Source of the DNA: Candidatus Nealsonbacteria bacterium
GTDB lineage: Bacteria > Patescibacteriota > Minisyncoccia > Minisyncoccales > PWPS01
Length of the DNA: 33,900 bases
Assembly: GCA_003554445.1 (NCBI GenBank)
Contig: PWGJ01000004.1
Span: forward strand, 1-33,900
Direction of reading: 5' to 3'
The notes under the pieces are model-generated. The model saw only the letters and a list, made by a program, of their open reading frames with translations. It was not told the origin of the DNA and made no database searches. Every line of letters begins with the position of its first letter. The first letter of the stretch is position 1. Position numbers and translations under genes: made by a program. Shown here piece after piece: positions 1 through 33,900 of the stretch.

Positions 1-98
1 ATCAGATCCACTAATTTTATAAAGTTTTCAGCAGTATGTTTTCTATTCATTCTTCTTAAAACATCTGCTGAAAACTTTATAAAATTAGTGGATCTGAT
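1..98. repeat. 34-bp perfect inverted repeat (1-34 / 65-98), probably a fold-back chimera at the contig end
   Basis: 1-34 is the exact reverse complement of 65-98. The reverse complement of the loop continues the methylthiotransferase reading frame. Confidence 0.9.
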
Positions 99-531
99 AC
101 GTAATAGATATAATAATTTCTTGATTTCAACTGACATTATCGTAGGATTTCCCGGGGAGACGGAAGAAGATTTCAGTAGAACTATCGATTTAATCAAAGA
201 AACCAGACCGCATATCGTAAATATAACCAGATACTCCGAAAGACCGGATACTAAAGCAGCTGAATTTAAAGACATGCCAAGCAAAATTAAAAAAGAAAGA
301 TCCAGAAAGCTTACAAAGCTGGCAAAAAAAATAAGAATTGAGGATAACCAAAAAATGATGGGGGAGAAATTTAATGCTCTAATTGTCAGAAAGGGAAAAA
401 ATAATACCAAATTAGCCCGTATATTTAACGGTAAAGCCGTTGTTTTAAATGAGGGGAAGATAGGAAAAACCGTCGATATTCAAGTAACAGATTATAAACA
501 TAATTATCTGGTCGGAAAAGTTATTTCTTAA
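65..531 (+). CDS. tRNA methylthiotransferase (MiaB/MtaB family, archaeal e-MtaB-like), C-terminal part with TRAM domain; 5'-truncated
   Basis: STDIIVGFPGETEEDF, NITRYSERPDTKAA and IKKERSRKL motifs, C-terminal TRAM-like beta domain. The upstream motif VLRRMNRKHT is present inverted at 35-64. Confidence 0.85.
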
Positions 532-592
532 GAAAAATTCGGATGGTTTAACTTTTAAAAGCTTGTTAAATATGCTATTATTCTAGAAGTAT

Positions 593-1753
593 ATGACAAA
601 AAAATTATCAAAAATAATATTAGTTTTAGCGTTAATCGGACTCTTTTTTGGTATAGGATACCAAGCCGGCCTAGAGGAGGCTGAAATTAGAACTCAACCC
701 GATGATGTCGACTTTTCCCTTTTTTGGGAAGCCTACAATCGAATAAATGACTTGTATGTCGATTCTGAAAAGATAGATGATGAAAAGATTGTCCATGGTG
801 CAATAAGAGGTATGCTCGAATCACTTGATGATCCGTATACCAGTTTTTTTGACCAAGAAGAAAGCAGACGTTTTTTGGATGATGTTTCCGGTTATTATGA
901 GGGTGTCGGAATGGAGGTCGGTATTCGTGATGGTAACATTCAAGTTATTTCCCCGATAGAAGGAACTCCGGCTTCCAGAGCCGGCATAAAGTCGGGAGAT
1001 ATAATTTTGGAAATCGATGAAAAGTCAACTTCCGACATGGAGCTTGAAGAGGCCGTAAATTTAATGAGAGGAGAAGGGGGAACCGCAGTTACTCTAATTA
1101 TCGGAAGAAATAGAACCACCCAAGAAATAGAGTTGGAAAGAGAACAAATTCAAGTACCCTCGGTTAATTGGGAGCTGGTTAATGATGATATAGCTCATAT
1201 AAAGATACACTACTTTCATCAGGAGTTAACTAATGAATTCAATGAAATGATACCGGAGATAACTGCATCGACTGCAGATAAAATTATCCTTGATTTGAGA
1301 AATAATCCGGGAGGAGCTCTGGATTCAGCTCTTGATGTAGCTAAATACTTTTTAAATGAGGGAGATATTATAGTTAAAAGTCAGGGTGCTGATGGAGAGA
1401 TTAAAAGAGAATATAAAGCAACCAGAAGTTCGGTAACATTCGATCATGAGATTGTTGTGCTGATAAATGAAGGTTCGGCATCGGCATCGGAGATATTAGC
1501 CGGAGCTATCAAGTATCACAGAGACGCACAAATAGTCGGGAAAAAATCATTCGGTAAAGGATCCATTCAGACAATGGTTAACTTGTCCGACATGTCGAAC
1601 TTGAAAATTACAATATCAAATTGGGTTACTCCCGACGGATCACTCATAACCGGAGACGGAATAACCCCCGACTACGAAGTCGACATGGACTTGGAAGATT
1701 TTGAAGAGGATCAGGATCCGCAACTGGAAAAAGCAATTGAAATAATTAAATAA
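593..1753 (+). CDS. ctpA: Carboxyl-terminal processing protease (S41, PDZ domain)
   Basis: N-terminal TM, LDDPYT, PDZ, DLRNNPGG, SASASEI, KSFGKGSIQ, GITPD motifs. Confidence 0.95.
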   Translation: MTKKLSKIILVLALIGLFFGIGYQAGLEEAEIRTQPDDVDFSLFWEAYNRINDLYVDSEKIDDEKIVHGAIRGMLESLDDPYTSFFDQEESRRFLDDVSGYYEGVGMEVGIRDGNIQVISPIEGTPASRAGIKSGDIILEIDEKSTSDMELEEAVNLMRGEGGTAVTLIIGRNRTTQEIELEREQIQVPSVNWELVNDDIAHIKIHYFHQELTNEFNEMIPEITASTADKIILDLRNNPGGALDSALDVAKYFLNEGDIIVKSQGADGEIKREYKATRSSVTFDHEIVVLINEGSASASEILAGAIKYHRDAQIVGKKSFGKGSIQTMVNLSDMSNLKITISNWVTPDGSLITGDGITPDYEVDMDLEDFEEDQDPQLEKAIEIIK

Positions 1754-1757
1754 AACT

Positions 1758-2201
1758 ATGAAAGTAATACTACTTGAGAACATAAAAAAATTGGGAAAGA
1801 AGTATGAAGTCGTTGACGTTTCCGACGGTTATGCCAGAAACTTTCTACTGCCGGAAGGTAAGGCTGAAATGGCTACCGAAGGGAATCTAAAATCAATTGA
1901 AAAGAAAAAATTAAAAGCTGAAAAAGAACGTAAGAAAAAGAAGGAAGAAGTTGAAAAGTTAATTTCTGAAATTCAAAATAAAGAATTTACCATTAAAATG
2001 AAAGCCGGCGATAAAGATCAGCTTTTTGAATCGGTGGACAGCAAAAAGATCAGTGAGAAATTAAAGGACGAAGGTTTTGAAATCTCACCCGATAACATCA
2101 ATCTAAAAACTCCAATAAAAAAGTTGACTGAAAAAGAGGTCAATCTTAACTTCGGTAACAATTTAAAAACTAAAATAAAAATAAATATTGAAGAAGAATA
2201 A
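1758..2201 (+). CDS. rplI: 50S ribosomal protein L9
   Basis: MKVILLENIKKLGK...DGYARNFLLP, 147 aa. Confidence 0.97.
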   Translation: MKVILLENIKKLGKKYEVVDVSDGYARNFLLPEGKAEMATEGNLKSIEKKKLKAEKERKKKKEEVEKLISEIQNKEFTIKMKAGDKDQLFESVDSKKISEKLKDEGFEISPDNINLKTPIKKLTEKEVNLNFGNNLKTKIKINIEEE

Positions 2202-3821
2202 ATGAAAAAATATATATTTGTCGCCGGCGGAGTGATGTCCGGTATCGGAAAAGGAATCGCTACCGCATCCATAGGTAAAATACTTAAAAGCAAAGGTTTT
2301 GGAGTCACTGCAGTTAAAATAGATCCTTATGTAAATGTTGATGCGGGGACTATGAATCCGGTCGAGCACGGTGAAGTTTTTGTAACCAAGGATGGTTCCG
2401 AGTGTGATCAAGATATCGGTAATTATGAAAGATTTTTAGGAAGGGAGCTGACTAAAAAAAATTATATTACTACCGGAAAAGTGTATAAAGCGGTGATAGA
2501 AAGGGAGAGGAATTTGGATTATGACGGAAAGTGCGTGGAGGTAGTTCCCGATATACCGAATGAAACAATTAAAAGAATTAAGAGGGCAGCAAAAGAAGAC
2601 GAAGCTGATTTTACATTAATTGAAATAGGGGGGACGATAGGCGAATATCAAAATTTATTATTTTTAGAAGCAGCCAGAATGATGAAGTTGGATGAACCTG
2701 AGAAGGTTCTTTTTATATTGGTAAGTTATCTTCCCACCCCGAAAACAATAGGGGAGATGAAGACAAAACCGACTCAAAATGCAAGTCGCAGACTAAACGA
2801 AGCGGGTATTCAACCCGATATGATATTGGGTAGAGCCGAACAACCTCTTGACGAACCGAGAAAAAACAAGATATCCAATTTTTGCAATGTTGAAAAAAAA
2901 TATATAATATCCGCACCGGATGTAGATTCAATATATGATATTCCGCTAAACTTCGAGCGAGAAGAATTAGGTAATATGATTTTGGATAAATTCAATATGA
3001 AAAAGCAAGATACCGAGATGAAAGAGTGGAAAAAAATGGTAAAAGCATCTAAAAACGGAGGAGACAAAGTTTCAATTGCAATAGTTGGAAAATACTTTGA
3101 AACCGGCCAATTCACCTTAACTGATTCATACATTTCTGTGATTGAGGCTGTAAAACATGCATCATGGGATCAAGAGATAAGTGTTGACATAGACTGGATT
3201 TTTGCTGAAGAATATGAAAAAGATGAAGAAAAAATAAAAGAGTTGGATAATTATGACGGTGTCATTATTCCCGGTGGATTCGGAAGTAGGGGAGTGGAAG
3301 GAAAAATTAAAACAATAAACTATTGTAGAGAAAATAAGATCCCATTTTTGGGTCTTTGTTTGGGTATGCAGCTCTCGGTAATTGAGTTTTCTAGAAACGT
3401 CGCGGGTCTTAAAAAAGCAAACTCTACTGAATTTGATAGTAATTGTCAATACCCGGTAATAGACATGATGGAGGAGCAGAAAGAGCTTATTGAGAATAGT
3501 AATTTCGGGGGAACTATGAGATTGGGCGATTACAAGTGTAAACTAAAAAAGGGGACAAAAGCAAATACTTTATATGAAAAAACCGATATCCTGGAAAGAC
3601 ATCGGCATCGCTACGAATTTAATGATAAATTTAAAGATACTTTAAAAAAATCCGGCTTAATATTATCCGGAAAGAATCCGGAGACCGGTTTGGTTGAGAT
3701 TGTTGAGCTGGAAGAACATCCCTTCTTTGTAGGAGTTCAATTTCATCCGGAATTTAAATCCGCACCGCTCAAGCCTCATCCGCTTTTCAAAGAGTTTTTA
3801 AAAACTGCTAAAGAACATTGA
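2202..3821 (+). CDS. pyrG: CTP synthase
   Basis: [49 protein letters not shown]. Confidence 0.98.
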
Positions 3822-4080
3822 CTTTTTTAACCTTCTTTCTCTTTCCGTTGAAATTCTTTTTTGTTTTTGTCTGAAACTCAACAACACCTTCGGTAGCCGC
3901 ATAAAGAGTGTCATCACTTCCTTTGCGTACATTTTTTCCGGGTATGAATTTGGTTCCTCTTTGTCTTACAATAACAGATCCAGCTTTTGCTTTCTGACCA
4001 CCGAAAAGTTTAACTCCTAAATATTTAGGCTTAGAGTCTCTACCGAGTCTTGTTGTTCCAGATGATTTTGTTGTTGCCAT
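3808..4080 (-). CDS. rpmA: 50S ribosomal protein L27
   Basis: [28 protein letters not shown]. Confidence 0.97.
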
Positions 4081-4097
4081 AACTTTGGATAAATTTT

Positions 4098-4286
4098 ATG
4101 AAACTAAAACTTATATTAACAGAATTAAGTGATATTGTCAACGAAAAATTATTTTTAACAATTTTAATTGTCATACTTACGGCAACACTCTTTTATATGA
4201 TCGGGTGGATTTCTTGCTCCATGCAAGAAAGTAAACCACTGGAAATTGAAGATTTTTCAAAAAATAATAAAATAGGGTACTTTTAG
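4098..4286 (+). CDS. Small single-TM hypothetical protein divergent from rpmA
   Basis: 62 aa, one hydrophobic helix followed by a KPLEIE tail, fills the gap. Start codon uncertain. Confidence 0.55.
   Translation: MKLKLILTELSDIVNEKLFLTILIVILTATLFYMIGWISCSMQESKPLEIEDFSKNNKIGYF
4113..4141 (-). promoter_or_regulatory. sigma70-type promoter for rpmA
   Basis: Minus strand TTGACA-N17-TAATAT with TG extension. Confidence 0.65.
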
Positions 4287-4358
4287 GCGAAAAACAGGCT
4301 TTTTTAAGTAAAAGAGCCTCTCAGAGCTCATTAGAGCGATTTTTATACACTTTACTAC

Positions 4359-5339
4359 TTACTCCTCATCTTTTTTTGATCTATTTTCAAGATTTTGACC
4401 GCTATGATGCTTTTTGTGAATCTCTTTTAATTTTTTGCTAGTTATGTGAGTATAGATTTGTGTCGTGGCAATATTTTTATGACCCAAAAATTCTTGTATA
4501 ACACGAAGATCAACACCTTGAGCTAGAAGATCCGTGGCATAACTATGACGTAAAGTATGAGGAGTAGTTTTTTGTGGAAGCCCGGCGCTTTTGACATACT
4601 TCTTAACGATATTTTCAATTGATCGAATGGTGATTCTGCGATCTCCGGTTTTGGGTCCTCGATATCTGATAAAAAGAGCTTTCTCATCATCGTCTCTAAT
4701 TGACAAATATTTCTCAATAGCTTTTATTGATCTGGGTGAAAAATAAACCGTTCTAGTCCTGTCTCCCTTACCGGTAACAACAACTTCCAGAGCCTCTCCG
4801 TCACTTAAGTCTTTGGTATTGATCTGCTCTCGATCCAAATCAACCAGCTCAGAGACTCTTAGACCGGTAGAAAATAAAGTTTCGAGGATAGCCCTGTCTC
4901 TAATACCGATTCTTCCGGTTTCGTCGGGTTCATTTAATAACTTTTTAATCTGATTAAGTGTTAAAAAATTCAAAGATTTACTATCATCCTCTTTAGTCAA
5001 TTTAACTTTTTCTGCAGGAAGAGAATCTATATTCCAATCAGCAAAAAAATTGAGTAAATTTCTTACCGCTATAAGATAGTAATTTCTGGTTTTTTTGCTT
5101 ATCGGCTGATTTTTGTGATTTTTCTGTTTTGAAAGATAAACTCGATAATCCCAAATATGTTGATCACTTAACTCGTGAGGTAGAAGATTTTCATTTCCTG
5201 ATTTTTTTAGCCATTTCTCGAAGCGGACCAGAAAACGTTGGTAAGTTTCTTGTGATTTGGGAGAGAGGCCTCTTTCTATATCCAAATATTGAAAAAACTC
5301 GTCAAAGTGCTCAATTATCGGTTTTTTTGATTTTTTCAT
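4359..5339 (-). CDS. Tyrosine recombinase, XerC/XerD family
   Basis: Core-binding N-domain. Catalytic residues intact: TGLRVSEL (R), GKG (K), HTLRHSYAT (HxxR), LGH, TTQIYTH (Y). Confidence 0.95.
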   Translation of the reverse strand: MKKSKKPIIEHFDEFFQYLDIERGLSPKSQETYQRFLVRFEKWLKKSGNENLLPHELSDQHIWDYRVYLSKQKNHKNQPISKKTRNYYLIAVRNLLNFFADWNIDSLPAEKVKLTKEDDSKSLNFLTLNQIKKLLNEPDETGRIGIRDRAILETLFSTGLRVSELVDLDREQINTKDLSDGEALEVVVTGKGDRTRTVYFSPRSIKAIEKYLSIRDDDEKALFIRYRGPKTGDRRITIRSIENIVKKYVKSAGLPQKTTPHTLRHSYATDLLAQGVDLRVIQEFLGHKNIATTQIYTHITSKKLKEIHKKHHSGQNLENRSKKDEE

Positions 5340-5373
5340 AGGAAGTAGTGTACCGGGTTAAATTTTGTTATAA

Positions 5374-5401
5374 ACTTCGATAAAGTTACATTATGCGAAG
5401 T
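5374..5401. other. dif-like recombination site, 11-6-11: ACTTCGCATAA-TGTAAC-TTTATCGAAGT (minus strand)
   Basis: Imperfect palindrome with dif geometry. Shares CGCATAATGTA with E. coli dif. Lies 34 bp upstream of the recombinase ATG. Confidence 0.8.
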
Positions 5402-5415
5402 TTTAAATCTGTACC

Positions 5416-5445
5416 ATTATACCACCTATCTTTCACTGCAGTCAA
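5416..5445 (-). promoter_or_regulatory. Promoter of the recombinase gene
   Basis: Minus strand TTGACT-N18-TATAAT with TGn extension. Confidence 0.7.
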
Positions 5446-5471
5446 CCAACTTCTTATTTTTACGATAATGA

Positions 5472-5813
5472 TTAAAAGGAGAAAGGTTCTCGAATCTTCT
5501 CTAAAAGAGAATCAATAAAAGAATTTACGGATTCAACTATTGTGTCCCTGACCCTTATAAAAAAATTGTCTTTTCGTTCTTCGACCTGATCTTCAATTAT
5601 CTTTTGACGTCTTTCAACTTCATCAGTAGCTCTTCCGGTAATAATCTCTATTCTTCTCAAGACACTCTCCGATGTATCAATTAAATTTCCTGCCGCTATA
5701 GCTGCGGGACTCTCTTGCTTTTCATCTTCAATCGCCTCCCCCGTCCCAAAAACGGGTCCTCCGATTAAGATTATTAGACTTATGGTTAAAACCGTTAAGA
5801 AAAGCTTCTTCAT
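5472..5813 (-). CDS. Hypothetical exported protein
   Basis: Signal-peptide-like N-terminus, helical body, ATGA overlap with gltX stop. Confidence 0.7.
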   Translation of the reverse strand: MKKLFLTVLTISLIILIGGPVFGTGEAIEDEKQESPAAIAAGNLIDTSESVLRRIEIITGRATDEVERRQKIIEDQVEERKDNFFIRVRDTIVESVNSFIDSLLEKIREPFSF

Positions 5814-7324
5814 AAAACTTTTTTAGCCTCTTTTAATCTGCTTGAAGACTCTTTCTTGCCTAAAATATATGCTACTTCAAAAGGTCCGGCACTCGCCTCT
5901 TTTCCGGTAAGAGCTGCTCTCAGTGGCCATAAAAATTTGCCTCTGTCATCATATTCGTTAGCTTTTTCCAGAAGTTTTTCACTTACTTCATCTTGAGTCC
6001 AATTTTCTATATTAGATAATACCTTTTTAGCTTTGTCAATGGAGTCAGCTACTTCTTCCGGAGACATATCCTTCCACTGTAATAGTTTAAAATCAACGTT
6101 TACCGGCTTAAAGAAATAGTCCGTCACTTCGGTTATTTCGGATAAGGTTGTTATTCTGTCTTGATGATCCTTTATTAAAATATTCAAAACTGAAAAACTG
6201 AATTCTCTGCCGTCATCCGTTTCGTAGTTAGCTTTTGGAGCCTCATTACCGAGAGAAGTTTTTTTCTTTCTGTCATCAGCCGGCTTTAAGTAACCTTCTT
6301 CGACCAAGTAAGGAATGCAGAGCTTAGTAAGTCTTTCCGGGTCAGCTTCTTTCAAGTGTAAGGTGTTTATATATTCCAACTTTTCTTTATTGAATACCGC
6401 ACCCGCTTTTTTACACCTATCCATAGTAAACTCTTTTTTTAATTCCGTAAGTGTAAAAAACTCTCTGTCATCACCGGGACTCCATCCTAAAAGAGCCAAG
6501 AAATTGACTAGAGCTTCGGGGAGAAAACCCTCCTTTTTATATTCCGATACGGAAACCGCACCGAATCGTTTGGACAATTTTGATTTATCAGGTGCAAGAA
6601 TAAGAGGTAGATGAGCATAAGTAATCGGATCAAATTTCAATGCTTTTTGAATCAAGATCTGCTTGGGTGTGTTTGAAATGTGGTCTTCTCCCCTAATTAC
6701 ATGTGAAATATTCATTTCGTAATCATCAATCGCACACGCAAGATTATAAAGAGGACTCTTTTCATCCTTAGCAATTACATAATCACCCATTATCTCAGTT
6801 TCAAAACTTACTTCTCCCCTAATTAAGTCTTTAAACTTAACCACCTCCCCCTCTTTTACTTTCATACGGATTACGAAACTTTTACCTTTTTCCAGTTTTT
6901 CTTTAATTTCATCTTCTCCAAGATCTCGACAAACTCCCGAATATGTAGGAGCTTCCCCTTTCTTTCTCTGCCGCTCCCTTTCTTTTTCCAACTTTTTCTG
7001 ACTACAAAAACATCTGTAAGCATGATCTTCAACTAGAAGTTTTTTAATGTATCGCTTATAAGTGTCGCTTCTTTCCGATTGTCTATAAGGTCCGTAATCA
7101 CCGCCTTTCTGAGGTCCTTCATCATAGTCCAGACCCAACCACTTCAAACTGTCAATAATATTTTTTTCATACTTTTCTTCTGATCTCTCTTGGTCGGTGT
7201 CCTCTATTCTTAAAACAAAACTGTCCTCTTTCTTTGTAAAAAGATAATTGGCTAAAGCAATTCTTGCTGAACCGACATGAAAAAGTCCGGTCGGTGATGG
7301 AGCGAATCTAACTCTTTTGTTCAT
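5810..7324 (-). CDS. gltX: Glutamate--tRNA ligase
   Basis: RVRFAPSPTG, HVGS (HIGH-like), LRIEDTD, VIRGEDH, KLSKR. Confidence 0.97.
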   Translation of the reverse strand: MNKRVRFAPSPTGLFHVGSARIALANYLFTKKEDSFVLRIEDTDQERSEEKYEKNIIDSLKWLGLDYDEGPQKGGDYGPYRQSERSDTYKRYIKKLLVEDHAYRCFCSQKKLEKERERQRKKGEAPTYSGVCRDLGEDEIKEKLEKGKSFVIRMKVKEGEVVKFKDLIRGEVSFETEIMGDYVIAKDEKSPLYNLACAIDDYEMNISHVIRGEDHISNTPKQILIQKALKFDPITYAHLPLILAPDKSKLSKRFGAVSVSEYKKEGFLPEALVNFLALLGWSPGDDREFFTLTELKKEFTMDRCKKAGAVFNKEKLEYINTLHLKEADPERLTKLCIPYLVEEGYLKPADDRKKKTSLGNEAPKANYETDDGREFSFSVLNILIKDHQDRITTLSEITEVTDYFFKPVNVDFKLLQWKDMSPEEVADSIDKAKKVLSNIENWTQDEVSEKLLEKANEYDDRGKFLWPLRAALTGKEASAGPFEVAYILGKKESSSRLKEAKKVL

Positions 7325-7358
7325 AATAAAGATAATTTAACTTAAATATATAATATAA

Positions 7359-8492
7359 TTACTGCATTAAAAATTCTTTAATATAGGCGGCTAAAATCCT
7401 TCCCGCCTCGGGCTTCGAGAAATTTTCGGTACTATCCTTCATTTTCTCAATATCCGATGTAGAAGAAAACAGAGCCCTTATTCTTTCTAGAAAGAAATGG
7501 GGGGTCAAATTTTCTTCTTCCATAACCATTGCGGCTCCTGTTCGAGCTATTCGATAAGCATTCTCCGCTTGATGATTCTGCGCTGCTTCGGGTAATGGTA
7601 TTAATATACTCGGCTTTTCATTTGCTACGATTTCAAATATTGACCCGGCACCGGCTCTGGAGATTATCAAAGTTGCAGCACTGTAGGCATCCTTCAATTG
7701 ATTTTCATCAAAAAAGGCATAAGGATGATAAAAATCTTTTAACCTCTCCGGTAGAAATGCATCCGTTTCCTCCCTTATTTTTTTGATATTATCTCTCCCA
7801 CACTGATGAATTATTTCAAAATCTTCCAAAAGCTGAGTTAATACCGCTAAAATAGTGTTATTTATTCTTTCCGATCCTTGAGATCCCCCCATTACTAATA
7901 ATACCGGCTTTTCATAAGTTAAATTAAATCTCCTTTTTGCTTCTTCCCTGTCTCCGTCCAAAACTTCTTGACGAATCGGATTACCGATGACAAACTTTTT
8001 TCCGATATTAATTCCCTCCGTATCTTGAAAAGAAACAAACACTTCCATAGCGAACTTGGAGACTATTTTATTTGCCAGCCCGGGAGCTGCATCAGATTCA
8101 TGAAGTATAATCGGTATCCTTAATATTGAAGCGGCTATTGCAACGGGAACGGATCCGTAACCACCTTTGGAAAAAACCAAATCGGGAGAAATAATAAAAA
8201 GATAAGCAATCGATTGAATAATTCCTACCGGAATTTTAATCATATCAATTATGTTCAAAGCTATCGATAACGGATCAACATATCGCCTTAACTTTCCCGC
8301 AAAGATATATTTTGTTTTTAATCCTTCCTGAGTAAAATTAAAATCGGGAATATTATCCTTCGGAGCCATGTAGTACATCTTTAATCTTTCATCCCCGGGG
8401 AATTCTTTTTTAAGGTTTCTGATTACGGCAACCAAAGGAAATACATGCCCCCCTGTTCCACCGCCCGTAAATATAATCTTTTTCTCTTTCAT
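7359..8492 (-). CDS. murG: Undecaprenyl-PP-MurNAc-pentapeptide GlcNAc transferase
   Basis: GGGTGGHVFP, KGGY, GNPIR, GGSQG, SRAGA, HQAENA. Confidence 0.97.
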   Translation of the reverse strand: MKEKKIIFTGGGTGGHVFPLVAVIRNLKKEFPGDERLKMYYMAPKDNIPDFNFTQEGLKTKYIFAGKLRRYVDPLSIALNIIDMIKIPVGIIQSIAYLFIISPDLVFSKGGYGSVPVAIAASILRIPIILHESDAAPGLANKIVSKFAMEVFVSFQDTEGINIGKKFVIGNPIRQEVLDGDREEAKRRFNLTYEKPVLLVMGGSQGSERINNTILAVLTQLLEDFEIIHQCGRDNIKKIREETDAFLPERLKDFYHPYAFFDENQLKDAYSAATLIISRAGAGSIFEIVANEKPSILIPLPEAAQNHQAENAYRIARTGAAMVMEEENLTPHFFLERIRALFSSTSDIEKMKDSTENFSKPEAGRILAAYIKEFLMQ

Positions 8493-8499
8493 TTTTTTA

Positions 8500-9615
8500 T
8501 TATGATTTAGATATATTAAGCAAAATACCGACAGCCGCCAATTCGGCTATAAAATGAGCCCTCCCATGACTTACAAAAGGAAGCGGAATTCCCGTCACCG
8601 GCAAAATTCCCACCATTGATCCTATATGGACAAATGCCTGGAAAAATATCCAAAAACTAATTCCGACAGCCATTAAACTGAAAAAACTATCTTTGTTTCT
8701 TTTTGCAATTTTAACACCTCGCCATGCGAATATCAAAAAAAGTAAAATTAGAAGTAAACTTCCAATAAACCCGGCCTCCTCCGCATAGGCAGCAAAAATG
8801 GAATCACTCATTGCAAAGGGAAGAAATCCGTATTTTTGGTGACCTACACCGAATCCCAAACCGAAAAGCCCTCCCGAGCCTATAGCCAGGAGAGCCTGCT
8901 GAGCTTGATAAGAGACTCCTTCCGGATCCGTTATCGAACCCAATAAATCCTTCACTCTTTCTAATCTGTAAGGAAAAAGAGCGATAAAAGACGCAAGCCC
9001 GGCAACTCCCCCTATAATCAGTAATAAAATATGACTAAGTGGTGTTCTGTAGGTGAAATACATCATAAAACCACTTGCCATTATAACTATTAATGTACTC
9101 AAATCCCTCTGCAATAAGATTAATCCACTTATTAAAACACAAACTGCACCGAAAGCTAATAATGTTTCCGAAAAAAGACGATTATCATCTTTTACCGTTC
9201 TGTTTGAAAGCCAGCTGGCCAAATATATTATAAAGGTTAATTTTAAAAATTCACTCGGTTGAAAAGATATTCCCCCGATTGAAAGCCATCTGGTAGCTCC
9301 TCTTATCGTTTGACCTAGTCCGGGAATAAAAACCATAGTCACCACTATGAGATTAATCACCAAAGCAACCGGAGCCCATTTTTTAATGTGTTCCAACTTA
9401 GCTTTATATAACAAAAATCCAATTAGAAGACCGGGAAGAACCCCCAACACGAACTGTCGAAATAAAAAATATCCTAAATTTAGTTCTTCAAAGCTTTCCG
9501 TAATTTCGGCCATCCTGGCCATTGAGACACTGGTAAAGATTATAAACCCCAAAAGAACGATCAAACAAGTCGTTACCAATAAAATTATATCCGGGTTTTC
9601 TCTATTGTTTACCAT
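8500..9615 (-). CDS. ftsW: SEDS family peptidoglycan polymerase FtsW
   Basis: GATRW, FQPSEFLK, GSGGLFGLG, SDSIF, PVTGIPLPFVSHG, located between murD and murG. Confidence 0.9.
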   Translation of the reverse strand: MVNNRENPDIILLVTTCLIVLLGFIIFTSVSMARMAEITESFEELNLGYFLFRQFVLGVLPGLLIGFLLYKAKLEHIKKWAPVALVINLIVVTMVFIPGLGQTIRGATRWLSIGGISFQPSEFLKLTFIIYLASWLSNRTVKDDNRLFSETLLAFGAVCVLISGLILLQRDLSTLIVIMASGFMMYFTYRTPLSHILLLIIGGVAGLASFIALFPYRLERVKDLLGSITDPEGVSYQAQQALLAIGSGGLFGLGFGVGHQKYGFLPFAMSDSIFAAYAEEAGFIGSLLLILLFLIFAWRGVKIAKRNKDSFFSLMAVGISFWIFFQAFVHIGSMVGILPVTGIPLPFVSHGRAHFIAELAAVGILLNISKS

Positions 9616-10840
9616 ACTTTTTCACATATTTTTTGAATTGATCACCTCTATCCTTGTAGCTTGAAAACATATTGAAGCTGGAAGATGCAGGAGAAAGAAG
9701 GCAGCTTCCGGATGATATATTTTCATAAACATTTAACACAGCGTCATTCATACTGTCAGCATAGATTATTTTTGGTGGATTTTTTGTTATCTTCCTTAGT
9801 TTTTTCTCTACATACTTGCCGGTTTCAGGAAAGAGCACAAGCAGCTCAAGCCCACTCTCAGCAATTTCTTCAGCTAAAACGTCATAGTCTCCACCCTTGT
9901 CAACTCCCCCGGTTATTAAAGCCTTCAACGCTTTAGTGTTTTTAACCGCTTGTGCTGCCGCTTCCGGAATTGTGGCGGCCGAATCATTAAAAAACTTTAT
10001 CTCTCTAAACTCCCCTACCAATTCCATACGATGCGGCAAAAAGGAGCTTTTTTTAATCACCTTTCGAGCTTTTTTTTCGGAAACACCGAAGAGTTTTACA
10101 GTTTTTAAAATCGGCTCCAGATAAACTGCTGAGTTTTTTATTCTTCTCTCGGGATTGAAAGCTATCTTATCAGCTTTAGAGCTTTTAATCATCTCCAAAA
10201 TTATTGGATCTTTTTCGTTGTAGATCAATTTATCACCTGTTTTTTGAAATTTTAGAATGTTCTTTTTCGAATCTCTGTATCTCTTAAAGTTTTTATGTTG
10301 ATCCAAGTGATCTTTGAAAATATTAAGGATAAGAGCAATTCCGGGGCTTGTTTTAGTGGTTTGTAGTTGAAAGCTGGATAACTCATATATAAAAATTCCG
10401 CTCTTCTCTAAAAAATTCAATACCGGCTCCCCTATGTTTCCCAGAAGATACACATCTTTACGCTCTTTTTTTAATATATTATGTATTAAAAGAGATGTTG
10501 TACTCTTCCCTTTAGTCCCCGTAACTCCTATAACGCTGTCTCTTTTCTCTTTTAAAAAAATATCGGTCTGGCTGGTAATTACTCTATTATCTGAAAATTT
10601 TTCAATTAAAGAGAAAGGAATCCCCGGAGACTTGATTATAACCTCATAATCCTTAATTGAATCCAAATATCCTTCACCAAAATAAGTTTCTACATTTTTT
10701 TGAGCCACCTCTTTTTTCTTTCTGTCCGCAATCCCTATTTTTTTATTCGGGAATCTTCTTTTAAAAAACTCAAGGGTGTCCCTCCCTTCTCTCCCGAAAC
10801 CGAGTATCAGTATCTTCTTTTCTTTAAGCTGATCAATCAT
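9602..10840 (-). CDS. murD: UDP-MurNAc-L-Ala--D-glutamate ligase
   Basis: KSPGIP, GVTGTKGKSTT, ELSSFQL, NDSAAT, LLSPASSSF. Confidence 0.95.
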   Translation of the reverse strand: MIDQLKEKKILILGFGREGRDTLEFFKRRFPNKKIGIADRKKKEVAQKNVETYFGEGYLDSIKDYEVIIKSPGIPFSLIEKFSDNRVITSQTDIFLKEKRDSVIGVTGTKGKSTTSLLIHNILKKERKDVYLLGNIGEPVLNFLEKSGIFIYELSSFQLQTTKTSPGIALILNIFKDHLDQHKNFKRYRDSKKNILKFQKTGDKLIYNEKDPIILEMIKSSKADKIAFNPERRIKNSAVYLEPILKTVKLFGVSEKKARKVIKKSSFLPHRMELVGEFREIKFFNDSAATIPEAAAQAVKNTKALKALITGGVDKGGDYDVLAEEIAESGLELLVLFPETGKYVEKKLRKITKNPPKIIYADSMNDAVLNVYENISSGSCLLSPASSSFNMFSSYKDRGDQFKKYVKKYGKQ

Positions 10841-10843
10841 AAT

Positions 10844-11944
10844 TTAACCCATTAATCTTATAACTACTCCTATTATTGCTGCAAAAACACCTATAATCCA
10901 AAAACGCATGGTTACTTTATAAGAAGGCCAACCCTTTCCTTCGAAATGGTGGTGTATGGGTGCGGCAATAAAGATTTTTTTCTTTAAGAATTTTTTGGAT
11001 AAAAGTTGTAAGATTACAGATCCGGATTCAATAACCAAAAGTATCGCTATTATCGGTAAAACGATAACCGAATCGGTTAAAAATGCAATAACGGTCAATG
11101 TCGTAGTAAGTCCCAATATTCCGGTTTCCCCCATGTAAAATCGTGCCGGAGGAATATTAAACCATAAAAAGGCCAGCATACTCCCTACTAAAACCAAACA
11201 AAACGCAGCTAAATTAATCATCCCCGACTCAATCGCAATAATTGTGAAGGCAGTAAATATGGCCGCAAAAGCTCCTCCCGATAGACCATCGAGGCCATCT
11301 ATAACACTACCGCTGTATGTAGCCAGCATAACAATTATAAAAAACGGTATGAATAAAATTCCCAAATAAAATTGTCCCACTCCGGGAATAAATATACTAT
11401 CTTGGCCGAGACGAAAATAAAACCACCAGCTTCCAATTATTCCAATTAGAGACACTAAAAAAATTCTATATTTAAGAGATAGACCACCTCCGATATATCT
11501 TTTCATCTTGCGAAACATAAATTTAAGAAATCCATTCTCCGGCTTTTCTATAATCTGCAAAATATCATCCGTAAGTCCGATTATTGACGCTGCAACCAAT
11601 GTGAATAAAGGGAGCCATGTCTGATTTCGACTTAAAAAATTAAGTTTTTCAATCCAGAAGTTATCCGACAAAAAAGTAAGTCCGTAAAAAAAGAATATTA
11701 AAATCAATGGAGGTATCCAAACCAAAAGACCGCCCAGTCTGGGCACACTCGTCTCTTTTTCAGAGTGATGTTTTTTAAAAACTTTCAGCTCTTTCCCGTC
11801 TATCCCTTTTTCTCTAACCTTATTCTTCCAGAGTTCATTTTTATACATGAAATGAGTTAAGGCGGGCGTGACGAGAAAAGTAAAAACAAATGAAATAACC
11901 CCCAAAACAAAAACCTTTGTAATATTTACTACTGCCGGATCCAT
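10844..11944 (-). CDS. mraY: Phospho-N-acetylmuramoyl-pentapeptide transferase
   Basis: VPRLGG, GLTDD, IDGLDGL, FNIPPARFYMG, APIHHHFE. Confidence 0.95.
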   Translation of the reverse strand: MDPAVVNITKVFVLGVISFVFTFLVTPALTHFMYKNELWKNKVREKGIDGKELKVFKKHHSEKETSVPRLGGLLVWIPPLILIFFFYGLTFLSDNFWIEKLNFLSRNQTWLPLFTLVAASIIGLTDDILQIIEKPENGFLKFMFRKMKRYIGGGLSLKYRIFLVSLIGIIGSWWFYFRLGQDSIFIPGVGQFYLGILFIPFFIIVMLATYSGSVIDGLDGLSGGAFAAIFTAFTIIAIESGMINLAAFCLVLVGSMLAFLWFNIPPARFYMGETGILGLTTTLTVIAFLTDSVIVLPIIAILLVIESGSVILQLLSKKFLKKKIFIAAPIHHHFEGKGWPSYKVTMRFWIIGVFAAIIGVVIRLMG

Positions 11945-11956
11945 AAATTATATTTT

Positions 11957-12952
11957 TTATATTTCATAAGCTTGATAAACCCAATCGATAAGCGCTTCCA
12001 TCTCTTCGAATCTTTCATTTCTTCCATCGGCACCCAAAATAATATTTACCACATAACCGTCATCAGTTTCCAGAACCATCACCAAACATCCCATCGCTCG
12101 ATAAGTAAAACCGGTCTTTCCCCCTATAATGTCTTCGTACCAATCCGGCTTTTCAGAAAAATAAGTTCCATCCAAGAATTTGTTAGTGGTATCGACTTGA
12201 TAATACAAATCGGATCGATGAGAAGAAATTCGGTAATTCGGCTTTTGCATAATTTTCCAAAATTCCGGTATCTCCAAAAGCTCCTCAATTAATTTCGCTG
12301 TGTCTCTTGCGGTAGATAAATTAACTCCGCGCACGGTGTCAAGCCCACTGGGATTATGATAAACAGTTCTATTCATTCCCAAATAATCAGCTTTTTCATT
12401 CATGAGTGAAATGAAATCATCAAAGTCAAGATCATCTGGTGCGGTTGCTGCCGCATACGCTCCACTATTATTCGATTCCAGTAATAACGGATAAAGAACT
12501 TCGCCGTAAGTGGTGTCCGTAAATACACGTAAATCATTCAAATGCTCATTAGTAAAAAATTCCGAATCGGGAATACCGATCGACTCATCAAGATCATAGT
12601 TTTCATAAACTACCAAAGCAGTCATCAATTTAGTTATACTTGCAACCGGAAGTCGTTTATTTCTATTTCTGCTGAAGAGTACCTGTTTTTCACCATCACT
12701 AAAATAGACTGAATAAGCAGCTTCCGCCTCAATTTCAGGAATTTCAACCCCTCTGTTTCTTGATAATATTAAATTTTCATCAATACCGATTGATGAATTA
12801 TTGTCTTTATCTGGATCTCTCTCACGAATTATGGGGTCTTCATTCTTTTCCGGGTTTTCTGAACTAGCAACATAGTAACCACTAGCAAAAACCAAAACCA
12901 AAACCGAAATAAAAATTATTGCTTTTTTACTCTTCATCATCTTCCAAAACAT
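11957..12952 (-). CDS. D-alanyl-D-alanine carboxypeptidase (peptidase S11)
   Basis: N-terminal TM, SxxK (ASITKLMT), SxN (ESNN), NPSGLD, KTG. Confidence 0.92.
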   Translation of the reverse strand: MFWKMMKSKKAIIFISVLVLVFASGYYVASSENPEKNEDPIIRERDPDKDNNSSIGIDENLILSRNRGVEIPEIEAEAAYSVYFSDGEKQVLFSRNRNKRLPVASITKLMTALVVYENYDLDESIGIPDSEFFTNEHLNDLRVFTDTTYGEVLYPLLLESNNSGAYAAATAPDDLDFDDFISLMNEKADYLGMNRTVYHNPSGLDTVRGVNLSTARDTAKLIEELLEIPEFWKIMQKPNYRISSHRSDLYYQVDTTNKFLDGTYFSEKPDWYEDIIGGKTGFTYRAMGCLVMVLETDDGYVVNIILGADGRNERFEEMEALIDWVYQAYEI

Positions 12953-14303
12953 TGATATGTAATTCTTTTAACTGATCTTTTTCTATATTTTTGGATGGAG
13001 TACCCATCATAAGACCTCTTCCGTCACCCGTTTTCGGGAATGCCATCACCTCTCTTATATTCTCCTCATCCAGTAAAACCATTAAAAATCTTTCAAATCC
13101 GAAAGCTATTCCTCCGTGAGGTGGAACTCCGTATTTGAAAGCGTCCAGCAGATGTCCGAATTTTGCCCTTATCTCCTCTTTTTCATGTCCCAGAACTTCA
13201 AAAACAGCTTCCAATATATCCGGGTCATGTGATCTTATACTCCCCCCACCTATCTCCTCACCATTCAAAACCAAATCATACTGAAATGCTGAGATTTTTT
13301 CAGGATTCTTCTTTATTTCATCAATTGATGCATCCGGCTTTGTGAAAGGATGGTGTTCAGCTCTAAAGCCTTTCTCAAATTTTTCAAACATCGGGAAATC
13401 AACCACAAAAGCGAAGGCTAATTCATCTTCATTATCTCTCAAGTCAGGGCGATCACTACCCCATTTTTTCATAGCCTTTTCATGGCTGATTCTCGGAAAC
13501 GGTTTTTCTTTTATTTTTTTATCCGGGAAAACCTCTTCAACAACTTTTATGAACATCTCCTCGACCAGATCCAAAACATCTTCACGTTCAACAAAGGACA
13601 TCTCCATATCAAGTTGGGTAAATTCGGCCTGCCGATCCGCTCTTATATCTTCATCCCTGAAGCAGCGAGCAAATTGAAAATATCTCTCCACTCCTCCCAC
13701 CATTAATAATTGTTTGTATTGCTGTGGGCTTTGAGGTAATGCGTAAAAAGCACCCGGTTGTTTTCTTGAGGGAACTAAAAAGTCTCTGGCTCCCTCCGGA
13801 GTTGATTTGGTAAGATTTGGAGTTTCAACCTCGATAAATCCTTTTTTAGTTAAAAATTTACGAAAAAAATGAGCGGCCTCATGTCTTTTTCTTAAATTTC
13901 TCTGCATTCTTCTTCTGCGTATATCAATGTAACGATACTTCATTCTCACCTCTTCATTGATCTCCTTCCCATCTCCGGCAACATGAAGTGGAGGTGTCTC
14001 CGCTTGATTTAAGATTTTTATAGCTTCCGCTTTCATCTCTACCTTTCCGGTAACTATTTCTTGATTTATCATATTTTCAGGCCTTTCTTTTACTTCACCA
14101 ACAACTTCAACTACCCACTCCCCTCTTAAATCTTCCGCATTATTGATCTCTTTAGGATTGACAACAATTTGCAAAACACCGGATCTATCTCTTAAATCCA
14201 AAAATAATATTTTGCCGTGAGCTCTTATTGAATCAACCCACCCACAAACCGAAACTTTCTCACCTACCTTTTTTACCGTATCTTCATTTAATATTCTTTT
14301 CAT
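12927..14303 (-). CDS. aspS: Aspartate--tRNA ligase, short bacterial form without the GAD insertion
   Basis: FLDLRDRSG, STPEGARDF, LPQSPQQYKQ, CFRDED, GGGSIR, PPHGGIA; only 458 aa. Confidence 0.96.
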   Translation of the reverse strand: MKRILNEDTVKKVGEKVSVCGWVDSIRAHGKILFLDLRDRSGVLQIVVNPKEINNAEDLRGEWVVEVVGEVKERPENMINQEIVTGKVEMKAEAIKILNQAETPPLHVAGDGKEINEEVRMKYRYIDIRRRRMQRNLRKRHEAAHFFRKFLTKKGFIEVETPNLTKSTPEGARDFLVPSRKQPGAFYALPQSPQQYKQLLMVGGVERYFQFARCFRDEDIRADRQAEFTQLDMEMSFVEREDVLDLVEEMFIKVVEEVFPDKKIKEKPFPRISHEKAMKKWGSDRPDLRDNEDELAFAFVVDFPMFEKFEKGFRAEHHPFTKPDASIDEIKKNPEKISAFQYDLVLNGEEIGGGSIRSHDPDILEAVFEVLGHEKEEIRAKFGHLLDAFKYGVPPHGGIAFGFERFLMVLLDEENIREVMAFPKTGDGRGLMMGTPSKNIEKDQLKELHINVLEDDEE

Positions 14304-14305
14304 CT

Positions 14306-14677
14306 TTATTTTTTTAAATATTTAGTTGATTTTTCAAGTATTTCTTTTGGAGTATTTTCAGTTTTAATTAAATACTCTTTTGCATCAAGATTGAAGGCTT
14401 CTTTTTTTGATTCCTGATCATCATAATTTGAAAAAGCGACAACCGGAGTTTCCGCTATATCCGAATCGAGCTTTCTTAATTTGATTAAAAACGATATACC
14501 CGTTTCACCCGGAAGTAAAATATCCAATAAAATTAAATCCGGATTTTTGGTTTTAGTTTTTTCCAGAGCCTCATCAACTCCGTTGGCTAAAAAAACATCA
14601 AAGCCTTCTTGGCTGAAGGCTTCTTTATACATTTGCGCAAGAGTTTTTTCATCTTCAACTATAAGTACTTTTGACAT
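14306..14677 (-). CDS. Stand-alone response regulator receiver protein
   Basis: VLIVEDE, PDLILLDILLP, FSN, YLIK; 123 aa, no output domain. Confidence 0.9.
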   Translation of the reverse strand: MSKVLIVEDEKTLAQMYKEAFSQEGFDVFLANGVDEALEKTKTKNPDLILLDILLPGETGISFLIKLRKLDSDIAETPVVAFSNYDDQESKKEAFNLDAKEYLIKTENTPKEILEKSTKYLKK

Positions 14678-14701
14678 GTTTAATAAATTTTATTTTGATT
14701 A

Positions 14702-14730
14702 ATTATACTAAAATTAACTAAAAATTACAA
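14702..14730 (-). promoter_or_regulatory. Promoter for the receiver-aspS-dcw-gltX run
   Basis: Minus strand TTGTAA-N17-TATAAT. Confidence 0.6.
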
Positions 14731-14764
14731 AAAAATAGAGCACCTATACAAGGTGCTCCTTTTT
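14729..14764. terminator. Intrinsic terminator, possibly bidirectional
   Basis: GAGCACCT-ataca-AGGTGCTC stem flanked by A- and T-tracts, overlaps the stop codon of the 125-aa ORF. Confidence 0.7.
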
Positions 14765-15121
14765 GATCGATTGTTCAGCGAGAAAAATAGATAGGTAAAC
14801 TGCTTCTTTCTGTAATTTTACCGGACCTCTGTCTATCTTTGTAGGTCTAACAACCCAAACTGCCGTGGGAAGATGTAAAGAAACCTTCCATTCTACTTCT
14901 GCAAATCTATTATACCTTTCAAGATAAGGGGTCAACTTTTCCACATCCTCTGAGCAGATATAAATCCAAGGAAAATTATATCTCGATTCATCCATATGTC
15001 CTTGACAACTGGATCTGGTCCTTACTCCCAAAAAATTTAAAGTAAATACCAGACAACTTATGCCTCTATCCAGACCGATCACCTCACGACATCCGAAATT
15101 AAAAAGATGGCATCTATCCAT
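14744..15121 (-). CDS. Hypothetical protein with Tyw3-like D..I..LV..LN..G..T.SSC.GH motif
   Basis: Strong SD (AAGGAGGGGAGG), own promoter and terminator, LDRGISCLVFTLNFLGVRTRSSCQGH motif. Confidence 0.75.
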   Translation of the reverse strand: MDRCHLFNFGCREVIGLDRGISCLVFTLNFLGVRTRSSCQGHMDESRYNFPWIYICSEDVEKLTPYLERYNRFAEVEWKVSLHLPTAVWVVRPTKIDRGPVKLQKEAVYLSIFLAEQSIKKEHLV

Positions 15122-15124
15122 TAG

Positions 15125-15172
15125 CCTCCCCTCCTTATAACATTAATGTAGCACAATAATAGAAGTAATCAA
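15125..15172 (-). promoter_or_regulatory. Promoter and SD of the 125-aa ORF
   Basis: TTGATT-N16-TACATT with TGn extension, followed by AAGGAGGGGAGG. Confidence 0.6.
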
Positions 15173-15173
15173 G

Positions 15174-16463
15174 CTATTTATCCATCAAAAAGTCAAATAT
15201 CTTTTGATTTTTCTTAATGTCGTGAATATAAGAACGTAATCTTTTCAAGTTTTCTTCGTTTTGGTTTTCAGCTGATTGACCGGTGTGTCGTAGATGCTTT
15301 TGAACTTCTTCTTCCACCTCTTCGTCACTAACCTCAATCTCTTCTTTTTCCGAAATCTTATGAAGAATAATTGCAGCAGCTACATTGTCTTCCGCCTTAC
15401 CTTTCCATTCTTCACGAAGCTCTTCTTTGCTTTTATCAATTTGATCCAAGTAATCATCAAAAGTTACTCCACTTTGCTGAAGCTGTCTTTGCATTTTATT
15501 TTCCATATTATCCAGCTCTCTTTCTACTAAAATGTCGGGTATTTGAAGTTCAGTATTTTCAATTAGTTTTTGAACGATTTTCATCTTTAAACTCTCTTCC
15601 TTTTCGGTTTCTTTTTCGGATTGAATTCCCTCCTCAATCTTTTCTCTCAGCTCTTCCAAGCTGGAAACATTAGGATGAAGCGATTCAGCAAACTCATCTG
15701 TTAACTCGGGAATTTCCTTCTCCGATACTGATTTTAGCTCCAAATTGAAATCAATATCCTTGCCGGCTAACTCTTTATTGTTACTTTCTTCCGGAATCGA
15801 AACGGTAAAATCTTTAACTTCTCCGGCTTTCATTCCCAATATTTCATCCTCAAATCCTTCCAGAGCATTAAATTGTCCGCTTCCCAACTCAAACTCAAAA
15901 TCTTCTTCTTCAATTCTTTTTTCATCTTCAACCTTTCCCGTGAAGCTGACGGTAACCTCATCTTCATTTTTTGCTTTTCTGTCAACTTGTTTGGAAACGG
16001 CTCTCGATTTTTGAATCCTCTCCAAAGTCTCTTCCACTTCACTATCCTCAACTTCCACATCTTCTACCTCTTCATCTGCAATCTTAGAAGCTATTTTTTT
16101 ATAATCGGGAAGCTCAAGTTCGGGCATTACATAAAAACTTGCCTTGTAGACCAAATCATTGCCCGGCGCCAACTGAATGAAATCAACTTCCGGTTGTGAT
16201 ATGGGAAATAAATCATTTTTCTGAATGGCTTCGGGGTAACTTTTTTCAACTGCAATATGTGCCGCTTCATGCCAAACTTTTTCTTTTCCGACTGAGTTTT
16301 CGACAACCTCCCTGGGAGCATTTCCGGGTCTAAATCCCTCAATATCCATCTCTTTGGAGAGGGCTTGAGCTGCTTGATCAACATAATCTTCAAACTCCTC
16401 CAACGGAATCGTCACCTTTAACTCCTTTTTAGAATTTTCTTTGTCTTCTAATTTAATATCCAT
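15174..16463 (-). CDS. tig: Trigger factor
   Basis: IEGFRPGNAP ribosome-binding motif, FKBP domain, 429 aa. Confidence 0.96.
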   Translation of the reverse strand: MDIKLEDKENSKKELKVTIPLEEFEDYVDQAAQALSKEMDIEGFRPGNAPREVVENSVGKEKVWHEAAHIAVEKSYPEAIQKNDLFPISQPEVDFIQLAPGNDLVYKASFYVMPELELPDYKKIASKIADEEVEDVEVEDSEVEETLERIQKSRAVSKQVDRKAKNEDEVTVSFTGKVEDEKRIEEEDFEFELGSGQFNALEGFEDEILGMKAGEVKDFTVSIPEESNNKELAGKDIDFNLELKSVSEKEIPELTDEFAESLHPNVSSLEELREKIEEGIQSEKETEKEESLKMKIVQKLIENTELQIPDILVERELDNMENKMQRQLQQSGVTFDDYLDQIDKSKEELREEWKGKAEDNVAAAIILHKISEKEEIEVSDEEVEEEVQKHLRHTGQSAENQNEENLKRLRSYIHDIKKNQKIFDFLMDK

Positions 16464-16521
16464 ATTTTTTTAATTTATTTTACTGACATTAAGAATAACA
16501 TATTGAGACTGACAGTCAAAG

Positions 16522-16965
16522 TTATTTTCCCAAAATTTGTACTTGAACTCTCCTATTTCTGGATCTGTCCAGTTCCAGTAAAAAAATTCTTTGCCACGTG
16601 CCGAGTTGTAATTTCCCATTTATTAGATTTATGGTGTTGGTCGGAGTTAAATAAACCGCTTTGCAATGAGAATGTCCATTTGCACATTCATCATCACACA
16701 TATTTACGGTTCGAACATCAAAATTATCGTGCTTATAATCGGATTTCCGGGGAGCAACTTCTTCCAAGTTTTTCTTTATATCTTCAATTAAAAGAGGTTC
16801 ATTTTCATTAAGGAGAAGAGTTGCCGTGGTGTGCATTGTCTGTACGTTTACCAACCCGTCCTTGATTCCGGTTTTATCTACAAAATTTTTAATTTCAGTG
16901 GTTATGTCAATAAATTCAAGACATTTTTCAGTTCTTATTTTTAAAGTTTTGTTTTCTATTTTCAT
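16522..16965 (-). CDS. yjbQ: YjbQ / UPF0047 family protein
   Basis: HTTATLLLNENEP, YKHD, NGHSH, LGTWQRIFLLELD. Confidence 0.92.
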   Translation of the reverse strand: MKIENKTLKIRTEKCLEFIDITTEIKNFVDKTGIKDGLVNVQTMHTTATLLLNENEPLLIEDIKKNLEEVAPRKSDYKHDNFDVRTVNMCDDECANGHSHCKAVYLTPTNTINLINGKLQLGTWQRIFLLELDRSRNRRVQVQILGK

Positions 16966-17014
16966 TTTTTAATTCGCTACAAAATCTTGTAATTCACTTT
17001 ATTAATTTTAATTT

Positions 17015-17046
17015 AAAAAGCCACCATAAAACAAGGTGGCTTTTTG
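17015..17046. terminator. Bidirectional-type intrinsic terminator
   Basis: AAAAAGCCACC-N9-GGTGGCTTTTT. Confidence 0.75.
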
Positions 17047-17053
17047 TTTAGCT

Positions 17054-17272
17054 CTATTTATCTTCTTCTTCATCCGATTCCGAGGCTTCGAAATCCTCAT
17101 CATCTTCTTCTTCAGAGTCATTGAAAGAAGATTCTTCCGGCTCCTTTTCACTCTCCGGGGTCACTTCTTCATCCACCGGAGTCATATCTTCATCCACATC
17201 CTCTAAATCTCCTTTGGTTACGTACCAAATAATGACAATTAAGATTACTATCAATATGACTAACCACTCCAT
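17054..17272 (-). CDS. Small membrane-anchored protein with a very acidic tail
   Basis: N-terminal TM followed by a D/E-rich low-complexity tail, located between murC and a terminator. Confidence 0.75.
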   Translation of the reverse strand: MEWLVILIVILIVIIWYVTKGDLEDVDEDMTPVDEEVTPESEKEPEESSFNDSEEEDDEDFEASESDEEEDK

Positions 17273-17291
17273 GATATTTTTAAATTGATTT

Positions 17292-18593
17292 TTAACCTTT
17301 TAAAAAGTCTTCCACCTTATATATGTCTCCTGCCCCAATTATAACTATTAATTCATTCCCCTGCAAATTATCTCTTATTTTGCCGGATATCTCTTTTAGA
17401 TTTCCGGGTAAATATTCAATTTTGCTTGATTCTACCTCGTCTACCAACGCTTTTGAGCTTATTTTATCCTTAATACTCTCCTTCTCCCTTCCCGGAACAC
17501 TATAAATATCAACAATGGAAAGTTTATCAACCGGAGATGACTTAAAAACCTCTACAAACTCCTTTTTTAAGTGCATACTCCTTTGATACTGGTGTGGTTG
17601 GAATATCGCCCATATTCTTCTCTCTTCAAACTTTTCTCTCGCAGCCTGTAAAACTGCTTTCAATTCCGTGGGGTGATGAGCATAATCAAGAACCAAGTCA
17701 TACTTCTTTTGATTAATTTGTATCTTTTTTTGTTCAAATCTTCGCCAAGACCCTTCATATTTTGACAATCCGTCCAGAATAAGATCACTTTCAATCTCCA
17801 AAGTTTTTCCAAGCCTGTAAGCAGCCAATGCATTTTCAAGATTGTGAACCCCGGGAACTTTTATTTTTTCTTTTACTTTTTCAGCAATCGAATCTTCCTT
17901 TGAAAAATAATTAACTTTTTGTTTAACTTTTAACCTCATCAAGTTTTCATCCTCATTATTTATGATTGCAACTCCGTTTTCATCCAATCTGTCAACATAA
18001 TTTTGAAAAGTTTCGAGCAGCTTCTCCAAGTTTTCATAATAATCGACATGCTCAAGTTCTAAGTTGGTAAGAATTATTATATCTGGATGATAATTCAAAA
18101 GTGACCCCTGCCACTCATCAGCTTCAATTAAAAGAATTTCGGAGTTACCCTTTCGATAATTAGAATCATTAAATTCTTTCAATTTGGTTCCCACGATAAC
18201 AGTCGGGTCCAATGAACCGGCTTCCAAAACCAGCGCAGCCATTGATGTAGTGGTGCTTTTTCCATGAGTTCCCGAAACGGCAATCGTAAAATAGTCTTTT
18301 GTCAGTTCTCCTAAAGCTTTCGGATAACTTCTGGTTTCGATTTCCATACTCTTTGCTTTTTTTATTTCAGGATTATCCTCGGGAATTGCCGGAGAAAAAA
18401 TTACAAGATCAGTCTCTTTTTTGATGTTTTTACTGCTGTGTCGATAAGTAATATCTGCTCCGAGCTCTTCCAGGTCCTCAGTAATTTTGCTTTTGGACAA
18501 ATCCGAACCGGTAACTTTATTTTTCTCCAAAAGAAAATGTCTTGCTAAAGCTGAAACTCCGATACCGCCTATTCCTACAAAATGTATGGTCAT
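17292..18593 (-). CDS. murC: UDP-N-acetylmuramate--L-alanine ligase
   Basis: HFVGIGGIGVSALA, SGTHGKSTTT, EADE, DYAHHPTE, FQPH. Confidence 0.97.
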   Translation of the reverse strand: MTIHFVGIGGIGVSALARHFLLEKNKVTGSDLSKSKITEDLEELGADITYRHSSKNIKKETDLVIFSPAIPEDNPEIKKAKSMEIETRSYPKALGELTKDYFTIAVSGTHGKSTTTSMAALVLEAGSLDPTVIVGTKLKEFNDSNYRKGNSEILLIEADEWQGSLLNYHPDIIILTNLELEHVDYYENLEKLLETFQNYVDRLDENGVAIINNEDENLMRLKVKQKVNYFSKEDSIAEKVKEKIKVPGVHNLENALAAYRLGKTLEIESDLILDGLSKYEGSWRRFEQKKIQINQKKYDLVLDYAHHPTELKAVLQAAREKFEERRIWAIFQPHQYQRSMHLKKEFVEVFKSSPVDKLSIVDIYSVPGREKESIKDKISSKALVDEVESSKIEYLPGNLKEISGKIRDNLQGNELIVIIGAGDIYKVEDFLKG

Positions 18594-19162
18594 TATTTAT
18601 TACTTTTAATACTTTTAATAATTTTATACTCGGGTCCGCCCTTTTTCAGCCTGCTTTCCATTATTTCGAATGACTCGATTTCAAAATTATCTTCAATGAA
18701 TTGATCTTCCAGAAGAGGGATCTCTTCCAAGGAAATTTTTTTAAATTCAAAAGTTCGGATACGACCCAGAGTTATATGAGGTTTAAACTCTTTAAGATCG
18801 GGGCTGTAGTTGGTATCGGACCCCTTTAACGCATCCTCCACTCGTTTCTTTAATTCTTGTAATTTTTTATTATCTTCCACAATTGCCCAAATCATCTTCG
18901 CCTCCCTCCTATTCGGAATATATTTGATCTCATCAGTATTAACTCGAAAAGAATTAAAGTTAATTTTTTCAACTTCTCTTTCAACTGACTTTAGTTCCGT
19001 TTTTTTAATTTGACCTAAAAAAGCTAAAGTTATATGTAAATTATCGGAAGAAACCCACTTGACCGGATCGCTGTCGAAATCAAGTGAAATCTCTTTCTGC
19101 TTATCAGCTAATTTTCCGATTGTTTTTTTTGGCAAATTAATTGCTATAAAGACTCTTGGCAT
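18593..19162 (-). CDS. thpR: RNA 2',3'-cyclic phosphodiesterase (2H family)
   Basis: RVFIAI, two HxT motifs (LHITLAFLG, PHITLGR), GPEY. Confidence 0.93.
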   Translation of the reverse strand: MPRVFIAINLPKKTIGKLADKQKEISLDFDSDPVKWVSSDNLHITLAFLGQIKKTELKSVEREVEKINFNSFRVNTDEIKYIPNRREAKMIWAIVEDNKKLQELKKRVEDALKGSDTNYSPDLKEFKPHITLGRIRTFEFKKISLEEIPLLEDQFIEDNFEIESFEIMESRLKKGGPEYKIIKSIKSNK

Positions 19163-19272
19163 ATTTTTTTATCTCTTCTTTTCAATTATGTAACAGCTCC
19201 TCAATTATTTCAACTTTTATTGTTTTTTAATTTTAAATTTTTATTAATTTATATTTAATTTTTTCTAAAATA

Positions 19273-19281
19273 TGATAAAAT
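19273..19281 (+). promoter_or_regulatory. Extended -10 promoter, probably giving a leaderless amrS transcript
   Basis: TGaTAAAAT ends 8 nt before the ATG at 19290, no SD. Confidence 0.55.
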
Positions 19282-19289
19282 GATATGTA

Positions 19290-20294
19290 ATGAAAAGAGC
19301 TTTATTGCAAAAAAAGAAGGAAAATGAATTGGTGCAGTGTTTAAATTGTGCACATCTGTGTCTTGTCGATGAGGGTGGTTTCGGAATATGTAAAATGAGA
19401 CAAAACAAAAACGGGGAATTAAAAGTTTGCAACTACGGAAAAGTAGCCGCTCTGAATATCGATCCGATTGAAAAAAAGCCTCTTTATCATTTTTTACCGG
19501 GAACTGAAAGTTTGTCTTTGGGAGTCCCCGGATGTTCATTTAACTGTAAAAATTGTCAAAATTGGAGTCTTTCCCAGAAAAAAAAGGAGGATATAAACGG
19601 AAGACGGTTATCTCCCGCAAATATAGTTAAAATCGCAAAAGATAAAAAATTAAAATCAATCTCTTACACCTACAGTGAGCCGATTATTTTTTTGGAGTAC
19701 GCCTTGGATATAATGACAAAAGCAAAGAAAGAGGGAATTAAAAACGTATGGGTTTCAAACGGCTATTTTTCGGACCTGTCTCTGCAAAAGATTTTGCCGT
19801 ATATCGACGCGATAAATATTGATTTAAAAAGTTTTTCGAAAAACTTTTACAAGGATGTATGTAATGGAAGACTGGAGCCCGTCTTGGATGCAATTAAGAA
19901 GATACAAAAAGATGACGACACCTGGTTGGAGCTGACGACACTGCTTATTCCGGGTTACAACGATGATACTTCGGAAATAACTGACATGGCTCGATTTATT
20001 GCCGACTTAGATAAAGATATCCCCTGGCATCTGTCCCGATTTTCAAGTCGCTTTTCCAAAGATATGAAAGATATCCCAGATACTCCGATGGAGACAATGG
20101 AAAAGGCTTATCGGATTGCAAAAAACGCGGGCCTGAACTACGTCTATCAAGGTAATGTCGTAAATGGTAAAACGGATACCCATTGCCCCAAATGCAACTT
20201 TACAGTTATTCAAAGAGAAAATTATAAAACAAAAAGATTTGACGAAAAAGATTGTTGTCCAGATTGCAATCGAAAAGTCAAACTAATTAATTAA
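19290..20294 (+). CDS. amrS: AmmeMemoRadiSam system radical SAM enzyme
   Basis: IDPIEKKPLYHF, CxxxCxxC (GCSFNCKNCQNW), YTYSEP, C-terminal CxxC pairs. Confidence 0.95.
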   Translation: MKRALLQKKKENELVQCLNCAHLCLVDEGGFGICKMRQNKNGELKVCNYGKVAALNIDPIEKKPLYHFLPGTESLSLGVPGCSFNCKNCQNWSLSQKKKEDINGRRLSPANIVKIAKDKKLKSISYTYSEPIIFLEYALDIMTKAKKEGIKNVWVSNGYFSDLSLQKILPYIDAINIDLKSFSKNFYKDVCNGRLEPVLDAIKKIQKDDDTWLELTTLLIPGYNDDTSEITDMARFIADLDKDIPWHLSRFSSRFSKDMKDIPDTPMETMEKAYRIAKNAGLNYVYQGNVVNGKTDTHCPKCNFTVIQRENYKTKRFDEKDCCPDCNRKVKLIN

Positions 20295-20295
20295 A

Positions 20296-21078
20296 ATGAG
20301 CTTAAATTTTGCAGCCGTAACTCCTCATCCACCTATCATAATTCCGGGCGTCGGAAACCAAAAAGATTTGACGAAAGTAGCCGATACGGTAGACGCAATG
20401 GAAAAAATTGCAAAAGGGTTTGACGAAAAAGAGGTCGAAACCGTAATTATAATTACACCTCACGGCTCCTCTTCAAAAAAGAAATTCAATATATCCGGAG
20501 CCGAATGCTTCACCAGTTCACTTCCGGGAGCTCTTCTCAGTTTTGACGGAGACTCGGAGCTTGCAGAAAAATTAACCGATTTAAAAGACGTAAAAAAAGT
20601 TCAAAGCGGTAATCTGGATCACGGTGCCTCGGTTCCTCTTTACTTTCTTAAAGAGAAGCGATCCGATTTTAAAGTTGTGCCGATTACCTACTCCCAAAAA
20701 AGTAGAAAAAAGCACTTTGATTTCGGAAAAAAAATATTCGAATTGATTAAAAAGGAAGAAAAAAATATCGGGGTAATAGCATCCGGAGACCTTTCCCACA
20801 AGTTAACTCCGTTCGCTCCGGCCGGCTTTTCAAAAGAAGGCAAAAAGTTTGACGAGAAATTAATTCAGCTTTTAAAAAAAGAGGAGACTAAAAAGATTTT
20901 GGAGATTGATCAAAAGCTAATCGATGAAGCAGCGGAGTGCGGATACAGATCAATTTTAGTCTTGCTCGGAATACTTTCAAACATCGATTATGAATCAAAA
21001 GTACTATCATACGAAGGTCCATTCGGTGTCGGTTACGGAGTAGTTCAATATTTAATTAAAAATGAAAATCAGACTTAA
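20296..21078 (+). CDS. amrB: AmmeMemoRadiSam protein B (Memo/LigB-like)
   Basis: PHPP, ITPHG, LDHGASVPL, IASGDLSH, AAECG, SYEGPFGVGY. Confidence 0.88.
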   Translation: MSLNFAAVTPHPPIIIPGVGNQKDLTKVADTVDAMEKIAKGFDEKEVETVIIITPHGSSSKKKFNISGAECFTSSLPGALLSFDGDSELAEKLTDLKDVKKVQSGNLDHGASVPLYFLKEKRSDFKVVPITYSQKSRKKHFDFGKKIFELIKKEEKNIGVIASGDLSHKLTPFAPAGFSKEGKKFDEKLIQLLKKEETKKILEIDQKLIDEAAECGYRSILVLLGILSNIDYESKVLSYEGPFGVGYGVVQYLIKNENQT

Positions 21079-21355
21079 AAAATTTGACGGGAATATAGCT
21101 TATTTAATGCGAAGACTGGGATACCATCCCGACAAAAAATCAAGAAAAAATCAACTCTCTTTTTCCAGACCATTGCGCAATGGTAAATTCCCACGATTTC
21201 ACATCTATTATAATTCGAAGGAAAATGTATTAAATCTTCACCTGGATCAAAAAGCTCCTCGATATCATGGAGCATCGGATCATGCTGCCGAATATGATGG
21301 AAAACTGGTAAAACAAGAGTACGATAGAATAAAATCTTATGTCAGCAATAATTAA
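21062..21355 (+). CDS. Hypothetical His-motif protein inserted between amrB and amrA
   Basis: Overlaps both neighbours by 17 nt; FPRFH, LHLDQK and HAAEYDG motifs. Confidence 0.8.
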   Translation: MKIRLKKFDGNIAYLMRRLGYHPDKKSRKNQLSFSRPLRNGKFPRFHIYYNSKENVLNLHLDQKAPRYHGASDHAAEYDGKLVKQEYDRIKSYVSNN

Positions 21356-21875
21356 TTTGGTTAAAAAAACAGTTGAAAGTTATGTAAAGGAGCAAAATTT
21401 TCCTGACCCTCCTGAAGAGCTATCTCAAAAAATTAACAATGGAAGCTCCGGAGTCTTTATTACCATAAAAAAACAAGGTGATTTGCGGGGATGTATGGGA
21501 ACCATTGAATCCGAGGAAAATATAGTAAAGCAGATCGTTTCGAGCTCGATAAGCGCGTGCCGAGACCCTAGATTTAAGAGTATAAAAGAGAGTGAACTTC
21601 CCGAGCTTAGTTATGAAGTAAATATCTTAAAAGAACCAAGGGAAGTTATGACGGTCAGTGATTCAAAGATCCCTGAAAATATACCGTTGTTGCAACCTGA
21701 AAAAGAAGGGATTATTGTAAAATCAGGAAATAAAACCGGCCTGCTTTTACCCGGCATTGAGGGAATCGATTCTCCGGATAAGCAGTTAAAATTAGCTTTA
21801 AGGAAGGCAGGAATTGACTTGACTAAAAATTATAAGATATATAAATTTGAAACCGATAAATATGAAGGAATGTAA
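21339..21875 (+). CDS. amrA: AmmeMemoRadiSam protein A (AMMECR1 domain)
   Basis: GVFITI, LRGCMGT, DPRF, GLLLP. Confidence 0.93.
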   Translation: MSAIINLVKKTVESYVKEQNFPDPPEELSQKINNGSSGVFITIKKQGDLRGCMGTIESEENIVKQIVSSSISACRDPRFKSIKESELPELSYEVNILKEPREVMTVSDSKIPENIPLLQPEKEGIIVKSGNKTGLLLPGIEGIDSPDKQLKLALRKAGIDLTKNYKIYKFETDKYEGM

Positions 21876-22611
21876 AAAAATAATTAATTATTTTCCGGAT
21901 TTTTTGAAAAGTATTCAAAACTCCAACCTTTCCAAATCAACTTTAAATTGCCACGAAAGACATCTCAGTCAATTTAAAAGATGGCTACTTGCAAATAATT
22001 TGGAAAATATAAAACCGAATGAATTAACTGAGGAAGATATTAAAAATTATATATCTTTTTTGAAAAACAAAAAAAACTCCAGGGGTGACATCATCAGCAA
22101 ACAGACACAAAAAAATTATATAAGAACAATTCGTTACTTTTTAAAGTTTTTAGAAAATAAAGACCTGGATTGCACTTCTTCAGAAAAAGCCAGACTTGAA
22201 AAAAAGATAGAAAGCGATATTCAAAAGCTGGTTAATTATTACTTTAAAACAAAAGGTCTTGATTTGGAAGATATTAAAAAAAGTGCAAGAAAAAAGAAGA
22301 TAATATATTCCAGATATACCAAGCCGGCAAAGGATCTAATTGAACTGGCCGGATCTCTGGATGAAGCCAAAAAAGCCGTCAAAAAGGTGGCCGACTGGGC
22401 AAATTCCAGAAACCTCGACTATGCCATAGAAACCGTCTTTAAAAAATGGCCCGAATTGGACAACTTAAAGCCGAAGAAAAAAGAAAAGAAGCCTTATTAT
22501 AAAGGAGATAAAATGATTAAATCACGAGGAAAATGGTACGTTATAGACAGTCAAGGTGAATGGTTTGAATTTGCAGGAAAAGAAGAGGATATAAATTGGA
22601 AAGAAGAATAA
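21862..22611 (+). CDS. Xer/integrase core-binding (SAM-like) domain fused to an unknown C-terminal domain, no catalytic domain
   Basis: First ~112 aa align by hand with the N-domain of the 4359-5339 recombinase (~37 identities, two 1-aa gaps). No R-K-HxxR-H-Y. Likely ATG start at 21862. Confidence 0.8.
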   Translation: MKECKKIINYFPDFLKSIQNSNLSKSTLNCHERHLSQFKRWLLANNLENIKPNELTEEDIKNYISFLKNKKNSRGDIISKQTQKNYIRTIRYFLKFLENKDLDCTSSEKARLEKKIESDIQKLVNYYFKTKGLDLEDIKKSARKKKIIYSRYTKPAKDLIELAGSLDEAKKAVKKVADWANSRNLDYAIETVFKKWPELDNLKPKKKEKKPYYKGDKMIKSRGKWYVIDSQGEWFEFAGKEEDINWKEE

Positions 22612-22615
22612 AAAT

Positions 22616-23527
22616 ATGCACATAACATTTGCCGGAACCTCAAACTTCAGTGCAAGAACTTTAAATTCTCTCTTAAAGGAGGGAGTTAAAATAAGTTCGG
22701 TAGTTACACCTAAAGACAAACCCAAAGGAAGAGGTCAAAAGAGCAAACCAACTCCCGTCAAAAAGATAGCGATAAAAGAAGGTCTCGAAATCAACAATAG
22801 TCTTGAAGAAGTTATTGGAAAAACCGATCTTGTAGTGGTGTCCGCATACGGAAGAATAATTGAAAAAGAGCTCTTGGAAAGACCGAAGCACGGCTTCCTC
22901 AACCTTCATCCTTCCCTACTTCCGAAATATAGAGGACCAACTCCGATACAGGCTGCAATCTTAAATGGTGATAAAAAGACCGGAATTTCAATAATATTAA
23001 TGGATGAAAAAATTGATCATGGACCAATTTTAAGTAAAAAGGAGATAGATTTGACCGGAAACGAATATTACAAGGGCTTGGAAAATAAATTATCAACACT
23101 CGGTGGAAAATATTTATCCAAAACTATAAAGAAATGGACCGAAAATAAGATTGATCCGCAACCTCAAGACGAATCAAAAGCCTCTTATACCGGGCTGCTA
23201 ACCAAGGAGGACGGAAGAATTAATTGGAAGGATAGAGCGATAGATATAGAAAGGCAAATCCGAGCTTATAATCCTTGGCCCGGATCTTATAGTACATTGA
23301 ACGGAAAAATTGTAAAAATACACAAAGCTGATGTCCAAAAAATAACCGAAGACGGTCCCTTCGGACAACCCGGAAAGACTTACTTGGGTACAAATGAAAA
23401 AATCGCCGTTCAGACCGGCGAAGATTTTTTGTTGATTGAAGAGTTGCAGATTGAAGGCAAAAAAAAGACTTCATCAAAACAGTTTTTGCAAGGAAATATC
23501 GATCTTATTGGAAAGACTTTAGGTTAA
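22616..23527 (+). CDS. fmt: Methionyl-tRNA formyltransferase
   Basis: DKPKGRG, SAYG, NLHPSLLPKYRGPTPIQ, RAYNPWPG. Confidence 0.97.
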   Translation: MHITFAGTSNFSARTLNSLLKEGVKISSVVTPKDKPKGRGQKSKPTPVKKIAIKEGLEINNSLEEVIGKTDLVVVSAYGRIIEKELLERPKHGFLNLHPSLLPKYRGPTPIQAAILNGDKKTGISIILMDEKIDHGPILSKKEIDLTGNEYYKGLENKLSTLGGKYLSKTIKKWTENKIDPQPQDESKASYTGLLTKEDGRINWKDRAIDIERQIRAYNPWPGSYSTLNGKIVKIHKADVQKITEDGPFGQPGKTYLGTNEKIAVQTGEDFLLIEELQIEGKKKTSSKQFLQGNIDLIGKTLG

Positions 23528-24083
23528 CCGCTCCATCTCTCAAAATTTCCACCTCATTATTTTTTAACCTTATTAAAGTTGAAGGTTTTGATTTTTTGAC
23601 GCCCGCATCAACATAAAAATCAACTTCATTACCGAAATAATCTTCGGCTTTTTTAATATTTAAGGCGGGATCTCTTCCCTGAATATTAGCACTCGGAGCT
23701 ACTATGGGACCGACTTCTTTTAAAAAATTAATTAGATTAGAATCATCCGGAATTCTGAATGCAATACTATTTCCTCCACGATGGATATGAGGGAATTTAT
23801 CACATTCGACAATTAGACTTACTTTTCCCGGCCAGATATTTTTAAATTTTTCGGGAAGGTCAATATCAAAATAGCTTCTCAGATCATGCTCAGAGGCTAT
23901 AAGAACAATCATCGGTTTATCTCTGTCCCTTTCCTTGATTTCGTATATCCTTTCAACCACACGGGGCGATAAAGCCGACCCGATGATTCCGTAAATCGTA
24001 TCGGTCGGAATTACTCCCACTGCATTATTTTTAACTAGCTCAATAACTTCTTCATTTAACTTATTAAACTTTTGCGTTTGCAT
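23505..24083 (-). CDS. tsaC: L-threonylcarbamoyladenylate synthase (YrdC/Sua5 domain)
   Basis: PTDTIYG, KERDRDKP, WPG, APSAN, PSTLI. Confidence 0.93.
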   Translation of the reverse strand: MQTQKFNKLNEEVIELVKNNAVGVIPTDTIYGIIGSALSPRVVERIYEIKERDRDKPMIVLIASEHDLRSYFDIDLPEKFKNIWPGKVSLIVECDKFPHIHRGGNSIAFRIPDDSNLINFLKEVGPIVAPSANIQGRDPALNIKKAEDYFGNEVDFYVDAGVKKSKPSTLIRLKNNEVEILRDGAVNLKSFQ

Positions 24084-24331
24084 TAATTTTGAAGTTTTGA
24101 CATTTTTTTAGCAGCCTTCATTTGAGCTTTTCCTAGTGCATCATTAATACAAGAGGTTAAAATTTCCTCCTGTTTTCTCTTTGTAAGTTCAGGGCTGATT
24201 TCGACCTTTTCAATTTCCATTTGACCGTTTACTTTAACACGAACTCCATCTTTTTTCACTTCAATCTTTTCATCTTTTAAACTATTTTTTAATTTTCGCA
24301 GTTCATTAACCTTTTTTAGTTTGTCAAACAT
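24083..24331 (-). CDS. ybaB: YbaB/EbfC nucleoid-associated protein
   Basis: GVRVKVNGQMEI...INDALGKAQ, 82 aa. Confidence 0.85.
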   Translation of the reverse strand: MFDKLKKVNELRKLKNSLKDEKIEVKKDGVRVKVNGQMEIEKVEISPELTKRKQEEILTSCINDALGKAQMKAAKKMSKLQN

Positions 24332-24345
24332 ATTTCTTGGAATTT

Positions 24346-24438
24346 AAAACGGGCACTTGGGTTGAGCCCGCATTTTACTTTTAAATAATAATGGCGATTA
24401 GTGACGGCCCGTTTTCCGAGCCATCACCAAACCTCCAT
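24346..24438 (-). ncRNA. Structured leader or small RNA of unknown class upstream of ybaB
   Basis: Long hairpin with G-U pairs that work only on the minus strand, then a terminator-like hairpin with UUUU; GC-rich stems in an AT-rich background. Confidence 0.5.
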
Positions 24439-24441
24439 AGA

Positions 24442-24470
24442 ATCCTAGCATATGAATTCCGTCTTTTCAA
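24442..24470 (-). promoter_or_regulatory. Promoter for the leader/ybaB-tsaC unit
   Basis: TTGAAA-N17-TAGGAT with TGn extension. Confidence 0.6.
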
Positions 24471-25348
24471 GATTTAAATCTTTCTTTCAAATATTCCTTG
24501 AATTCATCTCCGATATCATCCCTGCGCAATGCAAATTCAACCGAGGTTTTTAGGTATCTGAGTGGATCTCCGGTCGTATGCCACTCACCCTCGATCGGTT
24601 GTGCTAAAATACTTTTACCTTTTTGAGCTAAATCATTAACTATATCCATAGCCCAAAGTTCTCCGTCTTTACCCGTAGGAGTTTCTTTAGCTTGTTTTAT
24701 AATGTCATAAGAAAATACGAATCTTCCAAAGAGAGCCATGTTTGAAGGCGCATCCTTAGCCGGAAGTTTTTCATATCCGGCCTCTATCTCATAGTTTTTA
24801 GACTCATCTTTGTATTTTACGGTTCCGTATCTTTCAACTTCCTCGTCGGGAACCTCCTGAACTCCCAAAATGGCAGTCGGTTTTTCCTTTTGATAGACAT
24901 CGATCAGCTGCTTGGTAACCGGCTTGTCCGATAAAGTTAAGTCGTCTCCGAACATGTAAACGAATGCCTCGTCATCATCAATTAAAGGGGCTGCACATAA
25001 AAGCGGAGTAGCATTTCCATACGGGTATCCCGAGTGCTGTCTGACATAAGCGAAGTTAGCCATATGTGGAATATTTTTTATCTTTTTCAACCTCTTATTT
25101 TTACCCGATTTTTTCAATTCATTTTCAAGTTCCGTATTGGAATCAAAATGATCCTCCATCGGCATCTGTCCCGCTCTGGTAACGATTATGATATCTTCAA
25201 TTCCGGAATCAACCGCCTCTTCTACAAGGTGATGAATAATCGGTTTGTCAACAATCGGAAGCATCTCTTTGGGCTGGTTTTTGGTTGCGGGCAAAAACCT
25301 GGTTCCGTATCCCGCAGCGGCAATAACGGCTTTTTTAATTTTTCGCAT
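24467..25348 (-). CDS. galU: UTP--glucose-1-phosphate uridylyltransferase
   Basis: AAGYGTRFLPATKNQPKEMLPIVDKP, YVRQ, GDD, EKLP. Confidence 0.93.
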   Translation of the reverse strand: MRKIKKAVIAAAGYGTRFLPATKNQPKEMLPIVDKPIIHHLVEEAVDSGIEDIIIVTRAGQMPMEDHFDSNTELENELKKSGKNKRLKKIKNIPHMANFAYVRQHSGYPYGNATPLLCAAPLIDDDEAFVYMFGDDLTLSDKPVTKQLIDVYQKEKPTAILGVQEVPDEEVERYGTVKYKDESKNYEIEAGYEKLPAKDAPSNMALFGRFVFSYDIIKQAKETPTGKDGELWAMDIVNDLAQKGKSILAQPIEGEWHTTGDPLRYLKTSVEFALRRDDIGDEFKEYLKERFKS

Positions 25349-25352
25349 ATTA

Positions 25353-25988
25353 TTATATCGGCTTTATCACGGCCAACATATTATTAATTTTTCTATCTCG
25401 TCTATAAGAAAATAAACGATCGTCGCAATATGTACATCTTTTGGAAATTTTAACGTTTTTTACTCCATTTGAATTTAATTTTTCTTTTGCGACCTTTTGT
25501 AGATTTAAATATATTTTATCATCTCTATTTTCAAAACAATTATCGTAATCCGAAAATTTTTCAACCAAATCATCCTTAACTTCAAAGTGGCATGATTGAA
25601 TTGACGGACCTATGAATACTTCTAAATCCTCCTTCCTTTCTCCAATCTCGGTAATTTTACCTATCGCCTCTTCTATAATACCCCTTTTTAAACTTTTCCA
25701 ACCGGCATGTAAAATTCCGACTGCTCTTTTTGAACTAATGTATACGGGCAAACAGTCTGCAACCGTAACTCCCAGCACACAATCGGAAGTGGTAATTAGA
25801 CCGTCAACTCCATTAATCACAGTTCCTCCGTCATGACTATTCACAATTTCAATTTTCTTGCCGTGAATCAGTTCGGCCCGAACAAATTTATCAGGATCAA
25901 TCTTTTTTTTATTTAAATAATCGGTTATATTTTCAACTTTATTCATCGATCCATCTTCTTTTTCGGATATCAGAGTAATCGCTTTCAT
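25353..25988 (-). CDS. pgeF: YfiH/PgeF (laccase-domain) family protein
   Basis: HG, DGLIT, ADCLP, HAGWK, GPSI, CT...FSYRR. Confidence 0.9.
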   Translation of the reverse strand: MKAITLISEKEDGSMNKVENITDYLNKKKIDPDKFVRAELIHGKKIEIVNSHDGGTVINGVDGLITTSDCVLGVTVADCLPVYISSKRAVGILHAGWKSLKRGIIEEAIGKITEIGERKEDLEVFIGPSIQSCHFEVKDDLVEKFSDYDNCFENRDDKIYLNLQKVAKEKLNSNGVKNVKISKRCTYCDDRLFSYRRDRKINNMLAVIKPI

Positions 25989-26593
25989 AACATAAAAATT
26001 AGAAGTGCTTCAATTACAGCTGCAAGAAATAACAAAGGTATTATGATTTTTAAATATACTGAAAAAATAACCTTGTAAGCATCTTTGATATTCTTATTGG
26101 GAAATTTTAATCTTCTTATTTTTTTTAAAACCTTTTTAATGGATAAACGTCCTTCCTTAATTTCAGATATGGTTAAAAGCCCCATATATATCCCCATACC
26201 CGAAGCGATGAAAAAAGCGGTTAATTCAAAAATTCCATGGGGGGCCAAGCTTAAAATCAACCCTTCCAATCCCAAAATCGGGTAGACATATGCGCCGACA
26301 AGTCCTAAAACAAACCCGTTAACAGCTAAAAATAGTAATGGAATGAAAGCGAATAAGACACCCAAGAATACAGCGAGAGTAATGACGAAAGCATTATTCA
26401 CAAAAATAAATAAAAAAGTTTGTATAAAGTTGAAATCTCTTATGAATGAGAATTCTTGCTCTATCTGTGAAAACAGAAGATCGGCATCTTCGGGTCGGGC
26501 CCAATTGAAAGCTACACCCAAAACAGCAAAAATAGAAAATATCAGCAAAGAAAAAAGTGTGTATTTTTTTATTTTTTTAGAAAAAATATTCAT
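25985..26593 (-). CDS. SpoIIM/DUF95 family membrane protein
   Basis: IFVNN, NGFVLG, PHGIFEL, AAVIE. Confidence 0.88.
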   Translation of the reverse strand: MNIFSKKIKKYTLFSLLIFSIFAVLGVAFNWARPEDADLLFSQIEQEFSFIRDFNFIQTFLFIFVNNAFVITLAVFLGVLFAFIPLLFLAVNGFVLGLVGAYVYPILGLEGLILSLAPHGIFELTAFFIASGMGIYMGLLTISEIKEGRLSIKKVLKKIRRLKFPNKNIKDAYKVIFSVYLKIIIPLLFLAAVIEALLIFML

Positions 26594-28317
26594 TGATTGT
26601 TCTTGGGATTTATAAGTTTTAAGTCAATTTTTCTCAATCTTTCCAATCCGCTGAAATCAAAATTCGGGTTAATAATTTTCCCTAAGTGTTGTCCGGTGAT
26701 CTGGTTGGCGAGAAGGACATAGTCCGCTCCTTGATCATATAATCTTCTTGCTTCATCTTCGCCTTCCGCTCTGATGATAATTTTAATATTTTTATCCCGA
26801 TCCTTAATTTTTTCAATTAAATTCAAATTATCTTCCGTTCGTGGATCGGTCGATATTACTACTTTCGTATTATCAAAATTCAAATAATCAAAAAGTTGAG
26901 GGTCGGTTACATCTGAAAGTATACATTCTATTCCCTTGTCTCTCAACCTTTTTGTCACCAGCGGATCAAAATCGACAACCAAAAGATCTTCCAGGTTTAG
27001 GTAATCCATTATTCCTTTTCCACTTTTATCAGCACCTATGAGTACGACAGGTTTTGAAACCTCGGAATCCTTTTTTTCTTCTTCAAGAGGAATTTCCTTT
27101 TCAAAAAAACTTAAAAAACCAAAAAGAGACAAATAAAACTTTTCCGAGTTCATTATTGAATATGTTGAAAGAATAAAGGTAATTATACCGACGGAAGCAA
27201 TTAAAGTAAAAGTTTCATTGCTTATATGCCCCATGGAAAAACCCAGATATGCCAAAATAAGACTGAATTCGGAAATTTGAGGAATAGTAGCCGCAGTTAA
27301 AAAGTTAACTCGTTTAGTGTATCCCAGCTGTCTCAAAGTCAACATTACGACTAAGGGTTTTAAAACTACCACCATAAGACTGAAAAAAAGTACAGGTAGA
27401 AAAACTCCACCGAAATCCGATATTGCCATTAAAGAGCCGATTGTAACAAAAAATATTAAAATAAAAAAATCACGAAAAGGACGGACTTTGTTGGCAATAT
27501 AATATTTTTCTGAAGAATTAGCTAAAGCGACACCACCCAAAAATCCGGCAATTTCAATTGAAAATCCAATTGACTCAGCCATTAAACCGAAAAACAAAAG
27601 CCAAGCAAAAGTTGTTAGAAAAAGAAGTTCTTGTGAATTTCCAATAACTTTAAAAACAACGGGTATAATTATTCGACCCAAAGCGAGCATTAGCCCAAAA
27701 AGCAGGACACCGACTGCCAAAATCCTAATGATCGCTCCCGAAAAAAACTCTCCGGATTCGGAAATCGTTAAAAAGAGTAAAATAAAAACTACCGCTACGT
27801 CCTGAACAAGTAGAAGTCCCACTGACAGCCTTCCATGCAATTTGTCAACATCACCCTTCTGCGTTAGCAATTTAATTATTATTATCGTACTTGAAAATGA
27901 GAGGGCAGCAGCAATATAAGCCGAGGCTAAAATTGAAAAACCGAACAAAAAGTAAGCAGCCAAAAAGCCGGTTACCGCACTAAAAAACATCTGAACCAGC
28001 CCTAAAATCAAAGAGTTTTTACCGATTGCTTTCAATGTATCATAATCCATTTCCAAGCCGACTAGAAAAAGAAGAAACATTATTCCCAAAGCCGAAAAAA
28101 GTTCCAACGCTTCTCTGCCGGCAACATCAAAAAATCCGGAAAGCCCCATTATTAAGCCCGTTACCAAATAAGCCAATATAAAGGGTTGCCCCAACTTCTT
28201 CAATGCAACTCCCAAAACGGAAGCTAAAATCAAGATCACGGTTAACTCCAAAAATAACGGATCTGCCACCGTTAAATATCCAAGAAAGTTTTCTATTTCC
28301 GAGAAAATAAAATTCAT
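26590..28317 (-). CDS. CPA2 cation:proton antiporter with RCK/TrkA-N domain (KefC-like), copy 1
   Basis: FLLFLVGLE, FSSTIIIIK, LLVQD, QISEFS, C-terminal RCK (GADYV); AAGGAGG SD. Confidence 0.92.
   Translation of the reverse strand: MNFIFSEIENFLGYLTVADPLFLELTVILILASVLGVALKKLGQPFILAYLVTGLIMGLSGFFDVAGREALELFSALGIMFLLFLVGLEMDYDTLKAIGKNSLILGLVQMFFSAVTGFLAAYFLFGFSILASAYIAAALSFSSTIIIIKLLTQKGDVDKLHGRLSVGLLLVQDVAVVFILLFLTISESGEFFSGAIIRILAVGVLLFGLMLALGRIIIPVVFKVIGNSQELLFLTTFAWLLFFGLMAESIGFSIEIAGFLGGVALANSSEKYYIANKVRPFRDFFILIFFVTIGSLMAISDFGGVFLPVLFFSLMVVVLKPLVVMLTLRQLGYTKRVNFLTAATIPQISEFSLILAYLGFSMGHISNETFTLIASVGIITFILSTYSIMNSEKFYLSLFGFLSFFEKEIPLEEEKKDSEVSKPVVLIGADKSGKGIMDYLNLEDLLVVDFDPLVTKRLRDKGIECILSDVTDPQLFDYLNFDNTKVVISTDPRTEDNLNLIEKIKDRDKNIKIIIRAEGEDEARRLYDQGADYVLLANQITGQHLGKIINPNFDFSGLERLRKIDLKLINPKNNQ
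27526..27567. repeat. 42-bp exact direct repeat, copy in antiporter 1
   Basis: agcgacaccacccaaaaatccggcaatttcaattgaaaatcc, identical to 29279-29320. Confidence 0.9.
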
Positions 28318-28345
28318 ACTCCTCCTTAAAATGAATAGTTAAAAT

Positions 28346-30064
28346 TCAGCTATCTTTTCCGGTCAAAAATTCCAAATCGATATCCCGAAGCTCTTTTAAT
28401 CTATCAAGTTTAAATTCCGGATCGATTATACTTCCCAAATATTGTCCGGAAACAAAATGGGGCAAAAGCACATAATCGGCTCCTTCGTCATAAAGCTCCA
28501 AAGCTTCTCTTTTTTCTTCCGCTCGAACAATGATTTTTGTGCCCACATTTTTTCTTTTAAATCTTCTTATCAAGTCAAGATTATCCTTCAAACTCGGGCT
28601 CGTTGATATCACCACCTCAACATCATTCAAATTTATATACTCCAAAACATGAGGATCGGTTATATCCGAAAAGAGATGTTTTACCCCTCTTTCTTTCAGT
28701 TCATCTATAACAACCGGATCAAAGTCTATAACCAGTAGATCTTCGGGGTCAATATAATTCATAATCCCCTCTCCCGTTCTGTGTGCTCCAATCAGTATTA
28801 TCGGTTTTGACGGATCCGGATCACTTTCCATATCCTCAATCGTATTCTCCTTTTCAAAAAATGAAAGTGGTTTGGAAATGTAATCAAAAATCTTTTCCGC
28901 ATAAAGTATGAGATAAGTTGATAGCGTAATCGTTACCACGCCGACAGCGGCAATAAGTGCAAAAACCTGATCAGAGATATGACCCAAAGTAAGGCCTAAA
29001 GTAGCAAAAATCATGCTGAACTCCGAAATTTGTGCTACGGTAACACCCGTTAAAAAGTTTGTTCTTTTTTTGTAGCCCAAAAGTTTCATAATAAACATTA
29101 CGATTATCGGATTACCTATAAGAACAAACATGGAAAAAGCAATTATCGGAACAATCATTCCTCCCAAATTGGAAACCGCCATCATCGAACCCAGTATGGC
29201 AAAAAATACTAAAATAAAGAAGTCCCTAAGGGGCCTTATTTTGCTGGCGATATGATATTTTTGAGCCGAGTTGGCAAGAGCGACACCACCCAAAAATCCG
29301 GCAATTTCAATTGAAAATCCGGTCGCTTTAACTATTACGGCGAAAAATAAAAGCCAGGCTAAACTGACTAAAAATAAAAGTTCTTGAGAGTGAGCTACTT
29401 TTCTGAATATGTAAGGAAAAACAGTTCTACCCAATGCCATCATAACCATAAAGAGAGCAACTCCGCCGGCTATAATTTGCATTACCGGACCGATTCCGAC
29501 ATCTCCCCCGGCCTCCAGAGCGTTAAGTGAAATCAATATCAAGATAACAACCATATCTTGCACTAAAAGAAGTCCTATTGCCGCTCTTCCGTGCAAACTG
29601 GTTAAATTACCTTTATCCGAAAGTAGCTTTACGATTATTACCGTACTCGAAAAAGTCAAAGCTATAGCGATATAAGCGGCATGAATCAGTTCGAACCCGA
29701 ATACGAAATTAGCTATTAAAAATCCTCCCGTTGCGGTAAAGGCGACCTGTCCCAAACCGATGGCCAGAGAAGTTTTACCCACCTTCTTTATTGAATCATA
29801 ATCCATCTCCAAACCGACCAAGAAAAGTAAAAACATTACGCCCAGGTTTGAAAAAAATTCCAGAGCTTCTCTTTCAGCAATATCAAAAAAACCCAAAGCC
29901 CCGATTATAAGTCCTGTAATTAAATAAGCTAAAATAAGAGGCTGTTTTAATGCCTTAAGAATAATTCCTAAAATTGCTGCCAAAACCAAAATAATACCCA
30001 ACTCCAAAAGGAGCGGGTCAATTACGGTTAAAGCACTAATTATCCTTTCAAAAAAAGATGCCAT
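28346..30064 (-). CDS. CPA2 cation:proton antiporter with RCK/TrkA-N domain (KefC-like), copy 2
   Basis: Same motifs as copy 1, colinear paralogue. Confidence 0.92.
   Translation of the reverse strand: MASFFERIISALTVIDPLLLELGIILVLAAILGIILKALKQPLILAYLITGLIIGALGFFDIAEREALEFFSNLGVMFLLFLVGLEMDYDSIKKVGKTSLAIGLGQVAFTATGGFLIANFVFGFELIHAAYIAIALTFSSTVIIVKLLSDKGNLTSLHGRAAIGLLLVQDMVVILILISLNALEAGGDVGIGPVMQIIAGGVALFMVMMALGRTVFPYIFRKVAHSQELLFLVSLAWLLFFAVIVKATGFSIEIAGFLGGVALANSAQKYHIASKIRPLRDFFILVFFAILGSMMAVSNLGGMIVPIIAFSMFVLIGNPIIVMFIMKLLGYKKRTNFLTGVTVAQISEFSMIFATLGLTLGHISDQVFALIAAVGVVTITLSTYLILYAEKIFDYISKPLSFFEKENTIEDMESDPDPSKPIILIGAHRTGEGIMNYIDPEDLLVIDFDPVVIDELKERGVKHLFSDITDPHVLEYINLNDVEVVISTSPSLKDNLDLIRRFKRKNVGTKIIVRAEEKREALELYDEGADYVLLPHFVSGQYLGSIIDPEFKLDRLKELRDIDLEFLTGKDS
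29279..29320. repeat. 42-bp exact direct repeat, copy in antiporter 2
   Basis: Identical to 27526-27567. Confidence 0.9.
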
Positions 30065-30066
30065 AT

Positions 30067-31143
30067 TTATTTATTAAATAAATGAACAGTTCTGGTTGGG
30101 AAGGCCATACCGATTCCTTCCTCTTCAAACTTTTCTTTTATATCCAATAAGACCTTTTCATGTATATCTCTAAACTCTTTAAATTCTGAAGACAATACGT
30201 AATATGAAACCTCATATTCCAAAGCGGAGTCTCCGAAACCTTTGAAGTGCGCTCTATCGAATTCCGTTCTTTCTTTATCTTCAATAATCTCTTTAACCAT
30301 ATCAGGAATCCTTCTCATTTTGCCGGTATCGGTTGAATAGACAACACCGAACTCAAAAAGACTTCTCCTTTTTTCCAGCTTTTTGAAATTGTGAACTCTT
30401 TCGGTTGTAAGTTCCTTATTAGAAATCACGACTTCTTCACCCTGGAGAGCTCTTATTCTGGTCGTTTTAATTCCAATCTTTTCAACTACACCCATCTGGT
30501 CACCGACAATTATAAAATCACCAACGGTGAAAGGTTTATCAAAGTAGATGGCAAAAGAGCTAAAGAGATCCTCCAATACATTTTGGAGAGCAAAAGCAAT
30601 CGCTACACCTCCTACCCCCAAACCGGCCACTAATGAGGTTACCTCTACACCAAAATTGGAAAGAAGCAGCAGTACGGCAAATATCCAAAGTAAAGCTTTG
30701 AATATCGTACCCATATTCTTGGCTGCCACCTCCGTTCCGGGGTCAGCGTCATCCAGAAGCCTCTTATTTAGGGTGTAATCGATTAAAAGATGGATTCCGA
30801 TCATTACCCTTGCAGTAACCCAAACGGCGAGTATAACGGTTAAAAAAGTCATCAACCCATCGGCAACTTCCAGGATTGAAAGAGAGACAAAAAAAGCCAG
30901 ATAGAGATAAAGTCCCGTTTTTATCGAAATTATGAAATCAAGAAAAACTTTTTTTAAAGACGGTTCCCCTATCTTCTTTTGTCTGTTTTTTAATTTAGCA
31001 AGTAAAAATTGTTCAAAAATCTTAATAACTAAAAAGAGAGCTAAAAAACTAGCTCCGAATAAAACGTATTCAAAAAGAGTATTATTTAGAAAAGAATGTT
31101 GTAAGATTTCTAAATTTTTGAAGTTTTCTATTTTTTCAAACAT
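30067..31143 (-). CDS. Small-conductance mechanosensitive channel (MscS family)
   Basis: AGLGVGGVAIAFALQ, DKPFTVGDFI, GVVEKIGIKTTRIR, AFPTRT; ATG at 31143 favoured by promoter position. Confidence 0.95.
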   Translation of the reverse strand: MFEKIENFKNLEILQHSFLNNTLFEYVLFGASFLALFLVIKIFEQFLLAKLKNRQKKIGEPSLKKVFLDFIISIKTGLYLYLAFFVSLSILEVADGLMTFLTVILAVWVTARVMIGIHLLIDYTLNKRLLDDADPGTEVAAKNMGTIFKALLWIFAVLLLLSNFGVEVTSLVAGLGVGGVAIAFALQNVLEDLFSSFAIYFDKPFTVGDFIIVGDQMGVVEKIGIKTTRIRALQGEEVVISNKELTTERVHNFKKLEKRRSLFEFGVVYSTDTGKMRRIPDMVKEIIEDKERTEFDRAHFKGFGDSALEYEVSYYVLSSEFKEFRDIHEKVLLDIKEKFEEEGIGMAFPTRTVHLFNK

Positions 31144-31151
31144 GTTTATCA

Positions 31152-31180
31152 ATTATAATACTTACTAACTTCGACTTCAA
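31152..31180 (-). promoter_or_regulatory. Promoter for mscS, probably leaderless
   Basis: TTGAAG-N17-TATAAT followed by ATG 8 nt later. Confidence 0.7.
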
Positions 31181-31186
31181 CCTTCT

Positions 31187-31229
31187 TTGACTTTTTATTA
31201 TTTATATACTATAATAAAATATAAGGAGG
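31187..31229 (+). promoter_or_regulatory. Promoter and SD of the GerMN gene
   Basis: TTGACT-N17-TATAAT (31187-31215), AAGGAGG at 31223-31229. Confidence 0.75.
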
Positions 31230-31237
31230 TAGTGAAA

Positions 31238-31699
31238 ATGAAAAAGATTTTAATTGTACTTTTACTTTTACTTATTGTTTTACTCGGTCAAGCTAACGTT
31301 GATGCTGGCAGTGGTAGTAGAACTGAGATGGTGCCGATATTCACTACGAATTACCGCATGTCAGAGACTCTAACGAATTATCCGTTTTTCCCGGTTTATC
31401 GAGAGGTAGATTCTGAAGCACCAATAACTTCAGCTATAAAAACCCTGCTGAGGATAGAATTTACCGAGTCGGAAAAAGGTTTTGAATCAGAATGGAGTGA
31501 AAACAAAAATGTCCAGTTAGTGGGGGTTAACCTTCAAGACAAATTGCTGACCATCAAACTTTCCGATCCGCATAGATTTACTTCCGGTGGATCTTACAAA
31601 GCCACCAGTTTGAAAAAACAATTAAAAATGACTGTACTACAATTTAGTAAGGTCGAAAAGGTACAATTTGAAGGGCCGGAGGATTTATTCCAGCCCTGA
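31238..31699 (+). CDS. Exported GerMN-domain protein
   Basis: Signal peptide; PVYREV, AIKTLL, SGGS...QLKMTVLQFSKVEKV, terminal QP; SD-supported ATG at 31238. Confidence 0.75.
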   Translation: MKKILIVLLLLLIVLLGQANVDAGSGSRTEMVPIFTTNYRMSETLTNYPFFPVYREVDSEAPITSAIKTLLRIEFTESEKGFESEWSENKNVQLVGVNLQDKLLTIKLSDPHRFTSGGSYKATSLKKQLKMTVLQFSKVEKVQFEGPEDLFQP

Positions 31700-31703
31700 T
31701 CAC

Positions 31704-31744
31704 AAAAAAAGAGCCCCGTTTTGCTTAAAAAAACGGGGTTTTTT
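31704..31744 (+). terminator. Intrinsic terminator
   Basis: CCCCGTTTT-N7-AAAACGGGG followed by T6. Confidence 0.75.
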
Positions 31745-31745
31745 C

Positions 31746-31790
31746 TTGACATTCATTATTATAATTGTATTATAAAAAAAGAGGGAGGGA
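31746..31790 (+). promoter_or_regulatory. Promoter and SD of the 272-aa ORF
   Basis: TTGACA-N16-TATTAT, GGGAGG upstream of the ATG at 31796. Confidence 0.65.
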
Positions 31791-31795
31791 TAATC

Positions 31796-32614
31796 ATGTT
31801 AAAGCGCGTAGTTCTTTTCATTATTATTATCTTATTGGTGGTCAGCGCTCCTGCACTTACAGAGGAGGTAGCTGTTCAAGTTGATGACAATTATCTCACC
31901 TATTCTGAATACGAAAACAGACTTCTTTTTGTTAAAGACCTGTACCCTGTTGACGAAGAGACTACTGAAGGTGTTGCAGAATTGCACAAAGGGCGAATAG
32001 AAATAGAGAGAGTGAAAATAGTTAAAGACTTTATTAAACATCAAGCTGCTAAGAGTTTACTTCAGGAAAATAATTTAAGCTTGAGAAAAGAAGAGTTTCA
32101 CGACTATCTAGAGAGAAGAAGGGCACAAGAAATACTCACTGAAGATTACTATGATAAAGAGGATTCTGCAGTTGATCGTAATAGAATTTCACATGAATAT
32201 ATGAGATTTTTAGATAGAGAGTTAATAGATTTAGATATAACTAAAACTTTTCGTGAATACCGCAAGGATAAGCCGCAATATCTATTTAGTCTTGACAGAT
32301 TGATCGAAGAATCCGAGATTCGTGGTGCAGTAACTCTTCTAGCTTTCAAAGTCTTTTATGGAGAGGCTGAAAAAGAATTTGAAGAAAATAAAGAGGAGCA
32401 CTTCAAAGAGTTCGAACAAATGTGGGAGAAAGAAAAAGAAACAATTAAACAGCATGGGATAGAAAAAGAAGACTTTTTTGAAAATGCCACCCATAATAAA
32501 ATCGTCCAAATAGCTAAAAAAATAACTCTTGACCACCTTGAAAAAAGGATTGACGAATTTAATATAGAAATCAATCTTGATATTGAATTAAATAATGGTT
32601 ATAACCCTACTTGA
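31796..32614 (+). CDS. Exported helical protein, weakly SurA-N-like
   Basis: Signal peptide; VAVQVDDNYLTYSEY resembles the start of SurA/PrsA N-domains; no PPIase motif seen. Confidence 0.6.
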   Translation: MLKRVVLFIIIILLVVSAPALTEEVAVQVDDNYLTYSEYENRLLFVKDLYPVDEETTEGVAELHKGRIEIERVKIVKDFIKHQAAKSLLQENNLSLRKEEFHDYLERRRAQEILTEDYYDKEDSAVDRNRISHEYMRFLDRELIDLDITKTFREYRKDKPQYLFSLDRLIEESEIRGAVTLLAFKVFYGEAEKEFEENKEEHFKEFEQMWEKEKETIKQHGIEKEDFFENATHNKIVQIAKKITLDHLEKRIDEFNIEINLDIELNNGYNPT

Positions 32615-32632
32615 ATTAAGTAGGGTTTTTTT
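32603..32632 (+). terminator. Terminator hairpin formed by the two convergent 3' ends
   Basis: AACCCTACTT-gaatt-AAGTAGGGTT followed by a T-tract. Confidence 0.7.
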
Positions 32633-33284
32633 CTTTTAATTCATCTAATTTATAAGAGTTTTTCAAATTAAATTCTCCAACTTTAGTTCTTACAAGATCG
32701 GCAAGAAGCCCGCCGGTTTCTAGTTTTTCCCCTAAATCCCTGGCAATTGCCCTGATATAGACTCCGGGACCGGTGGTTATTTTAAGCTCAATCTTGGGAT
32801 AATCGTAATTGATGAGCTCGATATCTTTAACGATTACTTTTCTTGCCGGAGGTTCGGGGTCTTTTCCTTCTCGAGCAAGTTTATAGCTTGGTGTTCCATT
32901 AATTTTAACTGCACTATAGACGGGTGGAATTTGCTCAATTGTCCCGGTGAATTCTTCTAATTTACTCTCTACTTCTTCGATTTTGGGAATTTTTTGAACA
33001 TCAACCGCTTTAATTCTTCCCTCCTTGTCATCCGTATCACTAACTTTTCCCAATTCGATAATTGCCTTATACTCTTTCTCACTGTTACGATATTTTGAAA
33101 TTTTTTTGGTGTATTGACGTCCTACTGCTACAACTAAAATACCTTTTGCGGCCGGATCCAGCGTCCCCGCATGCCCGATTTTACTTATACCGGTAATTTT
33201 TCTCAATTCATCTATAATATCATGAGAAGTTGGTCCTGCGGGTTTGTAAACTCCAAAAAATCCGTTTTTACTCTCCTCTTTCAT
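32616..33284 (-). CDS. truB: tRNA pseudouridine(55) synthase, short form without PUA domain
   Basis: KPAGPTSHD, GHAGTLDP, PPVYSAVK, GVYIRAIARDLG, LVRT; start at 33284 or 33290. Confidence 0.95.
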   Translation of the reverse strand: MKEESKNGFFGVYKPAGPTSHDIIDELRKITGISKIGHAGTLDPAAKGILVVAVGRQYTKKISKYRNSEKEYKAIIELGKVSDTDDKEGRIKAVDVQKIPKIEEVESKLEEFTGTIEQIPPVYSAVKINGTPSYKLAREGKDPEPPARKVIVKDIELINYDYPKIELKITTGPGVYIRAIARDLGEKLETGGLLADLVRTKVGEFNLKNSYKLDELKEKNPT

Positions 33285-33900
33285 CTTCATCTCTTTTTTG
33301 TATCTTTTGAAACATTTCAATAAGCTCTACCGGGAACAATATACTCGTATTTTCTTCCTTGGCCGCATCGGCGAGAGTTTCCAAGTATCTTAATGTTATC
33401 GGGGCCGCATCCAAAACTTCTCCCGCCTCTTTTAACTTTTGAGCCGCCTGATACTCACCTTCAGCCAGAATAATTTTTCCTCTTTTCGCTCTTTCCGCTT
33501 CCGCTTGTCTGGCTATTGACCTCTGCATATTTTCCGGAACCTCAACATGTTTAACCTCTACGGAAGTAACCTTTATCCCCCAGGGGTCGGTAGCTTTGTC
33601 TATTACCTCGTGAAGTTTATCATTGATTTTTTCTCTTTCCGAAAGAATTTCATCCAATTCCGAAGCACCCGCCACTCCTCTTAGAGTTGTTTGTGACACT
33701 TCCGACGTCGCCTTTCTGAAGTTTTCCACCTCTATCATCGCTTTTTCGGGATCGATTATCTTATAATAAACGACCGCATCGACTCTCACCGGAACATTAT
33801 CCTTGGTTATTACTTCTTGAGGCGGAACGTCTTGAGTGATAATTCTCAAATCCACCCTTTCCATTTTATCTATAAAGGGAATAAGTAAGAAAAGACCCGG
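33268..33900 (-). CDS. SPFH/band 7 (slipin/stomatin-like) protein, 5' end outside the window
   Basis: PGLFLLIPFIDK in frame up to the window edge, VDLR, ITKDNV, QTTLR, ATDPWGIKV, RQAEAER. Confidence 0.93.
   Translation of the reverse strand, partial: PGLFLLIPFIDKMERVDLRIITQDVPPQEVITKDNVPVRVDAVVYYKIIDPEKAMIEVENFRKATSEVSQTTLRGVAGASELDEILSEREKINDKLHEVIDKATDPWGIKVTSVEVKHVEVPENMQRSIARQAEAERAKRGKIILAEGEYQAAQKLKEAGEVLDAAPITLRYLETLADAAKEENTSILFPVELIEMFQKIQKRDEDERGE

What the first reader, a model, noticed from the sequence alone, without database searches (positions are those of the whole stretch)
4359..5445. Single tyrosine recombinase with a loxP-like/dif-like site in its own 5' leader
Seen: a 28-bp 11-6-11 site ACTTCGCATAA-TGTAAC-TTTATCGAAGT at 5374-5401, with near-symmetric outer arms (AAACTTCG...CGAAGTTT). 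It lies between a strong promoter (5416-5445) and the ATG of an intact recombinase. By hand, 5371-5404 matches loxP at 24/34 positions and shares CGCATAATGTA with E. coli dif. Known: single-recombinase systems such as XerS/difSL keep the site next to the gene, whereas XerCD sites have asymmetric arms. Inference: a homomeric Cre-like chromosome dimer resolution system of CPR bacteria, in which the site also serves as an autorepression operator. It is a candidate new recombinase/target pair.
Basis: partly seen in the sequence, partly recalled or inferred. Interest (0 to 1): 0.85.

Follow-up and report, generated by a model that had tools for sequence, protein, structure and literature searches.

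The report
Single Xer recombinase beside its dif site
A tiny-genome (CPR) bacterium keeps its only Xer-type recombinase gene right behind a 28-base dif-like target site at the replication terminus, which looks like a compact, apparently undescribed module for separating joined sister chromosomes.

Summary
ACTTCGCATAA-TGTAAC-TTTATCGAAGT lies at 5374-5401 (- strand). It sits between an 11/12 sigma-70-like promoter and an intact 326-aa tyrosine recombinase with all six catalytic residues. The genome (955 kb, estimated complete) holds one such recombinase, one copy of the site, and an FtsK with a gamma domain.

The site is conserved in front of the orthologous gene. It was found in 30 of 41 related genomes, in 36 of 36 assessable reference-genome matches and in 69 of 69 assessable metagenome matches. 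Arms are conserved, centres vary, and the two arms change together.

In a 946,732-bp relative the site lies 221 bp from the global cumulative GC-skew maximum and about 48% of the chromosome from dnaA. Four shorter contigs and the window agree. One contig is 63 kb off.

The best reading is a single-recombinase Xer/dif chromosome dimer resolution module. It is organised like XerS/difSL, but with a classical-type Xer and an 11-6-11 dif.

Autorepression has positional support only: the promoter-to-site spacing is conserved, and the -10 box overlaps the left arm in some lineages.

The module is limited to one clade of the class, not all CPR. No paper describing it was found. I rate it a new member of a known kind, of moderate interest.

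The parts
5416..5445 (-). Sigma-70-like promoter of xer: TTGACT, 18-nt spacer, TG-TATAAT.
   Evidence: 11 of 12 consensus positions with TG before the -10 box, the best site in 4000-6000. A comparable promoter stands in front of the site in 39 of 45 unique contexts.
5402..5415 (-). 14-nt gap between the -10 box and the site. The transcription start is predicted here, which would put the site at about +9.
   Evidence: The start site is inferred from the usual spacing, not measured.
5374..5401 (-). dif-like core site. Left arm ACTTCGCATAA (5401-5391), centre TGTAAC (5390-5385), right arm TTTATCGAAGT (5384-5374).
   Evidence: single copy. (conserved in front of xer). (the arms change together). 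(terminus position).
5340..5373 (-). 34-nt leader between the site and the ATG.
   Evidence: distance to ATG 34. The 25 nt downstream of the site are poorly conserved (0.39 bits).
4359..5339 (-). xer: a 326-aa tyrosine recombinase and the only one in the genome.
   Evidence: Catalytic R161, K191, H261, R264, H287 and Y296 are invariant in 25 of 25 aligned orthologues.
4314..4329 (-). Terminator-like hairpin followed by a T-run, starting 30 nt after the xer stop codon. xer would then be a one-gene unit.
   Evidence: This is a consensus scan only.
3808..4080 (-). Ribosomal protein L27 gene, downstream neighbour. It converges on pyrG (2202-3821, +), and the gene-strand switch lies here.
   Evidence: The cumulative skew maximum of the window is at 3714.
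5472..5813 (-). 113-aa protein with no Pfam family, upstream neighbour, preceded by gltX (5810-7324).
   Evidence: By my own reading of the sequences printed, relatives also end a small Lys/Glu-rich ORF just before the promoter and site.

Best explanation
This is a self-contained Xer/dif module for resolving chromosome dimers. The 28-bp site is the chromosome's dif. The gene behind it encodes the cell's only Xer recombinase. Inferred working: two monomers bind the two near-palindromic arms of each dif copy. Two dif copies on a dimeric chromosome then synapse as a homotetramer, and strands are exchanged across the 6-bp centre by the conserved Arg-Lys-His-Arg-His-Tyr active site. FtsK probably brings the sites together at the septum. 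Because the site begins about 6 to 9 nt after the predicted transcription start, or overlaps the -10 box in some relatives, bound recombinase probably also limits its own transcription. I put that second step at roughly 0.45. Shown here: anatomy, copy number, conservation, joint change of the two arms, terminus position, and the single recombinase. Inferred: binding, cleavage, FtsK control and autorepression.
For: Protein. It has Phage_integrase and SAM-like domains. NCBIfam scores are XerC 233, XerD 232 and XerA 211 bits. The nearest solved structures are XerA of P. abyssi (125 bits) and XerD (110 and 106 bits). The catalytic residues are invariant in 25 of 25 orthologues.

Copy number. There is one PF00589 match in a genome estimated 100% complete and one copy of the site. 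In 41 related genomes, 30 hold the pattern with up to 3 mismatches: 29 hold it once and one holds it twice. The reversed control pattern gives 1 match. By comparing the places, 29 of the 31 matches lie no more than 460 nt upstream of xer on the same strand.

Linkage. An exact-pattern scan of 185,579 species genomes gave 40 stretches, each on a record labelled as CPR or simply as 'bacterium'. Of these, 36 have xer starting 5-241 nt downstream (one alignment overlaps the site by 4 nt) and 4 are cut by the end of the stretch. Of 71 metagenome stretches, 69 have xer adjacent and 2 are cut, and they carry 20 different centres.

Arms and centre. Information content is 1.91 and 1.80 bits for the arms, 1.15 for the centre and 0.54 and 0.39 for the flanks. 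Palindromy of the outer arms is 187/287 cells in register, against 47-74/287 when the right arm is slid. Changes occur on both sides: position 3/26 is T.A in 20 sites and G.C in 8, and position 2/27 is C.G in 18 and T.A in 7.

Terminus. In the 946,732-bp contig G041:C1 the global cumulative GC-skew maximum is at 665,283 and the site is at 665,504. dnaA is at 207,103. Distances between skew maximum and site in shorter contigs are about 0.8 kb (G007), 1.6 kb (G008), 6 bp (G012) and 1.7 kb (window). In G028 the maximum lies within xer. In each case the gene strands switch from + to - at that place. Where xer has no such site (G122, G061) it lies near dnaA instead.

Other. FtsK with a gamma domain is present (93.5 bits). 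The neighbours are housekeeping genes.

Operator idea. A promoter scoring at least 9/12 stands in front of the site in 39 of 45 unique contexts. The gap from the -10 box to the site is -3 in 13 and +10 to +15 in 25. Among 47 gene-anchored upstream regions, 29 have a promoter-site pair, and the gap is 11 nt in 11 of these although the spacer sequences differ.
Against: There is no experiment and no transcript data. GC skew in these genomes follows gene orientation (window 19-23.5 kb), so on short contigs the skew switch and the strand switch are one signal. Only G041 gives a whole-chromosome view. In G042:C2 the site (44,404) is 63 kb from the skew maximum (107,373), within a stretch of flat skew. 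No strongly polarised KOPS-like word was found in G041: the top 8-mers are 70-80% skewed and look like coding bias. The NCBIfam scores are below every equivalog cut-off. A promoter in front of the site is missing in 6 of 45 contexts and in 18 of 47 gene-anchored regions, so the operator arrangement is common but not universal. The leader can fold as RNA (-9.4 kcal/mol, z -1.95).
Confidence: 0.8

Rival explanations
1. The palindrome is only an operator. The recombinase, or another dimeric regulator, binds it to control xer transcription. No strand exchange happens there, and the true dif lies elsewhere or does not exist.
For: The site has a fixed spacing to the promoter and overlaps the -10 box in some lineages. 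Two arms changing together is what any symmetric DNA binder would produce.
Against: An operator has no reason to sit at the skew switch of the chromosome, yet the site does. xer genes without the site lie near dnaA. The 11-6-11 layout, the CGCATAA inner arm shared with E. coli dif and the variable centre fit a recombination core site. No other dif candidate was found.
Confidence: 0.07
2. The inverted repeat acts as RNA: a 5'-leader hairpin that controls the stability or translation of the xer mRNA.
For: The leader folds to -9.4 kcal/mol with z -1.95, and 10 of 200 shuffles fold as well. Outer-arm covariation would also fit a stem.
Against: By my own reading, positions 7-9 of the arms are conserved but not complementary. 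In 13 of 45 contexts the -10 box overlaps the left arm, so the transcript would start inside the site and lack that arm. An RNA role does not explain the terminus position. There is no Rfam match in the window.
Confidence: 0.03
3. The pair is the integrase and attachment site of a mobile or once-mobile element, or the site is mainly a landing pad for such elements, rather than a chromosome-maintenance system.
For: Having the site next to its recombinase is typical of integration modules, a comparison already drawn in PMC1914069. Relatives in one genus carry extra degenerate and inverted dif-like sites, and a duplicated leader, between the site and xer.
Against: There is one site per genome. 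The pair has a conserved place among housekeeping genes across an order. There are 0 matches in 2.9 million viral contigs. No stretch holds two exact copies among 40 and 71 stretches. The gene is present in 41 of 41 relatives.
Confidence: 0.05

Closest known systems
XerS/difSL of streptococci and lactococci
   Same: It has a single recombinase. The site lies immediately upstream of the gene as one module at the terminus, and the gene is often followed by its own terminator. Autoregulation and protection against insertions were proposed as reasons for this arrangement (PMC1914069 passages; PMC5357621 passages).
   Different: The protein is not XerS: NF003462 scores 116 bits against a cut-off of 267, over the catalytic domain only. 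difSL is 31 bp with an 11-bp centre; here the site is 28 bp with a 6-bp centre. Here the promoter is recognisable and its spacing to the site is conserved.
XerA/dif of archaea
   Same: It is a single recombinase acting on a conserved 28-bp dif (PMC5357621 abstract). XerA is the nearest solved structure by sequence (4A8E, 125 bits; 5HXY, 103 bits).
   Different: NF040815 scores 211 bits against a cut-off of 220, so membership is not met. This is a bacterial host with FtsK-gamma. That archaeal XerA works without FtsK is recalled, not checked here.
XerCD/dif of E. coli and most bacteria
   Same: The site is 28 bp at the terminus with a 6-bp centre, and it shares the inner left arm plus centre CGCATAATGTA. 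The protein is about equally similar to XerC and XerD. An FtsK-gamma partner is present.
   Different: There is one gene instead of two paralogues. The outer arms are palindromic rather than different. The gene lies next to the site, whereas the xerC and xerD genes lie far from dif (PMC1914069). Scores are below both equivalog cut-offs.
Cre/loxP of phage P1
   Same: One recombinase acts on a near-palindromic site, and one arm matches the lox repeat at 11/13. In the P1 record lox also lies upstream of cre and just downstream of an annotated promoter, P4cre.
   Different: lox has 13-nt repeats and, by the record's coordinates, 8 nt between them; here the layout is 11-6-11. No Cre chain is among the PDB matches at E<=1e-10. 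This is a chromosomal terminus site, not a phage site.
XerH/difH (Campylobacterales) and XerL/dif (Legionellales)
   Same: Both are single-recombinase dimer-resolution systems with partly palindromic sites. XerH needs FtsK (PMC3325230 passages; PMC9765430 abstract).
   Different: XerH is a distant relative (55 bits). I saw no statement in the passages read that those sites lie in the recombinase gene's leader.
TnpI/irs of Tn5401 (a tyrosine resolvase that regulates itself)
   Same: It is a tyrosine recombinase whose recombination site lies upstream of its own gene and contains the promoters, and expression is modulated by recombinase binding (PMC7157771 passages). This is a precedent for one site serving as both recombination site and operator.
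   Different: It is a transposon cointegrate resolution system with accessory repeats, not a chromosomal terminus site.

Membership tests
Xer/dif chromosome dimer resolution (general) | Xer-type tyrosine recombinase with an intact R-K-H-R-H-Y active site | tested here: met
   R161, K191, H261, R264, H287 and Y296 are invariant in 25 of 25 orthologues.
Xer/dif chromosome dimer resolution (general) | Core site of two inverted arms of about 11 bp around a short centre, one copy per chromosome | tested here: met
   One copy in 29 of the 30 relatives that hold the pattern.
Xer/dif chromosome dimer resolution (general) | Site at the replication terminus | tested here: met
   G041: 221 bp from the global skew maximum and about 458 kb from dnaA on a 947-kb contig. 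Four further contigs and the window agree. One contig, G042, is 63 kb off.
Xer/dif chromosome dimer resolution (general) | The protein binds and recombines the site | not testable with these tools
   Only indirect evidence: strict linkage and joint change of the two arms.
Xer/dif chromosome dimer resolution (general) | Control by FtsK | tested here: inconclusive
   FtsK with a gamma domain is present. No polarised KOPS-like word was found.
XerC or XerD equivalogs (heteromeric XerCD) | Score above the TIGR02224 or TIGR02225 cut-off, and two paralogous genes | tested here: not met
   233 bits against a cut-off of 335, and 232 against 330. One PF00589 match in the genome.
XerA (archaeal) | Score above the NF040815 cut-off | tested here: not met
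   210.9 bits against a cut-off of 220.
XerS/difSL | XerS equivalog | tested here: not met
   116 bits against a cut-off of 267.
XerS/difSL | 31-bp site with an 11-bp centre | tested here: not met
   The site here is 28 bp with a 6-bp centre. The difSL layout is taken from PMC5357621.
XerS/difSL | Site immediately upstream of the gene, forming one module | tested here: met
Cre/loxP | 13-nt repeats around an 8-nt spacer, and a Cre-family protein | tested here: not met
   The layout here is 11-6-11. Identity to lox is 24/34. No Cre chain at E<=1e-10.
'Cand' subgroup of Xer-related recombinases (Smyshlyaev et al. 2021) | Match to that paper's subgroup profile | not testable with these tools
   The profile is not on hand. 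The passage seen says only that the subgroup unites Xer-related recombinases of candidate phyla (PMC8138268).

The most novel reading that the evidence does not exclude
The promoter-dif-xer unit is a self-limiting module that also resists insertions. The same 28 bp would be both the chromosome's resolution site and the operator of its only recombinase, so that any element integrating at dif would cut xer off from its promoter. Because arms and protein change together while staying adjacent, this clade would offer a natural series of single-protein recombinase-target pairs whose targets can be read directly from the genome. One arm is already loxP-like. These could be orthogonal genome-engineering tools. 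The hairpin-forming arrays of dif arms seen in related genera might be folded single-strand substrates or scars of such integration attempts.
Probability: 0.3. Interest if true: 0.7.

Novelty: new member of a known kind. Interest (0 to 1): 0.55.

Why it matters
Chromosome dimer resolution has not, in the papers I could search, been described for CPR (Patescibacteria). These bacteria have very small genomes and mostly cannot be grown.

Here the whole system can be read from the sequence: one gene, its target, its promoter and its place on the chromosome. This has four practical uses:

- It gives a marker for the replication terminus in fragmented CPR assemblies.
- It gives an independent second case of the modular site-plus-gene arrangement known from streptococci. 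Unlike that case, the promoter is visible, so the old autoregulation idea can be tested directly.
- It gives dozens of natural recombinase-site pairs with different arms and centres for biochemical work.
- It shows that within one class some lineages keep xer with dif at the terminus, while others keep xer near the origin with no recognisable site beside it.

Tried and rejected
- Complex prediction, recombinase catalytic domain (residues 120-325 of alignment A1) with FtsK residues 625-712: no verdict. It is not used either way.
- The look-up of sequencing runs: no RNA holder listed, so the transcript start could not be mapped.
- KOPS-like polar words in G041: only purine-rich, coding-type 8-mers with 70-80% skew. 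Uninformative.
- A looser dif pattern (TCGNAYAA-N6-TWWANCGA, up to 1 mismatch) in G122, G061 and G109, to find a separate dif where xer lies near the origin: hits were no more frequent than the reversed control. Only the known G041 site matched exactly. The dif of those lineages remains unknown.
- Palindromy score of every left-arm-like anchor in the own genome: the real site scores 6/7, as do 4 others of 503. This is not discriminating on its own.
- E. coli-type dif in the own genome: the best match is 20/28, at 2 positions. Taken as chance.
- Exact site in viral contigs: 0 matches.
- Rfam and tRNA scans of the window: nothing.
- Searches for prior description. Searches returned no paper. One search listed 15 of 75 hits and one search listed 3; none of the listed ones is on this topic.
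- Papers and how much of each was seen. Passages only: PMC5357621, PMC1914069, PMC2965235, PMC3325230, PMC8138268, PMC7157771. Abstract and outline only: PMC9765430. Search listing only: PMC2731167, PMC3025954.
- Recalled, from no call: that archaeal XerA acts without FtsK, and that Logan assemblies use 31-letter words.
Full report
**What is there.** On the - strand the window reads, in order:

- a promoter TTGACT-18-TG-TATAAT (5445-5416; 11 of 12 consensus positions, the best promoter-like site in 4000-6000);
- 14 nt of spacer;
- the 28-nt site ACTTCGCATAA-TGTAAC-TTTATCGAAGT (5401-5374);
- a 34-nt leader;
- an ORF of 326 aa (5339-4359);
- a terminator-like hairpin (4329-4314).

The site occurs once in the window, against 0 matches in 100 shuffles. 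With up to 7 mismatches it occurs once in the whole assembly of 955,240 bases in 121 contigs. Identity to lox of P1 is 24/34 in one orientation and 22/34 in the other. This is the best match to lox anywhere in the window, and one arm matches the lox repeat at 11/13. CGCATAATGTA is shared with E. coli dif. Whole-site identity to that dif, 17/28, is not in itself remarkable.

**The protein.** It carries the Phage_integrase catalytic domain and a SAM-like core-binding domain. NCBIfam places it about equally near XerC (233 bits), XerD (232) and archaeal XerA (211), and far from XerS (116). All scores are below the equivalog cut-offs. The nearest solved structures are XerA of P. abyssi (125 bits), XerD (110 and 106) and XerA of T. 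acidophilum (103). XerH is distant (55), and no Cre chain appears at E<=1e-10. In an alignment of 25 orthologues, R161, K191, H261, R264, H287 and Y296 are invariant. The genome is estimated 100% complete with 3.9% contamination. It has a single PF00589 match and an FtsK of 712 aa with a gamma domain.

**Conservation and linkage.** All 41 genomes sampled from the same genus, family and order have a homologue. The pattern ACTTCGYATAA-N6-TTTAYCGAAGT, with up to 3 mismatches, is found in 30 of them: once in 29 and twice in one. The reversed control pattern gives one match. By comparing the places, 29 of the 31 matches lie within 460 nt upstream of xer on the same strand. One more lies at a contig end that overlaps the end of the xer contig. 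The last, a 3-mismatch match on another contig, is probably chance.

The families without the pattern carry variant sites of the same build in the same place, for example ATGTCGCACAA-TGATGG-TAAAGCGACGT.

An exact scan of one genome for each of 185,579 species found 40 stretches, each with one match. Each record is labelled Nealsonbacteria, Wildermuthbacteria, Paceibacterota, Parcubacteria, Patescibacteria, 'uncultured Candidatus Saccharibacteria' or just 'bacterium'. In 36 of them xer starts 5-241 nt downstream on the same strand (one alignment overlaps the site by 4 nt). The other 4 are cut off by the end of the held stretch. A metagenome scan gave 71 stretches: 69 have xer adjacent and 2 are cut off. 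They carry 20 different central hexamers, and the adjacent proteins are 51.5-78.8% identical to the window's. Viral contigs gave none.

**Shape of the conservation.** In 27 unique contexts the arms carry 1.91 and 1.80 bits per position, the centre 1.15, and the flanks 0.54 and 0.39. The arm values are partly circular, because the contexts were picked with the pattern. A less circular test chose sites only by a short left-arm anchor. There the outer seven positions of the two arms are complementary in 187 of 287 cells, against 47-74 when the right arm is slid by one or two places. Changes occur on both sides: position 3/26 is T.A in 20 sites and G.C in 8, and position 2/27 is C.G in 18 and T.A in 7. 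This is what a symmetric dimer with drifting specificity would leave behind. By my own reading of the sequence, positions 7-9 (CAT against the mirrored ATA) are conserved but not complementary.

**Position on the chromosome.** In the window, genes to the left of about 3.8 kb are on the + strand, and genes from 3.8 to 19.2 kb are on the - strand. GC skew turns from about +0.18 to about -0.19 there. Skew in these genomes follows coding strand, so short contigs cannot separate the two signals.

Longer contigs show the same place as a large-scale switch:

| Contig | Length examined | Cumulative skew maximum | Site or gene |
|---|---|---|---|
| G007:C1 | 97.8 kb | 49,069 | site 49,862 |
| G008:C3 | 69 kb | 65,582 | site 63,936 |
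| G012:C1 | 55 kb | 49,607 | site 49,613 |
| G028:C1 | 80 kb | 71,321 | xer 70,521-71,474 |

The decisive case is G041:C1, a single contig of 946,732 bp. Its global maximum is at 665,283 and the site is at 665,504-665,531. The minimum is at 135,796 and dnaA is at 207,103. The site is therefore about 48% of the chromosome from dnaA.

One case fits less well. In G042:C2 (first 240 of 395 kb) the site at 44,404 marks the end of the strongly positive skew, but the maximum is at 107,373 after a flat stretch.

**Limits of the clade.** Among 101 genomes drawn across the class, 94 have a homologue at E<=1e-30, and 93 of these have just one. A single Xer is therefore the rule. Dif-like sites upstream were recognisable for the closer homologues, 52-57% identical by tblastn (L171-L179). 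They were not clear for most of the 41-44% group. In two complete genomes of that second group, xer lies 44 kb (G122) and 30 kb (G061) from dnaA, at the cumulative-skew minimum. I read this contrast as showing that the site is what ties the pair to the terminus. It also means the finding applies to one clade, not to 'CPR bacteria' as a whole.

**Operator idea.** In 39 of 45 unique site contexts a promoter scoring at least 9/12 precedes the site. The gap from the -10 box to the site is -3 in 13 contexts, where the box reads TATACT and its last three bases are the first three of the site. The gap is +10 to +15 in 25 contexts. Among 47 gene-anchored upstream regions, 29 show a promoter-site pair. 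The gap is exactly 11 nt in 11 of these, including families with different arms and unrelated spacer sequences. With the usual start about 7 nt after the -10 box, the site begins at about +5 to +9, or covers the start itself. A bound protein there would hinder RNA polymerase.

The same idea was raised as a speculation for difSL-xerS. So was the alternative that the arrangement penalises insertions at dif (PMC1914069). A tyrosine resolvase that modulates its own promoter through its recombination site is known from Tn5401 (PMC7157771). The P1 record also annotates a promoter just upstream of lox, reading towards cre. The promoter is missing in some lineages, where the upstream gene ends just before the site. 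The RNA-hairpin alternative is weak. The fold is modest, and in the -3 class the left arm would not be transcribed.

**Population data.** Contigs of four coded DNA runs from two studies cover the region, with no listed difference inside 5374-5401. In X6 one contig bridges the site (5313-5947). In X2-X4 contigs end or begin at the borders of the site (5372-5374 and 5400-5403), summed depth rises there, and loose ends continue into other sequence. I take this to mean that the same 28-32 letters occur in co-occurring relatives with different flanks. Searches show that for assembled genomes. It is not evidence of recombination.

**Verdict.** The main inference, a single-recombinase dimer-resolution system with its site next to the gene, is strongly supported by comparative evidence. 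It needs biochemical proof. Autoregulation is plausible and now testable. By organisation the module works like XerS/difSL. By sequence the protein is a classical-type Xer, nearest to XerA and XerD, and the site is a classical 11-6-11 dif with palindromic outer arms. No description for CPR was found in five literature searches. One paper notes a 'Cand' subgroup of Xer-related recombinases from candidate phyla, without a site in the passages I saw.

Noticed in passing
window 21847-22611 (+): A 254-aa ORF has an N-terminal 120 aa that is a SAM-like core-binding domain, 33% identical to that of the recombinase. The remaining ~130 aa match no Pfam family and there is no catalytic domain. Similar matches lie 12-18 kb from xer on the same contig in at least eight relatives (rows). 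It could be a DNA-binding paralogue that recognises related sequence.
   Followed up: partly
L022:1232-1500, L025:1010-1500, L026:1-405, L017:1360-1500, and L015 with L097 (relatives of one genus): Between the dif-like site and xer these genomes carry extra degenerate dif-like half-sites, some inverted, and a tandem duplication of the leader. One assembly breaks there. As single strands they fold into long hairpins (-19.2 kcal/mol, z -6.2; -33.8 kcal/mol, z -11.7). Similar inverted copies are seen in G025, G039, L176 and L179. Their meaning is unknown: scars of integration, folded substrates, or leader RNA structures.
   Followed up: partly
G122:C1:551568-596694 and G061:C1:74509-105718: In two complete genomes of other orders of the class, the single xer gene (46% identical to the window protein) lies 44 and 30 kb from dnaA at the cumulative-skew minimum, with no recognisable dif in front. 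Their dif was not found with a loose pattern.
   Followed up: partly
window 19290-23527: A 4-kb block of + strand genes inside the - strand replichore carries locally positive GC skew. This shows that skew here follows coding strand.
   Followed up: no
G038:C6:26785-27721: The xer homologue of this relative is found as two overlapping pieces (residues 4-153 and 149-313) in open frames of 171 and 170 aa. It may be frameshifted. Its dif-like site is still present 109 nt upstream.
   Followed up: no
window 3808-3821: The convergent genes pyrG (+, ends 3821) and rpmA (-, ends 3808) overlap by 14 nt at their 3' ends, right at the strand switch.
   Followed up: no
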